DNA of 35,763 nucleotides, taken from the UHGV virus genome UHGV-0260253; one strand, written 5' to 3'. Within the stretch, counting starts at the first letter, position 1. Each line of letters begins with the position of its first letter. Origin of the DNA: a virus. The position numbers and the translations under genes are program-made. Positions 1-35,763 of the stretch are shown one piece after another. Below the pieces are notes generated by a model. The model ran no database searches. It was not told the origin of the DNA and was given only the letters and a program-made list of their open reading frames with translations.

Positions 1-430
1 TCGGATAAACCTTTGCCAGTTCCGGGTATTCTTCAGCAGAAAAAGCCGCACCATTGCATTTTAGCCAGCCTGTTGGCGGAGTGGCGGAAGGCCACGGGAC
101 AGGCACACCAACGGGTAATGCCGAACCTTCTCCCAAACCAAGGTTTTCGAGAGCCGTTTTCACCGTGCCATCCGATTTGATATCGCCAAACGGATTTTTG
201 CGGCTTAACAGCAGCGCACGAAGCGCGGTAAGCAACTGGTCGTGCCGCCCCTTCTCCAGGCTGGCACCGGATGCCTCCACCACGCTGCAGAGCTCTTCCT
301 GCAACATGTCAAAGTAGTCATCATCCAGATCGGTGGCAGGTGTGCCGGTCTGGGGGTTACCACGGGTAAAACCGTTCTTACCCGCGCCGAACTTATCCTT
401 CTGCGCGGTTTTCGTGTCTATACGATGCAT
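1..430 (-). CDS. Tail fibre protein, N-terminal part (gene continues beyond window start)
   Basis: Minus-strand ATG at 428-430 with GGAG upstream, 3 nt after the stop of the DUF2313 gene; open to position 1. Translation [27 protein letters not shown]...[30 protein letters not shown] resembles the conserved collar motif of lambda Stf-type side tail fibres (recalled). Not in the ORF track because no stop lies in the window. Confidence 0.6.
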
Positions 431-433
431 GGA

Positions 434-1018
434 TTACTCCGGATATTTAAAAATTACGTAGGTATGCGAAGGGCAGAGTTTGTTAAGCACGCACTCGACA
501 ACGGTGTCGCCCCAGATACGCAGTGCGGAATCACAGGGATCGCCACATGTCATCCAGGTGGTGTTGGTGGCGGCTGGCATGTTGACCTGCCAGTAATACC
601 GCCATTCAGGCGCGTTCACAGCGTCAGTACAGGCCGATGAGCAGGTGAACGTGCTTTTGTCGTATCGCGTGATGGTGGCATCTGGTCTGCCCAGGGCAGC
701 AAGCTGTGCAAGATAAAAATCCTCGTTGATGCCGCCCGCCAGGTTAACCTTCGCATCCAGTCGTTGCTGACGCTGGCGAAGGGTCTGTGTTCCTGCGGGA
801 ATACATTCATCCGGCAGGCCGCACAGACGCTCCCAGCGATTTATCAGTTCGGTGGTGGTGCGCGGATCCAGCTCCCGCATCAGGGCATCCGCACGCTGAT
901 GAACGCGGGTTAATGACGGTGCCGCACCGGCAATCGCCGGATCGCTGGCTGACCACGCCGGACCGGGCGGCAGCAGTGCCGACAACAGACGGATGTAATC
1001 ATCGTTTGTCACGTCCAT
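434..1018 (-). CDS. Mu gp48-like tail protein (DUF2313, YmfQ-like)
   Basis: 194-aa ORF between baseplate J-like gene and tail fibre; position and size match Mu gp48 / e14 YmfQ family. Confidence 0.65.
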
Positions 1019-2067
1019 GAAATCGTCCCCAGAACCGCCAGTTCATTTTTTGCAATGGAGATATTTTCCGCCGGTGCAAGCAACTGATGGCTGTATTCCC
1101 CGTTCGCACCGGAAATCGCTTCACTGATACGCGACACCTTCAGTTCTCCCTGCGGATAACCATCACGCAGCAGGAACGAACGCAACTCCGCGGTGATGGC
1201 AGCCCGTATTTCCGGTGTATCCGGCGTCACACGGATATGAAAATCCACCGTATGCGCCACCGGCCTGAACACATACAAATCAGAGCCTGCCACCGGGGCC
1301 AGTGGCCCGATATGTTGTCTTGCCGCCGTTTCCGTTGATTCTTCCGGAATGGGATTAATCAGGTCACTGCTGGCAATCATCACACCGACAGTCCCCGTTC
1401 CCATCCAGTGACGGTATGCCCATGCGCGGGTAATGCCGGGCACTTCTTTAGCCCAGACAACATAGTCCCCGTCAGCCCCGCCCTGAGGAGTCCAGTAATA
1501 CCGCTCAATGACGCGGGCGCGCCACGTTTCCAGATCTTCAGTATCAAATCCACCTGTCAGAGTGTCTGCCACGCCGGAAGACGGCAGACCATTAACCGGC
1601 GTAACCAGGATTAATGCCGTACCGTCGTCAGCGTTACCGACCGCGCCTGCAGTTGAGCAGGCGATCGGCACGCGCAGGACACCACCGGAGCTGGTTGCAT
1701 CGGCAGTTGCCGTGTACTGAACCAGGTCATCGCGCTGAATAACACTCCCGGCAGTCACCTTCAGGCCATCGCTGACACCTTCCCAGCGCATATACCCGCT
1801 GGCAGCCGTGGCCCCCTTGCGCGGACACCGTTTCATCGCAGCATGTCGCGCCAGCCAGGACTCATCGCACAGGTCAGGCAGCATGTTCATTGCCAGATAA
1901 TCGATGTAACCGTAAACCGTATGCAGCGCCGCCGCATACACCTTTGCCCGCACGTCTTCATCCATGCGCCGGAGCGTGTCGCTGACGTCCAGCCTGGCGA
2001 ATAAATCGTTACGGAGCATACTGATATTTTCTGCCAGCGTCGGGCGCTGAAATTCACTGTCCGCCAT
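1009..2067 (-). CDS. Baseplate J-like protein (Mu gp47 type)
   Basis: 352-aa ORF in the canonical position after gp46-like gene; overlaps neighbours by a few nt as in Mu-like tail operons. Confidence 0.75.
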
Positions 2068-2482
2068 GCGTTATCGCACTCCACAGATCATCAAAAGAAA
2101 TCATTACCGGTCCGTCACGACGCCAGAGGGTGATACTGTTACCCAGTTCATTAATCCCGGTGCGGCGGATATCCAGATCAATACGGGACACCACGCCGTC
2201 ATCAATCATCCATTGCAGGCATTCGCGGATATACCCCCTTACCGTCTGCACCAGCTGATTGGTCAATTTGCTGCGCTGAAGCAGCCACAGTCGGGAGCCG
2301 TAACGGTCATTCTGTACCGCAGGCCAGGTATCCCCCCACCATCCCATCGGGACGTCGGCGTTGTCATCAGGCTCCGCCCGCCGCCAGGTAAACAGGGAAA
2401 TCACCACAGCGCGGGTCAGCGGATCCAGCGGTGCGCTGGCGCAGGTGCGTTTACCGTTCACCGTCAGCCACAGTTCCATCAT
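2054..2482 (-). CDS. Mu gp46-like baseplate protein
   Basis: 142-aa ORF, 4-nt overlap with upstream gene, position between V-like and J-like genes. Confidence 0.6.
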   Translation of the reverse strand: MMELWLTVNGKRTCASAPLDPLTRAVVISLFTWRRAEPDDNADVPMGWWGDTWPAVQNDRYGSRLWLLQRSKLTNQLVQTVRGYIRECLQWMIDDGVVSRIDLDIRRTGINELGNSITLWRRDGPVMISFDDLWSAITHGGQ

Positions 2483-3027
2483 GCCTCCATCGCTTTATCA
2501 GGTTTGTCGGTGTTACTGCCCTGACCGTTCTCTCTGTGACGATGCCCGTTATAGGCAAGCCGCATCGCTGACATGGTGGTGCCGCCGGAGTCGCACAGGT
2601 CTTTCACCTGTCCGGTCACTTCCAGGTCCATTTCAAAACGTGCTCTGGGCGCATTGCGAAACGTGATCGTTTTACCTGCACCGTCCACCACGATCCCCTC
2701 CCGGGTCAGCGTCACAGACTGCCCCTGATCGTCATAGACAGCCACCTCCCCCGTTTGCAGCCCTTTCAGGCGGTAGCGCCGGTCCGACACCGTAACAACC
2801 ACCGCATGAGAACGGTCGCCATCCGGAAACAACACCACCGCTTCCGCACCGCTGTTTGCCCTTGCGGTAAAACCGTAGGGTTCAAGATGTTCAACCCCGG
2901 CTTTGGGTTCACCGGCAATCAGGGACACATCCACGGTCTGACATTTCGTGGCGGCACTGATGCTTTTCACCACTGCCCGCCCAATCAGGCCGAGGAGTTG
3001 TCGCTGCATGGCTTCAATCGTCCTCAT
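2479..3027 (-). CDS. Baseplate assembly protein V-like (Mu gp45 type, spike)
   Basis: 182-aa ORF following the P-like gene; order P-V-gp46-J is Mu-like. Confidence 0.6.
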   Translation of the reverse strand: MRTIEAMQRQLLGLIGRAVVKSISAATKCQTVDVSLIAGEPKAGVEHLEPYGFTARANSGAEAVVLFPDGDRSHAVVVTVSDRRYRLKGLQTGEVAVYDDQGQSVTLTREGIVVDGAGKTITFRNAPRARFEMDLEVTGQVKDLCDSGGTTMSAMRLAYNGHRHRENGQGSNTDKPDKAMEA

Positions 3028-4106
3028 CAGAACGGGTCCTCCTGTACTCTGGCTTTTTTCTTTTTCCGCGCGCCGGGGGCTTCGGGTTCAGGCAGATAAG
3101 CATCAGGTGGGCCGACACGGATTTCCGTCAGGGTGCCGTTCTGGTCCTGAGTAAACGTGACTTCCGAGACAAGCAGTTCGGTATTGTCGAAACCACAGAC
3201 CGGATCGAAGACAATCACCCGCTGGTTGGGCTGCCACAGCGTACCGTTACCCTGTCGCCAGCCCTGCACCACATAGGTGGTTTCATCCGTCCGCGCCGCC
3301 CGTTGTCGGGCTTCAAAGTCAGCACGCGCAATACAGCCTGCCCCCGTGGCCTGCCCTGTCTGCCTGATATACATCGGACGGTAACGAGCAATAAATGCGT
3401 CCTCTGTGCGGGCCCGCAGCGCGGTGGTGGTGGCCTCACCGAAATCATCGTCGTTTCCGGCACGCTGCCCCGCCACCTGGTAAACTGAAAACCGCTCCCG
3501 GATACTCTTCTCCGTATCACAGGAAAGGATGTTTTCCCCAACTACCAGCGCGGTATGTGCCCGCGTTGAGCCAATACCGCCAATCACCAGCCTGCCGTGC
3601 GGGTCGTCGTAAGCCAGCGCCTGCTGCTGACCGAGTATTTTGTTGATTACCTCAATCACCGTTTCACCGTGATCAGGCTGAACATCAGGAATAACACCCG
3701 ATGGCGCACCGCTGTTCACCACCTCAATGCCGAAAGGCGCAGCAAGCGCCTGCGCAATCTGCACCAGCGAGCGTCCGTTAAACTGTGTCGGTTCGGCTGC
3801 ACAGTCAATCAGGTCAGCCGTCAGACTACGTCCGGCAATACCGGTGCTGACCGAACGGGCATCGTAACGAACGGGAGTCGCCTCCACCCAGCCGGTAATC
3901 ACCAGCTCATCACCAATCAGCACTTCCACTTTTGAACCGTTTTTAATGCGCGGCTGAAGCGTGGTGATACCCTCATCTCCCGGCCACTGGCGAGTGATCT
4001 CCACACTGAAATCCCGCGCCAGCCGTTCAATACCGGCACCGATGCGCACCGATGTCCAGCCATTCCACTCCCGGCCATTTACCCGTAGCGTGACATTGTC
4101 GTTCAT
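3027..4106 (-). CDS. Mu P-like tail protein (late control D family, baseplate hub)
   Basis: 359-aa ORF after the DNA-circulation gene; start codon overlaps upstream stop. Confidence 0.65.
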   Translation of the reverse strand: MNDNVTLRVNGREWNGWTSVRIGAGIERLARDFSVEITRQWPGDEGITTLQPRIKNGSKVEVLIGDELVITGWVEATPVRYDARSVSTGIAGRSLTADLIDCAAEPTQFNGRSLVQIAQALAAPFGIEVVNSGAPSGVIPDVQPDHGETVIEVINKILGQQQALAYDDPHGRLVIGGIGSTRAHTALVVGENILSCDTEKSIRERFSVYQVAGQRAGNDDDFGEATTTALRARTEDAFIARYRPMYIRQTGQATGAGCIARADFEARQRAARTDETTYVVQGWRQGNGTLWQPNQRVIVFDPVCGFDNTELLVSEVTFTQDQNGTLTEIRVGPPDAYLPEPEAPGARKKKKARVQEDPF

Positions 4107-5479
4107 TGCACTGGCACCTTCAGAGGGATCACCGGCACAAAGCCGGGATGCGTAATGGCATTACGCCGGATAATGTCCGCGTCACGCGCCGCGTTATCAA
4201 ACCAGGTCGCCGCCAGCACCAGCGCGGGTAAAACCTCATCCGGTGTGCGCTGAATGATCCGTGCAGACTGTTCAAGGCGCGTGTTGATATCCGCATTCAG
4301 ATCTGCTTTCACCCGGCGCAGCGCCAGAAACAGCGCATCACTGGTTGTACGGGACAACTCCTTATCAATTGCCGTATTCAGTGTGTCGCGAATGTCAGTC
4401 AGTTCTTCCCACGTCGGCAGGTCAACCGTGTTTTTCACCGCCGGTGCATTGTTCAGTGCCGGATGCGTGACGGAAGGCCAGCCAGTGCTCTGCGCGGGTG
4501 TTGTTGCCTGCCCCACTGCGGAATTCTGCATCACCGCGGAAGTTATTGGCGCAGGCAATCGGGTGACGGCATACGCCGCTTCGCTGATTGCGGTCGTACG
4601 AAGGGTGCTGGCAACCACGTTACGCTGCTGCGTCGCCGTGGCGGTGGTTTTACTGTCCGTTTTCCAGACGCCGCGCGGTTGCAGATCGCTGCCGAGGCTG
4701 ACACCGGAAAGCGTTTTGATCATGGTGACCAGGTCGCTGGCGTTACCATAAAGGCGTTTCCCGGTACGCCACATTTTCTGCACCTGCTCAACGAAATTTT
4801 TGCCTGACGATGGCGGCGGCAGAAGTACCGAGATATCCCCCTGCAACAGCCTGGCGGCATCCGATACGGCAGAATCCACCACTTTCATCGCATCAGAAAC
4901 ATACCCCAGCATTATGCTGGCATTACCGATAACGTCGTTCTGCACGAAATCCGCCACGCCATCGATACTGAAACCGCTGAAGCTGTCACTGATGCAGTCA
5001 TCCAGTGCAGAACAGGATGACATCAGCGTCTGCGCCGTCGCCGCACCTGAAGTGGGGTAAGAGAGTTCTCCCGCTTCGACAAACTTCAGGTCAAAGCGGA
5101 CAATACGCCCTTCACTCTTCAATGTGCTGACCCGAACTTCCCCGTCAACACAGACTTTCAGCTCACCATATGTCGGATGGACAAGCGTGCCGGGACCGGG
5201 TTTATTCAGCGCTTCAATCAGGCGATCGCGCTGGTCAAAGCAGTCATCTCCCACCACATAAGCCGTGATGGACGGGCGGAAAGTGATTTTCCCCAGGTCT
5301 TCGGTATAGGGTTTGTCGCGGTTCGGGTATTCGTGTGTTTCCACACGGCGACCGGTTCCCGCACTTTCTTCTTCAACCTTAAACGGCACGCCGCGAAATG
5401 ACGCGTCCTGAAGTCTGTCACGCCAGCCTGAAGACGACGAAAGTAATGAAGGTCGGGTGGGAAATGAGGATAAATCCAT
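4103..5479 (-). CDS. DNA circularisation protein N-like (Mu N type)
   Basis: 458-aa ORF directly after the tape-measure gene, 4-nt overlap with the P-like gene. Confidence 0.65.
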   Translation of the reverse strand: MDLSSFPTRPSLLSSSSGWRDRLQDASFRGVPFKVEEESAGTGRRVETHEYPNRDKPYTEDLGKITFRPSITAYVVGDDCFDQRDRLIEALNKPGPGTLVHPTYGELKVCVDGEVRVSTLKSEGRIVRFDLKFVEAGELSYPTSGAATAQTLMSSCSALDDCISDSFSGFSIDGVADFVQNDVIGNASIMLGYVSDAMKVVDSAVSDAARLLQGDISVLLPPPSSGKNFVEQVQKMWRTGKRLYGNASDLVTMIKTLSGVSLGSDLQPRGVWKTDSKTTATATQQRNVVASTLRTTAISEAAYAVTRLPAPITSAVMQNSAVGQATTPAQSTGWPSVTHPALNNAPAVKNTVDLPTWEELTDIRDTLNTAIDKELSRTTSDALFLALRRVKADLNADINTRLEQSARIIQRTPDEVLPALVLAATWFDNAARDADIIRRNAITHPGFVPVIPLKVPVQ

Positions 5480-5503
5480 AGACTGACCTCAAAAAGGACT
5501 GCG

Positions 5504-7411
5504 TTATCGTGGAAAACGAAAAGGGGAATACCCCACATCGTGCGTGATTTTCATCAGGGGATCGGCTTTGCCCGGTACATCAATTATCTTCATACCTGGC
5601 GGAGCATTCTCGAACGTGACTTTCAGCTCGCTGTGCTGTGTCATGGAAGAGGATGGATTCAACAGCGGAACATTGGGTTTGTACTGACTCAGGCTGGCCT
5701 GATACTGCTCGTACTCTTTACGATCAAAAAAAGGCGTCCAGTCTGAAGCCAGAAACAGCCCTTTATTATCCAGCCAGTTAACCGTATCTTCAGGAACAAC
5801 ACTTTCCAGAGTGTCTTTAACCGGCTCATACATCAGGGTTCCCAGAAAACCATATACCCCGGCCTTCCCGATAAAGCCGCGGCCTTTCCCCATCAATCCC
5901 GTTTCTGCCGATACCTTCCCCAGCGTACGCATCTCTCTGGTCACTGCGGTAATGGATTTGGTAACGTCAGCAACCCATTTGGTTGTCATAAACAGGGCAA
6001 TCGCTTTCAGAACAGTTTCCCATCCCCCCATCGCCTGCGCCGTTTCATCCACCACGTGCCAGACTTTTTTTATGACAGGGCCTACGGTTTCCCAGTTATC
6101 AATAATGAGGTAAGCACCACCAACCAGAAGAGCAATCAGCCCCTTAGCAGGCGTCATATTCATCACACCGCCGAGAACTTTCATAATTCTGGACAAAGAG
6201 CCTGCAGCGGCTCCCACTGTCAGTAAGGCCAGACCGATTTTAGCAATGGTCTTAACGAGCTCCGGGTTTTCACGGACAAATGTTCTCACTTCCTCAAGGA
6301 GCGGTTTTACCGCTTCAAGACCATCATTAACCTCAGGAAGAAACGTTTCCCCCAGCGTGGAAGAAATGGCATCAAGTTGATTTTGCAGAAGTAAAAGCTG
6401 GTTTTCCGTCGTCGCTGCCCTCGAAGCATATTCCTTCTGCATCGAACTGCCATACTGCTGGGAATCTGCAACCCGCCTGAAGTTGGTACGCAACAAATCA
6501 AGGTTAGTCAGCAGAGGTGCTATCGCGCCCAGAGACTCTTTCCCGAACAGGGCATTCAGCACAGCTGCCTGTTTTTCTTTAGGCACTTTAGCCATCGCAT
6601 CCAGTACAGACAGCATGGTGCCCCGGGCATCTTTCTGCATATCAGCAGCTAATTTCTTCGGATTGATCCGCAGAAAACGCAATGCCTGTTTCTGCGATTT
6701 TGTCGCAGAATTTCCCGCGGTCAGGGAAAGCATGAAGTTCTTGATCCCTGTGGCGGCAATTTCTGACTCCACGCCCATCCCGGCAATGGTTGCCCCCATC
6801 GCCGCGATTTCGCCGGAAGCCACACCTGCAACACCACCTAAAGGACCAATACGCGTAACAATATCGGAGATTTTCTTCGCGTTCGCCGGGCCGGTATTAC
6901 CAAGGTAGTTGATTTTGTCAGCCAACCCGGCCACTTCATCCTGCGTCATATTAAACGCAGTACGCCACTGGGCCATCATCTGCCCGGACTCTTCAGCCGT
7001 TGTATCAAAGGCCACGCCCATCTTCACCGCATCAGTGGCAAACTGCATCAGTTCATCACGTGCAATCCCGGCCTGACCGCCAGCCGCCACAATTTCCGCG
7101 ATCCCGTCTGCAGACATGGGAAGCTCTGTAGACAAAGCGCGTACCTGTTCCGTCATGGCCTTAAATGCATCCGGCGTATCCAGACCGTCCACCACTTTGC
7201 GGACATCAGCCATCTTCGATTCAAGGGTGATGGCTGATTTTACAGGGAGTGCCAGTGCCCCCATTATTGCAGTACCCGCCCCGGCAGCGCCCAGAGCAAG
7301 GCTGGAGACTTCTTTCTGAAACCCCTTAAGCTGACGCTGCATACCTTTAAGCGGGCCGGACAGCCTGTCAACGGCGGTGATGATGGCTTTCAGCTGAAAA
7401 TTATCAGCCAT
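5504..7411 (-). CDS. Tail tape measure protein
   Basis: 635-aa ORF, Ala/Gly-rich with predicted coiled regions, positioned after tail assembly chaperone and before baseplate genes. Confidence 0.8.
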   Translation of the reverse strand: MADNFQLKAIITAVDRLSGPLKGMQRQLKGFQKEVSSLALGAAGAGTAIMGALALPVKSAITLESKMADVRKVVDGLDTPDAFKAMTEQVRALSTELPMSADGIAEIVAAGGQAGIARDELMQFATDAVKMGVAFDTTAEESGQMMAQWRTAFNMTQDEVAGLADKINYLGNTGPANAKKISDIVTRIGPLGGVAGVASGEIAAMGATIAGMGVESEIAATGIKNFMLSLTAGNSATKSQKQALRFLRINPKKLAADMQKDARGTMLSVLDAMAKVPKEKQAAVLNALFGKESLGAIAPLLTNLDLLRTNFRRVADSQQYGSSMQKEYASRAATTENQLLLLQNQLDAISSTLGETFLPEVNDGLEAVKPLLEEVRTFVRENPELVKTIAKIGLALLTVGAAAGSLSRIMKVLGGVMNMTPAKGLIALLVGGAYLIIDNWETVGPVIKKVWHVVDETAQAMGGWETVLKAIALFMTTKWVADVTKSITAVTREMRTLGKVSAETGLMGKGRGFIGKAGVYGFLGTLMYEPVKDTLESVVPEDTVNWLDNKGLFLASDWTPFFDRKEYEQYQASLSQYKPNVPLLNPSSSMTQHSELKVTFENAPPGMKIIDVPGKADPLMKITHDVGYSPFRFPR

Positions 7412-7495
7412 GCTTCATCTCCTCATTTATACGGACGGCCTCTGCCTCCAGATCAGCAAAGTGGGAAATAGCCGTCCGGCGAAGTTCAAGGGGGT

Positions 7496-7819
7496 TTAAT
7501 TTCCAGAACCACGCGACATTGTAGAATCGCTTCCGGAGGTCTCTTCCGTCTCCAAGCCGGTAAAAAAACGCATTACAATCATGCCTGCCTTGAAAATATC
7601 CAGCTTCGTCATCTGCGCTGCAGACGAGCGCGGGATCCCGGCCAGAAGCGGGATATATTTCAGCGCTACCTGACTGTCCATTTTCATACCACCATCAGGC
7701 GAAACAGAGAAAGGGAACCCCAGCGCCTCAATCTCGTCATACGTAGGCTCACGTATTTCCAGCACATGCAGTGTTTCTTTGTGGGCGATGATCGGTTTTT
7801 TAAGTACAAGCTCAATCAC
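7496..7819 (-). CDS. Tail assembly chaperone (short form)
   Basis: 107-aa ORF between tube and tape measure; contains slippery T_TTT_TTT near its 3' end (see frameshift finding). Confidence 0.6.
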   Translation of the reverse strand: MIELVLKKPIIAHKETLHVLEIREPTYDEIEALGFPFSVSPDGGMKMDSQVALKYIPLLAGIPRSSAAQMTKLDIFKAGMIVMRFFTGLETEETSGSDSTMSRGSGN

Positions 7820-8172
7820 TGGTAATCCCCTTCTTCACCGTGGAACTCAAGATCAACCGTGCCTTCTTCGGCATTATGGTTCGCTTCGCCGTGCAGCCAG
7901 GCAGACGACAGTACATAGACCTGACCGTTCGCCAGCTCGGCAGTGATGGTCATCTCATCAGACGAGGTGATTTTGCTCACCGGAAAATTCTTCGGCACCT
8001 TGAAGGTCCCTTTGACATAGGGCGCACGGTGAGTTTCCTTGCGGTCCACTGAACCGTCCAGGCCGATGATGTCATCATTGACCGTCCTGTTCATGGGCAC
8101 CTCAATGCCGCCGGTCAGCGATAGCTGCTGACCGTCAATTTTGAAATAACAGGTTCCCCCGATACGGGCCAT
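7816..8172 (-). CDS. Tail tube protein
   Basis: 118-aa ORF immediately after the sheath gene, 4-nt overlap with chaperone. Confidence 0.7.
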   Translation of the reverse strand: MARIGGTCYFKIDGQQLSLTGGIEVPMNRTVNDDIIGLDGSVDRKETHRAPYVKGTFKVPKNFPVSKITSSDEMTITAELANGQVYVLSSAWLHGEANHNAEEGTVDLEFHGEEGDYQ

Positions 8173-9668
8173 TATGCGGACTCCTCTGAATACTGAAGAC
8201 GGAACTGGTTAACCACGGCAAAGACACGCAACTGGTTAACATAGTCAGGCGGGAACAGCGTGTTCAGGCGGTTCGGATCGCTGGCATCACGCTCCACAAC
8301 CAGGTACTGCTTAAACAGTTCGTAGTTTTCCACGATCCCCGCACGCTCAAGCTGACGGTAGGTTGCCAGCAGTTCCCCTTTGATCACCGCCGGGGTGACA
8401 ATCGCCTGACCGGGACCAAAGCGGGTACCGTCACTGGCAAGCTTGTGACGCCCGTACTTACTGGTAATGACGGATTTCAGTTTGCGCAGTACATACGCGC
8501 TGGTATGCAGCGTCTCGCTGTCGAGGTAGCTGTTATCCGCAACCCCGTAAGCGTTTTTCCTGTACGTGGTGACATCACGCTGAATGCGCAGTACCCCGCT
8601 TTCGACATACGCCGTTGCCACGCCATGAGACAGCAGGGTCTGTTGTTCGGTCATCGTGAACCGTTTCCCCTTCGGCGCAGGCAGCATACCCACCAGCTCA
8701 CCGGTCTGCGTGGGACGTGCCGGATCGTTGCGGATAAACACCGCTGCGCGGGCGGTACGACTTGCCGCCAGCTCGTCGGCAGGCGTCTGGGTCTCTTTTT
8801 CGTACCCCGCCAGGGTGATGTGCTGCTGGTTAAACTGGTCACCTGCGGTCACCAGTTCTGACAGTGTGCCGATCTTTGCCGTATACACATGACCATACAG
8901 CTGACGCGCATAGCTCCAGCGACCGCTGGTATCGTTCATCTCGGTCACCAGCGTGTTAACGGAGGCCGTGTCGTTGAACGGCAGACCGATATAATCAAAC
9001 GGCTCATCCGCCATTGCAGCCACCGCGCCGGTGAGAACAGGAGCGCCCGTTCCGGCGGTACCCGTCGCCACGGCAATCTGTACGCCCGCTGGCAGCACTT
9101 CGCCCCCACCGAAGCCGTAGTAATTGAGGCTGACAGGAATTTCATTCCCGCAAAGCCCCTTATGACGCGCGGTCAGTGTGACCACGCCAGCCGAAGATGA
9201 AGCTGTAAACGGCAGAGTCGGAACGGCATTGATGGCATCCTGGATACTGCCGGCAATCGTCGTGACGTTATCGCCGTTGGTCACCGGAGCCTGCACGCGG
9301 GTACGTCCCACATAGACATTCACCGTGCCGCTTTCGGTTGCTTCCCCGGTCACCGTCAGCGTAACCGTTGCCGCCGCGCCTGTGGCTTCCGGAACGGCAA
9401 TCACATACAGCTCGCCAAACGGGTCGGTCTGGCGATAAGCCTCGACCATACGCGCCAGCTGACTTCCCGCACCACAAATCTGGCGTGCATAGTCTGCCGA
9501 CGGCATCAGCACCAGACTGTTGGCAACAATCTCTGCACCGTTATTGGCATGACCAATCAGCAGCGATGCTCCGCTGTCCTGTGCAGTATTCGCCGCCTGG
9601 TTATCCATTTCCGCATAAAACAGCGGAACCAGCGTATTCGACGGAATGGTGTTAAAGCTTATCGTCAT
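8172..9668 (-). CDS. Contractile tail sheath protein
   Basis: 498-aa ORF, largest structural protein preceding tube gene; Mu L-like position. Confidence 0.85.
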   Translation of the reverse strand: MTISFNTIPSNTLVPLFYAEMDNQAANTAQDSGASLLIGHANNGAEIVANSLVLMPSADYARQICGAGSQLARMVEAYRQTDPFGELYVIAVPEATGAAATVTLTVTGEATESGTVNVYVGRTRVQAPVTNGDNVTTIAGSIQDAINAVPTLPFTASSSAGVVTLTARHKGLCGNEIPVSLNYYGFGGGEVLPAGVQIAVATGTAGTGAPVLTGAVAAMADEPFDYIGLPFNDTASVNTLVTEMNDTSGRWSYARQLYGHVYTAKIGTLSELVTAGDQFNQQHITLAGYEKETQTPADELAASRTARAAVFIRNDPARPTQTGELVGMLPAPKGKRFTMTEQQTLLSHGVATAYVESGVLRIQRDVTTYRKNAYGVADNSYLDSETLHTSAYVLRKLKSVITSKYGRHKLASDGTRFGPGQAIVTPAVIKGELLATYRQLERAGIVENYELFKQYLVVERDASDPNRLNTLFPPDYVNQLRVFAVVNQFRLQYSEESA

Positions 9669-9822
9669 CGGTATTCACCTTTTTATTCACGCGCCGGATA
9701 TCACCCGCTGCTTCACGGCGCAGCCAGTAGTTGTTCTCGTCAACATTTCGCCCTTCGGCGGGCAAAAGGTCGCCGCGGGCAGGGTCAGGAACTGACCGCC
9801 CTTTAACAGGTTTGACAAACAT
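9652..9822 (-). CDS. Small hypothetical protein (56 aa), not in ORF track
   Basis: Manual translation from ATG at 9820-9822: MFVKPVKGRSVPDPARGDLLPAEGRNVDENNYWLRREAAGDIRRVNKKVNTDDDKL; fills the gap between DUF1834-like gene and sheath. Confidence 0.3.
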   Translation of the reverse strand: MFVKPVKGRSVPDPARGDLLPAEGRNVDENNYWLRREAAGDIRRVNKKVNTDDDKL

Positions 9823-9830
9823 GAGGATCC

Positions 9831-10391
9831 TCAGGAAGGAAGGGTTATTTCGGTGTGATGTTCGATATCGCCGTCAGGCCCGTTACCGGGCTCGAGATAA
9901 TCAACATCAATCGCCAGCGTTTGCAGTTCATCCAGACTGTTCAGATCATCCTGCTGGCGGGTATCGTCTTCAGTCAGCTCGCTGATGACCGAAAAATCGA
10001 ACTGATAAATCAGCTCATGACGATTCAGATCCAGCAGCGTGCCGCCGTCATAGGTAATCGGGTTACCGCACGCCTCCGGGTTCCAGCCCAGCAGAGCCTT
10101 AAAGAGCATCTGCCGGACATCGTCCACCACATCATACGAGGCAAACTGACCGCGCTCATCATGCCCGTTACTCAGTATGACAACCACGGAGAAACCCTCT
10201 TTCAGCTCCTGCCAGTAGTCGGTCTGGCTTTTGTTTTCTCCCGGAGAATCATCACCCGGTACAACATATGCCGCCGGGAGTTTCAGCTTTCCGACCTCCG
10301 GCAGATTTTTGAACTGGGCCGCGCCTGCAACCCGGTTTTCAAAATACGGACAGCGGGCACGCAGTGCAGCAATAACAGGCGTCAGTTTCAT
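9831..10391 (-). CDS. Mu-like tail-associated protein (DUF1834-like)
   Basis: 186-aa acidic ORF between gp10-like gene and sheath. Confidence 0.5.
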   Translation of the reverse strand: MKLTPVIAALRARCPYFENRVAGAAQFKNLPEVGKLKLPAAYVVPGDDSPGENKSQTDYWQELKEGFSVVVILSNGHDERGQFASYDVVDDVRQMLFKALLGWNPEACGNPITYDGGTLLDLNRHELIYQFDFSVISELTEDDTRQQDDLNSLDELQTLAIDVDYLEPGNGPDGDIEHHTEITLPS

Positions 10392-10894
10392 CTGTGTCGT
10401 CGCTCCGGCTTCAGTGATTTACGCAATTCCCGCGCCAGAAAATAGCGTGTCCAGCTGCGGTTCTTTTCAAGCGTTTCCACCATAAAGTTATTACGTGGAG
10501 CCAGTCGCCAGCCGCTGCCACCGGATGCACCACGATGATGGCTGCGACGACGCTTTGCTCCTCCCCGGACACCAAAAAACAGAAACGCCGGATAGAAGTC
10601 ACCAGAGATCATCCGGTTCCCCTTCCCGTTGCGCTGGTTAGGGGCAATGCGTGTCATAAAACCGGTTCGCTTTTTACTGGCTCTCGGCACCATGTAACCA
10701 ATCGAACGAGCCAGGCGTCCGGTCTGATAACCGGGGTTTTCACCCGGTGCCGACCGCGCACGGCGCATCACCAGCCGACGGGCATCACGCATATGACGCT
10801 GCCCAATCGTGACAAACGCCCGCCGGACACGGGCACGGTTAAAGCGCATCTCCGCGGGCTGCTGAACATCAACGTGAAAAAAGGGAGTCGCCAT
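10388..10894 (-). CDS. HK97 gp10-family tail completion protein
   Basis: 168-aa very basic ORF, 4-nt overlap with downstream gene. Confidence 0.55.
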   Translation of the reverse strand: MATPFFHVDVQQPAEMRFNRARVRRAFVTIGQRHMRDARRLVMRRARSAPGENPGYQTGRLARSIGYMVPRASKKRTGFMTRIAPNQRNGKGNRMISGDFYPAFLFFGVRGGAKRRRSHHRGASGGSGWRLAPRNNFMVETLEKNRSWTRYFLARELRKSLKPERRHR

Positions 10895-11279
10895 TGCTGC
10901 CTCCGTGACTCTGCCTACATTCGCCCAGTTCCGTACACTCCAGCAGCAGAAAGCGCCGCGCCCCGTTCAGATCGCGCTGACGTTTCACCCGGTACACACT
11001 GTCACCGCAGACCACCTCATAATCAGCGGTGATCCCCCGGCGGTAGCGAATGGTGATGTAATGGGTGATGGCGTCCCCGGTCTGCGCGGTTTCCTGCCAG
11101 GTGGTGGCACTGGTCTGGATAACCTTCGCCCATGTCCGGAACGTAACCGGGTATTGAGACTCCACGCCAAAGTTATCCGCGGGCATATCCACCCGCTGGC
11201 GGATCAGGACGCGTTTATTCAGTTCACCGGGGTCCGGCAGAATGTAGGTTGCGCTGGTCTGCGCCTGACGAATTTTCAT
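10869..11279 (-). CDS. Head-tail adaptor / head closure protein
   Basis: 136-aa ORF following connector gene. Confidence 0.5.
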   Translation of the reverse strand: MKIRQAQTSATYILPDPGELNKRVLIRQRVDMPADNFGVESQYPVTFRTWAKVIQTSATTWQETAQTGDAITHYITIRYRRGITADYEVVCGDSVYRVKRQRDLNGARRFLLLECTELGECRQSHGGSNGDSLFSR

Positions 11280-11599
11280 TGCGGAAAGTACCTGTACGGG
11301 CCGACAAGCCAGCCAAAACTCTGCGGCATGTCGAGTTTCTCCACTTCCGTAACCGACGAGCGGTTTTCGTAAAAATGGCTGATAAGCATCAGCATCCCCA
11401 GACGAATATCATCCGACAGGTGCAGCCCGTCCGGATCGCTGTCCGGAATGGTTTCATCCGGTGCATAGAGCTTCCGGTTCAGATACGTTTCCGTCCGCTT
11501 TTGCGCCGCACAGGCCAGCAGTTGCAGATGGCGGTCATCAGCATCGAAATCCTCATCCAGCCGGAGTTGGGCTTTAATCTCTTCCATTGTCAGAAGCAT
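11276..11599 (-). CDS. Head-tail connector protein (gp6-like)
   Basis: 107-aa ORF, N-terminus MLLTMEEIKAQLRLDEDFDADD typical of gp6-like connector family. Confidence 0.6.
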   Translation of the reverse strand: MLLTMEEIKAQLRLDEDFDADDRHLQLLACAAQKRTETYLNRKLYAPDETIPDSDPDGLHLSDDIRLGMLMLISHFYENRSSVTEVEKLDMPQSFGWLVGPYRYFPQ

Positions 11600-11601
11600 A
11601 C

Positions 11602-11802
11602 TCAGCCCTCTTTACTGGTCGTGGCTTTTTTCTCTTTTGCTGCTTTACTGCTTTTTGTACTGGTTCCGCGCTCTGCTAACCCGGCCTGAAGTGCAATCTC
11701 CTGCACCCGGGCAGGAAGCGTCCCGTCGTCATACTCACCGGCCCGAATGACCTCAACACGCATACCGTCCGGTGACCATTTCAGATCTTGTTTCAGGATC
11801 AT
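11602..11802 (-). CDS. Small hypothetical protein after capsid gene
   Basis: 66-aa ORF with Lys-rich C-terminus, 3 nt from connector start. Confidence 0.4.
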   Translation of the reverse strand: MILKQDLKWSPDGMRVEVIRAGEYDDGTLPARVQEIALQAGLAERGTSTKSSKAAKEKKATTSKEG

Positions 11803-11851
11803 GATTCTTCACCCGTCAGAACAGGGGGCGCGGTTCCGCGCCCCTGAATGA

Positions 11852-13057
11852 TTACGCCGCTGCAATCTTCAGCAGTTTGATGGCCTGCGAATCGACCAGC
11901 ATCCCGCCGGTGCGCTTGGTGGTATAAAAACCGACAAACGGTTTATTGGTGTACGGGTCACGCAGAATGCGGGTGCCGATACGGTCAACGATGGTGTAAC
12001 CCCGTTTGAAGTTACCAAATGCAATGGCTTTCGCATCAGCGGCGATATCCGGCATCTGTTCGTTTTCAGCGATACCGTAACCCGCCAGAGAGGACGGCTG
12101 CCCCAGTTCCAGCCCCGGACGCCACAGATAGTTACCCTCGCTGTCTTTAAGCAGACGGATGGCAAACAGGCTGTTGTTGTTCATCATGAACTTCGCGCCA
12201 GTGCGGTGTGCCTTACGCAGCGTGTAAATCAGTTTGATAATGGCGTCTGCGGTCACCGCCGTCGCTTCGCCGGATACAATATGCTGAAGTTTGCCGAACG
12301 CCCGGACCTTATCGGTTTCATCAGTGGATTCATACGCCAGGAACCCTTTCGGCTTCTTGGTACCATCGCCGGTGGTAAAGGCAATTTCTTCCTGTTCGGC
12401 AAATTCGGTTGCCAGCTCGCTGTTGATCCATGCTTCCACGTTGAAAAAGGCATCATCCAGCATTTTCTGGGTGGCCTGCGGGTTACCGTAGATTTCCCCC
12501 ATGAAAGGTTCAATCAGTCCCAGTTTTGAGGTGGCGGTCTGGGAGCGCGCGTCAGTCTCGCCAACCCATCCGGAAGCCGTGCCGCCCAGATTCACCAGTT
12601 TTTTGTAGTCGGAACCGCCAACAGTGATTACCGTGGCTTCCTGGCGCATCACCACTTCATCTTTCAGCAGGGTGAGAATGTTGCGATCCAGTGCTTCCGG
12701 CACGGCATAGCCACCGTCTTCATCGGTGCCCACCTGCAATGCCTTGCGCTCCAGATCGCGCAGACCGTCTTCACGGCCTTTACGCAGGAAGCCCACAAAC
12801 GCCTCTTTGTGCTCTGTGGCCAGTTTATTTTGCGCACCACCTGCCGGACGTTTCAGCTCAAGCAGCTCTTTTTCAAGGTCGCTTTTGAGATTTTCCAGCT
12901 CGCTGAGTTTCCCGTTCAGGGTTTCCACCTGTCCGGCAAGTTTGCCTTTTTCCTGCTCAATCGCATCCACGCGCTTGTCGTTCTTTGCCTTGAAGTCGTC
13001 AAACTTCTGCTGCAGCTCCTGCGCGACCTGTTCGACATCTTTAATATCAACCGCCAT
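11852..13057 (-). CDS. Major capsid protein, HK97 family
   Basis: 401-aa ORF; N-terminal coiled delta-domain-like region (LNGKLSELENLKSDLEKELLELK) followed by capsid body. Confidence 0.9.
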   Translation of the reverse strand: MAVDIKDVEQVAQELQQKFDDFKAKNDKRVDAIEQEKGKLAGQVETLNGKLSELENLKSDLEKELLELKRPAGGAQNKLATEHKEAFVGFLRKGREDGLRDLERKALQVGTDEDGGYAVPEALDRNILTLLKDEVVMRQEATVITVGGSDYKKLVNLGGTASGWVGETDARSQTATSKLGLIEPFMGEIYGNPQATQKMLDDAFFNVEAWINSELATEFAEQEEIAFTTGDGTKKPKGFLAYESTDETDKVRAFGKLQHIVSGEATAVTADAIIKLIYTLRKAHRTGAKFMMNNNSLFAIRLLKDSEGNYLWRPGLELGQPSSLAGYGIAENEQMPDIAADAKAIAFGNFKRGYTIVDRIGTRILRDPYTNKPFVGFYTTKRTGGMLVDSQAIKLLKIAAA

Positions 13058-13071
13058 CGTATTTCTCCTGA

Positions 13072-13722
13072 TTAGAAGTTCAGATTTTTCAGTGCATTCA
13101 GTGCAGAGCCCACATCCTCAGCGTCGCGCAGGGACAGTGCGCCATAGCCCCCGGCCATGAATGCTTTGGCCTGGGTACGGGAGAGTCCGACATCACGCAG
13201 GACTCTTTCAATTTTTTTCTGTTCGGGGATTTCCCCGCGGGCCAGTGCGTTCTTGACGTCGCTGATCCGCGCCTCGTCGTTAGACGGGAACGTCACCAGG
13301 CTGACTTCCCAGAGGTCGATTTCTTTCAGCAGAAAGGCTTCTTTGCTCCGGTCGTATTCCCAGTCTTTCAGGACGTACCCAATAGAAAGGCCGGTTAACG
13401 AACCGGCCTTCATGTGTGCATGTGCGCGTTTTGCGAGGGGATCATCATCAATAAGCAACCGTCCCCTGACGTAAAGCCCGATATCGTCTTCCTTCATTTC
13501 GGTGTAAACACCGATGGGTTCATCCATGCGGTGCTGCCAGAGCAGCGCAGGTAACGCTTTTCTGTCACTCCACACCCGCAGGGAAGCAGCAAATGCCCCG
13601 GACATCACCACATCATCGTGGCTGTCCTTTACACCAAAGACGGAGCCATACCCTTCAAACTCACCGGAGTCACTGACAGATTTCAGACTCAGCGGTACAT
13701 CAAGACGTTGTTTCGTCTGCAT
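13072..13722 (-). CDS. Prohead protease, HK97 family
   Basis: ORF 13072..13758; preferred start is ATG at 13720-13722 with AAGGA upstream. Position between portal and capsid. Confidence 0.8.
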   Translation of the reverse strand: MQTKQRLDVPLSLKSVSDSGEFEGYGSVFGVKDSHDDVVMSGAFAASLRVWSDRKALPALLWQHRMDEPIGVYTEMKEDDIGLYVRGRLLIDDDPLAKRAHAHMKAGSLTGLSIGYVLKDWEYDRSKEAFLLKEIDLWEVSLVTFPSNDEARISDVKNALARGEIPEQKKIERVLRDVGLSRTQAKAFMAGGYGALSLRDAEDVGSALNALKNLNF

Positions 13723-14899
13723 TGGCGTTATCCTTCTGCTTACCGGCTTTACTGCCATCGGAGGGTTTCGTGGTCATGTTCATCGGTGTGAGATAGACAT
13801 CACCACCGGGACGCGGATTCATATCTTCCAGGTCGCGGCAGTCATTGGGAGAGTAAATTCCCCAGTTGATCCCGGTGGCGTAGGCTTCAAAACGGGACTT
13901 CATATCCCCGCGCAGTAAGGCCCCGGCGTTAAATTTGGCGTAATAAACGCCCTGCTTACTTTTTCGTACCAGTCCGGTGTTGATCCGCTGCTCAATGCGG
14001 GTCAGATACGGCACCAGTGAATAGTTGATAAATCCCAGCCCCAGCTCTTCGATATTGTTGAAGGTGGCGCGATCGGTGTTCTGCACCATGTGCAACGGCA
14101 CCCGGAACAGACGACAGATTTCTTCAAGCTGAAACTTGCGGGTTTCCAGGAACTGGCTGTCCTCGGCGTTCAGCGCCATCGACTTCCAGTCCAGCCCCAT
14201 CTCAAGGATCATCGGGCGGTGAGCATTGCCAAGCCCGGTGTGACGCTCCTCAAAATCTTTCTTCAGGCGCTCATAAGCCTGATCTGACAGCGTCTGCTCT
14301 GTACGCAACACACCCGACGTCACCGCGCCATTGCTGAACAGTCTGGCCCCGTGCTCTTCGGTCGCAGCTGCCAGCGATATTGCCTCGCGGGCATAGGCGA
14401 TGGGATTCAGCCCCACCAGTCCGTCCAGCGTCAGCGTGCGCACATGCCAGATATCCTCCTGGCTCAGTACATCCGTGGAGCCATCCGGGAATGTGACCTG
14501 ATAGATCGGCTCCCAGCTACTGTTAAGCTTCGGTACCACACAGCCGGGATCGACGGGCAGCAGTTCAGCCACTTCGCCAAATGCTTTCACTTTGTAGGCG
14601 TAAAAGTTTCCCCGCAGGCACAGACAGGTGACCACCAGCTCCCAGAACTCCTGCGGCGTCATATAGCCATTGGGATGCGTGGAGATCAGCTTATGCAGAC
14701 GTTCGCCAGTGGCTCTCTGCTTCAGGCTGCCGTTCAGGTGATACAGGTTGCAGGGCAACATCCCGACCGACTCCGCCAGCACCCTGACACAGGAAAAAAC
14801 CGCCGTCAGTCGCATGGCCCGCTGGCTGCTGATCTGCTTTCCGGTATAGGTGTCGTAGGACAACCCGATAGCATCCGCCAGCTCTGCTGGCGTGGTCAT
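13700..14899 (-). CDS. Portal protein, HK97 family
   Basis: ORF 13700..14941 opens with GTG; first ATG at 14897-14899 (MTTPAELADAIG...). Start uncertain by 14 codons. Confidence 0.8.
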   Translation of the reverse strand: MTTPAELADAIGLSYDTYTGKQISSQRAMRLTAVFSCVRVLAESVGMLPCNLYHLNGSLKQRATGERLHKLISTHPNGYMTPQEFWELVVTCLCLRGNFYAYKVKAFGEVAELLPVDPGCVVPKLNSSWEPIYQVTFPDGSTDVLSQEDIWHVRTLTLDGLVGLNPIAYAREAISLAAATEEHGARLFSNGAVTSGVLRTEQTLSDQAYERLKKDFEERHTGLGNAHRPMILEMGLDWKSMALNAEDSQFLETRKFQLEEICRLFRVPLHMVQNTDRATFNNIEELGLGFINYSLVPYLTRIEQRINTGLVRKSKQGVYYAKFNAGALLRGDMKSRFEAYATGINWGIYSPNDCRDLEDMNPRPGGDVYLTPMNMTTKPSDGSKAGKQKDNANADETTS

Positions 14900-14940
14900 C
14901 GGTGCGTCACTTTTTCGTTGAAATAATCCCGAAAAAAACA

Positions 14941-15123
14941 CTATTTACCTCCGCCGACAGACGACTGTGTACGCTCAAGATATCGCGCCACCAGCCACGA
15001 CCAGAACAGGCACAACGCCCCGGCAACAACAAACCCCGCCGGGGGATAAATCAGCCAGGCACCATACGCCAGCAAAAGCGCCCCCAGCACGCCCACCAGA
15101 GGCGCGAGAATCAGCATGATCAT
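14941..15123 (-). CDS. Small hydrophobic protein between terminase and portal
   Basis: 60-aa ORF, predicted two transmembrane helices ([46 protein letters not shown]). Confidence 0.35.
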
Positions 15124-15134
15124 AATTACCTCAG

Positions 15135-16868
15135 TTAAAGCGAGCGGATCCCATAGGACTCAATGTGGTCAGACAACGTGTCTTCTTTCTCGTACAGCAT
15201 GGCTCTGCCAACCGCCATAATCAGCGCAACTGCACCATCGATTTTGTTTTCCGCCTGCTCTTTGACGGGCTTCACCACATCATCGTTACCCGGAATGGTT
15301 TTGCCGACCACGTTGCCGATACACCAGGTCATGATGGGATTGCCATCATGATGAAAGCGCCCCGATTCAATTGCCGCTTCCAGCTCTTTCATCGGGTCGG
15401 ACATGTTGGTGTAGTTCTGAATGATAGTGATGGGGTTCAGGTCTTCATCAGCAAGGTCATGTGACAACCCGGTCGCCCCGAAGGGGTCGATGGGTGACTC
15501 ACTGACCGGGCTGATTTTGTTCGCCGCTTTGGCCTCCTCGAGGATGTAGCGATAATCCACCTCCGCACCATCGGTAACGGTCAGAACGCCCATTTCCACC
15601 CATTTCTGAAAGCGTTCGGCTGTCCGGCGATCTTCATTTTTCTCGACGCTGTACACCGTGTCATACGGTACCCAGAAACGCGGGGCCACACTGTAGTAAT
15701 GCGTTTTACCGTCAATCTCGCGGGTATAAAGTCGCGCCATGCTGTTCATATCCAGCTTACGCGCCAGGTCAAAGGCCAGAATGCACGGCTGCCCCTCGAA
15801 CTGCTCAAGGGTCAGTGATTTATCCTCGCAGCTCTGCCAGCTCACCAGGTTGAAATACGCCGAACGCGCCGACACCCAGATATTGAGGTGCTTTGTTTTA
15901 AAGACGTTTGCCAGACGGGCGTTATTTTTCGCACGCTGCTGCTGACTTAACAAAAATTCGCGATAAACCGACACGCCAATATTCGGGTTAGCTTTTTCCA
16001 GCACCTGCGGGTCGGTCCAGTCATCGCCTTCGTCAACGGTATAGATGATCCCGAACAGTTCATCGTTGGGTACCGACCCGTTGAGCATCTCGATAACTTC
16101 CCGTCGCTTGTCGTAGCACGGCCCCTCAATGTTGTACCCGGCGGTAGTGATAGCCCACATCAGTGGCTGACGTCGCGCCCCCATCCCGGTAAGCATCGTG
16201 GTGTAAAGCGCATCTGTGGCGTGCTCGTGATATTCATCCACCACCGCACAGTGGGGTGATGAACCATCACCGGGGTTACCGATCAGCGGTTCAAAACGCG
16301 CACCATCCTCCGGACGGTTCATGTTTGAGGCGTTAACCTCAATCCCGAACGCTTCCGTCAGCATGGGTGTGCGTTTACACATCAGTCGTGCCGGACGAAA
16401 GACTTCCCATGCCTGTTTCTCCGTCGTGGCACCGGAATACACTTCCGCGCCGAACTCGTTATCACAGGCAAAACAATACAGGGCGACACCGGCAGAGATT
16501 GCCGATTTGCCGTTCTTACGGGGGATTTCGGTATACACCTCCCTGAAGCGGCGCAGCCGGGAGCCTTTATTGACCCAGCCAAACGCACAGCAGACCACAA
16601 AGAGCTGCCACGGTTCCAGCGTGATGGGCATCCTCTTGAATGCCCACTCCCCCTTGGTGTGTGGCAACAGCTGAATAAATTTCGCGGCCCGTTCAGCCAG
16701 GTCCTTGTCGAAGCGGTAACGAAACGACTTACTTTTTTCCGCCATCAGGTCATCAAGATGGCGCTGGCAGGCCTGAATCACAAACTGGCAGGCCACAATC
16801 TTTCCGCGCACGACATCACGGGCATACTGATTGGCAGCATTTACGTTGGGGTAAGATTTCCGGCTCAT
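15135..16868 (-). CDS. Terminase large subunit
   Basis: 577-aa ORF, 4-nt overlap with small subunit gene. Confidence 0.9.
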
Positions 16869-17359
16869 GATTCGATGATTTTCAGAAACGGGTTAGTGGC
16901 TTTCTTCTGCCCCGCCAGGCCAATCAGACGCTGGCGGCTGCTGGGGTCGAGTCCGAGCATTGCCCCCGTGCTGCTCATCTCGGACTCCTGTTCTTTCTTG
17001 GCGGTCAGCTCCGGATTTTTGACCATGCCACCCATTGCACCGGTGATGGTGTTGCCCTGTCTGGCAATATTTTTCACGGCACGCCGCCAGAACTCGTAGG
17101 CCACGCACCACCGCTCAAGCACCGCGAGGTCAGTCACGCACAGCAGGCCCTGACCGCAGAGTTCTTTGGTTGTCAGTTGCCACATGATCGTAGCGAGAGG
17201 GAGATCTTCTTCAGCGAACCACTCCGGTGGCTCAACACCTTTGATGGGCGTAAAAACAGGTTCATCTTTATTCAGGGCTCGCTTGCCGGGGTTTCCGGCC
17301 AGCGCCTTGCGCGCCGTTGGCTTGGGGCGACGCCCGGAACGCCCCGCCGTTCCAGCCAT
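16865..17359 (-). CDS. Terminase small subunit (P27 family-like)
   Basis: ORF opens with GTG at 17368; first ATG at 17357-17359 preceded by AGGAG. N-terminus [30 protein letters not shown] is typical of P27-type small terminases. Confidence 0.75.
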
Positions 17360-17484
17360 ATGCGGCACTCCTGGTTAAATTTCATTTTTCGCGGGTATAA
17401 AAAAACGATGGGGCGGGCAGTCCGGAAGACGTCAGGTCACAGGGATTTGACCCGCCCCTCCCCTCAGACAGTTGAGAATTATTA

Positions 17485-17835
17485 TCACTTTAACCGTTCA
17501 CGGGCCGTCTTCGCCTTATGGCAGGGCCAGCACAGACTCTGCAGATTACTGTCGGCATCAGTGCCGCCATGCGCTTTAGGAACGATGTGGTCAACGGTTT
17601 TCGCCTCACGCACCACACCAGCATGCAGACATGACTGACACAGGCCTTTGTCACGCTTCAGCACACGTTCACGGATGACGTCCCATTTCGAACCATAACC
17701 GCGCTGGTGACGGGATTGTCCAGGTTTGTATTGCTTCCAGCCTTCGCCTTTGTGGCTTTCGCAGTAGCCTGACGGGTCAGTAGTGGTATGGCGGCAGCCG
17801 CGAACACGGCAGGCTTTTGGTGTGCGTGGTGGCAT
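17485..17835 (-). CDS. HNH endonuclease (packaging-associated)
   Basis: 116 aa with CxxC...HxxxxH...N...CxxCH pattern (CRVRGC...DHIVPKAHGGTDADSNLQSLCWPCH); sits just upstream of terminase genes as in HK97-like cos phages. Confidence 0.85.
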   Translation of the reverse strand: MPPRTPKACRVRGCRHTTTDPSGYCESHKGEGWKQYKPGQSRHQRGYGSKWDVIRERVLKRDKGLCQSCLHAGVVREAKTVDHIVPKAHGGTDADSNLQSLCWPCHKAKTARERLK

Positions 17836-17924
17836 TATCCGTCCTTCGGTGATGTAGCTGCTTCTGTTGGGTTCATAGTTGAAATCCTGTTACGCCATAG
17901 CAATGTATCTGCCATCGTAATGGC

Positions 17925-17951
17925 AATAAAAAAGCCCCGCGATTGCGGGGC
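17925..17951 (-). terminator. Rho-independent terminator after moron gene
   Basis: GCCCCGC-AATC-GCGGGGC hairpin followed by TTTTTTATT on the minus strand. Confidence 0.55.
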
Positions 17952-17969
17952 TGATGGTTATATAAAATA

Positions 17970-18371
17970 TTAGCCAATTAAGTCGTCAATTTTTTTCTGA
18001 ATATAACCATCCAGCAAACGCCTTGAAACGTCAACTAATGTTCCAATGCTTGCATCTTTAAAGCCGGTCTTGAGAGAATTCCAAACCTCTTTATTCCTGA
18101 GAGCTTCAAGGAAGTCATGACCGCTTGAAGTTAAGCGTAACGGTATAACGAACCATGATCCTCCATCAGCAGCCTCAGAGAAACCAAACCCATACTTGCC
18201 GTCTGTTCTAGCAATTAGTTGACGATCAGCCAATAAACGCATATGGAATAAAAATTCATCGGTGCTGTAGTCATACCCAGCCAGCTGCAGCTGCTTTATA
18301 TCAGTATGCGGCTCTTCAGACGCCTCGAAAGCGTCCAAAAGACCTTTCAAATACTCGTGATCTATTTTCAT
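17970..18371 (-). CDS. Hypothetical moron protein (133 aa)
   Basis: AT-rich ORF with AAGGGA SD 7 nt upstream; lies between lysis cassette and HNH/terminase, followed by a terminator. No family assigned with confidence. Confidence 0.5.
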   Translation of the reverse strand: MKIDHEYLKGLLDAFEASEEPHTDIKQLQLAGYDYSTDEFLFHMRLLADRQLIARTDGKYGFGFSEAADGGSWFVIPLRLTSSGHDFLEALRNKEVWNSLKTGFKDASIGTLVDVSRRLLDGYIQKKIDDLIG

Positions 18372-18445
18372 AACATTCCCTTTTATGAATGAGGGAATAA
18401 TTTAACATTAAACTAGGCACTTGATGAATACTTGGCGTAATGCCT

Positions 18446-18640
18446 CTAGTGGTCGAGTTGCAATACACCGTGCTTCAGTAACTCTAAATAAGCGATGAGC
18501 CAGGCATAAACGGGGATAAACTCACAATCATCTTCGAATTCTGGGATGATTCCGGTAGCGATGGTGTATTGAGGCTGGCTATCTTCCTTCGCGAAGGATG
18601 CAAGGTCTTCAAACTGCTTAGCTGTAAGAACCACTGTCAT
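18446..18640 (-). CDS. Hypothetical small acidic protein (64 aa)
   Basis: AT-rich ORF; SD spacing poor (GAGG 1 nt before ATG), so protein-coding status is uncertain. Confidence 0.3.
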   Translation of the reverse strand: MTVVLTAKQFEDLASFAKEDSQPQYTIATGIIPEFEDDCEFIPVYAWLIAYLELLKHGVLQLDH

Positions 18641-18652
18641 ACCTCTGTCGTT

Positions 18653-18674
18653 AAAAAACCTCGCTATTGCGAGG
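18653..18674 (-). terminator. Rho-independent terminator at end of lysis cassette
   Basis: CCTCGC-AATA-GCGAGG hairpin followed by TTTTTT on the minus strand; overlaps Rz1 stop. Confidence 0.5.
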
Positions 18675-18921
18675 TTCGCGATTGCTCAATCGTTCGGATG
18701 TCCGCTTTATCTCTGTTACACTGCCCCAGCGCCAACAACAAGCTGACATTCAAATCCAAACTGCCGCCATAGGTCAGCGGCTCAGGAATAGCTGGTTGCA
18801 GTGTTTCAGTGGTCAGATTCGCCGGTAATGGCACCGCTGGAACTGGCACGTAAACTGTCCGCGTACTTCCGCAACCGGTCAGCAGCGGCAGCAGGCACAG
18901 CACGTGAAGCACAATCATCAT
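18664..18921 (-). CDS. Rz1: Rz1-like outer-membrane spanin (lipoprotein), embedded in Rz in +1 frame
   Basis: Internal start MMIVLHVLCLLPLLTGC within ORF 18664..19173; lipobox LLTGC, Pro-rich mature region. Confidence 0.7.
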   Translation of the reverse strand: MMIVLHVLCLLPLLTGCGSTRTVYVPVPAVPLPANLTTETLQPAIPEPLTYGGSLDLNVSLLLALGQCNRDKADIRTIEQSRTSQ

Positions 18922-19198
18922 CCGCAACAGCCATTTTGATATCTTCCTGGGTTCTCTGTGACTCCAGTGTGCTCTGCTGTTTTGCATGCTGGTTAGCCTC
19001 CAGTACTGTATTGACGATTTGCAGTGATTGCAGGACGTTATTGGTAATGGCAGTTGCCGATTTGGCATTTTGTACAGCCTCATCAGCACGTTTCTTTTCG
19101 TGCTGATATTTGCTGTAGTAGTAGTTGGCTGACCAGATGAAAGAACTGACGACAGTAAAAAGGAAAGCAGCAATAACCAGCTTATAGCTTAACTTCAT
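18806..19198 (-). CDS. Rz: Rz-like inner-membrane spanin
   Basis: 130 aa, N-terminal TM helix then coiled-coil periplasmic domain; 17-nt overlap with endolysin. Confidence 0.8.
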   Translation of the reverse strand: MKLSYKLVIAAFLFTVVSSFIWSANYYYSKYQHEKKRADEAVQNAKSATAITNNVLQSLQIVNTVLEANQHAKQQSTLESQRTQEDIKMAVADDDCASRAVPAAAADRLRKYADSLRASSSGAITGESDH

Positions 19199-19658
19199 TT
19201 ACCACCCCACCAGCCTCTTTAAATCGGGCAATCAGGTCACCGATTTTATGTTCATACTGACCGTAACCTGCACCAGGTAACGACGCCCAGATATTGCTGC
19301 AACGGTCGATTGCCTGACGAATACTGCCGCGGTCAATCATCGGTAAAGCACCACGCTCTTTAATCTGCTGCAGAGCTACAGCGTCCTGGCTTTCTGGAGA
19401 AAAATCTTTCAGGCCAAGCTGTTTACGGTAAGCATCCCACCAGCGTGAAAGAAGCTGGTAACGTCCGGCGGCTGTTGATTTGAGTTTGGGGTTTAGCGTG
19501 ACAAGTTTGCGAGGGTGATCGGAGTAATCAGTGAACAGTTCGCCACCAACAATAACATCATAACCGTGGTTACGTGTCGGTTGTCGCCCGTTATCCGTTC
19601 CTTCTGACCATGCCACCATATCCAGGAAAGCTTTACGCTGGGAATTTAGTGCCTGCAT
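19182..19658 (-). CDS. Endolysin, lambda R-like lytic transglycosylase
   Basis: 158 aa; AFLDMVAWSEGTDNGRQPTRNHGYDVIVGGELFTDYSDHPRKLVTLNPKLKST... closely matches lambda R as recalled. Strong AAGGAG SD. Confidence 0.9.
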   Translation of the reverse strand: MQALNSQRKAFLDMVAWSEGTDNGRQPTRNHGYDVIVGGELFTDYSDHPRKLVTLNPKLKSTAAGRYQLLSRWWDAYRKQLGLKDFSPESQDAVALQQIKERGALPMIDRGSIRQAIDRCSNIWASLPGAGYGQYEHKIGDLIARFKEAGGVVNEVKL

Positions 19659-19661
19659 AAA

Positions 19662-19997
19662 TTACTCCTTCGAGCTACCAAATTTGTTACCGATTACTCG
19701 CATTGCAGCCCCACGAATAGCATCGACACCGATCAGCCCCACGCCACCACCAATGGCAACAGAAAGCGATTTAGGCCATCCGACATATTCAAGAGCGGAT
19801 GCAAAGGTCAGCGTCAGAGCGCCACATAGCAAAATCTCGAGCGTTTTTCGCTTCCAGCCACCACCACCGCCAAAATAGGCGATGCGCAAACCAGCCATAA
19901 CGATCGACATAATCACTGCACCCAGCGGTGTGTCTCCACGCCACCAGCTCTGAAACAACTCCAGCCAGTCCGGCCAGGTATTTGGGTTATGAGGCAT
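19662..19997 (-). CDS. Holin
   Basis: Start moved to internal ATG at 19995-19997 (GAGGTGAGAG SD); the longer ORF would overlap the MTase. Hydrophobic segments IVMAGLRIAYFGGGGG and LLCGALTLTFASAL, charged C-terminus. Confidence 0.7.
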   Translation of the reverse strand: MPHNPNTWPDWLELFQSWWRGDTPLGAVIMSIVMAGLRIAYFGGGGGWKRKTLEILLCGALTLTFASALEYVGWPKSLSVAIGGGVGLIGVDAIRGAAMRVIGNKFGSSKE

Positions 19998-20073
19998 TTC
20001 GTCATCTCTCACCTCGCGATATTTGCGGGTGCTGTGTTGGAAATAAAAAGGCCACGCAACGTGGCCACCAGAA

Positions 20074-21126
20074 TTATTTCCCCACCAGTTCACTTACCTC
20101 TTTCACCGTCTGATTAAACCGCTCTGACTCAAGTTCAACACCTAACGCCCGACGCCCCAGCGCCATTGCTGCTTTTATTGTGGAACCGGATCCCATAAAG
20201 AAATCAGCAACCAGATCGCCTGGTCGACTACTGGCATTGATTATTTGCCGGAGCATATCCGCCGGTTTCTCGCACGGATGTTTACCCGGATAGAACTGAA
20301 CGGGCTTATGCGTCCAGACATCGGTATAAGGCACGGAGACTGATACGGAGAAATAGCGCCGGAGTGATTTAAACTCATCCAGCAATTCAGAATATTTGCG
20401 ATTCAGTGAATCATAAGATGCCACCAGCTGGTGGTGTGGTTGTTCCAGTTGCTGTTCCTGAAACTTCTCTGCCGCTATACGGGAAAACAGTGCCTGTAAC
20501 TTCCGGTAGTCAGCCTCATTCGGCAACTGCCACTGACTGGCACCAAACCAGTGGGAAACCATATTTTTCTTACCTGTGGCTTCGGCAATTTGTTTTGCCG
20601 TTATACCCAGTTCGGCACGAGCATTCCTGAAATACGATATCAGCGGTGCCATTATGTGCTGTTTGAGTTCCCTTTCTTTTGCCGCATAGCCGTCACTTTT
20701 GCCACGATATGGCCCATGGTAATGTTCAGCAAACAGAACGCGCTCTGTGGCAGGAAAATATGCACGCAGACTTTCTTTATTACACCCATTCCAACGTCCG
20801 GACGGCTTCGCCCAGATGATATGGTTAAGCACGTTGAAACGTTCACGCATCATGATCTCAATATCAGATGCCAGGCGATGTCCACAGAACAGGTAAAGGC
20901 TTCCGGCAGGTTTCAGCACCCGCCAGAACTGGGCCAGACAGTGATCCAGCCACTTAAGGTAATCTTCGTCCCCTTTCCACTGATTGTCCCAACCGTTGGG
21001 TTTCACCTTGAAGTACGGCGGATCGGTAACAATCAGGTCAATGGAATCATCAGGCAGGGACTGAATAAAATGCAGGCAATCAGCGTTGATTAAATCAACA
21101 CTGTTTATTTTTACAGTATTTTTCAT
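20074..21126 (-). CDS. DNA methyltransferase (N6-adenine/N4-cytosine class, DPPY motif)
   Basis: 350 aa; motif IV LIVTDPPYF near N-terminus and motif I FFMGSGST near C-terminus (beta-class order). Confidence 0.85.
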   Translation of the reverse strand: MKNTVKINSVDLINADCLHFIQSLPDDSIDLIVTDPPYFKVKPNGWDNQWKGDEDYLKWLDHCLAQFWRVLKPAGSLYLFCGHRLASDIEIMMRERFNVLNHIIWAKPSGRWNGCNKESLRAYFPATERVLFAEHYHGPYRGKSDGYAAKERELKQHIMAPLISYFRNARAELGITAKQIAEATGKKNMVSHWFGASQWQLPNEADYRKLQALFSRIAAEKFQEQQLEQPHHQLVASYDSLNRKYSELLDEFKSLRRYFSVSVSVPYTDVWTHKPVQFYPGKHPCEKPADMLRQIINASSRPGDLVADFFMGSGSTIKAAMALGRRALGVELESERFNQTVKEVSELVGK

Positions 21127-21275
21127 GGATCAGTAAGCGTAACTCTGGTAGGCTCACTCTGCTTTTGCGCTAAAGCAGTGGGCCGTGGTTCGCTTGTGAC
21201 CAGTAAGCATGAGCGAATGGCTGGCAGGTGCTACCAACACCCACCAGCCGCCCATTTTCACAAATTAAAAGTCCT

Positions 21276-21470
21276 TCATTGCTGAAGGCGTCTGTAACAG
21301 CCGAACTGGTAATCTGCCAGCCCCGCCATAACCAACTGGGTCAGTATTAACTGACAGCGTTCGCGTGAAAGATATGTGTTTTGTGCAATCTCCCCGACTG
21401 TTGCCGGTTCGATGCTTAATTCATTAAAAACAACTTTCGCCGTTTCTGTCATATCTTGCTGTTTTAGCAT
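21276..21470 (-). CDS. Small hypothetical protein (64 aa), possible winged-helix
   Basis: Start chosen at internal ATG 21468-21470 with AAGGA SD; the longer ORF lacks an SD. Confidence 0.35.
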   Translation of the reverse strand: MLKQQDMTETAKVVFNELSIEPATVGEIAQNTYLSRERCQLILTQLVMAGLADYQFGCYRRLQQ

Positions 21471-21586
21471 GCCTTTTTCCTTCTGGTTAACATGACATAC
21501 CAATAACTCTTGTCTAAAAAGCCAGCAAGATAAAAAGTCAGTATTCACGACCACCAGCGTGTTTACCGAACTGCCAACATCAAGGC

Positions 21587-21612
21587 ACAAAAAAACCCGC
21601 TCAGCGGCGGGT
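21587..21612 (-). terminator. tR'-like terminator downstream of late promoter
   Basis: ACCCGC-CGCTGA-GCGGGT hairpin followed by TTTTTTT on the minus strand. Confidence 0.6.
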
Positions 21613-21659
21613 TCTTAAATCTTATCAACGGTAGACATACAAAGCCCATCGTTGGAAAA

Positions 21660-21688
21660 ATCTTATCCATATTTTTTGAAAAATGCAA
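21660..21688 (-). promoter_or_regulatory. Late promoter pR'-like
   Basis: Minus strand TTGCAT-N17-TAAGAT, 32 nt downstream of the Q stop and about 60 nt upstream of the terminator. Confidence 0.5.
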
Positions 21689-21719
21689 GCATTATGTCGC
21701 CATCTTCGGCGAAAATCAT

Positions 21720-22472
21720 TTATCTCGTCACTTTTCTTAATTGCGCCTCAGCATATGCTTCTTCCTGCCAGCACTTTGTAACCAGTTTATCAATGACATC
21801 TGCATATCCTTTGTACCACTGATAATCTGTCAGGTCTGGTACCAGCTTCTGGACATGATGCCGCGCCAGTGTGGTTGGTAAACGGCTAAACCGGTTTCCA
21901 TTGCAACGCCCACAAATCTTATAAACAGGCGTGCCATGAAGCCGGGTCCTTTTTTCATCCAGGACAATACCTTTACCCTTACACCCTCTGCACGCTGTGC
22001 TGACTTCTCCCTTACCATGACAATGCTGACATAGTTCCTTCACCCACTCTTCCTTGATAACAGATTCCCCGCTTCTGGAGTGTTTCACCACTTCGCGCAA
22101 TACATTATGAAATCCAGTACCAGCACAATGCTCACAGCGAGCCTTACTTGCCGCAGACCTGGAATAATCAGCAAAGGCAAAATTCACAAGGTAAGGGATG
22201 ATCTGTAACCGGGTTTCTTCACTCAATTTATTCAATGTCGGGTTATCCAGTGCCATCGCGTAATTGAGCAGACCTTCAATCGCAAATTGAGGATCCTGAA
22301 CACCAACTTTTGCCAGGAATAAGGCAAACCCAAGCGGTGCTTTCGACTGCACCATCCCCTGCGCAGCCATCACATCCGTAATCGTTAAACCACCTGAGCC
22401 TGTCGCCGGTGCGTCATCGCTCAATTTTGGAGATTTCGGGGAGTAATATTTTGGTAAGGCTTCAAGGTTCAT
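21720..22472 (-). CDS. Late antiterminator Q (QuuD-like)
   Basis: Start at internal ATG 22470-22472 (MNLEALPKYYSPKSPK...); position immediately upstream of pR'/lysis genes. Contains four CxxCxGxG repeats. Confidence 0.75.
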   Translation of the reverse strand: MNLEALPKYYSPKSPKLSDDAPATGSGGLTITDVMAAQGMVQSKAPLGFALFLAKVGVQDPQFAIEGLLNYAMALDNPTLNKLSEETRLQIIPYLVNFAFADYSRSAASKARCEHCAGTGFHNVLREVVKHSRSGESVIKEEWVKELCQHCHGKGEVSTACRGCKGKGIVLDEKRTRLHGTPVYKICGRCNGNRFSRLPTTLARHHVQKLVPDLTDYQWYKGYADVIDKLVTKCWQEEAYAEAQLRKVTR

Positions 22473-22485
22473 GCTCGTTCTCCAC

Positions 22486-23481
22486 TTACGCCAATACGCC
22501 AATTGCCAGCGCACGATCGATAAAACGAAATATCAGCTCCAGCTGAGAGCCATACTTCTCTTCAAATGCCACGGTATCCGCATGCAGCTCGTCGTGATGC
22601 TTTCTGCACAAAGGCAACACAAAGAGGTCATGCGCTTTTGTACCCATTCCACCCTGACCGTGGCCTATCAGGTGGTGGGGATCATCAGCAGGCTTTCCAC
22701 AACATGCACACGGCTGTGTCTTAACCCAGCGCGTGTACTTTTCATTAACCCAGCGGCGGCGTTTTGGGCGTAACATAAAAGACTCCGGCGACTCCGGATC
22801 CACTTTCAGCGCCAGCACCTTTTTCGCTTTATCCTGGATGATGCTGGTGGCAGGAACCGAAGGCACAAGGTCACTTTCCCGGGTGACAGACGGCACAACA
22901 GGTTTCGGTAATCTCAGCGCCTTACGGGCTGCGCTTTCAGGTAAGGCATCCGCCAGGTCATTACGAATCAGCCACCAGCACAGTTCCGGCATTGTCACGG
23001 CATGGTTATCATCAAAACCGAGATCCCGACGGACTACAGACAACACCCAGCGGGCACAGTTATCCGTTGCCATTGATTCCAGCCGTTCCGTGAACTGATC
23101 GCGCAGCTGGTTATCGCAGTGCCAGCACAGACGGATTGCGCCCGGAGCGTGTCGCATTGTGGTCATGTTCTCGCTGTGCCAGTCGGAATGAGGCCACTGG
23201 CAGCCTTTTTCACGAAGTAACCAGCTTTCAAGACATTCCACGCCACCAGCACGACGGATCACTGCCTCATTGCGGAACACGGCCCGAACGGCAGGATCAT
23301 CCGCCAGCGGTTGTGATGCCGCCGGAACGGCACCACTGGCGAAAGATGAATAACGTTCCGGCTCAGGCTCCAGCAGGACACGCCCCTGCATAAACAGGGG
23401 CATCAGCTCTGAACCTGGCCTGAACAATACGATCCCCATACGCGGGGCAATTTCAGGAGTCAGTAGTGCTCTCACGGTCAC
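22486..23481 (-). CDS. DUF968-like protein with C-terminal Ref/HNH-like nuclease motif
   Basis: 331 aa; C-terminus CACCGKPADDPHHLIGHGQGGMGTKAHDLFVLPLCRKHHDELH. Confidence 0.55.
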   Translation of the reverse strand: MTVRALLTPEIAPRMGIVLFRPGSELMPLFMQGRVLLEPEPERYSSFASGAVPAASQPLADDPAVRAVFRNEAVIRRAGGVECLESWLLREKGCQWPHSDWHSENMTTMRHAPGAIRLCWHCDNQLRDQFTERLESMATDNCARWVLSVVRRDLGFDDNHAVTMPELCWWLIRNDLADALPESAARKALRLPKPVVPSVTRESDLVPSVPATSIIQDKAKKVLALKVDPESPESFMLRPKRRRWVNEKYTRWVKTQPCACCGKPADDPHHLIGHGQGGMGTKAHDLFVLPLCRKHHDELHADTVAFEEKYGSQLELIFRFIDRALAIGVLA

Positions 23482-23482
23482 C

Positions 23483-24292
23483 TCAATGAACGGTATCGAG
23501 CAGCTTTAACAGCTCAGGGAATCGGGATTCGAAGAAATGCGGCTGCGTCTCACGCGGATTTGCCGGACTGGTGATGTTCTTGCCGAACATGCAGCCTTTC
23601 GCCGTCAGCGACCAGAATTTTTTGATGTTATTAATCGCGGTACGGCTGTATCGTTCGCGCTGTTCGACGATCCCCAGTTTCACCATCTGGTGATATGCCT
23701 GATTAGCCGTCAGGCGGATACCATACTGCTTCAGCAGTGCACTCAGTGACAGCGTAGGGCGACTTGAGCCATCGGGTGCATCGGCAGGAGCATCAATTGC
23801 ATAGCGCGGAGCCAGATTCGGTAAGCCAACAGCCTCCTGGAGTTTCTGACAAGCCCCAAGCACAGATGAGTTAGACAGGTTTAATTCCCGACGCATAAAG
23901 TCCAGCAGAATCACACCAGCCTGCATCTTGTCAGCAGCCTGCCCGGATAATTTTTCCGGTGCGCTGGTTACCATATCGAAAGTACGGATCACCTTCAGAT
24001 GGAATGACGGGCTGATCCACATTGCATAGGCATACACCAGTTCCTTGCAGACATACGTTCCCCGTTCATTTCCCCCATGAATCACACTCACCGGGTCAAC
24101 ACCCAAATTCTGGGTGTTGGTCAATTCATGAACAAGCTCAACAGTTTGTTGGCTGGAAAGAAACTTTCCTGGCTCCTTGGTTCTGGCATTTGCACCAGAT
24201 GCTACTGCTGCGCGATGCAGATCGTTCAGGCTGTAACGTCCATAAGCATCACGACGAACTTCAATACCATCAATGACCATCAGATTATTCAT
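23483..24292 (-). CDS. KilA-N domain protein (putative antirepressor-like)
   Basis: 269 aa; N-terminal region resembles KilA-N/Bro-N type DNA-binding domain; nin-region position. Confidence 0.5.
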   Translation of the reverse strand: MNNLMVIDGIEVRRDAYGRYSLNDLHRAAVASGANARTKEPGKFLSSQQTVELVHELTNTQNLGVDPVSVIHGGNERGTYVCKELVYAYAMWISPSFHLKVIRTFDMVTSAPEKLSGQAADKMQAGVILLDFMRRELNLSNSSVLGACQKLQEAVGLPNLAPRYAIDAPADAPDGSSRPTLSLSALLKQYGIRLTANQAYHQMVKLGIVEQRERYSRTAINNIKKFWSLTAKGCMFGKNITSPANPRETQPHFFESRFPELLKLLDTVH

Positions 24293-24311
24293 ACTTCGTT
24301 TCTCCTCTTAA

Positions 24312-24701
24312 TCAGGCGGCTGCACCCGCCGGTTTCTCATACTTACTGATAGTGATCTCGACCTTCCCTTTCGGGATAACCGGTCCCCACTCCACCAGCA
24401 TTCTTTTCACCTGTCTGTCGTCTTCCCACACACCCGCGTGGGTCAGGGCGTCAAACAGCGCCTTGTTATAGTTGTCCAGATCGCGGATCCGGTTATCCGG
24501 AGGAAACAACACGATCTCCACTGAAGCAGGTGCCGACGTTGGTTTCGGCAGACGACGTAACTGCTCAACTATTGCTGCGCACGCCGCGCTCTGAAATTTT
24601 CGCCCCGCCTCGCTTATCAGGCTCTTACCAGCAAATGCCCCTTTGTTGGGGTGTCGCCAGTACGTGTTCACACTGGGCGGGAAAGGCAGGATCAGCTTCA
24701 T
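24312..24701 (-). CDS. rusA: Holliday junction resolvase RusA
   Basis: 129 aa beginning MKLILPFPPSVNTYWRH, with RIRDLDNYNKALFDALT - classic RusA signature. Confidence 0.9.
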   Translation of the reverse strand: MKLILPFPPSVNTYWRHPNKGAFAGKSLISEAGRKFQSAACAAIVEQLRRLPKPTSAPASVEIVLFPPDNRIRDLDNYNKALFDALTHAGVWEDDRQVKRMLVEWGPVIPKGKVEITISKYEKPAGAAA

Positions 24702-25024
24702 ACTTTCAGGCCTCTCTCATGTAACCAGTGAGTTGCACGCAGCCTTGCGTTTTCCTCACCGGCAAGCAGTGCGCGGATAATCCCGACCGCCTCGCTGTCG
24801 TCGTCCTTCACCGCGGTATGAAGCGTTATCCCCCGGGCCACGCCACGCTTTATCGTGATGACGCCTTTTTTCTCCAGTGCGCGAAGATGCTCCACCGCTG
24901 CATTCACTGAACGGTATCCCAGCATGGTTGCCACCTCCTGATTGGTTGGCGGGAAGCCACGTTCTTTCTGATAAGAAATCAGCATATCCAGCACCTGCTG
25001 CTGGCATTGAGTTAACGTCGTCAT
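24698..25024 (-). CDS. LexA N-terminal DNA-binding-domain protein (no peptidase domain)
   Basis: 108 aa; LTQCQQQVLDMLISYQKERGFPPTNQEVATMLGYRSVNAAVEHLRALEKKGVI aligns with the E. coli LexA N-terminal winged helix as recalled. No S24 Ser/Lys motifs. Confidence 0.7.
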   Translation of the reverse strand: MTTLTQCQQQVLDMLISYQKERGFPPTNQEVATMLGYRSVNAAVEHLRALEKKGVITIKRGVARGITLHTAVKDDDSEAVGIIRALLAGEENARLRATHWLHERGLKV

Positions 25025-25674
25025 GCCGCCATCTCCCTGACCAGTTTTTCTGCCTGCTGGCGAACCTGCGCCAGAAAGGCCTCACCACATGCCTCAAGTT
25101 CATCGCGCCCGATGTAGCTGATTGCCGGTCCCTTCCAGGTCTTGTCGAAAACAGCAATAGCACCAGCGAAGAAAGCGCCTGTCGGCACCTGCTTCTCATC
25201 CTTCGGGATAAACCAGGCAGGCAGTTCAAAACCAATACGCCCGCGAATAAAAGCAATATGATCTGCATCTTCCGGCCACCACACTTCGCTGGTGGCAGCT
25301 TTGATCAGGAAAACATAGCGCCCGCCTTTATCACGCATGGCACTGGCATGCTTCATGATGTAACGCATGCCGGTGATGTATTGCCCCTCATGCTGACTGG
25401 CGCGGCTGTATGGGGGATTACCAAAGGCAGCACCTTTAAGCTCCGCAAGGCGTTCTGACCAGTCATGCGCCAGCGCGTTGTCTTCCGCCGTGTAATACGC
25501 AGCACATTTGGCGTTATCACCGTCAGTGAACAGATCCAGAACAAACGGGCCAAACAGGGTGTTAATTCCCCAGAAAATGTTGTCCGGCGTGCGCCACTGA
25601 TCGCCCACTTCCTTCAGTTCATGGGCTGGTTTGTTCCGCAGTTCCACCAGCGCCTGGCAATATTTATTACTCAT
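25021..25674 (-). CDS. Phage Dam-like DNA N6-adenine methyltransferase
   Basis: Start at ATG 25672-25674 (MSNKYCQ...), TAATG-coupled to upstream gene; NPPY motif (AFGNPPYS). Confidence 0.8.
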   Translation of the reverse strand: MSNKYCQALVELRNKPAHELKEVGDQWRTPDNIFWGINTLFGPFVLDLFTDGDNAKCAAYYTAEDNALAHDWSERLAELKGAAFGNPPYSRASQHEGQYITGMRYIMKHASAMRDKGGRYVFLIKAATSEVWWPEDADHIAFIRGRIGFELPAWFIPKDEKQVPTGAFFAGAIAVFDKTWKGPAISYIGRDELEACGEAFLAQVRQQAEKLVREMAA

Positions 25675-26168
25675 TAAGCCCCCACGTAATTCCCTGAGAG
25701 ATACCACTCTTCACCTGATGCAGCCCGCTTACTGCTTTTCCGTAAACACCGTTCACGACGCGCCAGAAAATTGTTTCGTTCTGGCTGGGAGTGGCTTTCA
25801 CGGAATGCCGCCATCCACACCGTTGCAGCACGACGGTATAAGCCCCTGGACTCCAGTTCTTCCGCCTGGCGGGTCAGGCACAAAATCACCCGCGGGTCGT
25901 TAGTGCCGACATAGAAATTGCGCACAGGTCTGGTTTCACGAACTGGTTGTGGTTCCGGATCCTGCGCTCTCTCAGTCAGGCGCGGGAAATGTCTGCGTGT
26001 ATCTCCTTCACAACGGTGAGCCACACGCCCACTCTGACGTAACTTGCTTGCTGACTGCAGAACGCGCTGCCGTGAGTAACCAGCAAAAGCATCCGCAATG
26101 TCTCCGGAAGTACACCCCGGATGGGCTTCAATGAATTTCTGAACTTCATTCAAAAGACTCATAATCAC
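25674..26168 (-). CDS. Hypothetical protein with PerC-like C-terminal region
   Basis: 164 aa; ESRGLYRRAATVWMAAF resembles the PerC-family core as recalled; ATGA overlap with O-like gene. Confidence 0.4.
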   Translation of the reverse strand: MIMSLLNEVQKFIEAHPGCTSGDIADAFAGYSRQRVLQSASKLRQSGRVAHRCEGDTRRHFPRLTERAQDPEPQPVRETRPVRNFYVGTNDPRVILCLTRQAEELESRGLYRRAATVWMAAFRESHSQPERNNFLARRERCLRKSSKRAASGEEWYLSGNYVGA

Positions 26169-27106
26169 CCCCTGAATCCTGCCGGGATCTGGCTGTAGTC
26201 CACGTTGTCGTAACTGGATTTGAAGTACGGGTCTTCGCGTTTTTCGGTGTACGTGCTTACGGACGGCGATAAGCGCAGGGAAAGCTCATCCCATTTTTCC
26301 CGCAGCTTCGACGGGCTGAGCACGTTACGGCACCAGAACGGATCGCGGCTGACGCGGCTGTACATCTCGCAGATTTGTTTGTGAGTACGACCATCCTGCA
26401 CACACATCAGGCGAATTTCGTTTGCCCAGGCTGTCCAGTTTGGTTCTTTGGGACGAACCACCTCGCCGTCACATTCGGCGGCCTGCTCGTACAGGGCGAT
26501 GATTTTTTTCCAGAGCCACTGTGCACAGGTCAAATCATCCTGCGTTCCCCACTGGCGCTTTTTAGGGCTGAATACAACCGCATCAGGATGGCGAGTTAAA
26601 AAATCCTGTTCAGCCTTCTGCGTGTCCGGTTGCGAAGCGTCCGGACGAGAAGTTTTTTTATCTGACGGATCATGTTTTGATTTTACTGACGGATCCCCGC
26701 CAGATTCTGACGGGTGAAAACCCGCTTTTTTGCCAGATTTCGACGCATCAAATTTTGACGGGTCAGATTTTGATGCGTCAGATTTTGACGGGTCAGAATC
26801 TGACAGTTGAGAAAGTGCCGCTGCCTGAAGCTTTGCAACGTTAAGCTGATAGACGTTCGACGCATTGCGGTTACCCTGGCGACGCGCCTTACGCGTTAAC
26901 CAGCCTTCTGCTTCCAGCCGTGCGATAGCCGTTCTTACAGTACTCACCCCTGCGCCAATCTGGCGGGCAATGGTTTCAATTGATGGCCAGCACACACCTT
27001 CGTCATTACTGAAATCAGCCAGGCGGGCCATAATTGCCACGCTGGATAATTTCATGCCTGACGCTGCGCAACCATCCCATACATAGCCGGTTAATTTAGT
27101 GCTCAT
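26165..27106 (-). CDS. Replication initiator, O-like (N-terminal wHTH; iterons inside gene)
   Basis: 313 aa; N-terminal HTH region VSTVRTAIARLEAEGWLTRKA; central low-complexity DPSKSDASKSDPSKFDASKS encoded by the iteron array. Confidence 0.7.
   Translation of the reverse strand: MSTKLTGYVWDGCAASGMKLSSVAIMARLADFSNDEGVCWPSIETIARQIGAGVSTVRTAIARLEAEGWLTRKARRQGNRNASNVYQLNVAKLQAAALSQLSDSDPSKSDASKSDPSKFDASKSGKKAGFHPSESGGDPSVKSKHDPSDKKTSRPDASQPDTQKAEQDFLTRHPDAVVFSPKKRQWGTQDDLTCAQWLWKKIIALYEQAAECDGEVVRPKEPNWTAWANEIRLMCVQDGRTHKQICEMYSRVSRDPFWCRNVLSPSKLREKWDELSLRLSPSVSTYTEKREDPYFKSSYDNVDYSQIPAGFRG
26660..26808. repeat. Iteron array (candidate replication origin) with adjacent AT-rich stretch
   Basis: Eight copies of T(C/T)TGACGG-type motif at 26661, 26685, 26706, 26739, 26755, 26770, 26785, 26799; four tight 15-bp units TCAGATTTTGACGGG from 26747 to 26808. 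Confidence 0.65.
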
Positions 27107-27115
27107 GACCGACCT

Positions 27116-27454
27116 CTATTTCCCTGAATTTACGACGAAACTGTTCGAGCGGACTGAAGCATTCATGCTCATAACCTTCGCGGAGGTAGATAACCCGTTG
27201 TGTTTCCGGCTCCCAACGAATGACTCTGACGGGCACTCCGTAGTGATCTTTGAACCAGCGGTTAACTTGTCGCAAAGGACCGTCTCCTTCTGCCGGTTGA
27301 AATCACCCACAGCCCACTCTGCAAAGCTGTGGGTTACAATTTCCCTGTCACCTGGTACATTCACTGCATAGCAATATTCCACCTTCGCTTTTCCACCCGG
27401 TACAGGAAGCGCAATCAGTTGCGAGCGACGGTAGTGTGTTGTTAAACTGTTCAT
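27116..27454 (-). CDS. Hypothetical early-operon protein (112 aa)
   Basis: ATGA overlap with upstream gene, ends 9 nt before O-like start. Confidence 0.4.
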
Positions 27455-28020
27455 GCGTTAGTTTCTCCACAACCAGAAGCAATCGACGCCACGACGCCCG
27501 GAGCTGCACACTCGCGGGCGTCATTACTTTCTGAAATGCAAAAAATTTTGTAGACAAGTGCTGCATGCTCCTGCAGCTTCGAAATTGAGAGATACAGCTC
27601 GTCGTTAATTGCTGTCTTCTCATGCGGTTCCACTACACCGTCTTCGATTGCTGAACGAATCTGTTTTGAATAACTGCCGATCTGTTCAATGACTTCCAGC
27701 AGACGCTGGTTAATATCGGCGTTGTCCACATCCTCGACGTCAGGAAGCGACACAAAGACGCCATTTGCAGACTGCGCCACAGCATCAGCAATGAAGTGAG
27801 TGCCACCAGCACGCTGTAAAACCATTGCCCATCCCAGCGGGAAAATCTGATCGCCATCTGCACGAAGGCGGTTGAATAAAGCGTTTTCTGTTACATCGAG
27901 CCAGTCAGCCGCTTCAGCGTAACCACCCGGCAACGCCGCGATAGTTTTTCTGACAGCTTTCACGTACCACTCAGGCTGTTTTTCTATTTTCCAGTGATGC
28001 TTACCCACGATTAGCCTCAT
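27451..28020 (-). CDS. Putative CII-like / YdaT-like regulatory protein
   Basis: 189 aa directly downstream of cro-like gene; family assignment from memory only. Confidence 0.4.
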
Positions 28021-28051
28021 CGTTCTGTGGTTAAAAATTGAAAGTGTTCTG

Positions 28052-28252
28052 CTAATCTTTCGGATAGATATCCGGTCTTAAGTCAGATTTCGTAATTGCA
28101 CCTGACGTGCATTGCTCAAGTTTTTTAGCCAGCACAAAACTGGCTTTTTTATAGCCATTGAAAACCAGCCGTAAGTAGCCAGGTGTTGAGCCAACTTTTC
28201 CGGCCAACTCGCCCTGCTGTTCTTTGGTTAAAGAGTCCCAATACGCTTTCAT
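28052..28252 (-). CDS. Cro-like HTH repressor (YdaS-like)
   Basis: Internal start MKAYWDSLTKEQQGELAGKVGSTPGYLRLVFNG at ATG 28250-28252 with GGAGG SD; longer ORF would overlap cI start and operators. Confidence 0.7.
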   Translation of the reverse strand: MKAYWDSLTKEQQGELAGKVGSTPGYLRLVFNGYKKASFVLAKKLEQCTSGAITKSDLRPDIYPKD

Positions 28253-28257
28253 ACAAT

Positions 28258-28276
28258 ATGTACCTCCGGTATACAT
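28258..28276. promoter_or_regulatory. Operator-like site OR-a (ATGTACC-N7-TACAT)
   Basis: ATGTACCTCCGGTATACAT, inverted arms ATGTA/TACAT; overlaps pR -10 and cro leader; same architecture as the site in the pL-like promoter. Confidence 0.45.
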
Positions 28277-28302
28277 ATTACATGATTGAAATGAACCTTC
28301 AA
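28275..28302 (-). promoter_or_regulatory. pR-like promoter for cro operon
   Basis: Minus strand TTGAAG-N16-TAATAT upstream of cro-like gene. Confidence 0.45.
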
Positions 28303-28306
28303 GATA

Positions 28307-28327
28307 CTTGTACCTTAACGGTACAAG
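28307..28327. promoter_or_regulatory. Operator-like perfect palindrome OR-b
   Basis: CTTGTACC-TTAAC-GGTACAAG, 8-bp perfect inverted arms; overlaps -35 of the pRM-like promoter. Confidence 0.5.
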
Positions 28328-28336
28328 GGTTTTAAT
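28308..28336 (+). promoter_or_regulatory. pRM-like promoter for repressor (near-leaderless)
   Basis: TTGTAC-N17-TTTAAT ending 6 nt before the cI ATG at 28343; no SD, consistent with a leaderless transcript as for lambda cI. Confidence 0.4.
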
Positions 28337-28342
28337 TTCGTT

Positions 28343-29017
28343 ATGAAAACAATCCATGACATCCGGCGGTCTAACGCCAGAAAACTGAGAGATGGTGTTG
28401 GAGGGAATTCTTCCTTTGCCACTATGATTGATCGCGAGCCAACCCAGACCAGCAGGTTTATGGGAGATGGTGCTACTAAAAATATCGGTGACAGCATGGC
28501 ACGACACATCGAAAAATGTTTCGACCTGCCTGTCGGATGGCTCGATCAAGAACACCAGACAACGAACATCACAAAAAAACCTGATGTTTCAATCACTAAT
28601 AAACAAATCACATTAGTCCCTGTCATATCATGGGTACAGGCCGGAGCATGGAAAGAAGTTGGATATTCTGAGGTTGATTTGAGCACAGCAGAAACGTATC
28701 CCTGCCCTGTACCCTGTGGGGAAATGACTTATATCTTGCGGGTGATAGGTGATTCAATGATTGATGAGTACCGCCCGGGAGACATGATTTTTGTCGATCC
28801 TGAAGTACCTGCCTGCCACGGTGACGACGTTATTGCATTGATGCACGATACAGGTGAAACCACCTTCAAAAGGTTGATAGAAGATGGGACACAGCGTTAT
28901 CTCAAAGCGTTAAACCCAAACTGGCCTGAGCCTTACATTAAGATCAACGGTAATTGCTCTATAATTGGAACTGTGATTTTCTCAGGAAAACCAAGAAGAT
29001 ACAAAATCAAAGCCTAA
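28343..29017 (+). CDS. CI-like repressor (HTH plus S24 LexA-like peptidase domain)
   Basis: 224 aa; N-terminal HTH (ATKNIGDSMARHIEKCFDLPVGWLD), C-terminal autocleavage motifs VIGDSM (Ser) and TTFKRL (Lys). Confidence 0.85.
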   Translation: MKTIHDIRRSNARKLRDGVGGNSSFATMIDREPTQTSRFMGDGATKNIGDSMARHIEKCFDLPVGWLDQEHQTTNITKKPDVSITNKQITLVPVISWVQAGAWKEVGYSEVDLSTAETYPCPVPCGEMTYILRVIGDSMIDEYRPGDMIFVDPEVPACHGDDVIALMHDTGETTFKRLIEDGTQRYLKALNPNWPEPYIKINGNCSIIGTVIFSGKPRRYKIKA

Positions 29018-29030
29018 TCAATGTTTATGA

Positions 29031-29052
29031 ACCTGCTTCGGCAGGTTTTTTT
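29031..29052 (+). terminator. Rho-independent terminator after repressor gene
   Basis: ACCTGC-TTCG-GCAGGT hairpin followed by TTTTTTT. Confidence 0.6.
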
Positions 29053-29056
29053 ATAC

Positions 29057-29085
29057 TTGACAATGTACCTATGAGATACATAATG
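29057..29085 (+). promoter_or_regulatory. pL-like early promoter with embedded operator
   Basis: TTGACA-N17-ATAATG; spacer contains ATGTACCTATGAGATACAT (29063-29081) and a second ATGTACC at 29083-29089. Confidence 0.55.
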
Positions 29086-29188
29086 TACCCAAGAGAAACA
29101 ACAAACAGGCAGGACGCCCACGAAGTAGCCGCCGGTGGCGTATGAATGACCGGATGATTCGTTAAATACTATGTGTAAGAGAGCGCAA

Positions 29189-29392
29189 ATGAACCGTTAT
29201 TTCACATGCTCGTTTTGTGGCGCAAACGAGCTGCAGGCAAAAAAAATCATCGCCAAAGGCGGAAAAGATGAAGTTGCTATCTGCTCTGAGTGCGTAGTCT
29301 TGTGTGTCGGGGCATTAATCAATATCAGCACAACTATTCAGTTCACACCAAATGAGAATGCGCCTTTAGATGCGCGGAAATCTGGAGGTTAA
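29189..29392 (+). CDS. Small ClpX-type zinc-ribbon protein
   Basis: YFTCSFCGANELQAKKIIAKGGKDEVAICSECV: C-x2-C-x19-C-x2-C with CSFCG, as in the ClpX N-terminal zinc-binding domain (recalled). Start may be 29171 or 29189. Confidence 0.55.
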   Translation: MNRYFTCSFCGANELQAKKIIAKGGKDEVAICSECVVLCVGALINISTTIQFTPNENAPLDARKSGG

Positions 29393-29400
29393 AGAACAAA

Positions 29401-29676
29401 ATGAAAGTCCAGATTTTAAACAATAGTGGTGAAGTCGTTTGGTCATACGACATAGCCGCTCCTGTAGATCAGAGCGGCGATAGCTGGACCAATGGGAAAC
29501 ATCAGATTATGGCTGGAGTTGTGTTCTCTTTACGCCGTGCTTTAGAACAAGCTGAAGTCTTTCCATCAGACCCTGAATGGAAATGGCCTTTTTCTATTTG
29601 TCCAAATTCGGAGAGTACATTTCAGAAAATTGGTCAGAAAGTCGCACTCGAAGAGCATCAGCCAACTGTTTCCTGA
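29401..29676 (+). CDS. Hypothetical early protein (91 aa)
   Basis: Starts 9 nt after previous stop with GGAGG upstream; 3' end overlaps a convergent ORF. Confidence 0.4.
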   Translation: MKVQILNNSGEVVWSYDIAAPVDQSGDSWTNGKHQIMAGVVFSLRRALEQAEVFPSDPEWKWPFSICPNSESTFQKIGQKVALEEHQPTVS

Positions 29677-29839
29677 TTTTTTCAGGTAACTCGTCGGCAT
29701 CGCAGAAACAACAACGCTCGATCATGTTGAAAGCCGATTCGTAGAACTGTTTTTGCTGAGTGTCGCTGAGACAGGAAAAGAGCGACGTTACGATGATTTT
29801 ATTAATTGCATTATCAAGTTCTTTTTCATCAAAAGTCAT
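29594..29839 (-). CDS. Hypothetical protein (81 aa), antisense to early operon
   Basis: AAGGA SD 9 nt upstream of ATG; overlaps the 3' end of the plus-strand ORF by 83 nt. Confidence 0.35.
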   Translation of the reverse strand: MTFDEKELDNAINKIIVTSLFSCLSDTQQKQFYESAFNMIERCCFCDADELPEKIRKQLADALRVRLSDQFSEMYSPNLDK

Positions 29840-30279
29840 TTGATTTTCCTTTTATGTATACGGGCTTAAAAGGATACCACCGAGCCTGAAGTGGTGAAAA
29901 GACAGGCACATAACAGCTAAGTATTTTCAACCAGAGAGAATCCTTAGCGTTGTGGTGAATGCGCAGGCTGATGCGCGAAAGACATTGCAGCTATTGCAGA
30001 AAAGAGCTGTTCGGCGGGGCAATTAAATGCCCGTGAGAGTCTGAAATAACCGCATGCCGGAGATCAGCACCGGTCACCACAACAGCCACTGCTTTGGCGG
30101 TACCAGTTTGTACACTTGCTTCCGGCTGGTACCGCTCTTTTTACAAAACAGAGAAGAGCATCACCGGACGACGAGCTGATAACCCAATCCATCCGGGCGG
30201 CTGCCACCGCAGGTGTTCTTCTCTGTTTTGTGGAGAAACCAACCGACCTTGCAGGGTCGATATGATGAGGAGCAGCAAA

Positions 30280-30642
30280 ATGGCTAGCGAACGCAGTACT
30301 GATGTGCAGGCATTTATCGGGGAGCTGGACGGCGGCGTATTTGAAACCAAAATCGGCGCAGTTCTCAGTGAAGTCGCTTCCGGTGTGATGAACACGAAAA
30401 CCAAAGGTAAGGTCTCACTCAACCTGGAAATCGAACCATTTGATGAGAACCGTGTGAAAATCAAACACAAACTCTCATATGTTCGCCCGACTAACCGCGG
30501 GAAAATTTCCGAAGAAGACACCACCGAAACGCCGATGTATGTCAATCGCGGTGGTCGCCTGACTATTCTGCAGGAAGACCAGGGACAATTACTGACTCTT
30601 GCCGGTGAGCCTGACGGAAAACTACGCGCAGCAGGTCATTAA
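30280..30642 (+). CDS. Hypothetical protein (120 aa, possibly YfdP-like)
   Basis: Start chosen at ATG 30280 (MASERSTDVQ) with GAGGAG SD; the long upstream extension lacks an SD. Confidence 0.45.
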   Translation: MASERSTDVQAFIGELDGGVFETKIGAVLSEVASGVMNTKTKGKVSLNLEIEPFDENRVKIKHKLSYVRPTNRGKISEEDTTETPMYVNRGGRLTILQEDQGQLLTLAGEPDGKLRAAGH

Positions 30643-30707
30643 TATCGTTATTAATAAACTGATTATTTATCTCATCACTGAATATCTTTATATAGTGAGG
30701 ACTTATT

Positions 30708-31532
30708 ATGTCTCAGAACTTAGACGCAACCGCAATTAATCAAATCCATGCCCTTATTTCTGCTCAGGGTGTTAATGAAATTATCAGTAAGATTGGTGCC
30801 GATGCTGTGGCATTGCCTGAGAATTTCCGCATTCATGATCTGGAAAAATTTAATTTAAATCGCTTCCGTTTCCGTGGTGCGCTTTCCACTGCCAGCATCG
30901 ATGACTTTACCCGTTATTCTAAAGATCTTGCAGATGAAGGCACCCGCTGCTTTATCGATGCTGATAATATGCGTGCCGTCAGTGTGCTTAACCTGGGTAC
31001 TATTGATGAACCAGGTCACGCAGATAACACCGCCACTCTCAAACTGAAAAAGACAGCACCGTTCTCTGCTCTGTTGTCTGTTAACGGCGAGCGCAACTCC
31101 CAGAAGTCACAGGCAGAATGGATTGAAGACTGGGCCGACTACCTTGTGGGCTTTGATGCTAATGGTGACGCCATTCAGGCAACAAAAGCGGCTGCGGCAG
31201 TCCGTAAAATCACGATTGAAGCAAACCAGACCGCTGATTTTGAAGATAATGACTTCAGCGGCAAACGCTCCCTGATGGAGTCTGTCGAAGCGAAGACCAA
31301 AGACATTATGCCAGTGGCATTTGAATTTAAATGCGTTCCGTTTGAAGGCCTGAAAGAACGTCCGTTTAAATTACGCCTCAGCATTATCACTGGCGATCGT
31401 CCTGTACTGGTTCTGCGCATTATTCAGCTGGAAGCAGTGCAGGAAGAAATGGCTAACGAATTTCGTGATCTGCTTGTTGAGAAATTCAAAGACAGCAAAG
31501 TAGAAACCTTCATTGGTACTTTCAGCGCCTGA
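30708..31532 (+). CDS. DUF2303-like protein (YfdQ-like)
   Basis: 274 aa, GTGAGGA SD; size and neighbourhood match the CPS-53 yfdQ family as recalled. Confidence 0.5.
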
Positions 31533-31544
31533 TTTCATTACTGC

Positions 31545-31568
31545 AAATGCCCCTGCGGGGGCATTTAT
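31545..31568 (+). terminator. Hairpin (possible attenuator) after DUF2303 gene
   Basis: AAATGCCCC-TGCG-GGGGCATTT perfect 9-bp stem; weak U-tract, so termination efficiency is uncertain. Confidence 0.35.
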
Positions 31569-31659
31569 GGAAACGTAATTAACTCAATAATCGCCGGATG
31601 ATGAGGGCTTCCTTTTACCAAAATTCAGTATGGCGCAGCACATATACGTGGAGAACAAA

Positions 31660-32208
31660 ATGTCATTTATTAAAACTTTTTCCGGGAAGCATTTTTATTA
31701 TGACAAGATAAATAAAGACGACATCGTTATTAACGATATCGCGGTTTCCCTTTCAAATATCTGTCGCTTTGCAGGACATCTTTCACACTTCTACAGCGTC
31801 GCCCAACATGCGGTGCTTTGCAGCCAGCTGGTACCGCAGGAATTTGCTTTTGAAGCGTTAATGCATGATGCAACAGAAGCTTATTGTCAGGACATCCCCG
31901 CGCCACTGAAACGCCTTCTTCCTGACTATAAACAGATGGAAGAAAAAATAGACGCCGTGATCCGTGAGAAATACGGGTTACCCCCGGTGATGAGTACGCC
32001 CGTGAAATATGCCGATCTCATCATGCTGGCAACCGAACGCCGCGATCTCGGGCTTGATGATGGCTCTTTCTGGCCTGTACTGGAAGGCATCCCGGCAACA
32101 GAGATGTTCAACGTGATTCCACTGGCACCGGGCCATGCCTACGGGATGTTTATGGAACGCTTTAAAGAGCTGCATAAGATACATAAACAATCCAGACAGC
32201 GAAATTAA
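31660..32208 (+). CDS. HD-domain phosphohydrolase (YfdR-like)
   Basis: Start at ATG 31660 (MSFIKTFSGK) with GGAGA SD; HD-motif residues SVAQHAV...LMHDATEAY. Confidence 0.65.
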   Translation: MSFIKTFSGKHFYYDKINKDDIVINDIAVSLSNICRFAGHLSHFYSVAQHAVLCSQLVPQEFAFEALMHDATEAYCQDIPAPLKRLLPDYKQMEEKIDAVIREKYGLPPVMSTPVKYADLIMLATERRDLGLDDGSFWPVLEGIPATEMFNVIPLAPGHAYGMFMERFKELHKIHKQSRQRN

Positions 32209-32251
32209 CTAGTGAAATAGTTTTGTAGCAAAAGAAATGAGGTTATCAAAA

Positions 32252-32497
32252 ATGCTTCAAATGCTGACACTTGAGGAATGGGCTACGGAAAAATACAGAA
32301 GTAATCCTCCAAGTGTGTCCACATTGCGTCGTTATGCTAAGCAGAATTTATTTTGTCCACCGGCAATGAAACAAGGTCGACTATGGCGAGTGCGTGAGGA
32401 CGCAGAGTTAGTTGGGGAATTAGTTACTCCTGTCATCAAGAAAAGTGATTCTATTATTCTACAAAGGATTTTAAGTAATGGCAGCCAGACCACGTAA
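32252..32497 (+). CDS. xis: Excisionase, lambda Xis-like
   Basis: MLTLEEWATEKYRSNPPSVSTLRRYAKQNLFCPPAMKQGRLW parallels lambda Xis MYLTLQEWNARQRRPRSLETVRRWVRECRIFPPPVKDGREY (recalled); overlaps int start by 20 nt. Confidence 0.75.
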   Translation: MLQMLTLEEWATEKYRSNPPSVSTLRRYAKQNLFCPPAMKQGRLWRVREDAELVGELVTPVIKKSDSIILQRILSNGSQTT

Positions 32498-33608
32498 AAA
32501 TAATGTTTCAGTCCCGAACTTATATCCGCTCTATAGCAGAAAAGTAAATAAAGTCTATTGGCGATATAAGCATCCAGTGACCGGGAAGTTTCATTCTTTG
32601 GGCACAAACGAAGCTGAAGCCATTGCTATTGCCACTGAGGCCAATACACGCCTGGCTGAGCAAAGAACCCGGCAGATTCTAGCTATCAGTGACAGGATCG
32701 CAACCAGCAAAGGAAAAGCAATCACAACGTCAACCTGGTTAGATCGCTATCAAGCAATCCAGGATGACAGACTGAAAAGTGGCGATATAAAGCTCAACAC
32801 CTATAAACAGAAAGCTAAACCAGTATCCTTGCTCAGGGAACGAGCAGGAATGAAGTTAATTTCATCCGTTGATGTAAGGGATATAGCACAATTGCTTGAC
32901 GAGTATATCACTGCTGGGCAACCGAGGATGGCGCAAGTAGTCCGCTCCGTTCTAATTGATGTATTCAAGGAGGCACAACACTATGGGGAGGTCCCTCCTG
33001 GCTATAATCCAGCATTAGCGACCAAACAGCCCAGAAGAAAAATTACCCGACAACGGTTAAGCCTTGAAGAATGGCAAAAAATCTTTGATATCGCAGATGC
33101 CAGTCATCGTTATATGGGGAATGCCATGCTGTTAGCACTGGTTACCGGTCAGAGGTTAGGTGATATCTCGCGTATGAAATTTAGCGATATTTGGGATGAT
33201 CATCTCCATGTCATCCAGGAAAAAACTGGGAGCAAAATCGCCATCCCGCTTTCCCTGCGTCTCAATGCGATTAACTGGAGTTTGCGAGATGTAGTAGCCC
33301 GCTGCCGTGACTATGCTGTCAGTCCATATCTTGTACATTTTTTTCGCACAACCTCACAGGCTGAACGTGGCGCACAGGTAAAAGCTAATACACTAACGAT
33401 GAACTTTAGCAAGGCGCGTGATCTGGCAAAAATTGATTGGGGTACTGGAACTCCAGCAACTTTTCATGAACAAAGATCTTTATCTGAACGCCTTTACAAG
33501 GAGCAAGGGATAGATACCAGAAAACTGCTGGGCCATAAAACCCAGCAGCAAACCGATCGTTACCATGATGACAGGGGAAAAGATTGGAATAAGTTAGAAT
33601 TAAAATGA
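32478..33608 (+). CDS. int: Tyrosine integrase, lambda family
   Basis: 376 aa, AAGGA SD; C-terminal catalytic region HFFRTT...HEQRSLSERLY...LLGHKT...RY. Confidence 0.9.
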   Translation: MAARPRKNNVSVPNLYPLYSRKVNKVYWRYKHPVTGKFHSLGTNEAEAIAIATEANTRLAEQRTRQILAISDRIATSKGKAITTSTWLDRYQAIQDDRLKSGDIKLNTYKQKAKPVSLLRERAGMKLISSVDVRDIAQLLDEYITAGQPRMAQVVRSVLIDVFKEAQHYGEVPPGYNPALATKQPRRKITRQRLSLEEWQKIFDIADASHRYMGNAMLLALVTGQRLGDISRMKFSDIWDDHLHVIQEKTGSKIAIPLSLRLNAINWSLRDVVARCRDYAVSPYLVHFFRTTSQAERGAQVKANTLTMNFSKARDLAKIDWGTGTPATFHEQRSLSERLYKEQGIDTRKLLGHKTQQQTDRYHDDRGKDWNKLELK

Positions 33609-33626
33609 GGGGGAAAACTCCCCCTC
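33607..33626 (+). terminator. Bidirectional hairpin between convergent int and cargo gene
   Basis: GAGGGGG-AAAACT-CCCCCTC followed by ACTTTTT; overlaps the int stop codon. Confidence 0.55.
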
Positions 33627-33631
33627 ACTTT

Positions 33632-34198
33632 TTAACACACTTCAGAGCCACTTAACTGGAAAGTTATAGGAGATATTTTACCTCTAAACCTATAAGGTTT
33701 GGATAGTAGTAACTTTTCCATAACCCCATTATTAATTACTTTTTTTGCATACTGTTCATCAGTAAGTTCTTTCCCTAAAAAAGAGAATCTATTACATACA
33801 ATCCATATATTAAAATCAGTAATTTTCACATCTTCTTTTAAAAAACTATCAGAAAAACGCTCTTGCATGAAATCGTCTACTGCTGTCTTATACTTGCATC
33901 GTATATTTTCTTCATCTAATCGGGAAACTTTTGCAACATTCTTCAACTCAATTATGTAAAGTGCAAAACGATTATCCCCTCGCTTAATAACTAAAATATT
34001 ATCTGGTGAAGGAGGTGTAATAGGCAACCGAAGCGAATTATAATATGAATCCACAGAAAGATTGATTATTTTTTGGCAATCTAGTTTTCCGTTATCCTGA
34101 TAAAAATCAGCATCCAATTTGACAAACACATTATTTTCTTCGACTTCATCACGAAGTAAAGCAGTTAACTCAGGAGTTGCAAGAATTTTTTCGATCAT
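33632..34198 (-). CDS. Hypothetical protein with PD-(D/E)xK-like motif (candidate nuclease effector)
   Basis: 188 aa, AT-rich, no histidines; PD...(17 aa)...ELK pattern (SPDNILVIKRGDNRFALYIIELK); ATGA-coupled to the upstream ATPase gene. Confidence 0.45.
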   Translation of the reverse strand: MIEKILATPELTALLRDEVEENNVFVKLDADFYQDNGKLDCQKIINLSVDSYYNSLRLPITPPSPDNILVIKRGDNRFALYIIELKNVAKVSRLDEENIRCKYKTAVDDFMQERFSDSFLKEDVKITDFNIWIVCNRFSFLGKELTDEQYAKKVINNGVMEKLLLSKPYRFRGKISPITFQLSGSEVC

Positions 34199-35625
34199 TC
34201 TTTGCCATCCTCGTCTTCCATTTCGTCATTTATAGTTTGAAAGATATCCATCTTTTCATCAAATAACTCATTCGTAGCTGGGCCAAAGTTATTATCCTCA
34301 ATCCCTAACTCATCAATTTCTAGCGGTAAAGCAACACTTCCTGTTCCTGTCTTTTTAAATACTACTGATGATACATTATTTTTATGGATACCTGTCATGC
34401 AGTTCTCAGCAGTGTTCTTAATCACAAGATTATTAACCTTGTTGAATATAAAATTACTATGAGATGTCACAATAAGTTTAACATTTGCATCTATTAATTT
34501 TGCAAATATCTCTGTTAATTTTATTTGAATTTCCGGATGTAAATGAGCTTCTGGTTCTTCAATCATAATTAATGGTTTAGGTTCTGGACGTTTGAATTCC
34601 CTAGCCCCGCTTCCGATGCGTCTCATACCCGATTCGTCAGCTTTAGTAAGCACGTATCTTAAATATGATACAATAGGTGCCAACTCTGAAACCATCGAAG
34701 ATGTTGATGACAACTCTAATCTAAGATTTGTATTATTAGGATAAAAAAGAAGCTGTTTTGTCTGTGGATTAAATTCCACTCTACCATCTAATATTTTATC
34801 TTCTATTTCTTTGGCAAGGATATTTAATTTCTTATCTTCATAGTTCCGTTTAACAACTCTAATATCAGACAACTTAATGAAGTAATCACTAACAGGCTCA
34901 GATATACTTGGCAATTCAATTTTTTTTGATAAGAAAGATCTATTCTTAGATAACTCTGCAATTATTTGACCAAAAGCACTCAGAGCTTGATACAAACCCG
35001 AACGACTTGCTGGCAAATAATGGACACTCTTAAGAGTCGGTGTTAAAATTGTATTAACCATAACCATGAATGTTCTTTGAACAAAGAAGTGATTGTATTC
35101 GCCAATCAATCTGTTTATAGCTTCTTCATAATTATCGTTATTTTCCCTATAATAAATACTGGATGAATTTGCGCCATGGTGAAAAGTTCTATTTCTTTTT
35201 GATTTTTTTATATAAAATTGTTGAGCGTGCTTGATATCACTTACACATAATTTGTTATTTTCGAGTTTTATGTCTACAGATAAATCATTACCAACCAGAC
35301 TGATCTTAGCTGGTTCATTATTAAACTGATTTTGTAGATTGTTAAGTGATACAAATGTATTTGAAAAAGAATTAGTTAACTCTGCTAGTAAATAACTCGC
35401 AAACATATTTTTTATGTCTTCATTCACTAACATTGAAACATTCATATCTGTTTCATCACTTTCTATAAAACCTGCAAATTCTTTCCTCCTTATATCTGAA
35501 GTCATTTCAATATGATCGAAATCAAGATAATAATCGAAGGAATTGATTATATATGAGCGACGTTGTTTTAGTTGCAGTAAAGATTTAACAATTAAATAAA
35601 TTGCGGTTATTGCATATGATTTACC
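34195..35625 (-). pseudogene. ABC-type (OLD/AAA_15-21-like) ATPase, N-terminus disrupted by IS1
   Basis: Frame open upstream of the annotated ATG to the IS1 junction; native residues GKSYAITAIYL (Walker A remnant) abut IS1. Downstream motifs: VHYLPASRS, Walker B LIMIEEPEAHLHP, H-loop LIVTSHS. Confidence 0.65.
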
Positions 35626-35763
35626 GGTGATGCTGCCAACTTACTGATTTAGTGTATGATGGTGTTTTTGAGGTGCTCCAGTGGCTTCTGTTTCTATCAG
35701 CTGTCCCTCCTGTTCAGCTACTGACGGGGTGGTGCGTAACGGCAAAAGCACCGCCGGACATCA
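35626..35763 (+). mobile_element. IS1, insA-proximal end (partial, continues beyond window)
   Basis: GGTGATGCTGCCAACTTACTGATTTAGTGTATGATGGTGTTTTTGAGGTGCTCCAGTGGCTTCTGTTTCTATCAGC... matches the IS1 terminal inverted repeat and insA 5' region as recalled. Confidence 0.85.
35681..35763 (+). CDS. insA: IS1 InsA, N-terminal fragment (truncated by window end)
   Basis: GTG start then [26 protein letters not shown], the InsA zinc-finger N-terminus. Confidence 0.7.

What the first reader, a model, noticed from the sequence alone, without database searches (positions are those of the whole stretch)
7404..7819. Candidate programmed -1 frameshift in the tail assembly chaperone (T_TTT_TTT)
Near the 3' end of the chaperone ORF the in-frame codons are CGT TTT TTT ACC (heptamer at plus coordinates 7562-7568, minus strand). 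A -1 slip opens a frame that runs across the whole gap and stops at the TGA overlapping the tape-measure start codon (ending at 7404). An extended product ending exactly at the tape-measure start is the conserved G/GT-type arrangement in long-tailed phages.
Basis: partly seen in the sequence, partly recalled or inferred. Interest (0 to 1): 0.5.

Follow-up and report, generated by a model that had tools for sequence, protein, structure and literature searches.

The report
Unannotated tail-chaperone frameshift, P2 E/E+E' type
A prophage tail-assembly gene carries a conserved run of seven T's where a fraction of ribosomes most likely slip back one base to make a longer second protein; this is the well-known phage "G/GT" trick, real here but ordinary, and simply missing from public annotations of this phage family.

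Summary
On the minus strand, a 107-aa tail assembly chaperone gene (7819..7496; Pfam Phage_TAC_7) lies between the tail tube gene and the tape-measure gene. It reads CGT TTT TTT ACC, with the T run at 7568..7562. A -1 slip opens a 52-codon frame ending at TGA 7406..7404. That is 8 nt inside the tape-measure ORF, not on its start codon. The window is about 99% identical to Shigella phage SfIV.

I compared 80 non-identical related loci. 78 of them (27 clusters at 90% nt identity) keep an in-phase T_TTT_TTT or T_TTT_TTC at the same Phe-Phe site. The extension is 50-57 aa in 76 of those 78 and carries a shared motif. Its stop overlaps the tape-measure start by 8 nt in 63. The zero-frame tail varies from 3 to 26 codons.

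Substitutions past the zero-frame stop fall mostly on third positions of the -1 frame. That frame has no usable start codon. Phage P2's annotated E/E+E' frameshift (T_TTT_TTG) sits at the equivalent position, with the same 8-nt overlap.

No stimulatory RNA structure was found, and efficiency is unknown. No record inspected annotates the fusion. Verdict: an unannotated member of a known kind, of low interest beyond annotation.

The parts
7496..7819 (-). Zero-frame tail assembly chaperone ORF. GTG start at 7819..7817, TAA stop at 7498..7496, 107 aa, 11.7 kDa, pI 5.3.
   Evidence: Pfam PF10109 Phage_TAC_7, E 1.2e-7, 32.1 bits against a cut-off of 25. phrog_166 'tail protein', E 1e-25. RefSeq names the identical gene 'phage tail assembly protein'.
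7562..7568 (-). Slippery heptamer T_TTT_TTT (U_UUU_UUU in the mRNA). The zero-frame codons are CGT TTT TTT. Proposed site of tandem tRNA-Phe -1 slippage.
   Evidence: In-phase T_TTT_TTT or T_TTT_TTC at the aligned site in 78 of 80 non-identical loci and in 27 of 27 clusters. Homologous position to the annotated P2 E/E+E' site GG T_TTT_TTG.
7404..7562 (-). -1 frame extension: 52 codons plus TGA at 7406..7404. It contains the motif YNVAWFWKLNPLEL and the C-terminus RINEEMKHG.
   Evidence: Conserved in relatives. Substitutions by -1-frame codon position 1/2/3 are 3.6/1.6/11.2 beyond the zero-frame stop. No ORF of 20 aa or more with a start codon in this frame. phrog_32181, E 4.5e-6.
7404..7819 (-). 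Span of the predicted frameshift fusion product: 86 zero-frame codons plus 52 -1-frame codons, giving 138 aa, 15.9 kDa, pI 8.9.
   Evidence: tblastn of the fusion finds two-piece, two-frame matches in 28 phage records.
7404..7411 (-). 8-nt overlap ATGGCTGA between the end of the fusion ORF and the start of the tape-measure ORF.
   Evidence: The same 8-nt overlap occurs in 63 of 78 loci and in P2 E+E'/T as ATGAGTAA.
7419..7424 (-). GAGGAG Shine-Dalgarno-like sequence 7 nt upstream of the tape-measure ATG. It lies inside the extension codons for ...NEE...
   Evidence: Read directly from the sequence. Its function is inferred.
5504..7411 (-). Tape measure protein gene, 635 aa.
   Evidence: Pfam PF10145 PhageMin_Tail, E 2e-42.
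7816..8172 (-). Tail tube protein gene, 118 aa. Its stop overlaps the chaperone GTG as GTGA.
   Evidence: Pfam PF10618 Tail_tube, E 2e-33.
8172..9668 (-). Tail sheath protein gene, 498 aa.
   Evidence: Pfam sheath domains PF04984, PF17482 and PF17481.

Best explanation
This is a programmed -1 ribosomal frameshift in the tail assembly chaperone gene of an SfIV/SfV-type temperate myovirus prophage, which has a Mu-like contractile tail.

Most ribosomes read the zero frame and release a 107-aa chaperone. A minority pause with two tRNA-Phe on UUU UUU in the P and A sites and slip back one base. Both anticodons re-pair to UUU. Those ribosomes then read UAC CGG ... in the -1 frame for 52 more codons. 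They terminate at UGA, 8 nt inside the tape-measure ORF, and yield a 138-aa fusion.

By analogy with lambda gpG/gpGT and P2 gpE/gpE+E', the shared N-domain would coat the tape measure protein. The extension would recruit the tube protein, so the frameshift rate would set the ratio of the two products.

Shown here:
- the sequence architecture;
- the phase of the heptamer;
- deep conservation of the heptamer;
- protein-coding selection on the extension;
- absence of an independent start codon.

Inferred:
- that slippage actually occurs;
- its efficiency;
- the division of labour between the two domains.
For: Architecture and phase.

Family and fold:
- Pfam Phage_TAC_7 on the N-domain, with the tube gene upstream and the tape-measure gene downstream.
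- An AlphaFold model of a near-identical fused allele has a confident N-domain. Its best viral fold match is a 137-aa 'Tape measure chaperone' of Burkholderia phage Mica, E 5e-4.

Conservation of the heptamer:
- 78 of 80 non-identical loci and 27 of 27 clusters keep NNT TTT TTY.
- The residue before Phe-Phe varies (Arg, Asn, Gly, Ser, Val), yet its third base is always T.
- The first Phe codon is always TTT.
- Distant Pseudomonas (DVM-2008) and Burkholderia (BgVeeders33) phages keep T_TTT_TTC at (S/G)FF, with a related extension.

Shape of the two products:
- The extension is 50-57 aa in 76 of 78 loci.
- The zero-frame tail varies from 3 to 26 codons.
- The extension stop overlaps the tape-measure start by 8 nt in 63 of 78 loci.

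Coding signal in the -1 frame:
- Third-position substitution bias in the -1 frame beyond the zero-frame stop, 3.6/1.6/11.2 for positions 1/2/3.
- No start codon in the -1 ORF.

Comparison with P2: the annotated -1 site GG T_TTT_TTG lies at the co-linear position, with the same 8-nt overlap onto gene T. PMC3091744 states that P2 shifts at TTTTTTG.

Heptamer competence in E. coli: U_UUU_UUU and U_UUU_UUC are shift-competent. Measured rates were 0.33% and 0.12% without a stimulator, and 10.2% and 7.6% with the IS3 pseudoknot. In-phase UUUUUUU is strongly avoided in E. coli genes, z = -15.6 (PMC4066793 Table S3).
Against: - There is no direct evidence of the fusion protein.
- No significant or conserved downstream RNA structure was found (z = +0.47; 0 consensus pairs), and no conserved upstream SD-like element. 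From the heptamer alone the predicted rate could be as low as about 0.3%.
- The extension matches no Pfam or NCBIfam model.
- Sequence similarity of the extension to P2 E' is not significant (hhalign probability 15%; 4 bits).
- The extension part of the structure model has low confidence, pLDDT 37-55.
- One relative, Paraburkholderia phage IPK (an UNVERIFIED record), lacks the heptamer.
Confidence: 0.88

Rival explanations
1. Transcriptional slippage produces the same fusion. RNA polymerase would add one extra U on the template's A7 run, giving U8 transcripts in which the extension is in frame and is read by ordinary translation.
For: - The site is a homopolymer.
- PMC4066793 notes that UUUUUUU runs may yield indels in mRNA through transcriptional slippage.
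- Genomic T8 and T5 alleles exist (L049; P0001), which shows the run is length-unstable.
- The protein made from a U8 transcript would be identical to the -1 frameshift product.
Against: - 20 of 78 loci have only T6 followed by C, and P2 has T6G.
- Efficient bacterial transcriptional slippage is generally described for runs of about 9 or more (my own knowledge, not tested here).
- What is conserved is the phase-specific X_XXY_YYZ pattern. The P2 site is annotated and described as a translational frameshift (PMC3091744).
Confidence: 0.07
2. There is no functional recoding. The T run would simply encode a conserved Phe-Phe. The 84-nt stretch before the tape-measure gene would be conserved as a non-coding leader or RBS region. 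Any slippage would be noise.
For: - Phe-Phe is conserved in the protein.
- A 52-codon open frame has P of about 0.08 by chance.
- The end of the gap holds the tape-measure SD.
- The unstimulated heptamer is weak, about 0.3%.
Against: - The wobble T of the preceding codon and the TTT (never TTC) of the first Phe codon are kept in 27 of 27 clusters.
- Third-position substitution periodicity in the -1 frame.
- Extension length and motif are conserved at about 35-40% protein identity, while the zero-frame tail length is free.
- The 8-nt stop/start overlap is conserved.
Confidence: 0.03
3. The extension is made as a separate small protein by internal initiation. One record annotates it that way (vB_EcoM-689R6 'hypothetical protein').
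For: - Some pipelines call a 60-aa ORF there.
- PHROGs holds a family, phrog_32181, built from such calls.
Against: - In the window the -1 frame has no ATG, GTG or TTG that gives 20 aa or more.
- No start codon or SD is conserved across the family.
Confidence: 0.02

Closest known systems
Phage P2 gpE / gpE+E' (-1 frameshift at TTTTTTG; Christie et al. 2002, Xu et al. 2004, as cited in PMC3091744)
   Same: - Same Pfam family for the N-domain, Phage_TAC_7.
- A myovirus gene between the tube and tape-measure genes.
- The slip site lies on the co-linear G-F-(F/L) residues: GG T_TTT_TTG in P2 against CG T_TTT_TTT here.
- Similar product sizes: 91 and 142 aa in P2, 107 and 138 aa here.
- An extension with an aromatic-W-x-x-P-x-E-L motif.
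- The same 8-nt overlap of the fusion stop with the tape-measure start.
- No downstream RNA structure is reported for P2 (PMC3091744), and none was found here.
   Different: - The last base of the heptamer is T or C here, and G in P2.
- Overall sequence similarity is very low (16% identity, hhalign probability 15%).
- The extension does not match any Pfam model.
- The surrounding tail genes are Mu-like rather than P2-like.
- P2's frameshift is experimentally shown; this one is not.
Phage lambda gpG / gpGT (-1 frameshift at G_GGA_AAG; Levin et al. 1993; Xu et al. 2013 and 2014, summarised in PMC5009743)
   Same: - Same gene position and logic. A short chaperone and a rarer frameshift-extended form are made from one start, just upstream of the tape-measure gene.
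- The ratio is set by slippage, about 30:1 in lambda.
   Different: - Lambda is a siphovirus.
- No detectable sequence homology.
- Lambda's heptamer uses tRNA-Lys in the A site.
- The roles of the G and T domains are shown biochemically in lambda and are only inferred here.
Phage Mu gp41 and its extension (reported -2 frameshift; PMC5009743, PMC2628397)
   Same: - Closest well-studied tail module: the sheath, tube, DUF2635 and DNA-circulation genes are Mu-like.
- Pfam Phage_TAC_7 names gp41 among its members.
- The extension profile's best non-self hit is the ORF in the Mu gp41/gp42 gap (E 0.06 in a tiny database).
   Different: - Mu's extension lies in the +1 frame and is reached by a -2 shift. 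Here it lies in the -1 frame, behind a canonical heptamer.
- Mu gp41 is longer, 145 aa.
E. coli dnaX and IS3/IS911 -1 frameshift sites
   Same: X_XXY_YYZ tandem-slippage mechanism in the same host translation system.
   Different: Those sites rely on A_AAA_AAG plus upstream SD-like and downstream hairpin or pseudoknot stimulators. No such stimulator was detected here.

Membership tests
G/GT-type frameshifted tail assembly chaperone pair (Xu, Hendrix and Duda 2004) | Gene lies between the major tail/tube gene and the tape measure gene | tested here: met
   Tube gene 8172..7816, chaperone 7819..7496, tape-measure gene 7411..5504, all on the minus strand.
G/GT-type frameshifted tail assembly chaperone pair (Xu, Hendrix and Duda 2004) | A second ORF overlaps the 3' end of the first in another frame, lacks its own start, and ends at or near the tape-measure start | tested here: met
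   The -1 frame is open from the heptamer to TGA 7406..7404. No start codon gives 20 aa or more. The overlap with the tape-measure ORF is 8 nt.
G/GT-type frameshifted tail assembly chaperone pair (Xu, Hendrix and Duda 2004) | An in-phase slippery sequence lies in the overlap and is conserved in relatives | tested here: met
   T_TTT_TTT or T_TTT_TTC in 78 of 80 loci and 27 of 27 clusters. Also present in Pseudomonas and Burkholderia relatives.
G/GT-type frameshifted tail assembly chaperone pair (Xu, Hendrix and Duda 2004) | The extension is conserved as protein, under coding selection in the shifted frame | tested here: met
   Alignment A1 has invariant W, N, P, R and I positions in the extension. 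Codon-position substitution counts are 3.6/1.6/11.2.
G/GT-type frameshifted tail assembly chaperone pair (Xu, Hendrix and Duda 2004) | Both products are made at a fixed ratio and both are required for tail assembly | not testable with these tools
   Needs protein detection and genetics. No proteomic or ribosome-profiling data were available.
Pfam Phage_TAC_7 (PF10109; P2 gpE, Mu gp41) | Score above the Pfam gathering threshold | tested here: met
   32.1 bits against a cut-off of 25, residues 5-86, profile positions 3-78 of 79.
P2 gpE+E' extension (E' part) | Detectable sequence homology of the frameshift extension to P2 E' | tested here: inconclusive
   - No Pfam hit for the extension at E of 0.1 or less.
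- hhalign is co-linear over 119 columns, but probability is 15%.
- The extension HMM scores 4 bits on the P2 E' ORF.
- Only a shared motif and the same architecture link the two.
Mu-type -2 frameshift chaperone | Extension lies in the +1 frame and is reached by a -2 shift | tested here: not met
   Here the extension is in the -1 frame, directly behind an X_XXY_YYZ heptamer. The extension-like ORF in Mu's gap is in the +1 frame.
Stimulated bacterial -1 PRF sites (dnaX, IS3 type) | Conserved downstream hairpin or pseudoknot, or an upstream SD-like stimulator | tested here: not met
   - MFE z-score +0.47.
- No consistent fold across 48 variants.
- RNAalifold predicts 0 pairs.
- No conserved SD-like sequence was seen on inspecting the upstream 30 nt.

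The most novel reading that the evidence does not exclude
This chaperone lineage (SfIV, SfV, P27, ST64B, through to Pseudomonas and Burkholderia phages and tailocin-like elements) may reach a functional G:GT ratio on a bare U_UUU_UUY heptamer with no RNA stimulator.

The boost could come from an unrecognised stimulator, such as the nascent Phe-Phe-containing helix or the codon context. It could also come from a mix of ribosomal and transcriptional slippage on the same run.

The hard-wired fusion alleles found in S. flexneri and elsewhere would then be natural 'GT-only' mutants, and would show what happens when the ratio is lost.
Probability: 0.12. Interest if true: 0.4.

Novelty: new member of a known kind. 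Interest (0 to 1): 0.15.

Why it matters
The main value is for annotation and engineering.

- **Annotation gap.** None of the GenBank or RefSeq records inspected marks the slippage or lists the 138-aa product. These were SfIV, SfI, SfV, phiP27, ST64B, AH07, EPP-1, YeP1, DVM-2008, PG1, BgVeeders33, vB_EcoM-689R6 and a PGAP-annotated E. coli chromosome. NCBIfam has no model for the product.
- **Prevalence.** The locus is present at 95% identity or more in 212 of 5426 complete E. coli genomes.
- **Relevant phages.** It also occurs in serotype-converting Shigella phages and in phiP27.
- **Engineering risk.** A probably essential tail-assembly product is therefore invisible in gene catalogues. Codon optimisation or synonymous recoding of the chaperone gene, for example when building tailocins or engineered phages, would silently destroy it.

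Biologically, it adds one more well-supported example to a textbook mechanism.

Tried and rejected
1. **Downstream stimulatory RNA structure.**
   - Folding 96 nt of the window gave z = +0.47.
   - Folding 60 nt downstream in 48 variants gave no consistent hairpin. Only one subgroup, L018-L025, reached z of -1.3 to -2.6.
   - RNAalifold on 11 diverse sequences found 0 pairs.
   - Rejected as a conserved feature.

2. **Upstream SD-like stimulator.** AAGG and CAGG lie 15-22 nt upstream in the window but are absent in ST64B-type sequences. Rejected.

3. **Independent initiation of the extension.** No start codon is available. Rejected.

4. **Other shift sites in the overlap.** The only other in-phase heptamer in the gene, C_CCT_TTC at 7709-7715, runs into a -1 stop after 4 codons. 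Rejected.

5. **Sequence homology of the extension to P2 E' or a solved structure.**
   - hhalign was weak.
   - The extension HMM was insignificant on P2.
   - There were no PDB relatives.
   - Left as inconclusive.

6. **Structure of the extension.** AlphaFold confidence was too low (pLDDT 37-55) to say anything. Only the N-domain and the overall chaperone-like fold match were usable.

[quoted passage not shown] It is unrelated to this site.

8. **Literature.** Xu et al. 2004 and Christie et al. 2002 are not held in the library. I could not confirm whether SfV, P27 or ST64B were already listed there. No held paper describes this family's site. It is not among the five prophage clusters of PMC4066793.
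Full report
**What is in the sequence**

On the minus strand, the window carries a contractile-tail module:
- a sheath gene at 9668..8172 (498 aa);
- a tube gene at 8172..7816 (118 aa);
- a small ORF at 7819..7496 (GTG start, 107 aa);
- an 84-nt gap;
- a 635-aa tape-measure gene at 7411..5504.

Pfam confirms the sheath, tube and tape-measure assignments. It places the small ORF in Phage_TAC_7, 'phage tail assembly chaperone proteins E, or 41 or 14', at 32.1 bits against a cut-off of 25.

The zero-frame codons near the 3' end are CGT TTT TTT ACC, with the seven T's at 7568..7562. This is an X_XXY_YYZ heptamer in the correct phase. Reading from 7562 in the -1 frame gives 52 codons, YRLGDG...RINEEMKHG. 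The TGA is at 7406..7404.

The TGA spans codons 2-3 of the tape-measure ORF (ATGGCTGA, an 8-nt overlap), not its start codon.

The predicted products are 107 aa (11.7 kDa, pI 5.3) and 138 aa (15.9 kDa, pI 8.9).

**Is it more than chance?**

Taken alone, not really:
- A 52-codon open frame has P of about 0.08 at this composition.
- The window's ORFs contain 45 in-phase X_XXY_YYZ heptamers, including three T_TTT_TTT.
- Only the heptamer at 7562-7568 opens a long frame at the end of a gene.

The case rests on comparative evidence.

**Identity of the element**

The region is 99-99.8% identical to Shigella phage SfIV and Escherichia phage vB_EcoM-720R4. It is 75-78% identical to phiP27 and Salmonella phage ST64B. 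The tube-proximal part is related to SfV, SfI and SfII. The locus occurs at 95% identity or more in 212 of 5426 complete E. coli genomes.

**Conservation**

In eight annotated phage relatives, an in-phase T_TTT_TTT or T_TTT_TTC sits at codons 83-88 of the chaperone. This includes the SfV group, which shares only about 40% protein identity. In each, a -1 extension of 52-53 aa ends in or next to the tape-measure start.

I then fetched 37 loci from one-genome-per-species bacterial contigs and 80 loci from viral contigs. Together with the annotated phage and E. coli loci and the window, these gave 80 non-identical loci. Results:
- 78 have the in-phase heptamer (58 T_TTT_TTT, 20 T_TTT_TTC).
- The extension is 50-57 aa in 76 of the 78.
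- The extension stop overlaps the tape-measure start by exactly 8 nt in 63.
- The zero-frame tail after the heptamer is free to vary: 3, 5, 8, 9, 15, 21 or 26 codons.

The 78 loci form 27 clusters at 90% nucleotide identity, and all 27 read NNT TTT TTY. The residue before Phe-Phe varies (CGT, AAT, GGT, AGT, GTT), but its wobble base is always T. The first Phe codon is always TTT, never TTC. This is the synonymous-site constraint expected if the P-site tRNA must re-pair in the -1 frame.

The two loci without the heptamer are degraded copies in insect-symbiont genomes (L016, L024). More distant relatives also fit:
- Pseudomonas phage DVM-2008 and Burkholderia phage BgVeeders33 keep T_TTT_TTC at (S/G)FF, with a related extension (A[W/H]FW[K/R]VDPE...RI).
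- Pseudomonas phage PG1 has C_CCT_TTT/T_TTT_TTG.

**The extension is protein-coding and cannot be made on its own**

Among 40 distinct sequences that align without gaps, mean pairwise differences were summed by codon position:

| Region | Position 1 | Position 2 | Position 3 |
|---|---|---|---|
| Upstream chaperone domain, zero frame | 15.1 | 8.6 | 36.4 |
| Beyond the zero-frame stop, -1 frame | 3.6 | 1.6 | 11.2 |
| The 21-codon overlap, -1 frame | 5.3 | 3.7 | 6.4 |

The first two rows show a clear third-position bias. The overlap is flat, as expected for a dual-coding or linker stretch.

The -1 frame has no ATG, GTG or TTG that would give even a 20-aa ORF ending at 7404. The extension matches a small PHROG of unknown function (phrog_32181, E 4.5e-6). 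That family is evidently built from records that called it as a separate ORF, as vB_EcoM-689R6 does. Nothing in Pfam or NCBIfam matches it.

**Mechanism**

The best explanation is tandem -1 slippage of two tRNA-Phe on U_UUU_UUU.

Sharma et al. (PMC4066793, Table S3) measured this heptamer in E. coli. UUUUUUU gave 0.33% frameshifting without a stimulator and 10.2% with the IS3 pseudoknot. UUUUUUC gave 0.12% and 7.6%. In-phase UUUUUUU is strongly avoided in E. coli genes (z = -15.6). Its retention in 27 of 27 clusters is therefore notable.

I found no stimulator:
- The downstream 96 nt fold no better than shuffles, z = +0.47.
- 48 variants show no common hairpin.
- RNAalifold predicts no pairs.
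- No SD-like element is conserved upstream.

This matches what is reported for P2, where no structure was found (PMC3091744). The efficiency here cannot be predicted from sequence.

Transcriptional slippage on the same run would give the identical protein and cannot be excluded as a contributor. However, a quarter of the non-identical loci (20 of 78) have only six T's, and the conserved pattern is phase-specific.

**Comparison with known systems**

The closest known system is P2 gpE/gpE+E'. The RefSeq record annotates a -1 frameshift at GG T_TTT_TTG, on residues V-G-F-L. It gives a 91-aa E and a 142-aa E+E', and the stop of E+E' overlaps the start of gene T by 8 nt (ATGAGTAA).

A profile-sequence alignment of this family against E+E' is co-linear through the slip site. 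It also aligns AWFWKLNPLEL with AVIFHWPPSEL. It is statistically weak, though, at probability 15%. An HMM of 44 extensions does not significantly hit P2 E'. The N-domain is therefore a family member by Pfam. The architecture is the same. Homology of the extension is plausible but unproven.

Mu has the most similar tail genes overall. It is reported to use a -2 shift (PMC5009743, PMC2628397). Consistent with that, its extension-like ORF is in the +1 frame, so this locus is not of the Mu type.

Lambda G/GT is the functional paradigm. G binds the tape measure protein, T binds the tail tube subunit, and the ratio is about 30:1 (PMC5009743). The functional roles proposed here are inferred from it, not tested.

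An AlphaFold model of a near-identical fused allele has a confident N-domain (pLDDT 77-89) and an unreliable extension (pLDDT 37-55). Its best match among viral models is a 137-aa 'Tape measure chaperone' of Burkholderia phage Mica (E 5e-4), followed by other tail assembly chaperones.

**Annotation status and novelty**

None of the phage records annotates the slippage or the 138-aa product, and neither does a PGAP-annotated E. coli chromosome. The large protein collection mostly holds the 107-109-aa zero-frame protein, named 'phage tail assembly protein'.

I could not read Xu et al. 2004 or Christie et al. 2002. I therefore cannot say whether SfV-type phages were already listed there. No held paper describes this site.

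The mechanism and the family are well known, so I rate this as a new, unannotated member of a known kind, with low interest.

**Side observations**

- Some assemblies carry alleles in which the fusion is hard-wired. These are a T5 run (P0001), a T8 run (L049), and a downstream indel in S. flexneri proteins that is seen on hundreds of contigs (P0003-P0007, L048). Whether they are real mutations in cryptic prophages or homopolymer errors is unresolved.
- Paraburkholderia phage IPK lacks the heptamer but still has an extension-like domain downstream.
- The defect reported for ST64B concerns a different gene, the baseplate pair sb21/sb22.

Noticed in passing
Related loci and proteins: L049 (T8 run), P0001 (T5 run), L048 and P0003-P0007 (S. 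flexneri): Some alleles make the chaperone-extension fusion the ordinary zero-frame product. One has an 8-T run, one has a 5-T run (...MRFYRLG...), and one in S. flexneri has an indel about 13 codons after the heptamer. P0007, the S. flexneri form, is seen on 661 contigs. These are either real 'GT-only' mutations in cryptic prophages or homopolymer sequencing errors.
   Followed up: partly
window 5726-5732 and 6065-6071 (minus strand, inside the tape-measure gene 5504..7411): The tape-measure gene itself contains two in-phase homopolymer heptamers, T_TTT_TTT and A_AAA_AAA. A -1 slip there would terminate after 0 and 6 codons respectively, giving truncated tape-measure protein. Conservation in relatives was not checked.
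   Followed up: no
L009 (Paraburkholderia phage IPK, UNVERIFIED record), chaperone 3' end: The Phe-Phe site reads GGC TTC TTC, so there is no slippery heptamer, and the -1 frame is closed just after it. Even so, an extension-like domain (FDLAHFWNVSPAHI) lies further downstream in the -1 frame. How it would be reached is unclear.
   Followed up: no
L133 (phage Mu) about 4950-5130, the gap between gp41 and gp42: The best non-self hit of the extension profile is the ORF in the +1 frame of the Mu gp41/gp42 gap (PEWALSLPLSRFFRHCQQAK). The E-value is 0.06 in a very small database. This fits the reported -2 frameshift of Mu and hints that the extensions are homologous despite the different shift direction.
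   Followed up: partly
window 7404-7430 (minus strand): The most conserved part of the extension, ...RINEEMKHG*, is encoded by the same bases that form the tape-measure Shine-Dalgarno sequence (GAGGAG, 7419-7424) and start (ATGGCTGA). Conservation there reflects two overlapping constraints. Termination of frameshifted ribosomes 5 nt past the ATG could couple their translation to the tape-measure gene.
   Followed up: no
L135 (Salmonella phage ST64B), sb21/sb22, locus 6241-7342: [quoted passage not shown] It does not appear to refer to the chaperone sb15, whose heptamer and extension are intact.
   Followed up: partly
L128 (Pseudomonas phage DVM-2008, from P. fluorescens Q8r1-96): A 22.7-kb Pseudomonas fluorescens prophage record keeps the same T_TTT_TTC site and extension. 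If tail-only (tailocin-like) elements also keep the site, the recoding signal would matter when engineering them.
   Followed up: no

What the first reader, a model, noticed from the sequence alone, without database searches (positions are those of the whole stretch)
17925..18674. Terminator-bracketed AT-rich moron between lysis cassette and HNH/terminase
Two small genes (64 and 133 aa) of much lower GC than the flanking modules sit between a terminator at the end of Rz/Rz1 and a strong terminator at 17925-17951. This lysis-to-packaging junction is a known moron insertion point in lambdoid phages. The products are uncharacterised here and could be an anti-defence, superinfection-exclusion or toxin/immunity pair expressed from the lysogen.
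Basis: partly seen in the sequence, partly recalled or inferred. Interest (0 to 1): 0.55.

Follow-up and report, generated by a model that had tools for sequence, protein, structure and literature searches.

The report
Two independent cargo genes in prophage slot
Between the lysis and DNA-packaging genes of an E. coli prophage lie two real accessory genes of unknown function; they are two separately travelling cassettes in a highly variable cargo slot, not a matched pair, which is ordinary for temperate phages.

Summary
On the minus strand of an SfV/e14-like E. coli prophage, a 64-aa ORF (18640-18446) and a 133-aa ORF (18371-17970) lie between Rz/Rz1 and HNH-TerS-TerL. Hairpin-plus-T-run terminators bracket them at 18676-18653 and 17952-17928, and GC is 42.5% against 51% for the window.

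The slot is variable. In SfV-like relatives Rz1 and HNH are 26 bp apart, and other relatives carry at least 10 different insert lengths. Only 10 of 5,426 complete E. coli genomes hold this exact cargo.

The two genes are not a unit:
- **ORF64** belongs to the phage N15 gp56 family (phrog_9518). It is acidic and has no known fold. It almost always sits directly behind the last spanin gene, after a conserved hairpin and Shine-Dalgarno block that leaves no room for a promoter. It is therefore probably a Q-dependent late gene.

Both genes are under purifying selection. There is no hit to defence, toxin or antitoxin models. Function and expression in the lysogen remain untested. This is an ordinary moron slot with catalogued families of unknown function.

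The parts
18653..18676 (-). Intrinsic-terminator-like hairpin H1 (AACCTCGC-AATA-GCGAGGTT plus T6). The Rz1 stop codon TAG (18666-18664) lies across the loop and the first base of the 3' arm. It forms the 5' boundary of the ORF64 cassette.
   Evidence: Fold. The hairpin, T-run and AACnACnGAGG Shine-Dalgarno block are conserved in front of ORF64 homologues behind unrelated lysis genes (A5, A7). The strict motif is present in 67 of 76 IMG/VR loci, and variant forms in 6 more. Homology with L002 starts at 18674. The equivalent hairpin in N15 is annotated as a putative rho-independent terminator.
18446..18640 (-). ORF64: a 64-aa acidic (pI 4.2), soluble protein of the phage N15 gp56 / mEp390_053 family (phrog_9518). 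Function unknown; probably a late gene.
18405..18444 (-). Diverged copy (8 mismatches in the 31-nt core) of a roughly 40-nt imperfect palindrome, consensus GGCATTACAGCAGGCATTCACTGAGTGCCTGyGATAATGC. This 'junction element' follows the stop codon of late-region accessory genes in many enterobacterial phages.
   Evidence: Alignments A3, A9 and A11. Exact 17-mer in 34 fetched loci. 100% identical 40-41 nt copies in phi80 and several Klebsiella phages, 100% over 37 nt in mEp390, and 97.5% in Pectobacterium phage ZF40. Window copy scored.
18399..18407 (-). Candidate extended -10 promoter motif TGtTAAATT for ORF133. It is weak (hexamer matches 4 of 6; the -35 TTCATC matches 3 of 6 at an 18-nt spacing).
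   Evidence: Read from the sequence. TGnTAAATT or TGnTATAAA is conserved upstream of DUF2513 genes in E. coli, Klebsiella, Citrobacter, Serratia and phage Chlobot (A3, A9). The 9-of-12 consensus scan did not report it.
18374..18399 (-). Inverted repeat ATTCCCT-N10-AGGGAAT, whose 3' arm contains the Shine-Dalgarno sequence of ORF133. This is a predicted SD-sequestering RNA hairpin.
   Evidence: MFE -7.9 kcal/mol. An SD-pairing hairpin is the MFE structure in 8 of 10 DUF2513 loci despite different sequences, but the individual z-scores are modest.
17970..18371 (-). ORF133: a DUF2513 (PF10711, phrog_585) winged-helix protein, acidic (pI 5.1). It is a stand-alone cargo gene.
17928..17952 (-). Strong intrinsic terminator T2 closing the ORF133 cassette.
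   Evidence: Other cargos in this slot (DUF2513 in L008, L013 and L021; GrlR in L006; a 167-aa gene in L094) each end with their own G+C-rich hairpin and T-run (A8).
17836..17927 (-). Spacer between T2 and HNH. It contains ATTGCCATTACGATGGCA (17927-17910) and a 13-codon uORF (17876-17835) whose stop overlaps the HNH start (TAATG).
   Evidence: Sequence. ATTGCCATnnnnATGG is also found directly after the terminators of cargo in L013 and L006 (A8). In the empty slot, Rz1 and HNH are 26 bp apart.

Best explanation
The region is not one two-gene moron. It is two independently mobile accessory cassettes stacked in a hypervariable cargo slot between the lysis cassette and the HNH/terminase module of an SfV/e14-like E. 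coli prophage.

**Cassette 1: hairpin H1, Shine-Dalgarno sequence and ORF64 (N15 gp56 family).**
- It travels as a block and is almost always joined directly to the 3' end of whichever spanin gene lies upstream.
- It has no room for a promoter. I infer that it is transcribed only when Q-modified RNA polymerase reads through H1. That would make it a late protein made together with the lysis and packaging proteins.
- Its biochemical role is unknown. It is a small, acidic, cytoplasmic protein.

**Cassette 2: ORF133 (DUF2513).**
- It is a stand-alone winged-helix protein of the MarR/PadR-like fold.
- It meets three of the four sequence criteria of a moron: it is inserted between genes that are adjacent in relatives, it has low GC, and it has its own terminator. 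The fourth criterion, its own promoter, is met only by a weak extended -10-like motif.
- The most likely mechanism is inferred, not shown. I propose a small dimeric wHTH regulator or binding protein made at a low level from the prophage, with translation damped by an SD-sequestering hairpin, that alters host or incoming-phage gene expression. It would also be made late by read-through.

**What is shown and what is inferred.**
- Shown: gene reality, the fold class of ORF133, slot variability, independence of the two genes, and the cis hairpins.
- Inferred: timing of expression, DNA binding, and any benefit to the lysogen.
For: **Slot variability.**
- The same flanks span 1114 bp (empty), 1490, 1590, 1708, 1776, 1831, 1901 (this window), 2018, 2094, 2141, 2250 and 2278 bp in other E. 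coli genomes, with different annotated cargo.
- The full cargo is present in 10 of 5,426 genomes. About 40 more hold only an ORF64 homologue.

**Independence of the two genes.**
- Downstream of ORF64 in 59 viral contigs: DUF2513 in 8, HNH directly in 8, and about 22 other clusters.
- DUF2513 occurs without ORF64 in Klebsiella (behind DUF2560), in Citrobacter lambda-like prophages (behind pRha), in phage Chlobot (early region) and in Thiothrix (behind a type IIG restriction-modification enzyme).
- No recurrent neighbour was found in 61 genome loci.

**ORF64 cassette.**
- The conserved hairpin and SD block lies directly before the start codon, behind at least 5 types of lysis cassette.

**ORF133.**
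- Terminator.
- The upstream non-coding block is more conserved than third codon positions. For example, L008 against L021 gives 0.94 upstream and 0.42 at third positions.
- SD hairpin in 8 of 10 loci.

**Purifying selection** on both genes.
Against: - No expression data are available. The promoter call for ORF133 is weak: it fell below the scan threshold.
- Part of the conserved upstream block belongs to a slot-wide junction palindrome rather than to DUF2513 itself. The palindrome follows 32 of 59 ORF64 genes whatever comes next, and it precedes only enterobacterial DUF2513 genes.
- DUF2513 proteins are acidic across the family (median pI about 5.2). The recognition helix and wing carry few conserved basic residues (A2). 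DNA binding is therefore not assured.
- The ORF64 model is of only moderate confidence (pLDDT 74), so 'no known fold' is a weak statement.
- In all 10 E. coli genomes and 8 viral contigs that carry this DUF2513 allele, ORF64 is its upstream neighbour. A local functional link in this sublineage cannot be excluded.
Confidence: 0.55

Rival explanations
1. Both genes are purely late (lytic-cycle) accessory genes. They would be transcribed only from pR' by Q-antiterminated polymerase reading through H1, and they would act during lytic growth, for example in host takeover, anti-defence, lysis timing or packaging. They would not act in the lysogen.
For: - Both genes are co-oriented with the late operon and lie inside it.
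- ORF64 has no promoter space.
- The ORF133 promoter motif is weak and was not picked up by the consensus scan.
- The ORF133 SD is sequestered in a hairpin.
- The same junction element lies directly in front of HNH in a Klebsiella phage, where a constitutive promoter would be odd.
Against: - ORF133 has its own strong terminator and low GC, like classic morons.
- DUF2513 homologues are widespread outside phages, which argues against a role specific to the lytic cycle.
- In phage Chlobot the homologue lies in the early region next to xis/int.
Confidence: 0.3
2. The two genes form a two-component system, such as a toxin/antitoxin, an abortive-infection pair or an exclusion-plus-immunity pair. The system would be expressed together from the prophage.
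For: - The genes are adjacent, on the same strand, small, and bracketed by terminators.
- The pair is inherited together at 98.7-100% identity in 10 E. coli genomes, including behind a different lysis cassette, and in 8 viral contigs.
- A few distant DUF2513 genes lie next to restriction-modification enzymes, ShosA or a YafQ toxin.
Against: - Each gene mostly occurs without the other.
- The gap between them is 74 bp and contains a separate conserved junction element.
- There is no hit to any PADLOC, NCBIfam or Pfam toxin or antitoxin model.
- ORF64 lies behind a terminator with no promoter.
- The neighbours of DUF2513 are heterogeneous, and defence genes are a small minority among them.
Confidence: 0.07
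3. ORF64 is an accessory component of the lysis system, for example a cytoplasmic regulator of spanin, endolysin or holin function, rather than cargo. ORF133 would then be the only moron in the region.
For: - ORF64 homologues sit immediately after the last spanin gene in the window, L003, L094, mEp390, N15, SaltyDalty, the Nissle prophage, Kluyvera and many viral contigs.
- The conserved hairpin often contains the spanin stop codon.
Against: - Close relatives with the same lysis genes, such as SfV, SfIV and L007, lack ORF64. It is therefore not required for lysis.
- It has no membrane segment or signal peptide and no similarity to holins, antiholins or spanins.
- In L002 it follows non-lysis genes.
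- It associates with at least 5 unrelated spanin types, which fits positional hitchhiking on a linker as well as it fits a functional link.
Confidence: 0.15

Closest known systems
Morons of lambdoid phages (Juhala/Hendrix definition, e.g. HK97 and HK022; the Q-holin moron described in SfIV, PMC3851460)
   Same: The DNA is inserted between two genes that are adjacent in related phages (Rz1 and HNH are 26 bp apart in L007). GC is lower than in the host phage. A factor-independent terminator lies downstream. The insert sits within the late operon at a junction between modules.
   Different: Only ORF133 fits the moron definition, and its promoter is weak and unverified. ORF64 lacks any promoter space and behaves as a trailing late gene. 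Expression in the lysogen has not been shown.
Phage N15 gp56 / mEp390_053 (phrog_9518)
   Same: ORF64 aligns over its full length: 44% identity to N15 gp56 and 75% to mEp390_053. It has the same position after the lysis genes and the same upstream hairpin, which the N15 record annotates as a putative terminator.
   Different: The window allele departs from the family at nearly invariant positions, with W at the G47 column and L at the S52 column (A4). No member of the family has a known function.
DUF2513 (PF10711) and YjcQ-like prophage winged-helix proteins; structurally, MarR/PadR/HxlR-type wHTH regulators
   Same: ORF133 is above the Pfam gathering score for DUF2513. It has the wHTH fold with C-terminal helices and an 'RLTxxGHxF' strand-to-helix motif of the kind seen in PadR/MarR proteins (the motif is in A2; the comparison is from my own knowledge). 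The closest viral structures include YjcQ proteins.
   Different: ORF133 does not match any MarR or PadR sequence model at E <= 1. The family is acidic. The wing is enlarged to four strands. The most conserved motif (FKDASIGT) lies outside the wHTH. No operator, ligand or target is known.
Conserved 'linker' or boundary sequences at module junctions of lambdoid phages (Clark et al. 2001, HK620; recalled from memory, not checked here)
   Same: Hairpin H1 and the 40-nt junction palindrome are short non-coding blocks that stay nearly identical between phages whose flanking genes are unrelated. Homology breaks exactly at their edges.
   Different: Whether these blocks promote recombination, or are instead promoters, terminators or RNA-processing sites, was not tested.

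Membership tests
Moron (independent transcription unit inserted in a phage operon) | Extra DNA between two genes that are adjacent in related phages | tested here: met
   Rz1 and HNH are 26 bp apart in L007 and SfV-like genomes, against 828 bp here.
Moron (independent transcription unit inserted in a phage operon) | Own downstream factor-independent terminator | tested here: met
   Hairpin 17952-17933 plus T-run; 0 of 200 shuffles fold as well.
Moron (independent transcription unit inserted in a phage operon) | Own promoter | tested here: inconclusive
   ORF64: no space for one, with 12 nt between the T-run and the ATG. ORF133: a conserved TGnTAAATT extended -10-like motif, but it is below the consensus-scan threshold and partly embedded in a slot-wide palindrome.
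Moron (independent transcription unit inserted in a phage operon) | Base composition different from the surrounding phage genome | tested here: met
   42.5% GC against 51.2% for the window and 54-59% for the packaging genes. The lysis genes are at 48-53%, so the contrast is weaker on that side.
Moron (independent transcription unit inserted in a phage operon) | Expressed from the repressed prophage | not testable with these tools
   No transcriptome data were available.
DUF2513 (PF10711) | Profile match above the curated gathering score over the whole domain | tested here: met
   49.6 bits against a cut-off of 29.6; residues 2-108 cover profile positions 1-98 of 100.
MarR/PadR-type transcription regulators | Winged helix-turn-helix fold | tested here: met
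MarR/PadR-type transcription regulators | Sequence-profile membership (Pfam MarR or PadR models) | tested here: not met
   Only DUF2513 is reported at E <= 1. A profile search against PDB sequences found nothing at E <= 1.
MarR/PadR-type transcription regulators | Sequence-specific binding of a dimer to a palindromic operator at its own promoter | not testable with these tools
   Palindromes exist upstream. The main one is a slot-wide element that is not specific to DUF2513, and the protein family is acidic.
N15 gp56 family (phrog_9518) | Full-length profile match | tested here: met
   E 3.7e-32; residues 1-64 cover profile positions 2-66 of 66.
Type II toxin-antitoxin or two-gene immunity pair | Conserved co-occurrence of the two genes | tested here: not met
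   The pair is present in 8 of 59 ORF64 viral loci. DUF2513 has no recurrent neighbour in 61 loci.
Type II toxin-antitoxin or two-gene immunity pair | Homology of either protein to known toxin, antitoxin or defence families | tested here: not met
   No PADLOC or NCBIfam hit at E <= 1, and no relevant Pfam hit.
Phage lysis cassette component (holin, antiholin, endolysin, spanin) | Present wherever the cognate lysis genes are present, with membrane or periplasmic targeting | tested here: not met
   SfV, SfIV and L007 have homologous lysozyme, Rz and Rz1 genes (about 89-92% DNA identity over the flanks) but lack ORF64. ORF64 is acidic, has no long hydrophobic segment, and hits no holin or spanin family.

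The most novel reading that the evidence does not exclude
The short structured non-coding blocks around these genes may be portable 'linker' elements that let small gene cassettes be swapped in and out of the late region of unrelated enterobacterial phages. The blocks are the terminator-like hairpin H1, which carries the stop codon of whichever spanin gene lies upstream, and the 40-nt junction palindrome, which is 100% identical in phi80 and several Klebsiella phages and 97.5% in Pectobacterium phage ZF40. On this reading they would form a cassette-exchange system for morons. ORF64 (N15 gp56 family) and DUF2513 would be frequent passengers whose products are new anti-defence or exclusion factors.
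Probability: 0.15. Interest if true: 0.6.

Novelty: new member of a known kind. Interest (0 to 1): 0.3.

Why it matters
Cargo slots in temperate phages are where lysogenic-conversion, exclusion and anti-defence genes are usually found. A precise map of this slot gives concrete constructs for testing two widespread families that have no known function. The map covers the cassette boundaries, the genes that travel alone, and the cis elements that travel with them. The two families are DUF2513, present in many Proteobacteria and Acidobacteria, and the N15 gp56 family, restricted to enterobacterial phages.

On present evidence this is an ordinary moron slot. Its main value is to correct the 'pair' reading and to point out the conserved junction elements.

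Tried and rejected
- **PADLOC and NCBIfam scans of both proteins:** no hits.
- **PDB sequence searches:** only chance-level hits with single sequences and with profiles.
- **Longer family members that fuse the ORF64 domain to other segments:** scans in Pfam and PHROGs found only other phage families of unknown function.
- **Literature searches** for DUF2513, PF10711 and the RefSeq protein accessions: zero papers.
- **Conserved partner for DUF2513:** I clustered neighbours in 61 loci and scanned 122 flanking proteins in Pfam and PADLOC. No recurrent partner emerged. A few restriction-modification enzymes, ShosA and YafQ neighbours appeared, but so did housekeeping genes such as DnaK. The reading 'defence-island gene' is rejected as unsupported.
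- **RNAalifold on the ORF133 leader:** no consensus structure, because indels put the alignment out of register. Single-sequence folds were used instead.
- **Conserved upstream block as an autoregulatory operator of DUF2513:** I first read it this way, then downgraded the idea. The same palindrome follows ORF64, rha, a mom-like gene and DUF2560 whatever gene comes next.
- **Rfam:** no family matches the window or the junction element.
- **Fur-box and CRP-site readings of GATAATGCTAAATTAT:** considered by eye and dropped as too weak.
- **Tool limits:** the afdb50 fold library was unavailable. The first search for related loci attempt with the broad ORF64 alignment failed.
Full report
**Context**

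Window 17400-19300 is 100% identical to a prophage of E. coli BS15R-A (NZ_CP063349). The RefSeq annotation of that record identifies the genes, all on the minus strand of the window. In order of transcription they are:
- an antitermination protein,
- a DNA methyltransferase (21126-20074),
- a lambda-family holin,
- a GH24 lysozyme (19658-19182),
- Rz (18806-19198) and Rz1/LysC (18987-18664),
- a 64-aa hypothetical protein,
- a DUF2513 protein,
- HNH (17835-17485),
- a P27-type small terminase (17368-16865) and the large terminase (16868-15135),
- an HK97-type head and a Mu-like contractile tail.

The nearest isolated phages are SfV, SfIV, SfII and ST64B.

**Checking the observation**

- Both ORFs exist at the stated coordinates.
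- The downstream terminator is strong. It has 8 pairs, 7 of them G-C, followed by a T-run, and 0 of 200 shuffles fold as well.
- The upstream terminator is a 8-9 bp hairpin followed by T6. The Rz1 stop codon lies at the loop, across the loop and the first base of the 3' arm.
- GC is 42.5% in the region, 51.2% in the whole window, 54-59% in the packaging genes and 48-53% in the lysis genes.
- Both ORFs are under purifying selection. dN/dS is 0.06-0.32 for ORF64 and 0.09-0.27 for ORF133.
- The short plus-strand ORFs that overlap them have no support.

**The slot is variable**

About 1,480 of 5,426 complete E. coli genomes match one or both flanks. Only 4 match the whole 1.9-kb query and only 10 carry the 750-bp cargo.

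Where both flanks are joined, the span takes at least a dozen discrete lengths, from 1114 bp (empty) to 2278 bp. Annotated cargos include nothing (L007; 26 bp between the Rz1 stop and the HNH start), a GrlR-family protein (L006), an S1 peptidase, and various hypothetical genes on either strand.

**The two genes are separate cassettes**

*ORF64.*
- It matches phrog_9518 over its full length and has no credible Pfam hit.
- tblastn finds it in mEp390 (gene 053), N15 (gp56), SaltyDalty, and a Klebsiella and an Enterobacter phage.
- An exhaustive profile search finds only 48 clusters at 50% identity among 1.84 billion proteins. Some of these are fused to other small phage domains of unknown function.
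- In every context examined it starts 24-60 nt after the last lysis gene. That gene can be an embedded Rz/Rz1 pair, a DUF2514-type Rz, the 91-aa and 63-aa spanin pair of Klebsiella-type cassettes, or N15 gp55.
- The roughly 45 nt before its ATG are almost invariant: GCCTCGCAATAGCGGGGC, a T-run, then AACnACnGAGG (A5, A7).
- The stem keeps pairing through compensatory and wobble changes. The spanin stop codon TAG lies in the loop in the window, L003, mEp390 and N15.
- In 76 IMG/VR loci the strict motif is present in 67, and recognisable variants in 6 more.
- Homology between the window and L002, which has different upstream genes, begins at 18674, two bases inside the 5' arm of this hairpin.
- The hairpin has the form of an intrinsic terminator, and the SD follows within 12 nt. 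ORF64 therefore cannot have a promoter of its own. I infer expression by Q-antiterminated read-through, which is how lambdoid late operons are known to be transcribed.

*ORF133.*
- It is DUF2513 (49.6 bits, cut-off 29.6) and phrog_585. It has 91 homologue clusters, mostly in Enterobacterales.
- The AlphaFold model is confident (pLDDT 96.2, pTM 0.87). It is a winged helix with a four-stranded wing and three C-terminal helices.
- The family is acidic (median pI about 5.2). Its most conserved residues are F42/H43, R79-L80-T81, G84-H85, W97 and the FKDASIGT loop.
- Contexts are diverse. In Klebsiella prophages it lies between a DUF2560 gene and HNH. In Citrobacter lambda-like prophages it lies between pRha and Nu1. 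In phage Chlobot it is in the early region next to xis/int. In Thiothrix and a Syntrophorhabdales MAG it is next to type IIG restriction-modification enzymes.
- Clustering of neighbours in 61 genome loci found no recurrent partner. Pfam and PADLOC scans of 122 flanking proteins gave a heterogeneous list.
- Among 59 viral contigs with ORF64, the next gene is DUF2513 in 8, HNH in 8, and one of about 22 other clusters in the rest.
- The 'pair' is therefore a local juxtaposition. This argues against a toxin/antitoxin or immunity pair.

**Cis elements around ORF133**

The 74-bp gap contains three elements.

1. *A diverged copy of a 40-nt imperfect palindrome* (consensus GGCATTACAGCAGGCATTCACTGAGTGCCTGyGATAATGC), at 18444-18405.
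   - I first took this for an operator of DUF2513.
   - The same element, at 95-100% identity, starts 1-4 nt after the stop codon of phi80 rha, ZF40 gp36 (mom-like) and the Klebsiella DUF2560 gene, and follows ORF64 in 32 of 59 loci, whatever gene comes next. Homology breaks right after GATAATGC.
   - It occurs once per prophage and in 104 of 5,426 E. coli genomes. It matches no Rfam family.
   - It therefore belongs to the slot, not to DUF2513.
2. *TGtTAAATT (18407-18399), an extended -10-like motif.*
   - It is shared by DUF2513 loci, but it is weak and was not reported by the consensus scan.
3. *An inverted repeat (18399-18374) that pairs the SD.*
   - An equivalent SD-pairing hairpin is the MFE structure in 8 of 10 DUF2513 loci with different sequences.
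   - By eye, similar hairpins precede other cargos in this slot (A11).

The upstream block is more conserved than third codon positions of the gene, with medians of 0.68 and 0.43. Something in it is therefore under constraint. Whether that is a promoter, an RNA structure or a recombination linker is open.

Each cargo in this slot ends with its own terminator (A8).

**Most likely mechanism**

The anatomy is an array of cassettes: lysis genes, H1, ORF64, junction palindrome, DUF2513, T2, then HNH and the terminases.

- ORF64 is most likely a late protein of unknown role. It is dispensable for lysis, because SfV-like phages with homologous lysis genes (about 89% DNA identity) lack it.
- ORF133 meets three of the four sequence criteria for a moron, and the fourth (its own promoter) only weakly.
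- Its fold suggests a small dimeric regulator or binding protein. I judge low-level expression from the prophage plus late read-through as somewhat more likely than late-only expression, but this is inference.
- Nothing here shows defence, anti-defence or exclusion.

**Comparison with what is known, and novelty**

Morons at module junctions of lambdoid phages are well known; SfIV, for example, has one between Q and the lysis genes (PMC3851460). DUF2513 and phrog_9518 are catalogued families without function, and I found no paper that mentions DUF2513.

The finding is a new instance of a known kind. The conserved hairpin and palindrome at cassette boundaries are the most interesting by-product. 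They resemble the 'linker' sequences proposed for exchange of lambdoid modules; that comparison comes from memory of Clark et al. 2001 and was not checked here.

**Verdict**

- Interest is low to moderate.

Noticed in passing
window 18405-18444 (- strand); L175 2501-2541 (phi80); L176 2501-2540 (ZF40); L177 2501-2540; L018 3200-3240 (mEp390): A roughly 40-nt imperfect palindrome, GGCATTACAGCAGGCATTCACTGAGTGCCTGyGATAATGC, lies 1-4 nt after the stop codon of unrelated late-region accessory genes: phi80 rha, ZF40 mom-like gp36, Klebsiella DUF2560 and ORF64 homologues. It is 100% identical in phi80 and Klebsiella phages and 97.5% in ZF40. Homology to the flanks breaks exactly at its 3' end. It occurs once per prophage, in 104 of 5,426 E. 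coli genomes, and has no Rfam match. Serratia variants keep pairing through G-U, which hints at an RNA hairpin. It also contains a TGnGATAAT extended -10-like motif. Its function is unknown.
   Followed up: partly
window 18653-18676 (- strand); L019 2944-2967 (N15); L018 2961-2982 (mEp390): The terminator-like hairpin in front of ORF64 homologues is conserved across unrelated lysis cassettes. Its 5' arm and loop encode the last codons and the TAG stop of whichever spanin gene lies upstream, so different spanins all end in (A/T/S)(S/P)Q*. This looks like a portable junction that rewrites the C-terminus of the upstream gene.
   Followed up: partly
window 18374-18399 (- strand); L124 about 3240-3275; L094 about 1050-1080; L020 2974-2995: Cargo genes in this slot tend to have their Shine-Dalgarno sequence paired in a small hairpin. 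This holds for DUF2513 in 8 of 10 loci and, by eye, for a 189-aa and a 167-aa cargo gene. It suggests damped or conditional translation.
   Followed up: partly
window 17835-17876 (- strand): A 13-codon uORF (MNPTEAATSPKDG) ends in TAATG, overlapping the HNH start codon. It is present in the window and in L002 but not in relatives with an empty slot or with GrlR cargo. It may provide translational coupling for HNH after the insertion.
   Followed up: no
window 17910-17927 (- strand); L013 about 4440-4460; L006 about 1990-2010: The motif ATTGCCATnnnnATGG(CA) directly follows the terminator T-run of three different cargos: DUF2513 in E. coli, DUF2513 in Citrobacter, and a GrlR-family gene. In L013 a further copy of the 40-nt junction palindrome comes after it (A11).
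   Followed up: no
window 18446-18640 (ORF64 residues 39-56): The ORF64 allele in the window differs from the family consensus at nearly invariant positions (G39C, E44V, G47W, S52L and S54L, in 'AWLIAYLELL' against 'TGLIAYSDSL'). Yet the identical protein is found on 160 contigs. This may reflect altered specificity or relaxed constraint.
   Followed up: no
window 20074-21126 and the Q-to-holin interval; L004, L005 and L006 4066-4590: The interval between the antiterminator and the holin is a second variable slot. Here it holds a DNA methyltransferase, as in the Nissle prophage and N15 gp52. Relatives carry an opposite-strand KAP-family NTPase or other hypothetical genes instead.
   Followed up: no
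L015 773-4408 (Thiothrix nivea); L050 2602-6333 (Syntrophorhabdales MAG): In two distant bacteria the DUF2513 gene lies directly downstream of, and on the same strand as, a roughly 1,070-aa type IIG restriction-modification enzyme. In Thiothrix the gap is 30 nt, and two unknown ORFs follow. With only two cases, this is too little to call an association.
   Followed up: partly

What the first reader, a model, noticed from the sequence alone, without database searches (positions are those of the whole stretch)
20074..21126. DNA methyltransferase placed in the late operon just upstream of the holin
A 350-aa DPPY-motif methyltransferase is the main cargo of the late transcript between pR'/tR' and the lysis genes, with no cognate restriction gene. 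Late expression would methylate progeny genomes before packaging, which fits an anti-restriction role or epigenetic marking. This slot carries Shiga toxin or other morons in related lambdoid phages.
Basis: partly seen in the sequence, partly recalled or inferred. Interest (0 to 1): 0.5.

Follow-up and report, generated by a model that had tools for sequence, protein, structure and literature searches.

The report
Phage late-gene promiscuous DNA adenine methylase
The gene is real and is a close relative (82% identical) of M.EcoGII, an enzyme shown to methylate adenines in any sequence, sitting where an SfV-like prophage should switch it on only late in lytic growth; the enzyme family is already known, but the conserved folded RNA leader just upstream of it appears undescribed.

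Summary
Observation confirmed. Window 20074-21126 (- strand) is an intact 350-aa beta-class N6-adenine methyltransferase (DPPY 35-38, FMGSG 310-314). It lies between antiterminator Q/tR' and the holin of an SfV-like prophage and equals SfV orf48. It is 82% identical, without gaps, to M.EcoGII, the characterised sequence-non-specific adenine methyltransferase. It is 88-89% identical to a reconstructed ancestor whose methylation activity was measured. The nearest site-specific relative of M.EcoGII is only 27% identical to it. No restriction gene is in the window.

The slot is conserved across Enterobacterales: four Q families upstream, six holin families downstream. In Stx2c phages the gene shares the late transcript with stx2. 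43% of complete E. coli genomes hold a homologue.

Best explanation (inferred, untested): Q-dependent late expression methylates progeny DNA at adenines in any context. This would give broad anti-restriction cover, while tR' keeps a harmful enzyme silent in the lysogen.

New here: a ~140-nt leader with covariation-supported structure directly abuts the start codon. It is exclusive to this gene family and has no Rfam match. A 64-aa winged-helix-like ORF usually precedes it. The layout resembles Mu com-mom.

The parts
21720..22514 (-). Late-gene antiterminator Q. This is the longest ORF; the SfV annotation starts it at 22472.
   Evidence: Pfam PF03589 Antiterm, E=1.3e-53. SfV gene Q.
21578..21719 (-). 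Q-to-tR' interval, presumed to hold pR' and the Q-loading site. It ends in the intrinsic terminator tR' (hairpin CCCGCCGCUGAGCGGG plus U7, about 21590-21613).
   Evidence: Sequence read. SfV annotates a terminator here. The terminator parts of Rfam leader models align to it. The exact pR' hexamers were not identified: the consensus scan found none on this strand.
21276..21470 (-). orf47: a 64-aa protein of unknown function, probably a winged helix. It is the usual upstream partner of the methyltransferase.
   Evidence: phrog_331, unknown function, E=5.9e-35. Weak DprA_WH and TrmB hits. A profile gives only weak wHTH matches in the PDB. A homologue was detected by tblastn 120-200 nt upstream of the methyltransferase in 59 of the GTDB loci.
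21273..21288 (-). Weak terminator-like hairpin overlapping the orf47 stop codon. An equivalent hairpin precedes the leader in related loci.
21127..21267 (-). Conserved structured 5' leader RNA of the methyltransferase.
- P0: 21254-21250 with 21183-21179.
- P1: 12-bp hairpin, 21249-21238 with 21230-21219.
- P2: 21217-21209 with 21197-21189.
- P3: 21178-21172 with 21165-21159.
- Alternative extended P3: 21184-21178 with 21157-21151. It excludes P0.
   Evidence: Spacer mean column identity is 85%, above the 79% nucleotide identity of the methyltransferase genes. 86-88% of cells are paired, against 29-43% in slid controls. 13-18 of 33 pairs carry compensatory changes, against 2-7 in controls. The covariance model hits once per locus, always abutting the ATG, with E<=5e-28. 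118 of 121 IMG/VR pattern matches have the methyltransferase ATG within about 50 nt (117) or 188 nt (1) downstream. No Rfam match. RNA fold z=-3.7.
20074..21126 (-). Beta-class N6-adenine DNA methyltransferase. It is an ortholog of M.EcoGII and equals SfV orf48.
20035..20066 (-). Strong intrinsic terminator (GGCCACG-UUG-CGUGGCC plus U-run) between the methyltransferase and the holin.
   Evidence: Annotated in SfV.
18806..19997 (-). Lysis cassette: holin S (19662-19997), endolysin R (19182-19658), Rz (18806-19198, with Rz1 embedded).
   Evidence: Phage_holin_3_1, E=5.9e-27, and TIGR01594. SfV annotation.

Best explanation

In the lysogen, transcription from pR' would stop at tR', so this harmful enzyme would not be made. 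After induction, Q would make RNA polymerase terminator-resistant. The orf47-leader-methyltransferase module would then be transcribed together with the lysis and morphogenesis genes. The enzyme would methylate replicating and concatemeric phage DNA, and incidentally the doomed host's DNA and RNA, before packaging.

Progeny genomes would then enter the next host pre-methylated at a large fraction of adenines. This would blunt any restriction or self/non-self system that is blocked by m6A in its site, that is, many Type I, II and III systems and, by inference, BREX-type systems.

The dedicated structured leader, usually with the small winged-helix protein, most likely tunes translation or mRNA fate. 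This would be functionally analogous to com-mom of phage Mu.

Shown here: identity of the family, orphan status, gene order, terminators, conservation of slot and leader, purifying selection.

Inferred: non-specific activity of this particular ortholog, late-only expression, methylation of virion DNA, anti-restriction benefit, regulatory role of leader and orf47.
For: Family identity
- 284/348 identical to M.EcoGII with no gaps. The comparator was verified against the published M.EcoGII sequence (PMC11551740 Suppl. Table S1).
- 88-89% identical to the reconstructed ancestor Anc291 and 70% to SUPREM/Anc284. The paper measured methylation activity for both and reports the variants as largely non-sequence-specific (PMC11551740).
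- The closest site-specific relative of M.EcoGII, M.PflMI, is only 27% identical to it (PMC11551740 section 19).

Published biochemistry of M.EcoGII (PMC5778455)
- It methylates more than 85% of adenines in vivo and up to 99% in vitro.
- This blocks many restriction enzymes.
- Cells expressing it from a plasmid grow more slowly.
- It is silent in the lysogen.

Selection
- dN/dS is about 0.09 against the M.EcoGII gene.
- All 74 complete homologues from distinct species are intact, with DPPY and FxGxG.

Slot
- Q lies upstream in 50 of 64 loci, in four unrelated Q families.
- Downstream neighbours include 44 holins of six families, 31 endolysins and 10 Tad2-like anti-defence genes.
- The window shows the same order, with terminators on both sides.
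- No restriction enzyme is in the window.

Rationale and precedent
- Lambda and P22 virions are under-methylated by host Dam (PMC8022706).
- Promiscuous adenine methyltransferases occupy the late mom slot of Mu-like prophages (PMC3299994).
Against: - No experiment on this ortholog, on its timing, or on SfV-type virion DNA was found in the searchable literature.
- The start codon has no recognisable Shine-Dalgarno sequence, and a hairpin and a folded leader precede it. Output may therefore be low.
- An enzyme made late may only partly methylate DNA that is replicating fast.
- From my own knowledge, not tested here: heavily m6A-modified DNA can be attacked by methylation-dependent (Type IV, Mrr-like) enzymes, so the benefit depends on the host.
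- From memory, unverified: restriction maps of SfV virion DNA were published, which would argue against near-complete methylation.
- pR' itself was not located by the consensus scan.
Confidence: 0.7

Rival explanations
1. It is a site-specific orphan methyltransferase that marks a defined motif. The marking would serve epigenetic regulation or packaging, or protect against one particular restriction system.
For: Most PF01555 enzymes are site-specific. PADLOC labels it a generic Type II methyltransferase. The TRD differs from M.EcoGII at 24% of positions.
Against: 82% identity to a proven non-specific enzyme. More distant reconstructed relatives (70-89% identical to this protein) are reported as largely non-sequence-specific, and the nearest site-specific relative of M.EcoGII is 27% identical to it (PMC11551740). 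The prophage uses cos-type packaging with an HK97-like HNH and terminase, so there is no hint of methylation-dependent packaging (PMC3851460).
Confidence: 0.07
2. The main target is not progeny DNA. The late burst of non-specific methylation would act on host DNA or on RNA. Possible purposes are to shut down the host, to alter translation or RNA decay, to interfere with co-resident prophages or superinfecting phages, or to feed back on its own leader RNA.
For: M.EcoGII methylates ssDNA, RNA and RNA:DNA hybrids, and slows cell growth (PMC5778455). The gene carries a dedicated structured RNA leader with conserved unpaired adenines.
Against: RNA is a much poorer substrate than DNA (PMC11551740 Table S3). 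The cell lyses soon after late genes turn on. Neighbouring Tad2-like anti-defence genes in 10 loci point to counter-defence. This reading is not exclusive of the main explanation.
Confidence: 0.12
3. It is a silent passenger gene of a mosaic prophage with no current function.
For: M.EcoGI and M.EcoGII show no activity in their native lysogen (PMC5778455). Stx2a phages and one IMG/VR contig have lost most of the gene.
Against: dN/dS is about 0.09. All 74 complete homologues are intact, with catalytic motifs. Position is conserved amid mosaic flanks. Homologues occur in 2359 of 5426 complete E. coli genomes. The leader shows compensatory evolution.
Confidence: 0.03

Closest known systems
M.EcoGII / M.EcoGI (E. 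coli O104:H4 C227-11 prophages; Murray et al. 2018, PMC5778455)
   Same: Same family and architecture: N-terminal DPPY, central TRD, C-terminal FxGxG, about 350 aa. 82% identity. Prophage-borne. Same slot downstream of Q, with the same small upstream ORF and the same leader.
   Different: 18% sequence divergence, 24% in the TRD. The flanks differ: here a PF03589-type Q and a lambda-type holin directly downstream; there a short Q, two inserted opposite-strand genes, tRNAs, nanS-p and a class II holin. Activity of this ortholog is untested.
Hia5 / Hin1523 / Nma1821 promiscuous adenine methyltransferases of Mu-like prophages (Drozdz et al. 2012, PMC3299994)
   Same: Phage-borne, near-non-specific m6A writers in a late slot. 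Each is preceded by a small regulatory gene. They are not detectably active in the lysogen. A broad anti-restriction role is proposed.
   Different: Different class: alpha, Dam-related, with motif order reversed, so they are not homologous in architecture. Their partner is the zinc-finger protein Com. Their specificity is AB/BA rather than any A.
Phage Mu com-mom operon
   Same: A late, host-harmful adenine-modifying anti-restriction function. It is preceded by a ~60-aa regulator gene and controlled through its mRNA leader (summarised in PMC3299994).
   Different: Mom makes N6-(1-acetamido)-adenine and is not a methyltransferase. orf47 lacks the four-cysteine zinc site of Com. The leader here is a larger multi-helix RNA and persists in loci that lack orf47.
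Site-specific phage Dam-type orphan methyltransferases (for example the PF05869 gene of this same prophage at 25021-25707)
   Same: Orphan phage adenine methyltransferases.
   Different: Different Pfam family, and located in the early (nin-like) region. The GATC specificity of Dam enzymes is from my own knowledge; the specificity of the PF05869 gene in this window was not determined.

Membership tests
M.EcoGII family (beta-class non-specific N6-adenine methyltransferases) | Beta-class motif order: catalytic DPPY near the N-terminus, central TRD, AdoMet-binding FxGxG near the C-terminus | tested here: met
   DPPY 35-38 and FMGSG 310-314. PF01555 spans residues 29-341 with a long insert.
M.EcoGII family (beta-class non-specific N6-adenine methyltransferases) | Full-length similarity to M.EcoGII far above that of the nearest site-specific enzyme (M.PflMI, 27%) | tested here: met
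   284/348 identical with no gaps. Comparator verified as M.EcoGII. 88-89% to Anc291 and 70% to SUPREM.
M.EcoGII family (beta-class non-specific N6-adenine methyltransferases) | [quoted passage not shown] | tested here: inconclusive
   76% sequence identity over 160-237. No structure was modelled here, and the fold assignment itself comes from an AlphaFold model in PMC11551740.
M.EcoGII family (beta-class non-specific N6-adenine methyltransferases) | Methylates adenine in any sequence context (DNA, ssDNA, RNA) | not testable with these tools
   Inferred from homology only.
M.EcoGII family (beta-class non-specific N6-adenine methyltransferases) | Prophage-encoded and not expressed in the lysogen | tested here: inconclusive
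   Prophage location is shown. Silence is inferred from tR' upstream and from the absence of a consensus promoter on the sense strand. It was not measured.
Orphan (solitary) methyltransferase | No cognate restriction endonuclease nearby | tested here: met
   40 window ORFs were scanned against PADLOC and Pfam. Only generic HNH hits appeared, from the terminase-associated HNH, plus a DUF968/HNH protein. The SfV annotation agrees.
Lambdoid late-operon moron | On the late strand, downstream of Q and tR', upstream of the holin, bracketed by terminators | tested here: met
   The same slot is seen in 50 of 64 loci for Q and with 44 holins downstream.
Mu com-mom type control module | Small four-cysteine zinc-finger translational activator (Com) encoded just upstream | tested here: not met
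   orf47 homologues have no CxxC...CxxC pattern and only one nearly invariant Cys. Profile matches are to winged-helix domains. This is a resemblance of layout only.
Any described RNA family (Rfam 15) for the leader | Match to a covariance model | tested here: not met
   No hit with E<=1 on the leader in the window or in 7 diverse loci.

The most novel reading that the evidence does not exclude
The ~140-nt leader abutting the methyltransferase start would be a previously undescribed, family-specific cis-regulatory RNA. It has a three-way junction (P0/P1/P2) that competes with an extended P3 helix. Alone or with the 64-aa winged-helix protein orf47, it would gate translation of a toxic, non-specific methyltransferase. 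That would make it a lambdoid counterpart of Mu com-mom. It could possibly sense the enzyme itself, its m6A mark on the leader, or SAM/SAH.
Probability: 0.4. Interest if true: 0.55.

Novelty: already known. Interest (0 to 1): 0.33.

Why it matters
M.EcoGII is a widely used reagent for chromatin footprinting, DamID-like mapping and RNA methylation. Even so, I found no study of its natural role.

This window shows a close ortholog in its native setting:
- It is a late-operon cargo under Q antitermination.
- Homologues are found in 43% of complete E. coli genomes.
- In Stx2c phages it is co-transcribed with Shiga toxin.

That turns the 'broad anti-restriction' idea into a simple, testable experiment on an inducible phage.

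The practical lesson is that standard motif-calling methylome pipelines would miss its activity.

If functional, the conserved leader and the small partner protein would explain how cells tolerate carrying such a gene. They could also be useful for tight control of the enzyme in biotechnology.

Tried and rejected
1. Cognate restriction enzyme. PADLOC and Pfam scans of 40 window ORFs found none.
2. Solved structure of a close relative. The best PDB matches are distant beta-class enzymes (8urk/9c3u, M.RsrI and others) that match only the two catalytic half-domains. No structure of this family appears to exist.
3. Known RNA family for the leader. There is none. The only hits near it are terminator pieces of Leu/Trp leader models on tR'.
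4. Leader as a small coding ORF. One-nucleotide indels shift the frame between lineages, and the predicted peptides are not conserved. In about half the sequences a uORF ends in an ATGA overlap with the methyltransferase start, but not in the window (reading). Rejected as a conserved peptide.
5. Leader coupled to orf47. Rejected as obligatory, because the leader is intact in loci lacking orf47.
6. Sequestration of the start codon. The MFE fold leaves AUG unpaired. A possible pairing of the -20 to -3 region with the 3' half of P2 shows no covariation. Inconclusive.
7. Locating pR' by consensus scan. No site was found on the sense strand. The scan is too strict to be informative.
8. The SfV genome paper (tried as PMC134923) is not held. 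Literature searches for an in-phage study of M.EcoGII-type genes found nothing.
9. The covariance model did not detect the shortened leader of Xenorhabdus and Photorhabdus, which keeps only P1.
10. Structure prediction and the large protein-database searches were not run. 82% identity to a characterised enzyme made them unnecessary.

Full report
**What is there**

Window 20074-21126 (- strand) is an intact 350-aa ORF with an ATG start. It matches Pfam PF01555 (N6_N4_Mtase) at E=1.6e-42. DPPY lies at residues 35-38 and FMGSG at 310-314. This is the beta-class order: catalytic motif first, AdoMet motif last, with a long central insert.

The surrounding 3 kb is 99.6% identical to Shigella flexneri phage SfV, where this gene is orf48, annotated 'DNA methyltransferase'. 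Over its whole length the window is an SfV-like mosaic prophage. It is about 92-98% identical to SfV in shared blocks, with several replaced segments and the cos ends joined.

**Gene order on the - strand**

The order is as follows:
- a DUF968/HNH protein;
- antiterminator Q (21720-22514, PF03589);
- a ~140-nt interval ending in the intrinsic terminator tR' (21578-21613);
- orf47 (21276-21470, 64 aa);
- a weak hairpin;
- a ~140-nt spacer;
- the methyltransferase;
- a strong intrinsic terminator (hairpin 20050-20066 plus U-run);
- holin S (19662-19997, lambda S family), then R and Rz.

The one addition is that the methyltransferase is not the only thing in the interval.

**No partner nuclease**

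Forty window ORFs were scanned against PADLOC and Pfam.
- The only nuclease-like proteins are two HNH-type proteins. One is next to the terminase, as in HK97-like phages, and gives weak generic matches. The other is fused to DUF968.
- A second methyltransferase, of the Dam family PF05869, lies in the early region at 25021-25707.
- The methyltransferase under study is therefore an orphan.

**Which methyltransferase**

A homologue in E. coli O104:H4 (WP_000935520.1, locus L002) was checked against the published M.EcoGII sequence in Supplementary Table S1 of PMC11551740. It matches at 345 of 350 aligned positions, and the mismatches are typical of text extraction from a PDF.

Identities of the window protein:
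- 284/348 with M.EcoGII, with no gaps;
- 88-89% with the reconstructed ancestor Anc291 and 70% with SUPREM/Anc284;
- by domain against M.EcoGII: 90% in the N-terminal catalytic part, 76% in the target-recognition domain (160-237) and 79% in the C-terminal part.

Published properties of M.EcoGII (PMC5778455):
- It methylates adenine in any context: more than 85% of adenines in vivo and up to 99% in vitro.
- It acts on ssDNA and RNA as well.
- It blocks many restriction enzymes.
- Cells expressing it from a plasmid grow more slowly.
- It shows no activity in its native lysogen.

The ancestors were active, and the paper reports them as largely non-sequence-specific. The nearest enzyme with proven site specificity, M.PflMI, is only 27% identical to M.EcoGII (PMC11551740).

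The gene is under strong purifying selection. dN/dS against the M.EcoGII gene is about 0.09. All 74 complete homologues taken from different species are intact, at 343-365 aa, with both motifs. I therefore file it as a member of the M.EcoGII family. Non-specific activity is inferred, not shown.

**How general is the placement**

Homologues occur in 2359 of 5426 complete E. coli genomes. They also occur in at least 109 stretches of species-representative genomes across Enterobacteriaceae, Erwiniaceae, Morganellaceae, Xenorhabdus and Photorhabdus.
- Upstream: in 64 loci the nearest sizeable ORF is a Q antiterminator in 50. These belong to four unrelated Pfam families: PF06530 (22), DUF1133 (14), PF03589 (9) and PF06323 (5).
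- Downstream: the first two ORFs include 44 holins of six Pfam families and 31 endolysins. In ten loci there is a Tad2-like (Thoeris anti-defence) gene.
- The module therefore keeps its place between Q and lysis while everything around it is swapped.

In a Stx2c-converting phage the order is Q, an orf47-like ORF, the leader, the methyltransferase, two tRNAs, stx2A and stx2B, then nanS-p. Shiga toxin and the methyltransferase therefore share the slot rather than alternate in it. In Stx2a phages such as P13374, only the last 35 codons of the methyltransferase survive between Q and stx2A, and the leader is gone.

**Most likely mechanism**

By the standard logic of lambdoid late control, pR' transcripts stop at tR' unless Q has modified the polymerase. 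The methyltransferase lies behind tR' and has no consensus promoter of its own on that strand (a weak test). It should therefore be made only late in lytic growth. This fits the silence of M.EcoGI and M.EcoGII in lysogens and the harm done by forced expression (PMC5778455).

A late, context-independent adenine methylase would modify replicating phage DNA before packaging. Progeny would then be resistant to m6A-sensitive restriction in the next host. Host Dam is known to under-methylate lambda and P22 virions (PMC8022706), which explains why a phage would carry its own enzyme. Promiscuous adenine methyltransferases sitting in the late mom slot of Mu-like prophages are a direct precedent (PMC3299994).

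All of this is inference from gene order and homology. I found no experiment on the phage role of this family.

The right read-out is motif-independent m6A.

**Something extra: a dedicated folded leader**

The ~150-nt spacer between orf47 and the methyltransferase is more conserved than the genes on either side. Its mean column identity is 85%. The methyltransferase genes share about 79% at nucleotide level, and orf47 as little as 54% at protein level.

Structure:
- An alignment of 46 diverse copies supports four helices: P0, a 12-bp hairpin P1, P2 and P3.
- 86% of cells are paired, against 29-43% when partners are slid.
- 13 pairs carry changes on both sides, against 3-7 in the slid controls.
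- On the covariance-model alignment the values are 88%, and 18 of 33 pairs against 2-7. That alignment is fitted to the structure, so it leans towards it.
- Frequent G-U pairs indicate the sense-strand RNA.
- An alternative extension of P3 (GGCCCAC with GUGAGCC, carrying a conserved C-A mismatch) is also supported and excludes P0. The RNA may therefore have two states.

Specificity:
- The model hits exactly once per locus, always ending at the methyltransferase ATG, with E<=5e-28 in 727 kb.
- 118 of these have the methyltransferase start downstream: 117 at 50-52 nt and one at 188 nt.
- Two matches run off the contig.
- One is an internal deletion that fuses the leader to codon ~283.

Other observations:
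- No Rfam family matches, and RefSeq annotates nothing in this spacer.
- The start codon has no recognisable Shine-Dalgarno sequence, and a GATC immediately 5' of the ATG is almost invariant.
- The leader is not a conserved peptide, because frame-shifting indels occur between lineages.
- It persists where orf47 is missing.
- Xenorhabdus and Photorhabdus have a shorter version that keeps only P1.

**The small partner**

orf47 (phrog_331, unknown function) has a nearly invariant RCQLILTQL helix. It gives only weak matches to winged-helix domains. tblastn detected a homologue 120-200 nt upstream of the methyltransferase in 59 of the GTDB loci.

The layout is a small regulator-like ORF, then a folded leader, then a toxic late adenine modifier. 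This mirrors Mu com-mom and com-hia5 (PMC3299994). However, orf47 is not a Com homologue, because it lacks the four-cysteine site. A regulatory role is a hypothesis.

**Verdict**

The finding is real and correctly placed. Its identity is already known: it is SfV orf48, a member of the M.EcoGII family. Murray et al. noted that very similar enzymes occur in known enterobacterial phages. The anti-restriction reading is the best-supported one but remains untested. The part that looks new is the family-specific structured leader, together with its winged-helix-like partner.

Noticed in passing
window 25021-25707 (-): A second orphan adenine methyltransferase of the Dam family (PF05869, E=1.1e-45; PADLOC MTase_II 1e-158) lies in the early nin-like region. 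SfV calls it 'dam'; RefSeq mislabels it a PAPS reductase. The prophage thus carries one early and one late methyltransferase.
   Followed up: partly
window 33632-35505 (-): A low-GC (~33%) two-gene cassette lies just beyond the integrase, where SfV carries gtrABV. It consists of a 436-aa AAA_15/AAA_21 ATPase with PADLOC hits to NsnB, PD-T4-4_A, AriA and GajA-like models, plus a 188-aa protein with no family match. It looks like a prophage-borne defence moron.
   Followed up: partly
window 17836-18701: An insertion relative to SfV lies between Rz and the terminase-associated HNH gene. It includes a DUF2513 protein (17970-18371, phrog_585, unknown function).
   Followed up: no
related loci, for example L045/L046 5123-5506 and others: In ten species-level loci, one of the first two ORFs after the methyltransferase is a Tad2-like (PF11195, Thoeris anti-defence) gene. 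This suggests the Q-to-lysis slot collects counter-defence cargo.
   Followed up: no
L088 (phage P13374) 3501-3605; L107 2146-2443: Decay products of the module. Stx2a phages keep only the last 35 codons of the methyltransferase between Q and stx2A, with no leader. One IMG/VR contig has the leader fused by deletion to codon ~283.
   Followed up: yes
window 21127-21135 (-) and alignment A4 columns 135-142: A GATC (Dam site) immediately 5' of the methyltransferase ATG (UGAUCYAUG) is almost invariant across 46 diverse copies. This is unexplained. It is reminiscent of the Dam-dependent control of Mu mom.
   Followed up: no
L015, L026, L031, L050 (records titled Vagococcus, Geobacteraceae MAG, Chryseobacterium, Collinsella): These records carry ~80% identical enterobacterial-type copies of the module, with typical lambdoid flanks. 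This probably reflects contamination or mis-binning in those assemblies rather than true host range.
   Followed up: no
window 21127-21267 (-), helices P0 versus extended P3: Two mutually exclusive pairings of GGCCCAC are both compatible with the alignment. One is with the upstream UGGGC; the other is with the downstream GUGAGCC and carries a conserved C-A mismatch. In L028 both partners co-vary. This may be a two-state RNA switch.
   Followed up: partly

What the first reader, a model, noticed from the sequence alone, without database searches (positions are those of the whole stretch)
26649..26810. Iteron array and AT-rich segment inside the O-like gene: candidate replication origin
At least eight copies of a TYTGACGG-type motif are present, with four tightly phased 15-bp units (TCAGATTTTGACGGG and variants) each with internal dyad symmetry, followed by an A+T-rich stretch at 26649-26690. 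This mirrors the lambda arrangement where ori iterons lie within the O coding sequence. No helicase loader gene (P or DnaC-like) follows, so the initiator may recruit host loading factors directly or via the adjacent 164-aa protein.
Basis: seen in the sequence. Interest (0 to 1): 0.45.

Follow-up and report, generated by a model that had tools for sequence, protein, structure and literature searches.

The report
Origin repeats inside phage initiator gene
A cluster of short palindromic DNA repeats plus an A+T-rich stretch, sitting in the part of a prophage replication-initiator gene that encodes a floppy linker, is kept unchanged at the DNA level across many related prophages. It is most likely the phage's replication origin, built like the one in phage lambda but belonging to a very common, unstudied type that carries no helicase-loader gene.

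Summary
The window is an SfII-like lambdoid phage. Its O-like gene (26165-27106, minus strand) contains five tandem 15-bp units, a sixth dyad site and two half sites, followed in the gene direction by the most A+T-rich 40 bp of the gene.

All six matches to the 15-mer in the 35.8-kb window fall at 26701-26802. About 1.1 are expected by chance.

The real unit is a palindromic core, TCARAATCTGA. In 79 distinct relatives, synonymous sites are almost frozen across codons 99-161 (normalised entropy 0.24). They vary freely in the flanking N-terminal domain (0.82) and after codon 161 (0.71). The constraint is therefore on the DNA, not the peptide.

The repeats travel with the N-terminal winged-helix domain whatever C-terminal domain follows. 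Lambda O and phi80 gp15 share only the C-terminal domain and carry their own iterons at the same position.

The block coincides with a predicted disordered linker. Origin function is inferred, not shown.

No P-, DnaC- or DnaB-like gene follows. The adjacent PerC-like protein was detected in only 18 of 79 relatives, so it is not a likely loader.

The initiator ends in a motif that is invariant at the C-terminus of host DnaT (IPxGFRG). This is a lead for direct recruitment of host factors.

The parts
26165..27106 (-). O-like replication initiator gene (313 aa). It has an N-terminal winged helix, a disordered linker, a C-terminal domain like that of lambda O, and a C-terminal tail.
   Evidence: ORF listed. 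Matches PHROG 391 'replication initiation O-like' at E=2e-134 and Pfam HTH_36 at aa 23-70. Residues 131-277 are 36% identical to lambda O residues 139-270, E=5e-26. AlphaFold2 domain boundaries.
26801..27106 (-). Codons 1-102: N-terminal winged-helix DNA-binding domain, the presumed iteron-binding module.
   Evidence: AlphaFold2 pLDDT 72-88 with helices and a beta wing. Foldseek hits to MarR/ArsR/TFE winged-helix proteins, TM-score on target up to 0.66. Synonymous sites vary freely here, normalised entropy 0.82.
26624..26810 (.). Block constrained at the DNA level (codons 99-161). This is the candidate replication origin and coincides with the predicted disordered linker.
   Evidence: Normalised synonymous entropy is 0.24, against 0.82 in the N-terminal domain and 0.71 after codon 161; Mann-Whitney p=5.6e-22. 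pLDDT is below 50 for residues 103-161.
26733..26803 (.). Five tandem dyad-symmetric iterons with a 15-bp period. The 11-bp cores TCARAATCTGA (gene sense) are centred at 26798, 26783, 26768, 26753 and 26738.
   Evidence: Position weight matrix from 466 units in 79 loci: core positions carry 1.1-1.9 bits, the central three bases 0.3-0.7 bits. Copy number varies between close relatives.
26700..26710 (.). Sixth dyad site (+ strand CCAGATTCTGA), 33 bp from the array.
   Evidence: The corresponding site is a perfect 17-bp palindrome, CCTCCAGAATCTGGAGG, in the distant relatives L082 and L076.
26711..26732 (.). Spacer with a conserved A-run and T-run (gene sense AAAAAAGCGGGTTTTCAC). A possible intrinsic bend.
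   Evidence: A6-7 followed by N4-5 and TTTT is kept in the relatives shown. The F130 codon is TTT in 73 of 73 and the K126 codon is AAA in 42 of 47. The terminator-like hairpin seen here on the + strand cannot form in Klebsiella phage 1 LV-2017 (L002), the one relative checked by eye.
26661..26695 (.). Two half sites 24 bp apart (gene sense GATCCGTCAG), each containing a conserved GATC (Dam) site at 26667-26670 and 26691-26694.
   Evidence: Repeat family D6. D138 is GAT in 79 of 79 and D146 is GAT in 71 of 71, each followed by a CCN proline codon.
26650..26689 (.). The most A+T-rich 40 bp of the gene (27.5% G+C), including the T7 run at 26653-26659. Candidate DNA-unwinding region, downstream of the iterons in the direction of transcription.
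   Evidence: The equivalent segment averages 35% G+C (sd 3%) in 79 relatives, against a gene mean of 52%. In lambda O the lowest-G+C 40-mer is at codon 146, directly after the iterons.
26624..26652 (.). G+C-rich flank that is also constrained at the DNA level (gene sense TCTCGTCCGGACGCTTCGCAACCGGAC).
   Evidence: Frozen codons in this stretch: TGT 55 of 55, GTT 40 of 41, GCG 34 of 34, GAC 66 of 66. Direct repeat GTCCGG...GTCCGG 15 bp apart, family D11.
26258..26623 (-). Codons 162-283: C-terminal domain homologous to those of lambda O and phi80 gp15.
   Evidence: pLDDT 81-93.
26168..26194 (-). Codons 305-313, SQIPAGFRG at the extreme C-terminus: a DnaT-like terminal motif.
   Evidence: BLASTP gives 8 of 9 identical to the C-terminus of E. 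coli DnaT. hhalign aligns only this tail. The motif IPxGFRG is invariant in 105 DnaT clusters.
25674..26168 (-). Adjacent 164-aa PerC-type protein (YfdN-like). Probably a transcription regulator and not part of the origin machinery.
   Evidence: Pfam PerC. PHROG 1324 'transcriptional activator'. A window-like homolog detected in 18 of 79 relatives.

Best explanation
The region at about 26624-26810 is the phage's origin of replication (ori), embedded in the linker-coding part of its own initiator gene, as in lambda, phi80 and P22.

**Proposed mechanism.**
1. Rightward early transcription produces the 313-aa initiator.
2. Its N-terminal winged-helix domain binds the palindromic TCARAATCTGA sites: five at 15-bp spacing, one more 33 bp away, and two GATC-bearing half sites.
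3. This builds a nucleoprotein complex that destabilises the adjacent A+T-rich 40 bp at 26650-26689.
4. The C-terminal domain and tail then bring in the host helicase. The phage has no P-, DnaC- or DnaB-like gene, so recruitment must use host factors.

**Shown here:**
- the repeats and their non-random clustering;
- purifying selection acting on the DNA itself;
- co-inheritance of the repeats with the N-terminal domain;
- positional equivalence to the lambda and phi80 origins;
- absence of a loader gene.

**Inferred:** binding of the initiator to the repeats, DNA unwinding, origin activity, and the route of helicase loading.
For: **Clustering beyond chance.**
- All 6 matches to the 15-mer in the window lie at 26701-26802, against 1.1 expected.
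- Core density is 33 per kb in the linker, against 0.01 per kb in the other 420 kb of related loci.

**DNA-level selection.**
- In 79 distinct genes, normalised synonymous entropy is 0.24 in codons 99-161. It is 0.82 in codons 1-97 and 0.71 after codon 161 (p=5.6e-22).
- Serine codons in the block are mostly TCA or TCT (1050 of 1265), while all six serine codons are used in the N-terminal domain.
- At the main repeat and AT-segment columns lysine is always AAA; only three spacer or flank lysine columns show rare AAG. V141 is GTA in 77 of 77.

**Periodic pattern within each unit.**
- The palindromic core is fixed, while the central codon varies in both bases and amino acid (P, A, T, G, R and others).
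- Yersinia phage YeP2, for example, has GACGGGTCA (D-G-S) where the window has GACCCGTCA (D-P-S).
- A periodic pattern of fixed and variable positions fits site-specific constraint, not recent shared ancestry.

**Modularity.**
- The repeats follow the N-terminal domain into proteins with four different C-terminal domains: lambda-O-like, Phg_2220_C, phiP27 type and type D.
- Lambda O and phi80 gp15 share the C-terminal domain but carry their own iterons. These lie at codons 117-145 in lambda and about 122-147 in phi80. The window has its repeats at codons 100-150.

**Other support.**
- The block matches a predicted disordered linker, where coding constraints are weakest.
- The N-terminal domain has a winged-helix fold like the MarR/ArsR DNA binders.
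- The lowest-G+C 40-mer follows the repeats in the direction of transcription, as in lambda, and this A+T-richness is kept in all relatives.
- Copy number changes by whole 15-bp units among 99%-identical prophages.
Against: - There is no experimental evidence for binding or origin activity in this phage group. The SfII GenBank record annotates no origin.
- The A+T-rich segment is modest: 27.5-31% G+C, against 20-25% in lambda. It is only the 5th percentile of the window.
- A 15-bp spacing with nearly abutting sites differs from the 20-24 bp spacing in lambda. It leaves open whether monomers or dimers bind.
- All copies are in one reading frame. A contribution from selection on the peptide cannot be fully excluded, for example at ESGGDPSV.
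- The synonymous-site statistic treats alignment columns as independent, and the sequences are related.
- No DnaA boxes lie within the block, and no loader gene is present. The step after initiator binding is therefore unexplained.
Confidence: 0.8

Rival explanations
1. The repeats bind the initiator but act mainly as a control element rather than as the site of initiation. Possible roles are autoregulation of the gene, copy-number control by handcuffing, or incompatibility. The true origin would lie elsewhere.
For: The evidence for DNA-level constraint and for co-inheritance with the DNA-binding domain would fit any site bound by this protein. Plasmid Rep proteins use iterons and inverted repeats for control as well as for initiation (established knowledge).
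Against: - The core motif occurs essentially nowhere else: 0.01 per kb in 420 kb of flanking prophage DNA, which extends only 2.5 kb on each side of the gene, and no other 15-mer match in the window. No second set of binding sites exists to serve as an origin.
- The array is followed by a conserved A+T-rich segment at the same gene position as the proven origins of lambda and phi80.
Confidence: 0.1
2. The repeats are only a low-complexity protein linker, made of pentapeptide repeats DPSKS/DASKS produced by slippage. They have no function as DNA.
For: - All eight copies are spaced by multiples of 3 and encode a repeated peptide.
- The region is predicted to be disordered.
- Copy number varies.
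Against: - Synonymous sites are frozen in the linker but free in the structured N-terminal domain of the same genes.
- The amino acid at the centre of each unit varies freely while the surrounding bases do not.
- The conserved bases form palindromes, including a perfect 17-bp palindrome in distant relatives.
- A disordered linker under protein-level selection alone should be the least conserved part of the gene, not the most conserved.
Confidence: 0.04
3. The DNA-level conservation reflects something other than protein binding at an origin. Candidates are an overlapping gene in another frame, an RNA structure, or a conserved 'linker' sequence that promotes recombination between modules.
For: - An antisense frame is open across the block in 29 of 79 loci.
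- The single strand folds better than shuffles, z=-4.3.
- The block sits at the junction where C-terminal domains are exchanged.
Against: - No alternative frame stays open in all relatives. The best is open in 29 of 79 loci and is interrupted by stop codons in the rest.
- Rfam finds only a sub-threshold, spurious miRNA hairpin.
- The fold is a by-product of tandem palindromes, and the unpaired AAAA bases are equally frozen.
- A recombination linker would not need a 15-bp periodic pattern of fixed and free positions, nor a variable copy number.
Confidence: 0.04

Closest known systems
Phage lambda ori with O protein (ori-lambda inside gene O)
   Same: [quoted passage not shown]
- The lowest-G+C stretch follows in the direction of transcription.
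- The C-terminal domains are homologous, 36% identity, E=5e-26.
   Different: - The N-terminal domain is unrelated in sequence: HTH_36 winged helix, with no Phage_rep_O match.
- The iteron sequence differs: TCARAATCTGA against ATCCCTCAAAACGAGGGA.
- There are five sites at 15-bp steps, plus one full site and two half sites, instead of four at 20-24 bp.
- The A+T-rich part is less extreme.
- No P gene follows.
- The lambda-type tail (…NTDWIYGVDL) is replaced by a DnaT-like tail.
Phage phi80 ori with gp15 and gp14
   Same: Four annotated gp15 binding sites lie inside gene 15 at the same relative position. The C-terminal domain is 36% identical to that of the window protein.
   Different: The N-terminal domain and the iterons (TTCCCGAAAACGG type) are different. 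phi80 has the P-like gp14, which the window lacks.
'O-only' lambdoid replication modules (phage LLS and 34 of 314 lambdoid phages; Genome Res 2025, PMC12315714)
   Same: [quoted passage not shown] The paper states that replication of this type is not understood. mEp460_4F5 (LR595868) matches 77% of the 25600-27500 query at 97% identity. The paper names that phage as the closest relative of two LLS-encoded proteins, 89% and 78% identical.
   Different: In the passages read, that paper does not describe an origin or iterons for these phages.
Iteron origins of plasmids with winged-helix Rep proteins (pPS10 RepA, F RepE, R6K pi)
   Same: A winged-helix initiator, tandem iterons next to an A+T-rich region, and dependence on host helicase and loader (established knowledge).
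   Different: Plasmid iterons are typically about 19-22 bp, lie outside the rep gene and are accompanied by DnaA boxes. Here the sites lie inside the gene at 15-bp steps, and no DnaA box is in the block. No sequence homology to these Rep families was found.
E. coli DnaT (primosomal protein I)
   Same: The extreme C-terminal motif is shared: DnaT ends …PDSQIPPGFRG and the window protein ends …VDYSQIPAGFRG. The motif is invariant in DnaT orthologs and recurs at the C-terminus of most relatives of the window protein.
   Different: There is no homology to the DnaT DNA-binding domain. Pfam PF17948 is not matched, and hhalign aligns only 13 tail columns at 9.8% probability.

Membership tests
Lambdoid-phage origin embedded in the initiator (O-type) gene | Four or more direct repeats (iterons) with internal dyad symmetry inside the initiator gene | tested here: met
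   Five tandem dyad sites, one further site and two half sites at 26661-26803.
Lambdoid-phage origin embedded in the initiator (O-type) gene | Iterons lie in the segment that encodes the linker between the DNA-binding N-terminal domain and the C-terminal domain | tested here: met
   The repeats occupy codons 100-150, and the AlphaFold2 disordered linker is 103-161. Lambda has them at codons 117-145 and phi80 at about 122-147.
Lambdoid-phage origin embedded in the initiator (O-type) gene | A+T-rich region next to the iterons, on the downstream side in the direction of transcription | tested here: met
   26650-26689 is the lowest-G+C 40-mer of the gene (27.5%), located at codon 140. It is weaker than in lambda (20%). 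The feature is kept in 79 relatives: 35% against a gene mean of 52%.
Lambdoid-phage origin embedded in the initiator (O-type) gene | Iteron sequence co-varies with the N-terminal domain of the initiator, not with its C-terminal domain | tested here: met
   The same core follows this N-terminal domain into four C-terminal domain types. Lambda and phi80 share the C-terminal domain but have other iterons, with 0 cores in the lambda locus. Finer covariation within the family is confounded by phylogeny.
Lambdoid-phage origin embedded in the initiator (O-type) gene | The DNA sequence itself is under selection beyond what the protein requires | tested here: met
   Synonymous entropy 0.24 against 0.82 and 0.71.
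Lambdoid-phage origin embedded in the initiator (O-type) gene | The initiator protein binds the iterons, and the fragment supports autonomous replication | not testable with these tools
   Needs a gel-shift (EMSA) or footprinting assay and a minimal-replicon test.
Lambda O protein family | N-terminal domain of the Phage_rep_O type (Pfam PF04492) | tested here: not met
   Pfam gives HTH_36, GntR-like and MarR-like winged-helix hits only. BLASTP against lambda O aligns only residues 131-277.
Lambda O protein family | C-terminal domain homologous to that of lambda O | tested here: met
   36% identity over 149 residues, E=5e-26. Also 36% identity to phi80 gp15.
Lambda-type O-P replication module | A helicase-loader gene (P) or a DnaC- or DnaB-like gene directly downstream of the initiator | tested here: not met
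   The downstream genes are PerC-like, Dam, a LexA-type DNA-binding domain protein and RusA. 70 of 79 relatives have no P-, DnaC- or DnaB-like gene within 2.5 kb.
DnaT (primosomal protein I), the label given to this protein in several GenBank records | DnaT DNA-binding three-helix domain (Pfam PF17948) | tested here: not met
   No Pfam hit even at E<=10. hhalign aligns only the tail.
DnaT (primosomal protein I), the label given to this protein in several GenBank records | Conserved extreme C-terminal motif IPxGFRG | tested here: met
   The window protein ends SQIPAGFRG and DnaT ends SQIPPGFRG. The motif is invariant in 105 DnaT clusters.
Helicase loader role for the adjacent 164-aa protein | Similarity to P, to DnaC or DnaI (AAA+ ATPases) or to DciA, and obligatory co-occurrence with the initiator | tested here: not met
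   Pfam PerC, NCBIfam ANR-like regulator and PHROG 'transcriptional activator'. A window-like homolog detected in 18 of 79 relatives.

The most novel reading that the evidence does not exclude
This origin belongs to a loader-less ('O-only') replication module in which the initiator recruits the host helicase machinery directly. It would do so through a C-terminal short linear motif copied from, or convergent with, the invariant tail of the host restart protein DnaT (…PD..IPxGFRG-COOH).

The phage initiator would then act as a sequence-specific DnaT mimic. It would dock on whatever the DnaT tail docks on (DnaC-DnaB, PriA or another partner) at a double-stranded origin.

If true, the phage protein would give a handle on the unsolved question of how DnaT hands over to DnaB-DnaC. 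It would also explain how a prophage module found in about 29% of complete E. coli genomes replicates.
Probability: 0.3. Interest if true: 0.7.

Novelty: new variant of a known kind. Interest (0 to 1): 0.45.

Why it matters
An origin embedded in its own initiator gene is textbook lambda biology, so the principle is not new.

This version is nevertheless worth recording, for these reasons:
- It has a different DNA-binding fold, a new iteron sequence and unusually tight 15-bp spacing.
- It belongs to the 'O-only' module, which a 2025 survey called experimentally unstudied and not understood (PMC12315714).
- The gene is present, with at least 80% coverage, in 1576 of 5426 complete E. coli genomes. 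In the eight listed records the feature under the match is named only 'helix-turn-helix domain-containing protein', or 'hypothetical protein' in one record. Many prophage annotations therefore lack both the initiator label and the origin.

Defining the origin has practical uses:
- minimal-replicon and footprinting experiments become straightforward;
- it gives a sequence signature, a TCARAATCTGA array, for annotating such origins;
- together with the DnaT-like tail, it offers a testable route to how a phage loads DnaB without its own loader.

Tried and rejected
**Overlapping gene.** No alternative reading frame stays open across the block in all relatives. The best is open in 29 of 79.

**Known RNA family.** Rfam at E<=1 gives only a spurious, sub-threshold miRNA hairpin caused by the palindromes.

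**DnaA-dependent origin.** No DnaA box with up to 1 mismatch lies inside the block. The nearest are at 27463, 27722 and 28026.

**Internal promoter or terminator.** No sigma-70-like promoter was found in 25600-28400. A terminator-like hairpin lies on the + strand at 26711-26724. In Klebsiella phage 1 LV-2017 (L002), the one relative checked by eye, the matching sequence cannot form the stem.

**Homology of the C-terminal domain to the DnaT DNA-binding domain.** Rejected by Pfam and by hhalign; only the tail matches.

**Solved structures by sequence.** Only weak MarR-type hits to the N-terminal domain, and nothing for the C-terminal domain or the tail.

**The PerC-like 164-aa protein as loader.** Rejected.

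**Fine covariation between iteron variants and N-terminal residues.** The TCTGT variant in Providencia and Proteus prophages coincides with four discriminating residues. The grouping is confounded by phylogeny, so the result is inconclusive.

**Literature.**
- The SfV genome paper (Allison et al. 2002, PMC134923) is not held, so I could not check whether it already mentions these repeats.
- The SfIV paper mentions a replication module but no origin.
- The Eru paper on Stx phages mentions no iterons.
- No paper in the library links the DnaT tail to phage initiators.
Full report
**Context**

The window is a lambdoid temperate phage of the SfII/SfIV type. Bases 25600-27500 are 98% identical to Escherichia phage vB_EcoM-720R4 and Shigella phage SfII. 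The local gene order on the minus strand is:
- Cro-like and cII-like genes;
- a 112-aa DUF4222 protein;
- a 313-aa 'O protein family' gene (26165-27106);
- a 164-aa PerC-type protein;
- Dam, a LexA-type DNA-binding domain protein and RusA.

The divergent cI gene lies on the plus strand at 28343-29017. The finding lies inside the 313-aa gene.

**Checking the observation**

Tandem Repeats Finder reports 26734-26797 with period 15 (4.3 copies) and period 30. The repeat finder adds an in-register copy at 26698-26720 and a 24-bp-spaced pair at 26657-26695. Reading the sequence gives eight TGAC-type cores, at 26663, 26687, 26708, 26741, 26756, 26771, 26786 and 26801.

The 15-mer consensus with up to three mismatches occurs six times in the 35.8-kb window, all within 26701-26802. 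Shuffles give 1.1 on average and never six.

The stretch 26649-26690 is 31% G+C. It is the lowest in the gene but only the 5th percentile of the window. The lowest 40-mer of the gene is 26650-26689, at 27.5%.

**The real repeat unit**

In gene orientation the array reads TCTGAC-NNN-TCAAAA, repeated. A position weight matrix built from 466 units in 79 related loci shows where the information lies:
- It is concentrated in TCA-A/G-AA-TCTGA (1.1-1.9 bits per position).
- The three bases between cores carry 0.3-0.7 bits.

The core is an 11-bp palindrome. The copy at 26793-26803 is the perfect TCAGAATCTGA. In distant relatives the site extends to a perfect 17-bp palindrome, CCTCCAGAATCTGGAGG.

In window coordinates the core centres are 26798, 26783, 26768, 26753, 26738 and 26705. 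Two half sites, GATCCGTCAG in gene sense, lie at 26661-26671 and 26685-26695. A run of seven T (+ strand) follows at 26653-26659.

**DNA element or peptide repeat?**

All copies are in one reading frame and encode DPSKS/DASKS-type pentapeptides, so this question had to be tested. I fetched 80 genomic loci that encode the same N-terminal domain at 52-99% identity, mostly Enterobacterales prophages. With four phage records added, I built a codon alignment of 79 distinct genes. For columns where the amino acid is conserved:

| Region | Normalised synonymous-codon entropy |
|---|---|
| Codons 1-97 | 0.82 |
| Codons 99-161 | 0.24 |
| After codon 161 | 0.71 |

The Mann-Whitney test gives p=5.6e-22.

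Further details from the same alignment:
- Serine in the repeats is TCA or TCT almost without exception, for example 74 of 74 and 71 of 72. The N-terminal domain of the same genes uses all six serine codons.
- At the repeat and AT-segment columns lysine is always AAA, with rare AAG only in the spacer. D138 is GAT in 79 of 79 and V141 is GTA in 77 of 77.
- The amino acid at the centre of each unit varies (P, A, T, G, R, L and others). Yersinia phage YeP2 has GACGGGTCA where the window has GACCCGTCA, so proline becomes glycine while the half sites are kept.

This interleaving of frozen and free positions every 15 bp argues for site-specific selection on the DNA. It argues against both recent common ancestry and peptide-level selection.

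No alternative reading frame stays open across the block in all relatives, and Rfam finds nothing real. The constrained block runs from codon 99 to codon 161, that is 26624-26810.

**Protein architecture**

AlphaFold2, run with a 53-sequence alignment, gives these segments:
- a confident N-terminal winged helix (residues 1-102);
- a disordered segment (103-161, pLDDT below 50);
- a confident helical C-terminal domain (162-283);
- a low-confidence tail.

Foldseek matches the N-terminal domain to MarR/ArsR/TFE-type winged-helix DNA binders. The constrained DNA block therefore coincides with the disordered linker. That is where a cis-acting element can be accommodated with least cost to the protein.

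**Comparison with proven origins**

Residues 131-277 are 36% identical to lambda O residues 139-270 (E=5e-26), and residues 169-278 are 36% identical to phi80 gp15. The N-terminal domains are unrelated: this protein matches Pfam HTH_36 and has no Phage_rep_O match.

The four lambda iterons, ATCCCTCAAAACGAGGGA, lie at codons 117-145 of O. The four annotated gp15 binding sites of phi80 lie at about codons 122-147 of gene 15. In lambda O the lowest-G+C 40-mer starts at codon 146, and in the window gene at codon 140.

Conversely, the TCARAATCTGA array follows this N-terminal domain into proteins with four different C-terminal domains:
- type A, lambda-O-like: 16 loci;
- type B, Pfam Phg_2220_C: 58 loci;
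- type C, phiP27-like: 2 loci;
- type D: 2 loci.

The core occurs at 33 per kb in the linker and at 0.01 per kb in the remaining 420 kb of these loci. It is absent from the lambda locus. The repeats thus segregate with the DNA-binding module, exactly as expected for cognate iterons.

The 45-nt A+T-rich segment is 35% G+C (sd 3%) in all relatives, against 52% for the genes as a whole. Among 80 nearly identical prophages, protein length changes only in steps of five residues (303, 308, 313, 318, 323), which corresponds to whole 15-bp units; one further copy is truncated at 145 aa.

**Most likely mechanism**

The block is the phage origin. The initiator's winged-helix domain binds the array. The complex strains the adjacent A+T-rich 40 bp. 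The C-terminal part then brings in the helicase.

The repeat structure, the DNA-level selection, the modular co-inheritance and the positional equivalence are shown. Binding, unwinding and origin activity are inferred. I put this at 0.8. The main rival is that the sites serve only for control and the origin lies elsewhere. This is unlikely, because no other copies of the motif exist in the window or in the 2.5-kb flanks of the relatives.

**The missing loader**

Of the 79 relatives, 70 have no P-, DnaC- or DnaB-like gene within 2.5 kb. Seven have a DnaC-like gene, two of them together with a DnaB-like gene, and two have a lambda-P homolog.

A 2025 survey made the same point for phage LLS and for 34 of 314 lambdoid phages. 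It states that replication of this type is not understood (PMC12315714).

The adjacent 164-aa protein is a PerC/ANR-type regulator. A window-like homolog was detected in only 18 of 79 relatives, so it is not a plausible obligatory loader.

**A lead on host-factor recruitment**

The initiator ends in …VDYSQIPAGFRG. E. coli DnaT ends in …PDSQIPPGFRG.
- In 105 full-length DnaT clusters, the positions I, P, G, F, R and G of this tail are 99-100% conserved, while neighbouring positions vary.
- By a strict pattern, 38 of the 79 relatives end in the same tail: 5 of type A, 31 of type B and both of type D. More carry looser GFR[GST] endings such as …ENSGFRS. In others it is replaced by an alternative W..IW-type ending.
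- The relative that is followed by a P homolog and has the lambda-type C-terminal domain (L076) instead carries a lambda-like …NTDW… tail.
- A DnaT variant ending …PDKAIPKGFRGAK is mirrored by prophage initiators ending …PDKAIPAGFRGAK.
- There is no homology to the DnaT DNA-binding domain.

How DnaT recruits DnaB-DnaC is stated to be unknown (PMC13377028 and PMC4132743). The tail is therefore a candidate docking motif for a host replication partner. This is a hypothesis only.

**Novelty and score**

The principle, an origin inside the initiator gene, is long known. The new elements are:
- the specificity class, with a winged-helix HTH_36 domain, the TCARAATCTGA core and 15-bp steps;
- the demonstration of DNA-level selection;
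- the association with the loader-less module.

The gene is present in 1576 of 5426 complete E. coli genomes. In the eight listed records it is named only 'helix-turn-helix domain-containing protein', or 'hypothetical protein' in one record. I could not read the SfV genome paper, which may already mention the repeats.

I rate this a new variant of a known kind, with interest 0.45.

Noticed in passing
window 26168-26194 (codons 305-313 of the initiator); L166:4979-5518 (E. coli dnaT): The initiator ends in SQIPAGFRG, 8 of 9 identical to the extreme C-terminus of host DnaT (SQIPPGFRG). The motif IPxGFRG is invariant in 105 DnaT clusters. It closes many related 'O-only' initiators of different C-terminal domain types. 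A DnaT tail variant (…PDKAIPKGFRGAK) is mirrored in some prophage initiators (L032, L034). This probably explains the GenBank label 'primosomal protein I'.
   Followed up: partly
window 26667-26670 and 26691-26694; Dam gene 25021-25707: Two GATC sites 24 bp apart inside the A+T-rich part of the candidate origin are conserved across relatives. The GAT aspartate codons are fixed in 79 of 79 and 71 of 71, each followed by a CCN proline codon. A Dam-type methyltransferase gene lies just downstream in the window and in most relatives. This suggests methylation-dependent control of the origin, as at oriC and the P1 origin.
   Followed up: partly
window 27463-27471, 27722-27730, 28026-28034: Three one-mismatch DnaA boxes lie within 570 bp, in and next to the cII-like gene upstream of the initiator. 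The whole window has 13 such matches, against 7.4 expected by chance. None lies in the repeat block.
   Followed up: no
window 26711-26732: The spacer between the tandem array and the sixth site has a conserved A6-7 run followed by a TTTT run, a possible intrinsic bend. On the + strand it scores as a terminator-like hairpin (CGGGTGAAAACCCG followed by a T-run). In the one relative checked by eye (L002), the stem cannot form.
   Followed up: partly
window 27116-27454 (minus strand): A 112-aa DUF4222 / PHROG 1170 protein of unknown function sits between the cII-like gene and the initiator. It was detected in 39 of 79 related loci.
   Followed up: no
L055, L057, L064, L065, L068, L071 (Providencia and Proteus prophages): A variant iteron core, TCAAAATCTGT instead of …TCTGA, coincides with four group-specific residues in the N-terminal domain (window positions 43, 62, 73 and 74). 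This may be specificity covariation, but it is confounded by phylogeny.
   Followed up: partly
L082 and L084 (distant relatives, 52-53% identity in the N-terminal domain): L082 carries a 33-bp tandem repeat (GAACCTCCAGTATTTAGAGCCACAAGTGGACTT, three copies) in place of the 15-bp array; L084 has a shorter, more degenerate version. Both keep the flanking palindrome CCTCCAGAATCTGGAGG or close variants of it and the two GATCC half sites. Both are followed by a DnaC-like gene.
   Followed up: no
L015 (Vagococcus sp.), L038 (Chryseobacterium sp.), L039 (Martelella alba); Elizabethkingia phage EKP1 (H38): Three assemblies labelled as non-Enterobacterales organisms (L015, L038, L039) carry initiator N-terminal domains 82-89% identical to the enterobacterial ones. 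Elizabethkingia phage EKP1 matches at 63% over residues 1-92. This looks like contamination or mislabelling rather than true host range.
   Followed up: no
window 25600-26240 compared with Stx2c-converting phages (H16-H30): The Dam and PerC-like genes and the last 33 codons of the initiator, which include the DnaT-like tail, are 97-98% identical to Stx2c and Stx2a phages whose replication protein is otherwise different. A recombination joint therefore lies just upstream of the tail.
   Followed up: no

What the first reader, a model, noticed from the sequence alone, without database searches (positions are those of the whole stretch)
28254..28342. Immunity switch: divergent pR/pRM-like promoters overlaid by two operator palindromes
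The 90-bp cro/cI intergenic region contains a perfect palindrome CTTGTACC-TTAAC-GGTACAAG overlapping the -35 of the cI promoter, and a second dyad ATGTACC-TCCGG-TA-TACAT overlapping the -10 of the cro promoter. The cI ATG sits 6 nt after a TTTAAT -10 with no SD, suggesting a leaderless cI transcript as in lambda. The sites differ in spacing, so they may be bound by different proteins (CI versus Cro-like).
Basis: seen in the sequence. Interest (0 to 1): 0.45.

Follow-up and report, generated by a model that had tools for sequence, protein, structure and literature searches.

The report
Known e14/SfV-type prophage immunity switch
This is the ordinary lysis/lysogeny control region of a lambda-like prophage of the e14/SfV type, found in about a quarter of complete E. 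coli genomes, and its leaderless repressor transcript has already been mapped in E. coli K-12.

Summary
The region is about 99% identical to ymfT/ymfK of the E. coli K-12 e14 prophage and 98.5-99.9% identical to phages SfV, SfIV and PhiR29. GenBank already marks the same 69 bp of SfV as a "putative operator region". The leaderless guess is correct and already shown: dRNA-seq in K-12 puts the ymfK start at the A of its ATG (leader 0). One claim fails. The two dyads do not differ in spacing; both are the same 17-bp site, TGTAC-N7-RTACA. One is a conserved weaker site (28292-28308) that abuts the perfect palindrome, covers the cro -35 and is centred at -43 from the cI start, against -42 for lambda OR2. 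The other two lie in a strong pL-like promoter just after cI. Binding by the repressors has not been shown anywhere I could find. In passing I found an unannotated, strongly covarying structured RNA of about 65 nt at the 5' end of the pL transcript. It occurs in many phages and is more interesting than the switch.

The parts
28052..28252 (-). cro-like gene (66 aa; ymfT/croE of e14)
   Evidence: ORF. Weak matches to the YdaS and HTH_3 families. Annotated ymfT in E. coli genomes.
28259..28275 (.). O-a, an OR1-like operator (TGTACCTCCGGTATACA). It covers the predicted cro start site and the cro Shine-Dalgarno sequence (GGAGG on the - strand, 28263-28267).
   Evidence: TGTACCTCC and TACA are conserved in all relatives.
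28275..28302 (-). Predicted pR. The -35 is TTGAAG (28302->28297), then a 16-nt spacer, then the -10 TAATAT (28280->28275).
   Evidence: Read directly from the sequence. It matches 8 of 12 consensus positions, below the scanner's threshold. Both hexamers are conserved in relatives: TTGnnG, and TAATAT or CATAAT. The start site has not been mapped.
28292..28308 (.). O-m, an inferred OR2-like operator (TGAACCTTCAAGATACT). It contains the pR -35 and is centred at -43 from the cI start.
   Evidence: TGAACC is invariant in 20 of 20 distinct relatives, and most carry TGAACC-N5-GGTACT. The repeat finder grouped it with O-a, OL1 and OL2 on its own (family D3). Binding has not been tested.
28309..28325 (.). 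O-b, an OR3-like operator (TGTACCTTAACGGTACA), a perfect dyad. It overlaps the cI -35 and spacer (-34 to -18).
   Evidence: The central five bases vary freely and the half-sites stay fixed.
28308..28343 (+). pRM-like cI promoter. The -35 is TTGTAC (28308-28313), then a 17-nt spacer, then the -10 TTTAAT (28331-28336). Transcription starts at the A of the ATG (28343).
   Evidence: nnTAAT sits a fixed 6 nt before the ATG in 19 of 20 relatives, although those 6 nt vary. The K-12 ymfK start site has leader length 0. From the TACA of O-a through the cI ATG the K-12 sequence is identical; the one intergenic difference (28272) lies inside O-a.
28343..29017 (+). [quoted passage not shown]
   Evidence: Peptidase_S24 at 1.5e-26. 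C-terminal domain matches that of lambda CI at 1.9e-9. A100-G101, S138 and K176 are present.
29029..29048 (+). Intrinsic terminator after cI
   Evidence: Also annotated in SfV and Ayreon.
29057..29084 (+). pL-like promoter, TTGACA-16-CATAAT (11 of 12 consensus positions)
   Evidence: Conserved in all relatives.
29064..29080 (.). OL1 (TGTACCTATGAGATACA), in the pL spacer
29084..29100 (.). OL2 (TGTACCCAAGAGAAACA). It starts at the last T of the pL -10 and covers the pL start site. Its right half is weak.

Best explanation
This is the immunity (lysis/lysogeny) switch of a lambdoid prophage of the e14/SfV type.

A CI-like repressor (YmfK/CohE type) and a small Cro-like protein (YmfT/CroE type) most likely both bind one family of 17-bp dyad operators, TGTACC-N5-GGTACA. 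The repressor has an N-terminal helix-turn-helix domain and a LexA-like S24 self-cleaving C-terminal domain.

OR carries three sites:
- O-a (28259-28275) covers the cro start site and ribosome-binding site.
- O-m (28292-28308) covers the cro -35 and lies at -43 from the cI start.
- O-b (28309-28325) covers the cI -35 and spacer.

OL carries two sites, 20 bp apart centre to centre, over a strong pL promoter just after the cI terminator.

In the prophage state the repressor would occupy O-a, O-m and OL1/OL2, shutting pR and pL. From O-m it may stimulate the weak cI promoter. At high concentration, or when Cro binds, O-b would shut the cI promoter. The cI mRNA starts at the A of its AUG and is translated without a leader. 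DNA damage would trigger RecA-stimulated self-cleavage at Ala100-Gly101 and release pR and pL.

Shown: the genes, the motifs, their conservation and the leaderless start site. Inferred: which protein binds which site, the order of affinities, activation from O-m, and the pR start site.
For: Genes and domains.

Motif restricted to the two regulatory regions: with 6 matches against 1.1 expected and 0 of 100 shuffles reaching that.

Conservation across 20 distinct relatives with no insertions or deletions between the sites. Half-sites and promoter hexamers are conserved and the central N5 is free.

O-m was grouped with the other operators by the repeat finder without prompting.

The putative recognition helix (T34, Q35, S37, R38) is invariant in 14 relatives whose repressor N-terminal region is 64-87% identical to that of the window.

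Geometry matches lambda. Lambda OR2 is centred at -42 and OR3 at -19 from the cI ATG. Here O-m is at -43 and O-b at -26. Lambda has TAGATT+6 nt+ATG; here it is TTTAAT+6 nt+ATG.

The leaderless start site was measured in K-12 on a region that differs at one base, inside O-a.

SfV's GenBank record marks the same 69 bp as a putative operator region.

From my own knowledge, not checked here: e14 is an SOS-inducible element. One paper's table lists YmfK as an 'SOS-sensitive repressor'.
Against: I found no binding data (footprint, EMSA or ChIP) for YmfK or YmfT on these sites.

The predicted pR is a weak consensus match, 8 of 12, and the scanner did not call it.

The cI -10, TTTAAT, lacks the usual A at position 2.

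O-m departs from the consensus in both halves (TGAACC and GATACT) and abuts O-b with no spacer, 17 bp centre to centre. None of the well-studied lambdoid switches I know of has abutting operators (from memory, not checked here). Its conservation could come partly from the two -35 elements it overlaps.

The best dyad, O-b, sits over the cI promoter and not over pR. The order of affinities therefore cannot simply be copied from lambda.
Confidence: 0.85

Rival explanations
1. OR is a two-operator switch with only O-a and O-b. The block at 28292-28308 is conserved only because it holds the pR -35 and touches the cI -35. It is not a repressor site.
For: O-m mismatches the consensus in both halves. 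It overlaps TTGAAG (the pR -35), and its last base is the first T of the cI -35. No binding data exist.
Against: GGTTCA, the reverse complement of TGAACC, lies just after the pR -35, inside the spacer. It is invariant in 20 of 20 relatives, while the other 11 spacer bases vary. Most relatives read TGAACC-N5-GGTACT, a 10-of-12 match to the dyad. The site's position relative to both promoters mirrors lambda OR2. The repeat finder placed it in the operator family.
Confidence: 0.25
2. The two dyads are bound by different proteins because their half-site spacing differs.
Against: Aligned on TGTAC, both are TGTAC-N7-RTACA, 17 bp long. The two pL sites have the same form. In relatives O-a often reads TGTACC-N5-TGTACA, which makes the shared geometry plain.
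Confidence: 0.05
3. The perfect palindrome works as an RNA hairpin or intrinsic terminator, not as a protein-binding site.
For: The terminator scan flagged 28307-28327 followed by GGTTTTAATT.
Against: The T-run and the outer CT/AG pairs are not kept in relatives, for example ...GGTACACAATGTTTAAT. The same dyad recurs inside the pL spacer, where no transcript would need terminating. The cI transcript starts downstream of it.
Confidence: 0.03

Closest known systems
E. coli K-12 cryptic prophage e14: ymfK (cohE) / ymfT (croE) immunity region
   Same: About 99% identical over cro, the intergenic region, cI and pL, with one substitution in the 90-bp intergenic region. Same genes and same operators. 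The ymfK mRNA was shown to be leaderless. The region occurs in 1324 of 5426 complete E. coli genomes.
   Different: e14 is defective, whereas the window belongs to a larger SfV-like prophage. O-a reads TATACA here and TGTACA in K-12.
Shigella phage SfV (and SfIV) cI/cro region, with its annotated 'putative operator region'
   Same: 98.5-99.3% identical. GenBank U82619.2 marks 26377-26445, which corresponds to window 28258-28326, as a putative operator region. It also annotates the cI terminator.
   Different: A few substitutions, all in the central N5 of the operators or in their flanks. The SfV paper was not available, so I do not know how many operators its authors proposed.
Bacteriophage lambda OR/OL with pRM, pR and pL
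   Same: Divergent cI and cro. 17-bp dyad operators. A middle site centred at -43 here and -42 in lambda. Leaderless cI with the -10 six nt before the ATG. The cI C-terminal domain is homologous. OL sites lie over pL.
   Different: The operator sequence is unrelated. Centre-to-centre spacings are 33 and 17 bp here, against 24 and 23 bp in lambda. O-a lies downstream of the pR -10 and over the start site, where lambda OR1 lies over the -10. There are two OL sites, not three, and OL is about 0.8 kb from OR against 2.3 kb. No rex genes and no N gene are evident. The cII-like gene belongs to the CP76 family of phage 186.
Phage 933W immunity region
   Same: A lambdoid switch with only two OL operators (stated in PMC4587872).
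   Different: Unrelated repressor specificity and operator sequence. I did not compare it in detail.

Membership tests
Lambdoid CI/Cro immunity switch | Divergently transcribed repressor and cro genes separated by a short control region | tested here: met
   cro at 28052-28252 (-), cI at 28343-29017 (+), with a 90-bp gap.
Lambdoid CI/Cro immunity switch | Repressor with a LexA-like S24 self-cleavage domain (Ala-Gly site, Ser and Lys catalytic pair) | tested here: met
   Peptidase_S24 at 1.5e-26. Homology to the lambda CI C-terminal domain. VQA100-G101, GDS138M and FK176RL are present. Cleavage itself was not tested.
Lambdoid CI/Cro immunity switch | Several copies of one dyad operator overlapping pR and pRM (OR) and pL (OL) | tested here: met
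   Five sites of the form TGTACC-N5-GGTACA, found only at OR and OL. They overlap the promoter hexamers. The third OR site is inferred.
Lambdoid CI/Cro immunity switch | Repressor and Cro physically bind these operators with different orders of affinity | not testable with these tools
   No binding data were found in the library.
Lambdoid CI/Cro immunity switch | Leaderless cI transcript from the maintenance promoter | tested here: met
   The K-12 ymfK start site has leader 0 (PMC4681348 Table S3). From the TACA of O-a through the cI ATG the K-12 sequence is identical to the window. The -10 to ATG spacing is conserved.
Lambdoid CI/Cro immunity switch | Positive autoregulation by repressor bound at the OR2-like site | not testable with these tools
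   Only the geometry fits: O-m is centred at -43, against -42 in lambda.
e14/SfV immunity type | Near-identity of cI, cro and the operators to e14 ymfK/ymfT and to SfV cI/cro | tested here: met
   About 99% identical to K-12 e14 and 98.5% to SfV.

The most novel reading that the evidence does not exclude
The OR layout may work differently from lambda. The OR2-like and OR3-like sites abut, 17 bp centre to centre, and form one 34-bp block of four half-sites. The best dyad sits over the cI promoter, not over pR. OL has only two sites, 20 bp apart. If the repressor fills O-m and O-b as a unit, activation and self-repression of cI would be coupled in a way not described for lambda, 434 or P22. That would make this very common E. 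coli immunity type (e14, SfV, Stx2c phages) a distinct variant of the switch.
Probability: 0.15. Interest if true: 0.4.

Novelty: already known. Interest (0 to 1): 0.18.

Why it matters
This immunity type is very common. It occurs in 24% of complete E. coli genomes and controls e14, the Shigella serotype-converting phages SfV and SfIV, Stx2c-converting phages and the cdtI phage. A correct operator map therefore helps in predicting cross-immunity and the induction of toxin and serotype-conversion genes. As a discovery it adds little. The region is already annotated and the leaderless transcript is published. What remains open is biochemical: who binds where, in what order, and whether the abutting middle site activates cI.

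Tried and rejected
- Source papers: the SfV genome paper (Allison 2002) and the e14 analysis (Mehta 2004) are not held. I could not see what operators their authors proposed.
- Literature: searches on the operator sequence and on YmfK/YmfT binding found no footprint or SELEX site data.
- Homology search: a search with the cI N-terminal domain returned mostly fragments and was of little use. The genome-contig scan gave the useful relatives.
- Third OL site: none found 20 bp to either side of OL1 and OL2 (read directly).
- Operator inside the pR spacer, which would parallel OL1: none. 28279-28295 does not match the dyad.
- LexA box: rejected. The dyad is TGT-N11-ACA, whereas the LexA box is CTGT-N8-ACAG (the LexA consensus is from my own knowledge).
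- Rfam: no family matches anywhere in the window at the gathering threshold. In 27900-29500 there was only a chance-level rsmX match.
- pL-leader RNA: it shows no sequence similarity to HK022 putL. The covariance model found no second copy in the window, and none in lambda or HK022. No sequence-string hits in the literature. The single-sequence fold is not unusually stable. A simple scan found no convincing + strand terminator in the pL operon.

Full report
**The observation.** One is a 66-aa Cro-like ORF (28052-28252, - strand). The other is a 224-aa CI-like ORF (28343-29017, + strand). Both dyads are present as exact strings: ATGTACCTCCGGTATACAT at 28258 and CTTGTACCTTAACGGTACAAG at 28307. 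TTTAAT lies at 28331-28336, six bases before the ATG. The CI-like protein has a Peptidase_S24 domain (1.5e-26). That domain is homologous to the C-terminal domain of lambda CI (1.9e-9). The protein keeps the Ala100-Gly101 cleavage site, Ser138 and Lys176. The Cro-like protein gives weak matches to the YdaS and HTH_3 families and to two solved phage Cro proteins. The next gene downstream of cro belongs to the CII (CP76) family of phage 186.

**One motif, not two.** Aligned on TGTAC, the two dyads are the same 17-bp site: TGTACC-TCCGG-TATACA (28259-28275) and TGTACC-TTAAC-GGTACA (28309-28325). Two more copies lie just after the cI terminator (29029-29048), inside a near-consensus promoter, TTGACA-16-CATAAT (29057-29084, 11 of 12). 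OL1 (29064-29080) fills the spacer. OL2 (29084-29100) starts at the last T of the -10. With at most one mismatch, TGTACC-N7-TACA matches nowhere else in 35.7 kb. That is 6 strand matches against 1.1 expected, and none of 100 shuffles reached 6. A perfect 8+8 palindrome alone would be weak evidence, because the window holds 11 distinct ones, mostly GC-rich and terminator-like.

**Comparative footprint.** A scan of one genome per species found 19 loci that encode a CI 73-100% identical to this one, in more than 15 genera of Enterobacterales. With SfV and Ayreon these give 20 distinct cro-cI intergenic sequences. They align with almost no insertions or deletions between the first operator and the cI ATG. 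The conserved blocks are as follows.

1. TGTACCTCC..RTACA (O-a). On the other strand it contains the cro Shine-Dalgarno sequence GGAGG.
2. ATATTACA or ATTATGCA. These are the reverse complements of a cro -10, TAATAT or CATAAT, which overlaps O-a by one base. This is the same geometry as the pL -10 and OL2.
3. TGAACC..CAAGGTACT.
4. TGTACC-N5-GGTACA (O-b), with a freely varying centre.
5. nnTAAT at a fixed 6 nt before the cI ATG (7 nt in one relative), although those 6 nt vary.

The outer CT/AG pairs that make the window's palindrome 21 bp long are not conserved, so the functional unit is the 17-bp core. The putative recognition helix of the repressor (T34, Q35, S37, R38) is invariant across 14 relatives whose N-terminal 100 residues are 64-87% identical to the window's. 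This fits the invariant half-sites.

**A third OR site.** Block 3 is 28292-28308 in the window, TGAACCTTCAAGATACT. In most relatives it reads TGAACC-N5-GGTACT, a 10-of-12 match to the dyad. The repeat finder grouped it with O-a, OL1 and OL2 on its own (family D3). It contains the predicted cro -35 (TTGAAG on the - strand, 28302->28297). However, the five bases after that hexamer, which with its last G form GGTTCA, are invariant in all 20 sequences, while the other 11 spacer bases vary. A -35 element alone would not explain that. It abuts O-b with no gap, and its last T is the first base of the cI -35 (TTGTAC, 28308-28313). Measured from the cI start, O-a, O-m and O-b are centred at -76, -43 and -26. 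The lambda annotation puts OR1, OR2 and OR3 at -66, -42 and -19. O-m therefore sits where lambda OR2 sits relative to both promoters. I take it as an OR2-like operator with about 65% confidence. The alternative is that it is conserved only as promoter sequence.

**Identity of the region.** The cro-cI-pL segment is 98.5-99.9% identical to phages PhiR29, PhiR49, SfIV and SfV, and about 95% identical to Stx2c-converting phages, Ayreon, 2H10 and cdtI. GenBank U82619.2 (SfV) already carries a 'putative operator region' feature that maps onto window 28258-28326. The same segment is found in 1324 of 5426 complete E. coli genomes, where the genes are named ymfK and ymfT. It is about 99% identical to the e14 cryptic prophage of K-12 MG1655. 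There is a single substitution in the intergenic region, at 28272 inside O-a. The window as a whole is an SfV-like prophage.

**Leaderless cI.** Romero et al. [quoted passage not shown] Their Table S3 gives the transcription start at the first base of the gene, leader length 0. From the TACA of O-a through the ATG the window is identical to K-12. The -10 to ATG spacing is conserved among relatives and equals that of lambda pRM (TAGATT, 6 nt, ATG).

**What stays inferred.** I found no footprint, EMSA, SELEX site or ChIP data for YmfK or YmfT on these sites. A Reg-Seq preprint reports no consistent footprints for the YmfT iModulon. The pR assignment (TTGAAG-16-TAATAT) matches only 8 of 12 consensus positions and the scanner did not call it. 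It rests on conservation and on its parallel with pL. It would start the cro mRNA at, or a base or two before, the Shine-Dalgarno sequence, giving a leader of about 15-17 nt. The order of affinities cannot be read from the sequence, because the most symmetrical site, O-b, lies over the cI promoter. The spacings differ from lambda: 33 and 17 bp at OR against 24 and 23 bp, and 20 bp at OL. Cooperative pairing may therefore differ too.

**Verdict.** This is a real, correctly recognised and already known lambdoid immunity switch of the e14/SfV type. It is of low interest as a discovery. Its only open points are biochemical.

**Noticed in passing: an RNA element.** Directly after pL, a block of about 65 nt (window 29101-29165) is conserved across phages with unrelated operators and unrelated downstream genes. 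These include K-12 e14, ST64B, SfII, mEp460, ZF40, Yersinia and Aeromonas phages, and a T5-like Providencia phage, where it lies in the terminal repeat. An exact 18-mer from its core occurs in more than 120 viral contigs. Because the copies were selected with that core sequence, only the flanking helices count as evidence.

On 89 distinct copies RNAalifold predicts three features:
- an outer helix, P1;
- a conserved internal segment, CAGGCAGGACGCCCACGAAGUAGCC;
- a 7-bp hairpin, P2, with a 12-nt loop, GGCRUAYGAAKR.

Nine of the 15 pairs show compensatory changes. 98.4% of cells are paired, against 21-41% when the partners are slid by 1-3 columns. The covariation score is 0.503 against 0.126 in shuffles, and 0 of 500 shuffles reached it.

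A covariance model finds exactly one copy per phage and none in lambda or HK022. There is no Rfam match, no similarity to HK022 putL and no literature hit on its sequence. The fold of the window's copy alone is not unusually stable.

The element lies about 10 nt after the start of the early-left transcript, in phages reported to lack N, and also in the pre-early region of a T5-like phage. This suggests a cis-acting RNA that works on host machinery. Candidates are a put-like antiterminator or a 5' stabiliser. This is a hypothesis only.

Noticed in passing
window 29101-29165 (+), just downstream of the pL-like promoter; also K-12 e14 (L032 2604-2682, -), ST64B (L029 1492-1569), ZF40 (L030 1499-1576), Providencia phage PR1 (L031 1478-1557) and L033-L152: An unannotated structured RNA of about 65 nt sits at the 5' end of the early-left transcript. 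It has an outer helix P1, a highly conserved internal segment (CAGGCAGGACGCCCACGAAGUAGCC) and a 7-bp hairpin P2 with a conserved 12-nt loop. On 89 distinct copies, 9 of 15 pairs show compensatory changes, 98.4% of cells are paired against 21-41% in slid controls, and the covariation score is 0.503 against 0.126 in shuffles. It follows promoters with many different operator types. There is one copy per phage and none in lambda or HK022. There is no Rfam match and no literature hit on its sequence. It could be a put-like antiterminator or a 5' stabiliser. Its function is unknown.
   Followed up: partly
window 26657-26813, inside the replication gene 26165-27106 (-): An array of iteron-like repeats with a 15-bp period (CAGATTTTGACGGGT and variants, direct and inverted). 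It is probably the phage replication origin lying within the O-like gene, as in lambda. The encoded protein has an N-terminal winged-helix domain and a repetitive DPSKSDASKS stretch.
   Followed up: no
window 29171-29392 (+): The first ORF of the pL operon encodes a 73-aa protein with a ClpX-type C4 zinc finger (PF06689, 1.4e-10). This is an unusual first early-left gene. It is absent at this position in SfV and in K-12 e14, whose sequences diverge from the window just after the RNA element.
   Followed up: no
L003 about 3310-3360 and L017 about 1920-1975 (downstream of pL in relatives): In several relatives, pL, or the RNA element where present, is followed by a small hairpin and then a close match to the rrn/lambda boxA sequence (GCTCTTTAACAA). 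This hints that some phages of this group use a nut-like site, although N is reported absent from SfV-type phages. The boxA consensus is from my own knowledge.
   Followed up: no
window 27116-27454 (-) and 27451-28020 (-): The genes downstream of cro correspond by position and length to e14 ymfM, annotated as a cell-division inhibitor and also 112 aa, and to ymfL (189 aa here, 185 aa in K-12), which belongs to the phage 186 CII/CP76 family. I did not look for a CII-dependent establishment promoter for cI.
   Followed up: no

What the first reader, a model, noticed from the sequence alone, without database searches (positions are those of the whole stretch)
29057..29090. pL-like promoter carries the same ATGTACC-N7-TACAT operator as the cro promoter
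A near-consensus promoter (TTGACA-N17-ATAATG) follows the cI terminator, and its spacer contains ATGTACCTATGAGATACAT, which has the same architecture as the dyad at 28258-28276. A second ATGTACC follows at 29083-29089. This supports a two-operator (OR/OL) immunity design driving the rightward operon that ends in xis-int.
Basis: seen in the sequence. Interest (0 to 1): 0.45.

Follow-up and report, generated by a model that had tools for sequence, protein, structure and literature searches.

The report
Repressor-controlled early-left promoter of an e14/SfV-type prophage
This is the ordinary "pL/OL" early promoter of a lambda-like prophage with the immunity type of E. coli e14 and Shigella phage SfV: the prophage repressor's binding site lies inside the promoter, and the transcript starts with a widely conserved folded RNA that has not been catalogued.

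Summary
They follow the cI terminator (29029-48).

Two details need correcting. The better -10 is CATAAT with a 16-bp spacer. The true operator is (A)TGTACC-N5-GGTACA(T).

The repressor gene is ymfK/cohE of E. coli e14, identical in protein to SfIV cI. In 18 sequences from other species (CI 73-100% identical), the -35, the -10 and the half-sites are invariant, while the 5-bp centre of OL1 varies freely. Heteroimmune phages carry different dyads in the same promoter position but the same downstream leader. So the operator travels with the repressor. Published K-12 data show ymfJ (pL arm) and ymfM (pR arm) induced together late in SOS.

OL is one full site plus one conserved half-site. OR has three sites, not one.

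This is a new member of a known kind, and repressor binding is untested.

One adjacent feature is more interesting. The first ~70 nt of the pL transcript (29098-29166) form a three-helix RNA with strong covariation. It occurs in many N-less temperate phages, is absent from Rfam, and is not detectably an HK022/HK639 put RNA. Its function is unknown.

The parts
28052..28252 (-). cro-like gene (ymfT/croE type, 66 aa)
   Evidence: ORF list. Annotated as cro in SfV and as ymfT in E. coli. Weak Pfam YdaS/HTH_3 match. PHROG transcriptional repressor.
28258..28276 (.). OR-a operator ATGTACCTCCGGTATACAT. It overlaps the end of the pR -10 and the predicted start site, and the cro Shine-Dalgarno (GGAGG on the - strand) lies in its centre.
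   Evidence: Conserved in all relatives.
28275..28302 (-). Predicted pR: -35 TTGAAG (28302..28297), 16-bp spacer, -10 TAATAT (28280..28275).
   Evidence: Read from the sequence. TTG and the -10 are conserved across species. It scores 8/12, below the scan tool's threshold, so this is inferred.
28291..28309 (.). OR-b, a weaker operator ATGAACCTTCAAGATACTT. It covers the pR -35 and is centred about -43 from the cI ATG.
   Evidence: 2 mismatches. ATGAACC...GGTACTT is conserved in all relatives.
28308..28326 (.). OR-c operator TTGTACCTTAACGGTACAA (perfect 17-bp dyad). It overlaps the predicted pRM -35 and spacer.
   Evidence: 0 mismatches. Half-sites conserved and centre variable in relatives.
28331..28336 (+). 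Predicted pRM -10 (TTTAAT), ending 7 nt before the A of the cI ATG. This implies a leaderless cI mRNA.
   Evidence: A TxTAAT hexamer is conserved at a fixed distance from the ATG. The bases between vary and show no consistent Shine-Dalgarno. Inferred.
28343..29017 (+). cI-type repressor (ymfK/cohE type, 224 aa): N-terminal HTH domain, Ala100-Gly101 cleavage site, and S24 peptidase domain with Ser138 and Lys176.
   Evidence: Pfam Peptidase_S24. C-terminal domain matches the lambda CI C-terminal domain at 2e-9. N-terminal profile matches 5d50_A Repressor at 2.5e-6 and TP901-1 CI at 2e-3. Motif positions. 100% identical to SfIV cI.
29029..29053 (+). Intrinsic terminator of the cI transcript (hairpin 29029-29048 plus T-run).
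   Evidence: Annotated as a terminator in SfV and Ayreon. A hairpin with compensatory changes is present in relatives.
29057..29084 (+). pL promoter: -35 TTGACA (29057-62), 16-bp spacer, -10 CATAAT (29079-84). Predicted start about 29090-29092.
   Evidence: 11/12. Both hexamers invariant in 18 cross-species sequences. The same stretch is annotated 'promoter' in phage Ayreon. The start site is inferred.
29063..29081 (.). OL1 operator ATGTACCTATGAGATACAT. It fills the promoter spacer and the first 3 bp of the -10.
   Evidence: Majority-base fraction is 0.99 for the left half, 0.49 for the 5-bp centre and 0.95 for the right half.
29083..29101 (.). OL2, a weak or half operator ATGTACCCAAGAGAAACAA. 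It covers the last 2 bp of the -10 and the start site. The left half is invariant and the right half is degenerate.
   Evidence: Left half 0.99, right half 0.67, against a 0.60 background. It has the same position relative to the -10 as OR-a has at pR.
29098..29166 (+). Conserved structured leader RNA at the 5' end of the pL transcript. P1 = 29100-05/29158-63; P2 = 29108-10/29116-18; invariant junction CACGAAGUAGC; P3 = 29132-36/29149-53.
   Evidence: Covariance model match of 93.4 bits. Covariation counts. No Rfam family.
29171..33608 (+). Early-left operon: ClpX-type zinc-finger ORF (29171-29392), unknown ORFs, DUF2303/YfdQ (30708-31532), YfbR-like HD phosphatase (31630-32208), excisionase (32237-32497), lambda-type integrase (32478-33608).
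   Evidence: That one transcript from pL reaches int is inferred.

Best explanation
Window 29057-29101 is the early-left promoter (pL) and operator (OL) of a lambdoid prophage. Its immunity module is the e14 (cohE/ymfK-croE/ymfT) = SfV/SfIV type.

In the lysogen, dimers of the CI-type repressor bind the 17-19 bp dyad (A)TGTACC-N5-GGTACA(T) through an N-terminal helix-turn-helix domain. OL1 (29063-81) fills the space between the -35 and the -10. OL2 (29083-101; one perfect half-site, one degenerate) covers the end of the -10 and the start site, 20 bp (about two helical turns) from OL1. A second dimer there is probably held mainly by cooperative contacts through the lambda-CI-like C-terminal domain. 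Occupancy excludes RNA polymerase.

The same repressor occupies three sites between cro and cI. OR-a lies over the pR start. OR-b lies over the pR -35 and about -43 from a leaderless cI start. OR-c lies over pRM.

DNA damage triggers RecA-stimulated self-cleavage at Ala100-Gly101 (Ser138/Lys176). This frees pL and pR together. pL then transcribes a structured leader RNA and the early-left genes, ending in xis and int.

Shown here: the sequences, their placement, their conservation pattern and their linkage to the repressor type. Inferred: binding, cooperativity, start sites, the repression mechanism, and that one transcript reaches int.
For: - Placement and statistics.
- Identity of the module: 98.6% DNA identity to K-12 e14 ymfK/ymfT, 95.5% to SfV, CI protein 100% identical to SfIV cI.
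- Phylogenetic footprint in 18 cross-species sequences, anchored on the cI stop codon and TTGAC only: -35 1.00, OL1 left half 0.99, centre 0.49, right half 0.95, OL2 left half 0.99. In 53 variants, the E. coli-level substitutions in OL1 fall in the 5-bp centre.
- Natural swap experiment: prophages with other repressors and phages ZF40, YeP1, SPN3UB and pAEv1818 have the same leader. They carry other dyads in the pL spacer, and for the three prophages whose cro-cI regions I read (L028, L029, L031) those dyads match the ones there.
- A Pseudomonas phage regulator with a 59%-identical N-terminal domain has three TGTACC-N5-GGTACA-type sites upstream.
- Repressor anatomy.
- No LexA box near pL or pR.
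- Published K-12 time course: ymfJ, ymfM and intE rise together late in SOS (PMC11002266). Both e14 arms sit in one iModulon with sulA and recN (PMC10602906, PMC12132413).
Against: - No binding, footprint, reporter or start-site data exist for this module in anything I could read. The SfV record annotates only a 'putative operator region' at OR.
- The distal half of OL2 is no better conserved than the neighbouring sequence (0.67 against 0.60-0.63). OL2 may not be a true second operator.
- The 53-variant set was collected with a regular expression that includes TTGACA and the first bases of OL1. Those positions are invariant by construction there. avoids this bias but has only 18 sequences.
- The pR and pRM assignments are weak consensus matches (8/12).
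- A convergent ORF (29594-29839, - strand) and a ~400-bp gap lie between pL and xis-int. Read-through to int is therefore assumed.
Confidence: 0.85

Rival explanations
1. Only OL1 is an operator. The second ATGTACC (29083-89) is conserved for promoter reasons (the -10-proximal/discriminator and initially transcribed sequence), or as the tail of the palindrome GGTACAT-A-ATGTACC. It is not half of a second repressor site.
For: The right half of OL2 is no more conserved than background (0.67 against 0.60-0.63). In some relatives it is deleted or replaced (L008, L011, L015). GGTACATAATGTACC is itself a perfect palindrome.
Against: ATGTACC is invariant in 17 of 18 cross-species sequences, while the bases just after it vary. 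It is an exact copy of the operator half-site. It has the same register to the -10 as the full operator OR-a has at pR (TAAT|ATGTA). G-N2-ACA of the right half recurs in most relatives.
Confidence: 0.3
2. The dyads are mainly Cro sites, or sites for another regulator, rather than CI sites.
For: Cro of this module is also an HTH protein. In lambda-type switches Cro binds the same operators. Sequence alone cannot tell which protein binds.
Against: The motif co-occurs with the CI N-terminal domain even in a Pseudomonas phage where the rest of the protein differs. The sites flank cI on both sides, at the positions where a lysogenic repressor must act. Dual use by CI and Cro is the expected case and is not an alternative.
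Confidence: 0.05
3. pL here is repressed directly by host LexA. ymfJ and intE of e14 appear in lists of LexA-regulated genes.
For: ymfJ and intE are SOS-induced and are listed as LexA-repressed in older compilations, as reported in PMC11002266.
Against: There is no CTGT-N8-ACAG match with up to 1 mismatch between 28000 and 29300, and no match to the 20-bp LexA consensus anywhere in the window. The dyad here is TGT-N11-ACA. e14 genes are induced about 40 min later than LexA genes, and those authors attribute this to a CI-like repressor.
Confidence: 0.03
4. The match between the two 19-mers is chance, and the promoter is unregulated.
For: The bare heptamer is only mildly enriched.
Against: Dyad statistics, the cross-species footprint and the heteroimmune swaps.
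Confidence: 0.01

Closest known systems
Bacteriophage lambda pL/OL and pR/OR with CI and Cro
   Same: - Gene order: cro <- OR -> cI - terminator - pL/OL -> early-left genes ... xis, int.
- A repressor with an N-terminal HTH and a C-terminal S24 self-cleaving domain homologous to the lambda CI C-terminal domain.
- Operators overlapping the core promoters.
- Three sites at OR, including one at about -43 of a leaderless cI start.
- SOS induction.
   Different: - The operator sequence and geometry differ: a 17-19 bp TGTACC-N5-GGTACA dyad.
- OL has one full site plus a half or weak site, not three.
- OL lies about 0.75-0.8 kb from OR (2.3-2.4 kb in lambda, from memory), because no rex genes intervene.
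- OR spacings are 33 and 17 bp, and the two 17-bp cores abut.
- No N gene or nut site was found (PMC3851460).
E. coli K-12 e14 prophage immunity region (cohE/ymfK, croE/ymfT, ymfJ) and Shigella phages SfV/SfIV
   Same: It is the same module. DNA identity is 98.6% to K-12, 95.5% to SfV and 97.4% to SfIV. The CI protein is identical to SfIV cI. The OL and OR sites are the same apart from bases in the dyad centres.
   Different: The genes downstream of the leader differ: here a ClpX-zinc-finger ORF, YfdQ and YfbR-like genes; in K-12, ymfJ/ymfI/ymfH. In the records I could read, only OR is annotated as a 'putative operator region' (SfV), and a promoter is predicted after cI in phage Ayreon. The Mehta et al. 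2004 e14 analysis and the SfV genome paper could not be opened. I cannot say whether OL was described there.
HK022 / HK639 putL antiterminator RNA (for the leader at 29098-29166)
   Same: - About 70 nt of folded RNA immediately downstream of pL, in lambdoid phages that lack N.
- Conserved across heteroimmune phages.
- In the position of nutL/putL.
   Different: - The leader has three helices around a junction, whereas put has two side-by-side stem-loops (PMC9378689).
- A covariance model of the leader finds nothing in HK022 or HK639 (best E about 4.5-6).
- BLAST does not link them.
- There is only one copy in the window and none in the pR operon.
- No antitermination activity is known.

Membership tests
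Lambda-type CI/Cro immunity switch with OR and OL | Divergent cI and cro genes separated by an operator/promoter region | tested here: met
   cro is at 28052-28252 (-) and cI at 28343-29017 (+). The 90-bp gap holds three dyads.
Lambda-type CI/Cro immunity switch with OR and OL | Repressor with an N-terminal HTH DNA-binding domain and a C-terminal LexA/S24 self-cleaving domain (Ala-Gly site, Ser and Lys) | tested here: met
   Peptidase_S24 at residues 93-212. Lambda CI C-terminal domain at 2e-9. N-terminal profile against 5d50_A Repressor at 2.5e-6 and TP901-1 CI N-terminal domain at 2e-3. A100-G101, S138 and K176. No Pfam HTH model matches the N-terminal domain.
Lambda-type CI/Cro immunity switch with OR and OL | The same operator sequence inside a second promoter (pL) on the far side of cI, reading away from it | tested here: met
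   OL1 lies in the spacer of TTGACA-16-CATAAT. It is conserved with the repressor and replaced in heteroimmune phages.
Lambda-type CI/Cro immunity switch with OR and OL | Three tandem operators at OL as well as at OR | tested here: not met
   OR has three sites. OL has one full site plus one site with only a conserved half. No further match lies upstream of the -35, where the terminator sits.
Lambda-type CI/Cro immunity switch with OR and OL | Repressor binds the operators and represses pL and pR; Cro binds the same sites | not testable with these tools
   Only indirect support: ymfJ, ymfM and intE are co-induced late in SOS in K-12 (PMC11002266).
Lambda-type CI/Cro immunity switch with OR and OL | N protein and nut sites for early antitermination | tested here: not met
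   No N-like family among the pL-operon ORFs in Pfam or PHROGs. SfV, SfIV and SfII are reported to lack N (PMC3851460).
e14 / SfV immunity group | Near-identical CI, Cro and operator DNA | tested here: met
LexA (SOS) box | CTGT-N8-ACAG dyad overlapping the promoter | tested here: not met
   No match with up to 1 mismatch between 28000 and 29300. No match to the 20-bp consensus.
HK022-type put antiterminator RNA (leader 29098-29166) | Sequence and structure homology to putL/putR (two stem-loops) | tested here: not met
   The covariance model finds no hit in HK022 (L112, L113) or HK639 (L120, which includes the annotated putL), with E of at least 4.5. The topology differs.
HK022-type put antiterminator RNA (leader 29098-29166) | Lies just downstream of pL in a phage without N | tested here: met
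   The RNA begins about +8 from the predicted start. In 60 of 86 contexts it begins 35-51 nt after a TTGAC.
HK022-type put antiterminator RNA (leader 29098-29166) | Promotes read-through of terminators; blocked by RNA polymerase beta-prime zinc-binding-domain mutations | not testable with these tools
   Indirect and unsupportive: intrinsic terminators within 1.5 kb downstream are rare (5 of 68 contexts).

The most novel reading that the evidence does not exclude
The promoter and operator are conventional, but what pL transcribes first may not be. The 69-nt three-helix leader (29098-29166) occurs at the 5' end of early-left transcripts in many heteroimmune, N-less temperate phages of Escherichia, Shigella, Salmonella, Yersinia, Pectobacterium and Aeromonas, and in T5-like Providencia phages. 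It could be a new class of cis-acting RNA that modifies RNA polymerase. That would make it a functional analogue of HK022 put with a different fold, and it would explain how these phages express distal early genes such as xis and int without N.
Probability: 0.2. Interest if true: 0.7.

Novelty: new member of a known kind. Interest (0 to 1): 0.35.

Why it matters
For the finding itself, the value is modest. It gives a precise, testable operator definition (TGTACC-N5-GGTACA) and promoter map for the e14/SfV immunity type. That type is present in about 2,100 of 5,426 complete E. coli genomes, including K-12, and in serotype-converting Shigella phages and Stx2c phages. It also explains why both e14 arms, including the cell-division inhibitor ymfM and int/xis, come on together and late in SOS. 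It corrects the listing of ymfJ and intE as LexA targets.

The adjacent leader RNA matters more. It is a well-supported, uncatalogued structured RNA at the exact place where lambda has nutL and HK022 has putL, in phages whose early antitermination mechanism is unknown.

Tried and rejected
- LexA-box explanation: rejected.
- Hammerhead-like reading of the three-way junction: rejected by eye, because the junction strands CA / CACGAAGUAGC / AUGA do not fit UH / CUGANGA / GAAA. There is also no Rfam hit.
- put homology: rejected at the sensitivity of the covariance model and BLAST.
- Antiterminator support from downstream intrinsic terminators: looked for and not found (5 of 68 sense against 15 of 68 antisense). 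In this window there is no convincing + strand terminator between 29170 and 33600.
- Thermodynamic support for the leader from the single window sequence: none (z = -0.05). The case rests on covariation.
- Other operator-like matches: 29189-29207 (ATGAACCGTTATTTCACAT) lies inside the first ORF, and that gene's start also follows a heteroimmune repressor (L028). 28708-28724 lies inside cI. I treated both as chance or coding sequence.
- Literature: the SfV genome paper and the Mehta et al. e14 paper could not be opened. The Reg-Seq 2025 preprint lists ymfJ and ymfT among its targets but reports nothing on them in the text or the held supplement.
- One viral-contig scan was wasted on a wrong fixed gap.

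Full report
**1. The observation**

- the cI-type gene ends at 29017;
- a GC-rich hairpin (29029-29048) and a T-run follow;
- TTGACA is at 29057-29062;
- the 19-mer ATGTACCTATGAGATACAT is at 29063-29081;
- a second ATGTACC is at 29083-29089;
- the cro-side 19-mer ATGTACCTCCGGTATACAT is at 28258-28276.

Two details need correcting. First, the consensus scan reads the promoter as TTGACA-16-CATAAT (29057..29084, 11 of 12). Second, aligning all the sites shows that the unit is (A)TGTACC-N5-GGTACA(T). The site at 28308-28326 is a perfect example (TTGTACC-TTAAC-GGTACAA).

The refined 17-mer with up to 2 mismatches gives 5 matches against 0.74 expected, and four of the five are in those two regions. 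The heptamer alone is only mildly enriched.

**2. What the module is**

The region 27400-29700 matches Shigella phage SfV at 95.5%, SfIV at 97.4% and E. coli phages PhiR29/PhiR49 at over 99%. In complete E. coli genomes, 28240-29170 matches 2,107 of 5,426 genomes. There the genes are named ymfK (LexA-family protein) and ymfT. K-12-type strains match at 98.6% at the e14 prophage position. The CI protein is 100% identical to SfIV cI. So this is the e14 (cohE/croE) = SfV/SfIV immunity type.

Features of the CI protein:
- It has a Peptidase_S24 domain at residues 93-212.
- Its C-terminal domain matches the lambda CI C-terminal domain (2e-9).
- Ala100-Gly101, Ser138 and Lys176 are present.
- No Pfam HTH model hits the N-terminal 92 residues.
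- A profile of 14 N-terminal domains matches the DNA-binding N-terminus of 5d50_A 'Repressor' (2.5e-6) and the TP901-1 CI N-terminal domain (2e-3).

The divergent 66-aa gene is cro-like. It is followed by a CII-like (Phage_CP76) gene and a replication gene on the - strand. Downstream of pL on the + strand lie a ClpX-type zinc-finger ORF, unknown ORFs, DUF2303/YfdQ, a YfbR-like phosphatase, an excisionase and a lambda-type integrase.

**3. Is the dyad in pL an operator?**

Four independent lines of evidence say yes.

(a) Cross-species footprint. A genome scan with CI returned 19 loci from other genera with CI 73-100% identical. In every one, the order downstream of cI is terminator, TTGACA, ATGTACC-N5-G(G/A)TACAT, A, ATGTACC. 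I anchored only on the cI stop codon and the first TTGAC. On that alignment, the majority-base fractions over 18 sequences were:
- -35: 1.00
- OL1 left half: 0.99
- OL1 5-bp centre: 0.49
- OL1 right half: 0.95
- OL2 left half: 0.99
- OL2 centre: 0.63
- OL2 right half: 0.67
- next 15 nt: 0.60

The N-terminal domain of CI is 68-90% identical in these loci.

(b) Micro-variation. Among 53 distinct OL sequences, mostly from E. coli viral contigs with identical CI, the substitutions in OL1 sit in the 5-bp centre (TATGA, TTTGA, CTTGA, CATGA, TTTGG, TTCGA and others), and the half-sites stay fixed. One caveat applies: the regular expression used to collect these included TTGACA and xTGTAC. Only the right half, the -10 and the second ATGTACC are therefore free observations in that set.

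(c) Natural swaps. The stretch from about 29100 onward also occurs in E. coli genomes that lack ymfK. There it follows other repressor genes, and the pL spacer holds other dyads that match those prophages' own cro-cI regions:
- TTGCG..CGCAA-type dyads with an XRE-family repressor (L028, L029);
- ACTAAG..CTTAGT-type dyads with a different LexA-family repressor (L031).

Phages ZF40, YeP1, SPN3UB and pAEv1818 likewise carry other, non-TGTACC sequences in their pL spacers, followed by the same leader. I did not compare those with their own cro-cI regions. The operator therefore belongs to the repressor module. The module boundary lies at about 29096-29100.

(d) Linkage to the DNA-binding domain. 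Pseudomonas phage vB_Pae_BR144a encodes a regulator whose first 71 residues are 59% identical to this CI, while the rest of the protein differs. Its upstream region holds TGTACCTCCTGGGTACA (perfect), TGTACCGTCAAGGTTCT and TGTACATTTCTGGTACA, in the same layout as OR here.

**4. Geometry and likely mechanism**

At pL:
- OL1 (29063-81) starts at the base after the -35 and ends 3 bp into the -10.
- OL2 (29083-101) starts in the last 2 bp of the -10 and covers the predicted start (about 29091).
- Their centres are 20 bp apart.

At OR:
- OR-a (28258-76) has the same register to the predicted pR -10 (TAAT|ATGTA) as OL2 has to the pL -10. It contains the cro Shine-Dalgarno sequence in its centre.
- OR-b (28291-309; ATGAACC..GATACTT here, mostly GGTACTT in relatives) covers the predicted pR -35 (TTGAAG).
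- OR-c (28308-26) shares 2 bp with OR-b, so the 17-bp cores abut. It overlaps the -35 and spacer of a predicted pRM.
- The pRM -10 (TxTAAT, 28331-36) is conserved at a fixed 6-nt distance from the cI ATG. The sequence in between varies and has no consistent Shine-Dalgarno. As in lambda, this implies a leaderless cI mRNA. It places OR-b at about -43.

The most likely mechanism is therefore the lambda one. Repressor dimers occlude pL and pR. Adjacent dimers are probably stabilised through the lambda-like C-terminal domain. RecA-stimulated self-cleavage releases both promoters. All binding and start-site statements are inferences.

Published K-12 data fit this picture. ymfJ (first gene after the identical pL/OL in e14) and ymfM (pR operon) show near-identical log2 fold changes (1.34/1.44, 4.05/4.00, 4.83/4.77). 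With intE, they form a late cluster that starts at about 50 min, against 10 min for LexA genes (PMC11002266). Both e14 arms fall in one iModulon with sulA and recN (PMC10602906 and PMC12132413). There is no LexA box near either promoter.

**5. What remains uncertain at OL**

The right half of OL2 (GAAACAA here) matches 4 of 7 positions. Across species it is no better conserved than the neighbouring sequence. In a few relatives it is deleted or replaced. The left half is invariant.

I rate at about 0.7 that OL2 is a weak, cooperatively filled site. I rate at about 0.3 that the second ATGTACC is conserved for another reason. Either way, OL is simpler than the three-site lambda OL.

**6. The leader RNA (outside the finding's coordinates, but it is what this promoter transcribes first)**

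The conserved stretch 29098-29166 aligns across homo- and heteroimmune phages. RNAalifold finds two hairpins with compensatory changes. By eye, an outer helix closes a three-way junction; its variants are AACGAA/TTCGTT, CCACC/GGTGG, GTCATC/GATGAC and GGAAC/GTTCC.

Counting pairs on the MAFFT alignment of 20 sequences:
- 90.7% of cells are paired, against 22-44% when the 3' partners are slid;
- 11 of 14 pairs have double changes;
- the covariation score is 0.48, against 0.13 in shuffles.

A covariance model gave these results:
- It finds exactly one copy in the window (93.4 bits).
- It finds the copy in a T5-like Providencia phage that was not used to build it (62.5 bits).
- It finds nothing in HK022 or in HK639, including the annotated putL there.
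- It recovers 89 copies (73 distinct) in viral contigs found with a short invariant pattern. There, P1 and P3 show four or more pair types at several positions. That alignment is fitted to the model, so it leans towards the structure.

The junction strand CACGAAGUAGC and the loop motif GGC-UA-GAA are nearly invariant. Rfam 15 has no family for this RNA.

The RNA begins within about 1-16 nt of the predicted transcript start in most contexts.

It is present in SfII, SfIV and SfV, which are reported to lack N. It is not among the 53 BLAST hits for Sf6, SfI or SfX, which have N. It is also present in ST64B, phiNP and mEp460_4F5, relatives of the N-less phage LLS. For LLS, a put-like mechanism was only conjectured (PMC12315714). 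No N-like ORF is found in the pL operon here.

Three points weigh against a simple antiterminator reading:
- Intrinsic terminators downstream are rare (5 of 68 contexts).
- None is convincing in this window.
- The single-sequence fold energy is unremarkable.

The function of this RNA is therefore open. A polymerase-modifying, put-like role is a hypothesis, at about 0.2 probability.

**7. Comparison with what is known, and novelty**

In how it works and in how it is built, this is a lambda-type pL/OL. In lineage, it is the e14/SfV immunity group.

It differs from lambda in five ways:
- the operator sequence;
- a reduced OL;
- a short OL-OR distance (about 0.75-0.8 kb);
- unusual OR spacings (33 and 17 bp);
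- the absence of N and nut.

Public records annotate a 'putative operator region' at OR in SfV and a predicted promoter after cI in phage Ayreon. I found no description of OL and no experimental test. Two key papers could not be opened.

This is a new member of a known kind, and interest in the operator itself is low to moderate. The adjacent leader RNA is the item most worth following up.

Noticed in passing
window 29098-29166 (+): A conserved three-helix leader RNA lies at the 5' end of the pL transcript. P1 and P3 covary strongly, and the junction CACGAAGUAGC is invariant. It is found in over 120 viral contigs and 53 phage records, including heteroimmune lambdoids and T5-like Providencia phages. 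It has no Rfam family and is not detectably HK022/HK639 put. Its function is unknown.
   Followed up: yes
window 28258-28343: OR holds three operator sites, not one. OR-b and OR-c share 2 bp, so their 17-bp cores abut. The cro Shine-Dalgarno sequence sits inside OR-a. A conserved TxTAAT hexamer ending 7 nt before the cI ATG, with no Shine-Dalgarno, implies a leaderless cI mRNA as in lambda.
   Followed up: partly
window 21100-21118: ACTGTTTATTTTTACAGTA is a near-consensus LexA box (a perfect CTGT-N8-ACAG). It lies just inside the 5' end of the - strand N6_N4 DNA methylase gene (20074-21126), downstream of the Q antiterminator gene (21720-22514).
   Followed up: no
window 33632-35505 (-): A two-gene cargo lies just beyond int. 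It comprises an AAA_15/AAA_21 ATPase (436 aa; PADLOC hits to NsnB, PD-T4-4_A, AriA and GajA) and an overlapping 188-aa protein with no family match. It is a candidate anti-phage defence moron.
   Followed up: partly
L121 1116-1183 (Pseudomonas phage vB_Pae_BR144a): A regulator shares only the first ~71 residues (59% identity) with this CI. It is preceded by three TGTACC-N5-GGTACA-type sites in the same layout as OR here. There is no such site downstream of the gene, where a CTGTATATACAG dyad occurs twice.
   Followed up: partly
L116 ~1575-1620, L117 ~1565-1610, L118 ~1565-1610, L009 (after the leader): In mEp237, SPN3UB, pAEv1818 and an Atlantibacter prophage, a second conserved block follows the leader RNA (TTAACGCGCAGCAGGT...AACGTTCCG). 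This block is absent from this window. It may be a second RNA domain.
   Followed up: no
L113 ~830-880 (-), HK022 pL region: The HK022 pL region carries TGTAC-N5-GTAC and TGAAC-N5-GTACA dyads. They resemble the half-sites here but have a spacing 2 bp shorter. The HK022 repressor is unrelated in its N-terminal domain. This is probably coincidence.
   Followed up: no
window 29119-29126 versus 29158-29163: In the e14-type leader, the 3' strand of P1 (UUCGUU) can also pair with ACGAAG in the invariant junction. The minimum-free-energy fold of the window sequence uses this alternative. In this window P1 has an A-C mismatch. Other leader groups cannot form the alternative pairing.
   Followed up: no
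window 28708-28724 and 29189-29207: Two further operator-like matches (2 mismatches each) lie inside coding sequence: one in cI and one in the first pL ORF. Neither was examined for conservation as a site.
   Followed up: no
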